In this document: piece by piece, positions 1 to 5,735 of the stretch
How the letters are laid out: each line of letters starts with the position of its first letter
Numbering within the stretch: position 1 is the first letter of the stretch
NCBI RefSeq assembly: GCF_006345805.1
Contig: NW_021829956.1
Location: forward strand, 1-5,735
Source of the DNA: Octopus sinensis
Taxonomy: Eukaryota
Length of the DNA stretch: 5,735 bases
Direction of reading: 5' to 3'
Position numbers and translations under genes: made by a program
The notes under the pieces: generated by a model
What the model was told of the DNA's origin: nothing
Databases searched by the model: none
The model's input: only the letters and a program-made list of their open reading frames with translations

Positions 1-8
1 GCGATTCA

Positions 9-475
9 GAGTGTGTATATGTGTGTTATATATGTGCGCTTTGTGTGTGTGTATATATGTTCTATGCATACGCTGTATATGCATATATGCATACGTGTGT
101 GCGTGCTTGTGTGTATGCCTATATCTGTGTACGTGTGTGTGTGTGTGTGTGTGCGTATGTGTGTGTCCGTGTGTCCTACTTCCTTTCCCTGGATTGTGTA
201 TATACGTATATGTGTTATGTGCACGATCTCTATTATATGTCTATGTTCCTGCGTGTGTATAAGAGTATATACGTCTGTATTTCCATGTGCGCGTATATGA
301 GTGCGATTGTGTGCTTTGCATACACTATATATATATATATGTGTGTGTGTGTTTATGCGCTACATGTTCACTATGTATGCACATACGTTTATACCCATGT
401 ATATGTGTATATTTGTACGCATATGTGCATCTGTGCATCTGTGCATGAGCGTATGTATGCGCTTGTGTCTGTCTG
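9..475. repeat. Degenerate compound (TG)n/(TATG)n/(TA)n microsatellite
   Basis: Purine-pyrimidine alternation throughout, with pure TG runs near 133-154 and 340-352 and a TA run near 327-340. All overlapping ORFs are C/V/Y/M/H/T/I low-complexity translations. Confidence 0.95.
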
Positions 476-783
476 ATTGCCTGAGCGAGTCTTTGCGCTT
501 TCTGCGAGCGTCACAATTTTTTCTGCAGCATCGTAACCGTTCATTGACAACGGCTTTCCCCTGCAATAATTATCAATGGGAGATTCCCATGAAAGCAAGC
601 CATTTGATTGGTCCGCACCGTTTTCCCTAATATGGTAATATTTGCGCTATGGTCATAGAGAATTTTCTGTAAATGCGCAGTATTTTATTTGGCAAGAAAA
701 ACGATGGTTGAATTATTACTGGGCCGTGTAATTTCAACCTATTAATTAAGAATGTTAAGCAGAGCACATCACGATGTTCTAGG

Positions 784-894
784 GTGTGTATGTGTCCGTG
801 TGCGCGCGAATATGTGTGTATTCATATGCATGTTTATGTGTGAATGCATGTATGCATGTATGTACTCATGTGATATATATATATTATATATTAT
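784..894. repeat. Degenerate TG/TATG/TA microsatellite
   Basis: gtgtgtatgtg...gcatgtatgcatgtatg...atatatatatattatatattat. Confidence 0.85.
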
Positions 895-1062
895 CAACAT
901 CACAATCAAGGAACGGCCATAATAGGCCATTCACCCACTAGAAATAACAGCCAAAAGCTTCAACCGCAAAATAACATCAATTCCGTAAACCAGGAGAAAA
1001 TTAAAAAACATTTTCTAGTGGGTGAATGGCCTATTATGGCCGTTCCTTGATTGTGATGTTGA
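894..1062. repeat. Perfect 51-bp inverted repeat with 67-bp spacer
   Basis: 894-944 (tcaacatcacaatcaaggaacggccataataggccattcacccactagaaa) is the exact reverse complement of 1012-1062, checked base by base. Confidence 0.97.
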
Positions 1063-1158
1063 ACTTAAAAATGGTCTATGACTATTTAATTTTTTCCCAC
1101 TAGGTCGCTGGTGGCAAAAAAATTCTACAAAATTTTTTGCCACCCTATATTGATTAAT
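895..1158. mobile_element. Putative short mobile-element insertion with inverted segment (twin-priming or Penelope-like architecture)
   Basis: A 264-bp complex-sequence island inside TA microsatellite, flanked by identical 17-mers tatatattatatattat (878-894, 1159-1175; low complexity). It contains the 51-bp inverted repeat and a terminal 12-bp hairpin (1110-1144). Confidence 0.55.
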
Positions 1159-1601
1159 TATATATTATATATTATATATTATATATATATATATACATAT
1201 ATGTATGTATATATATGCAGAGAGAGAGAGAGAACGCATAAGATTGTGTCTGTGTGCGTGTATGTATGTATGTAAATATGTATATATATATATGTATGTG
1301 TGTGTATATGTGCGTATTTATGAATGTATGTAAACATGTATATATGTATGTGCGTTCGTATATATATATATATATAATATATATATGTGTGTGTATACAC
1401 GCACACACACATATATATATATATACATACGTACACATGTATGTATATATACTTACATGCATATATATTTATATATGTTTGTATTATATAAGTATGTGCG
1501 TATGCATGTGTGTATGTATGTATGTATGTATGTATGTATGTATGTTTGTATGTATGTATGTATGTATGTATGTATGTATTTATATATGTATGTATGTATA
1601 T
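1159..1601. repeat. Compound (TA)n/(GA)n/(TG)n/(TATG)n microsatellite
   Basis: TA runs, a GA run near 1218-1232, and near-perfect (TATG)n at about 1513-1598. Confidence 0.95.
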
Positions 1602-2042
1602 AAAAGCAGGTGTTAGATTTGCGTTGCTTACACATCTTTCAGTACATGGATTTATGATTATAATCTTCCGATAAACAGATTAACACACATAGATGTACAG
1701 AGATTCACAACAAATACACACATACACACTTACATACAATATATAAACGTATTTATGTATGCATGTATGCTCGTATCAAGTGCGTTTCCAGCAAGAAATC
1801 AAGAGGTACAAAGCATGCCCCAGATATACAAATTAATGCAAATATCTATTCGGATTCTGATGTAACAATTTCTTGTTCTTGGAAAGTAAAAAAATAAGTA
1901 CTTTAGTTTTTAAGATAAATGTCGTGGATGCTCTGGGATGCATCACCAATAATCTTTCTGGGATCTTGAATTTTTTTTTGGTTTCCATTTTTTTTTTTTT
2001 TGCAAAGCATGTTCTGGTTTAAGAAACAGGAATTCATCCTTA

Positions 2043-2560
2043 TCTACATACTAATATACATACATACATACATACATACATACGACGTACATACATACAT
2101 ACATACATACATACATACATACATACATACATACACACATACACACATACATACATACATACATACATACATACACACATACACACATACATACATACAT
2201 ACATACAAACATACATACATACATACATACATACATACGTACATACCTACCATACATACATACGTACATACATACACACATACAACACATACACACATAC
2301 ACCATACATACATACATACATACAACATACATACATACATACATACATACATACACACACACACATACATACATACATACCACATACATACATACTACAT
2401 ACATACATACACACATACACACATACATACATACATACATACTACATACATACTACCATACAATCATCATCACACAACATACTCATACATATATTACTAC
2501 ATACATACATACATATTACATACATACAATACATGCATACATACATACATACATACACAA
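2043..2560. repeat. Long (TACA)n tetranucleotide microsatellite, decaying towards its 3' end
   Basis: Near-perfect (CATA)n from about 2058 to 2240, then many 1-2 bp indels up to about 2557. Confidence 0.97.
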
Positions 2561-2891
2561 ATGCGTATATACATACAGATATGTGTGCATCTATGTGTGT
2601 GTGTGTGTGTGTTTGTGTATACATATATGAATGCATCTGTAGCAATCTCTGTTCTGTGTGCATGCTATTATGAATATATGCATATATATCTATAGATATA
2701 TGATTATATATATATATGTATGTATATGTATATATATGTATGTATATATATATATATATTTGTGTGTATATATATATATATGTAATGTGTGTGTGTGTGT
2801 GTGTGTGTTATGTGTGTGTATATATATATGTTGTGTGTGTGTGTGTGTGTGTGTAGTATATATATATACAAGAGCTGCTTGTTTTTGATAT

Positions 2892-2940
<49 letters not shown>

Positions 2941-2990
2941 AGAGAGAGAGAGAGAGAGAGAGAGGCAGACAGACAAACAGACAGAGATGA
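2561..2990. repeat. Compound (TG)n/(TA)n/(GA)n/(GACA)n microsatellite
   Basis: Alternating TG and TA runs from 2594 to 2938, (GA)n at 2939-2964, then gacagacaaacagacag. Confidence 0.93.
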
Positions 2991-3228
2991 ATCCGTGCAT
3001 AGATATTCGTACTACATGTTGCACTTGCTCACCAATATGAGAGCGTCTCTTAAGGTGAATTTCATTGATATAATCGATATAAAATATCGATTTCTAAAAT
3101 ACTGAGTCTTAGATTCAGGCATTGCTGTTAATCAAAGTAGCTCATATTGCAATCACCGGGTATCGAACTGGATACCCCTGCATCGTATCTTGTTTGTTTT
3201 TATGCCATTATATATGAAAACACCTTCT

Positions 3229-3247
3229 ATATATACATATATATATA

Positions 3248-3286
<39 letters not shown>

Positions 3287-3313
3287 ATATATATATATAT
3301 GTATGTATATATA

Positions 3314-3356
<43 letters not shown>

Positions 3357-3378
3357 ATATATATATATGTATGTATAT
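3229..3378. repeat. (TA)n microsatellite with a 66-70 bp higher-order tandem duplication
   Basis: The same interruptions recur in the same order: TT (3254-55, 3320-21), GTAC (3283-86, 3353-56), then GTATGTATAT. Confidence 0.9.
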
Positions 3379-3585
3379 TATTTTATTCTTTTATTTGATT
3401 GTCATTTTGACTGGGTGGCCATGGTGGAGCACCGCCAGCAAATCGACCCCAGGACTCATTCTTTGTAAACTTACTACTTATTCTATCGTTCTCTTTTGCC
3501 GAAGCGCTAAATTACGGGGACGTAAAAACACCAGCGTCGGTTGTCAAGCGAAGGTGGGGAGACAAAAACAAACACACACACACAC

Positions 3586-3586
<1 letters not shown>
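3378..3586 (-). mobile_element. 3' half of an octopus-type SINE, truncated at its internal CA/TA microsatellite
   Basis: The T-rich plus-strand start is an A-rich tail on the minus strand. The body ggccatggtggagcaccgcc...aaatcgaccccagg...cttttgccgaa...ggggacgtaaa...cggttgtcaagcg matches my recollection of a very abundant octopus SINE. It shares a cgata.aataagta...ctggggtcgat module with the SINEs at 4401-4956. No tRNA-like head is visible beyond the microsatellite. Confidence 0.75.
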
Positions 3587-3628
<42 letters not shown>

Positions 3629-3741
3629 AACACGCACATGGATGCTGTATGAATCCTATTTCAATTATATTCTTTCTTGTTTGATACATATATATATATA
3701 TATATGTGTGTATATATATATATATATACATGTGTGTATGC

Positions 3742-3785
<44 letters not shown>
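3571..3785. repeat. (CA)n/(TA)n/(TG)n microsatellites with a short spacer
   Basis: CA run 3572-3586, TA run 3593-3623, TA/TG runs 3688-3783. Confidence 0.93.
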
Positions 3786-3786
<1 letters not shown>

Positions 3787-4092
3787 GAGCGCAATGGCCC
3801 AGTGGTTAGGGCAGCGGACACGCGCTCGGAGGATCGCGGTTTCGTTTCCCAGACCGGGCGTTGTGTGTGTTTATTGAGCGAAAACACCTAAAGCTCCTCG
3901 AGGCTCCGGCAGGGGATGATAGCGACCCCTGTTTTACTCTTTCGCCCCAACTTTCTCTCACTCTTTCTTCTTGTTTCCTGAGTAACGCTACGTTGGACTT
4001 GCGTCCCGCCCAGCTGGCGGGGAACGCATACGCCATAGAAACCGAGAAACCGGACCCATGAGCCTGGCTAGGCTTGAAATGTGCAGAAAAAA
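3786..4092 (+). mobile_element. Apparently full-length tRNA-derived SINE (about 300 bp)
   Basis: GC/CpG-rich island. Pol III A-box TGGCCCAGTGG (3795-3805), B-box-like GGTTTCGTTTCCC (3838-3850), 3' stem-loop AGCCT-GGCT-AGGCT (4061-4074) and a short A tail (4087-4092). The segment gtaacgctacgttggacttgcgtcccgcccag recalls V-SINE-type 3' regions (from memory). Confidence 0.85.
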
Positions 4093-4400
4093 TATATATG
4101 AGTGCATTTATGATCGCATCACATGCTTGCTTGAGGTAGATACATATTAAAACTATAATACTTCCATTGCTATATAGGGTACTAAAATATCGAAGGCAGA
4201 CATCGTATGAAGCAAAATGGCTGAGGAAAAATGATTGAGTAACAATGCAAGCCCCATTTTACCAACTTATGCTAGGCAACCTCATAGTCCCATTACCCAT
4301 AAAACACCTGGGGTTGGTCCTGAAACTTTCGTTCATGACCAGGACAATTCTCCTCTAGGATTGCGTTCTGAGGAATTAGCTACTGAGGAATTAGTTTGTC

Positions 4401-4723
4401 AGGCAAAATGCTTAGCGGTATTTCGTCTGTCGTTATGTTCTGAGTTCAAATTCTGCCAAGGTCGATTAAATAAGTACCAGTTACGCACTGGGATTGATAT
4501 AATCGACTTAATCCACTTGTCTGTCCTTGTTTGTCCTCTCTGTGTTTAGCCCCTTGTGGGTAGTAAAGAAATAGGTATTTCATCTGCCGCTACGTTCTGA
4601 GTTCAAATTCCACCAAGGTCGACTTTGCTTTTCATCCTTTCGGGGTCGATAAATTAAGTACCAGTTGCGTACTAGGGTCGATCTAATCGACTGCCCCCCC
4701 CCCCAAAAAAAAATTTCGGGTCC
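4401..4723 (+). mobile_element. Dimeric tRNA-derived SINE, 5'-truncated (monomers about 4401-4510 and 4574-4723 joined by a linker)
   Basis: Two copies of ggtatttc.tctg.cg.ta.gttctgagttcaaattc..ccaaggtcga...aagtaccagtt.cg.act.gg...gat.taatcgact, each with a B-box-like GAGTTCAAATTC. Homologous to 4743-4956. Confidence 0.85.
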
Positions 4724-4742
4724 TGAATATTTAACTTCACTA

Positions 4743-4956
4743 AGTCGGCGAGCTGGCAGAATCGTTAGCACGTAGGGCGGAATGCTTAGCGGTATTTCGT
4801 CTGCCGTTATGTTCTGAGTTCAAATTCTGCCGAGGTCGACTTTGATCTTCAGTTTTTCGAGGTCGATAAAATAAGTACCAGTTGCGTACTGGTGTCGATG
4901 TAATTGATTTATCCCCATCCCGGGATTGCTGGCTTTGTGCCTAAATATGAAACTCG
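4743..4956 (+). mobile_element. Monomeric full-length tRNA-derived SINE of the same family, with a degenerate TSD
   Basis: Head ggcgagctggcagaatcgttagc with A-box-like TGGCAGAATCG (4754-4764) and B-box-like GAGTTCAAATTC (4816-4827). Flanked by tatttaacttcacta (4728-4742) and tattttacttcatta (4957-4971), 13/15 identical. Confidence 0.88.
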
Positions 4957-4980
4957 TATTTTACTTCATTAGTAGCAAAT

Positions 4981-5234
4981 AAGTCGTTTTGGTTCCTAAA
5001 ACTCATAGAGCCGGTAACCCTTTTTTCCATTGCGTTTAGGTGACCGAGATCAGAACACTATCCTAAAATCGGACGCCAGTCTGTCACAAGGTTACCTATT
5101 TATAGCCGGGTGACCTGGAGCAAATAAAAATGAAGCGGTCTGCTCGAGGGCAGAATACACAAATCTCGGTCTGGAAATCGAAACCACGATATTGAGATCA
5201 TGAGTGCACCACCCTATCTATTATGAAACGGCTT
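4981..5234 (-). mobile_element. Old, diverged tRNA-derived SINE related to the 3786-4092 element
   Basis: Minus-strand B-box GGTTTCGATTTCC (5185-5173). Minus 5220-5167 aligns ungapped to plus 3803-3856 at 37/54. The gtaac...gact.gcgtcc and accgg....atgag tail motifs are also shared. Confidence 0.75.
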
Positions 5235-5275
5235 AATTCTATTTTTAATATAAACATGGAACAAAACCTTTTTTT

Positions 5276-5490
5276 ACGGAGATGTACTTGCATAGCAAGT
5301 GACCTGATCTGAGATCGTGTGCTGGAACGAAAATAATTGCAGCGCGGAAGGTGTTTAAAAGCCGTTTCAGAAACACACAAAAACTGTTAGATTCACTTCA
5401 ACATTTAAATTTAATTTGCGAAAATATTTTCTTCGCTTTGAGACCGCGACCTGTTCACTGACAAAATTCCGTGCAGCACCTTCCACGCTG
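5276..5490 (-). mobile_element. Putative non-autonomous Penelope-like element fragment (pseudo-LTR type) with TSD and terminal inverted segment
   Basis: Flanked by identical 14-mers caaaaccttttttt (5262-5275, 5491-5504). 5477-5493 is the reverse complement of 5337-5353 (16/17). Carries a hammerhead-like motif on the minus strand. Confidence 0.65.
5415..5465 (-). ncRNA. Minimal type I hammerhead ribozyme-like motif, G3:C8 core variant (this copy partly decayed)
   Basis: The minus strand reads UUUGUCA-GUGAACA-G-GUCGC-ggucucaaa-GCGAA-GAAA-AUAU-UU-UCGCAAA. This gives stem I (6/7 pairs including one G.U), core GUGAACA, stem II (4 bp plus a G.A mismatch), GAAA, a palindromic minimal stem III and a UUU triplet. 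Confidence 0.6.
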
Positions 5491-5735
5491 CAAAACCTTT
5501 TTTTTTTTTTGCTTTTTCTTTTAAATGCTTCGAAACACATTTCGGAAAACATGGTATACATTTCGCTGCTCCGGTTTTTCCCCAGGATTCAAGTTCTCTG
5601 CTAGACTGTTTCCCCAGCTTAATTCTGATTGGCTCTAAACAAGTGCATTGGCAAACAATCAAACAATGCAATTCTGTCGTGCAGTGGAATCGGAGAACGA
5701 TAAATCTGAGAAAGAAAAAGATTTTTTTTTTTATA

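What the first reader, a model, noticed from the sequence alone, without database searches (positions are those of the whole stretch)
5415..5465. Minimal hammerhead ribozyme-like motif with a compensatory G3:C8 catalytic core
Seen: on the minus strand the elements occur in type I hammerhead order: stem I arm UUUGUCA, GUGAACA, one extra G, stem II (G)UCGC/GCGA(A), GAAA, AUAU, UU, then stem I arm UCGCAAA. Established: the canonical core is C3-U-G-A-N-G8-A, C3 and G8 form a Watson-Crick pair, and minimal type I hammerheads with a palindromic rudimentary stem III occur in Penelope-like retroelements and are proposed to act as dimers. Here both C3 and G8 are swapped (G3:C8), which preserves the pair, and stem III lies within the palindrome AAAAUAUUUU. 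A CUGANGA pattern search would miss it. Inference: this is a variant ribozyme of a cephalopod repeat family. This copy has two mismatches (stem II base, stem I position 2) and may be inactive. Predicted cleavage is between 5422 and 5421.
Basis: partly seen in the sequence, partly recalled or inferred. Interest (0 to 1): 0.8.

Follow-up and report, generated by a model that had tools for sequence, protein, structure and literature searches.

The report
Octopus retrotransposon hammerhead, swapped core pair
This stretch is a worn copy of a small hammerhead RNA motif carried by an octopus jumping gene present in thousands of copies, in which two paired core letters are exchanged while sister families keep the usual order; intact copies likely cut themselves slowly, but cutting is untested and this copy is predicted to be dead.

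Summary
The motif sits in a 206-nt solo terminal repeat (pLTR, window 5274-5479, minus strand, 14-bp target duplication) of an octopus Penelope-like retrotransposon; a 1,042-aa RT + GIY-YIG frame was found in another copy. A 17-nt pattern of the motif matches 6,908 places (control 3); 91 of the first 100 are G3:C8. Family copies restore stems I and II and fold as a minimal type I hammerhead; the window copy has both breaks and misfolds. Two sister families (B, C) carry the homologous motif with canonical C3:G8 and compensatory stem changes; an older relative (D) groups with this family and has G3:C8. G3 goes with U17, C3 mostly with C17. Against activity: C8 to G recurs in 15 of 150 copies, family B mostly lost A9, and copy ends show no pile-up at the cut site. 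Cleavage is untested. I found no published natural G3:C8 hammerhead in eight searches, but three key papers were not held, and this scan noted G3:C8 candidates before on other DNA (protist elements, phages). New variant of a known kind; interest 0.5.

The parts
5274..5479 (-). Solo pLTR with long tail of a Penelope-like element (family A): 5' UTR with the hammerhead motif, then the first 92 nt of the ORF
   Evidence: Family copies end at 5274 or at 5330-5335 and start mostly at 5479-5481; the same unit lies 3' of the GIY-YIG stop and 5' of the ORF in long copies
5415..5465 (-). Minimal type I hammerhead motif, decayed in this copy
5452..5458 (-). Core strand positions 3-9, with G3 (5458) and C8 (5453) in place of C3 and G8
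5432..5450 (-). Stem II (5 bp in the family) and loop II; A at 5432 breaks G10.1-C11.1 in this copy; loop II is the part that differs between subfamilies
5422..5431 (-). G12-A13-A14, palindromic helix III (15.1-16.1, six letters) and U17
5421..5422 (-). Predicted cleavage site, after U17 (inferred from hammerhead numbering; not observed)
   Evidence: inference; no pile-up of copy or read ends here
5274..5365 (-). Start of the element's ORF (31 codons); the ATG of the family reads ACG in this copy (5365-5363)
5477..5493 (+). 17-nt inverted, 5'-truncated second copy ending at the short-tail position (matches 5337-5353 on the minus strand)
   Evidence: sequence; same junction in L002, L003, L004, L007
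5262..5275 (+). Left copy of a 14-bp target-site duplication
5491..5504 (+). Right copy of the 14-bp target-site duplication

Best explanation
The motif is the minimal type I hammerhead of a Penelope-like retrotransposon's terminal repeat, with the C3:G8 core pair exchanged to G3:C8 throughout the family; intact copies likely self-cleave slowly after U17, likely as a double hammerhead or with help from the element's protein, and the window's copy is predicted to be inactive. Shown: family, position in the pLTR, link to an RT + GIY-YIG ORF, homology with canonical sister motifs, compensatory changes. Inferred: transcription starts at about 5481, so the motif lies in the first 66 nt of the RNA and a cut would remove the capped 60 nt, about 57 nt before the start codon; the palindrome AAUAUU would pair between two molecules or two pLTRs of one tandem transcript to build helix III; G12 and the 2'-OH of C8 would act as base and acid as in the canonical core; U17 rather than C17 would avoid a G3-C17 pair that covers the cut site. 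The short genomic copies are inferred to be cDNAs of uncut RNA running from the start site to two internal priming sites at about +33 and +92 of the ORF.
For: Family size and core state (6,908 matches, control 3; 91 of the first 100 G3:C8). Stems restored, variation concentrated in loop II (mean non-majority share 0.272 in loop II, 0.022 core, 0.041 stem II, 0.048 stem I, 0.049-0.064 downstream); the one common stem I variant (A or G at 1.3, 132 and 20 of 158) pairs with U either way. Intact copies fold stems I and II with probability 0.89-1.0 at the inner pairs in 77-nt pieces and in the two L212 copies and L176 at 207 nt; the double-hammerhead form is within about 2 kcal/mol of two monomers. 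16 of 18 scored pLTRs beside long ORFs are intact. Sister families B (3,558 matches) and C (77 of the first 100 of 583 matches) have C3:G8, A-U at stem II pair 4 and, in B, G-C at 15.2:16.2; on alignment A2 the 3:8 pair is G-C in 9 and C-G in 6 of 15 rows, with five pairs changed on both sides. A tree of the sequence downstream of the motif splits A + D from B + C (support 0.996). Metagenomic relatives carry C3:G8 (L281, L285) or U3:A8 (L282, L283) at the same place. C3G/G8C partly restores cleavage in a Penelope-like hammerhead (PMC11167929); a G3-C8 variant works less well with C17 (PMC3884650); U17 is common in published minimal hammerheads (PMC4209133 supplement).
Against: No cleavage was measured. 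C8 is G in 15 of 150 independently picked copies (about 10 events after merging local duplicates), against 0-3 at 30 other non-CpG C columns, and this occurs in several subfamilies. Family B has C at position 9 in 82 of the first 100 matches, so a sister lineage spread with a core change expected to hurt catalysis. Only 1 of 41 tail-picked copies starts at the cut site, and 1,804 RNA reads show no pile-up of ends. The predicted monomer fold closes stem I with G3-U17 over the cut site, and other dimers are 4-5 kcal/mol more stable than the double hammerhead; in one 207-nt context (L009) stem I was lost. In the Anolis element hammerhead mutants do not affect insertion in vitro. The covariation rests on about four lineages, not on independent rows, and family D was found with a pattern that demands G3 and C8 (one D-like copy, L368, has G8).
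Confidence: 0.62

Rival explanations
1. The motif descends from a hammerhead but no longer cuts to any useful degree. Its letters are kept by another constraint, such as the internal promoter that overlaps it (start site about 22 nt upstream of position 3) or a protein-binding fold, and G3:C8 was fixed by drift in the source elements.
For: 13 of 19 copies whose 5' end is at the AGATG boundary carry an extra G in front, as a copied cap would give, which puts the start site there (P 6.5e-6 against an assumed G share of 0.2); Penelope has an internal promoter with Inr and DPE (PMC2377424). Excess C8G, C9 in family B, irregular stem I in family C, no ends at the cut site, and dispensability in vitro in Anolis.
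Against: A two-step change that restores a long-range pair, held from old family D to young family A while N7, loop II, stem II pair 4 and helix III length changed, is hard to explain by a DNA promoter. Stems stay paired across families. In 3 inverted pairs (L415, L416, L419) one copy has G8 and its partner C8, so at least part of the G8 excess arose in single copies.
Confidence: 0.33
2. The resemblance to a hammerhead is chance in an AT-rich repeat.
For: No Rfam hammerhead match; the window copy does not fold as a hammerhead.
Against: About 0.001 expected per window; the family restores both stems; the motif sits where Penelope-like elements carry their hammerhead, and sister families have the canonical core there.
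Confidence: 0.02

Closest known systems
Minimal type I hammerheads (min-HHR) of metazoan Penelope-like elements (Cervera and De la Pena 2014, PMC4209133)
   Same: Type I order, extra nucleotide between 9 and 10.1, G10.1-C11.1, palindromic rudimentary helix III, NUH with U17, place in the pLTR, thousands of solo and inverted copies.
   Different: G3:C8 core. None of the Figure S3 rows that I read begins its core with G; the paper's named core variant is U3-A8. The extra nucleotide is G, outside the paper's >80% consensus (H), though one listed row has G.
Hammerhead of the Anolis Poseidon element PAc (Frangieh et al. 2024, PMC11167929)
   Same: pLTR hammerhead near the ORF start, two internal priming sites that define a tail, AT-rich targets, uncut RNA as the main template.
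   Different: PAc has C3:G8 and G3:C8 was only a laboratory double mutant; the PAc ORF starts inside stem II, whereas here the start codon is about 57 nt behind the cut site; PAc belongs to the Penelope/Poseidon clade, while this ORF has the CX2-5CxxC linker of Neptune and Nematis.
Natural core variants of Perreault et al. 2011 (PMC3088659)
   Same: Natural covariation of the 3:8 pair.
   Different: Section 8 names U3-A8 as the natural covariation, not G3-C8.
Non-LTR retrozymes (bioRxiv 10.64898/2026.07.22.740005, part 1 read)
   Same: Short animal repeats with type I hammerheads, derived from pLTRs.
   Different: Retrozymes are tandem arrays of the hammerhead unit; these copies are mostly single or inverted pairs that end inside the ORF start and have a coding parent.

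Membership tests
Minimal type I hammerhead of PLE pLTRs | Stems I and II around the core in type I order | tested here: met
   Family copies: 7-bp stem I, 5-bp stem II; 76 of 143 independently picked copies fully intact. The window copy has one break in each stem.
Minimal type I hammerhead of PLE pLTRs | Literal core CUGANGA | tested here: not met
   Core reads GUGANCA: G3 in 146 of 147, C8 in 128 of 150. This is the variant.
Minimal type I hammerhead of PLE pLTRs | Watson-Crick pair between positions 3 and 8 | tested here: met
   G-C in 9 and C-G in 6 of 15 rows across families A-D; 124 of 147 independently picked family A copies covering both positions are G:C.
Minimal type I hammerhead of PLE pLTRs | U4, G5, A6, A9, G12, A13, A14, A15.1-U16.1 conserved | tested here: met
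   Non-majority share 0-0.02 at each, 0.065 at G12 (a CpG site).
Minimal type I hammerhead of PLE pLTRs | G10.1-C11.1 pair, preceded by one extra nucleotide | tested here: met
   G 144 of 152, C 134 of 154, extra G 140 of 151; broken in the window copy.
Minimal type I hammerhead of PLE pLTRs | Palindromic rudimentary helix III and NUH triplet | tested here: met
   AAUAUU, then U17 in 153 of 158.
Minimal type I hammerhead of PLE pLTRs | Location in the pLTR of a Penelope-like element | tested here: met
   About 0.9-1.1 kb behind the GIY-YIG stop and directly before the ORF start in long copies.
Minimal type I hammerhead of PLE pLTRs | Site-specific self-cleavage (as dimer or protein-assisted) | not testable with these tools
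   No assay possible; fragmented Illumina reads show no end pile-up but are poorly suited.
Rfam hammerhead families | Match to a curated covariance model | tested here: not met
   No hammerhead family up to E 10 for the window copy; intact copies were not scanned.
EN+ Penelope-like element (Neptune/Nematis type) | Single ORF with RT and C-terminal GIY-YIG endonuclease | tested here: met
   1,042-aa open frame in L209 with RT motifs at 486, 618, 657 and GIY-YIG motifs at 934, 951; homologues carry PF00078 or PF01541. Pfam and PDB scans of the ORF itself were blank.
EN+ Penelope-like element (Neptune/Nematis type) | CX2-5CxxC linker before the endonuclease | tested here: met
   CxxxCxxC at 913-920; feature from PMC8557442.
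EN+ Penelope-like element (Neptune/Nematis type) | 5'-truncated, tandem and inverted copies, tail at one end, (TA)n targets | tested here: met
EN+ Penelope-like element (Neptune/Nematis type) | Clade placement by RT phylogeny with reference elements | not tested
   No reference PLE proteins were held.
Non-LTR retrozyme | Tandem arrays of non-coding hammerhead units | tested here: not met
   Mostly solo or inverted copies with an ORF start and a coding parent; a few local tandems (L015) are the exception.

The most novel reading that the evidence does not exclude
An octopus retrotransposon lineage fixed a working G3:C8 hammerhead long ago and kept it through two waves of amplification, together with a C17-to-U17 change that avoids a G3-C17 trap. 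It would be the first high-copy natural animal hammerhead with the inverted core pair, with canonical sister ribozymes in the same genome as controls, and a sign that CUGANGA-based surveys miss whole families.
Probability: 0.4. Interest if true: 0.65.

Novelty: new variant of a known kind. Interest (0 to 1): 0.5.

Why it matters
Searches for hammerheads start from CUGANGA; published surveys that report Penelope-like clades without hammerheads used that string (PMC8557442). About 7,000 matching copies of a G3:C8 family in one genome show what such searches miss. The four related families (C3:G8 with A9 or C9, G3:C8 old and young) are a ready-made series for asking how a catalytic base pair inverts in nature, whether position 17 must change with it, and whether Penelope-like elements need their hammerhead at all, which is still open. 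The window copy itself is an ordinary dead insertion.

Tried and rejected
Rfam scans found only microsatellite-driven miRNA matches and no hammerhead. The GIY-YIG fragment beside L009 looked like the parent but belongs to another Penelope-like family: only 2 of 30 of its loci held our repeat, and its own pLTR has a canonical core. A DNA-transposon reading (short inverted ends) was dropped once the fixed 3' end, variable 5' ends and the coding parent appeared. Junctions near 5416 in L020, L028 and L030 are microhomology jumps, not cut-site ends. The idea that G3-G8 is a surviving ancestral intermediate was not supported: G8 copies are scattered over subfamilies, and paired inverted copies differ; they are slightly more diverged (17 against 121 copies, P 0.026), which does not decide it. 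A 3' splice site at the AGATG boundary was considered (branch- and acceptor-like letters, 494 matches); no spliced copy or read was seen, but neither lay covered a donor. The look-up of sequencing runs listed no holder on record as RNA. Lunse et al. 2017 (RNA Biol), Hammann et al. 2012 and Przybilski and Hammann 2007 were not held. No covariance model was built; R-scape was not available.

Full report
Observation. A relaxed descriptor finds this motif once in the window and once in 6 Mb of matched random sequence, about 0.001 per window. The window copy does not fold as a hammerhead and Rfam does not list one.

The repeat. A search of the own genome gave 55 matches among 40 scored of 378 candidates, many in inverted pairs. 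The unit spans window 5274 to about 5481, with a fixed 3' end at 5274, a second end at 5330-5335, variable 5' ends, inverted partner copies and (TA)n flanks. The window insertion has a 17-nt inverted piece at its 5' end and a 14-bp target duplication. A 17-nt pattern with positions 3, 7 and 8 left free matches 6,908 places against 3 for the control; 91 of the first 100 listed are G3:C8, 3 are G3-G8, 2 G3-U8, 2 C3-C8, 1 U3-C8 and 1 C3:G8. Runs of four species labels hold the unit, and G3:C8 is read in all four. The genome is an octopus: a stretch of an Octopus vulgaris protein matches it at 99%.

The parent element. A loose read end led upstream: 494 copies continue into a (CATA)n-rich region, and several of 30 such loci carry the end of a GIY-YIG frame on the same strand. 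L209 holds a 1,042-aa open frame with RT motifs, a CxxxCxxC linker and GIY-YIG motifs, 0.9 kb before the pLTR. In L225, L226, L231, L238-L240, L242, L243, L245 and L248 the pLTR runs on past 5274 into the ORF, whose start codon corresponds to window 5365. These are the marks of an EN+ Penelope-like element of Neptune/Nematis type (PMC8557442, passages); clade placement by tree was not done, and Pfam and PDB scans of the ORF were blank. The two 3' ends fit the two internal priming sites described for the Anolis element (PMC11167929, parts 1-2 of 4). Of 19 copies whose 5' end is at AGATG, 13 have an extra G in front, which I read as a copied cap and so as the transcription start (inference).

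Does the family restore the fold? Of 350 distinct copies held, 183 were picked by the tail, the ORF or the upstream region, not by the motif; 141-160 of them cover each motif column. G3 146 of 147, C8 128 of 150, C11.1 134 of 154, G1.2 150 of 158, U17 153 of 158. Mean non-majority share at non-CpG columns: core 0.022, helix III and 17 0.020, stem II 0.041, stem I 0.048, loop II 0.272, downstream UTR 0.064, ORF 0.049. The copies are related and include local duplicates, so these are descriptions, not independent tests. 76 of 143 complete copies are intact, and 16 of 18 scored pLTRs beside long ORFs. Intact copies fold stems I and II as their minimum-energy structure, with G3-U17 added; in 207-nt context this held for both L212 copies and L176, not for L009. 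The double hammerhead scores -27.2 against -29.4 kcal/mol for two monomers and -31.3 for the best dimer (L209); for the window copy -6.2 against -26.1.

Sister families. Family B (ORF 54% identical) has the homologous pLTR with C3 in 95 and G8 in 100 of the first 100 of 3,558 matches, A-U at stem II pair 4, G-C at 15.2:16.2, C-G at stem I pair 3 and C17 in 21 of 27. Family C has the same stem I 5' arm as family A but C3:G8 (77 of the first 100 of 583 matches), with an irregular stem I. An old, heavily decayed family D (15 of 23 matches) has G3:C8, C or U at 7, the B/C form of stem II and, read by eye in four copies, a four-letter helix III with U17; the pattern demanded G3 and C8, and one D-like copy found otherwise has G8. 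A tree of about 100 nt downstream of the motif (24 copies) separates A + D from B + C with support 0.996, so the swap maps to one branch. On 15 aligned rows the structure pairs 85.6% of cells against 26-55% when slid, with five pairs changed on both sides; this reflects about four lineages. Among 70 metagenomic loci, close relatives with 3' sequence show C3:G8 (L281, L285) or U3:A8 (L282, L283), none G3:C8; L284 and L289 showed no clear motif.

Against activity. C8 is G in 15 of 150 copies, far above other C columns; genome-wide the share is lower, 3 of 100. It is spread over subfamilies, and three inverted pairs differ at this letter. I cannot explain the excess. Family B has C9 in 82 of 100. 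One of 41 tail-picked copies starts at the cut site, 17 within the first six letters. RNA run X24 gave 1,804 reads in both directions with no pile-up of ends and almost none in the ORF, so these reads come from passive transcription of solo copies.

Literature. PMC4209133 (parts 1-2 of 4; supplement 2, parts 1-2 of 3; supplement 1 not searchable) defines the minimal hammerheads, names U3-A8 as a variant and reports low dimer activity. PMC3088659 (section 8) names U3-A8 as the natural covariation. PMC11167929 shows partial rescue by C3G/G8C, protein-assisted cleavage and no need of cleavage for insertion. PMC3884650 (passages) gives the 3-17 trap and says G3-C8 works less well with C17. PMC8495972, PMC6765202, PMC6155905, PMC2377424, PMC10085705 and PMC13282606 were read as passages; the last, on octopus repeats, does not mention ribozymes. 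bioRxiv 10.64898/2026.07.22.740005 was read in part 1 of 5. Eight searches showed no natural G3:C8 hammerhead and no octopus hammerhead, but Lunse et al. 2017, Hammann et al. 2012 and Przybilski and Hammann 2007 were not held and could contain one. This scan's notes list G3:C8 candidates in three protist Penelope-like elements and in phages (unchecked); none on this DNA or genome. Hammerhead numbering and the roles of G12 and position 8 are established knowledge.

Verdict. A real hammerhead homologue with a natural, family-wide inverted core pair; probably a slow ribozyme in intact copies (0.62), possibly a relic (0.33); dead in the window. New variant of a known kind, interest 0.5.

Noticed in passing
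L381-L410, L262-L270 (family B pLTR): Sister Penelope-like family with C at core position 9 in 82 of the first 100 of 3,558 matches and A9 in 16; the younger copies also have U17. L282 from a metagenome has C9 too. Either an unreported tolerated variant or loss of function.
   Followed up: partly
L281:4965-5024, L282:2489-2548, L283:3424-3483: Hammerheads behind related RT genes with U15.1-A16.1 (L281) or U3:A8 (L282, L283): this clade seems rich in core variants.
   Followed up: partly
L231, L233-L236, L242 (pLTRs that run on into the ORF): C8G appears in about 3 of 7 independent read-through copies, more than in solo copies; could mean that cut-defective RNAs survive as long templates, but the numbers are small and clustered.
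   Followed up: partly
L209:1554-2220 (-): The 3' UTR before the pLTR is (CATA)n-rich, has a donor-like site near 2217 and ends in branch- and acceptor-like letters at the AGATG boundary; a retained intron is possible but no spliced form was seen.
   Followed up: partly
L032-L060: Another abundant octopus Penelope-like family (GIY-YIG end, 7,127 first-look candidates) with a canonical minimal hammerhead in its pLTR.
   Followed up: partly
window 894-944 and 1012-1062: Perfect 51-nt inverted repeat around a 67-nt spacer, with a few matches in other loci; MITE-like or a fold-back insertion.
   Followed up: no
window 3350-3620, 3750-4050, 4400-4950: Three other high-copy interspersed repeats (40-147 hits per 50-nt bin among the loci held); the last has three partial copies. 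Probably SINEs; no tRNA gene was called.
   Followed up: no
L270:754 (-), L266:6896 (-): Canonical-core hammerhead candidates of other repeat families, L270 with an eight-letter palindromic helix III and a long loop II.
   Followed up: no
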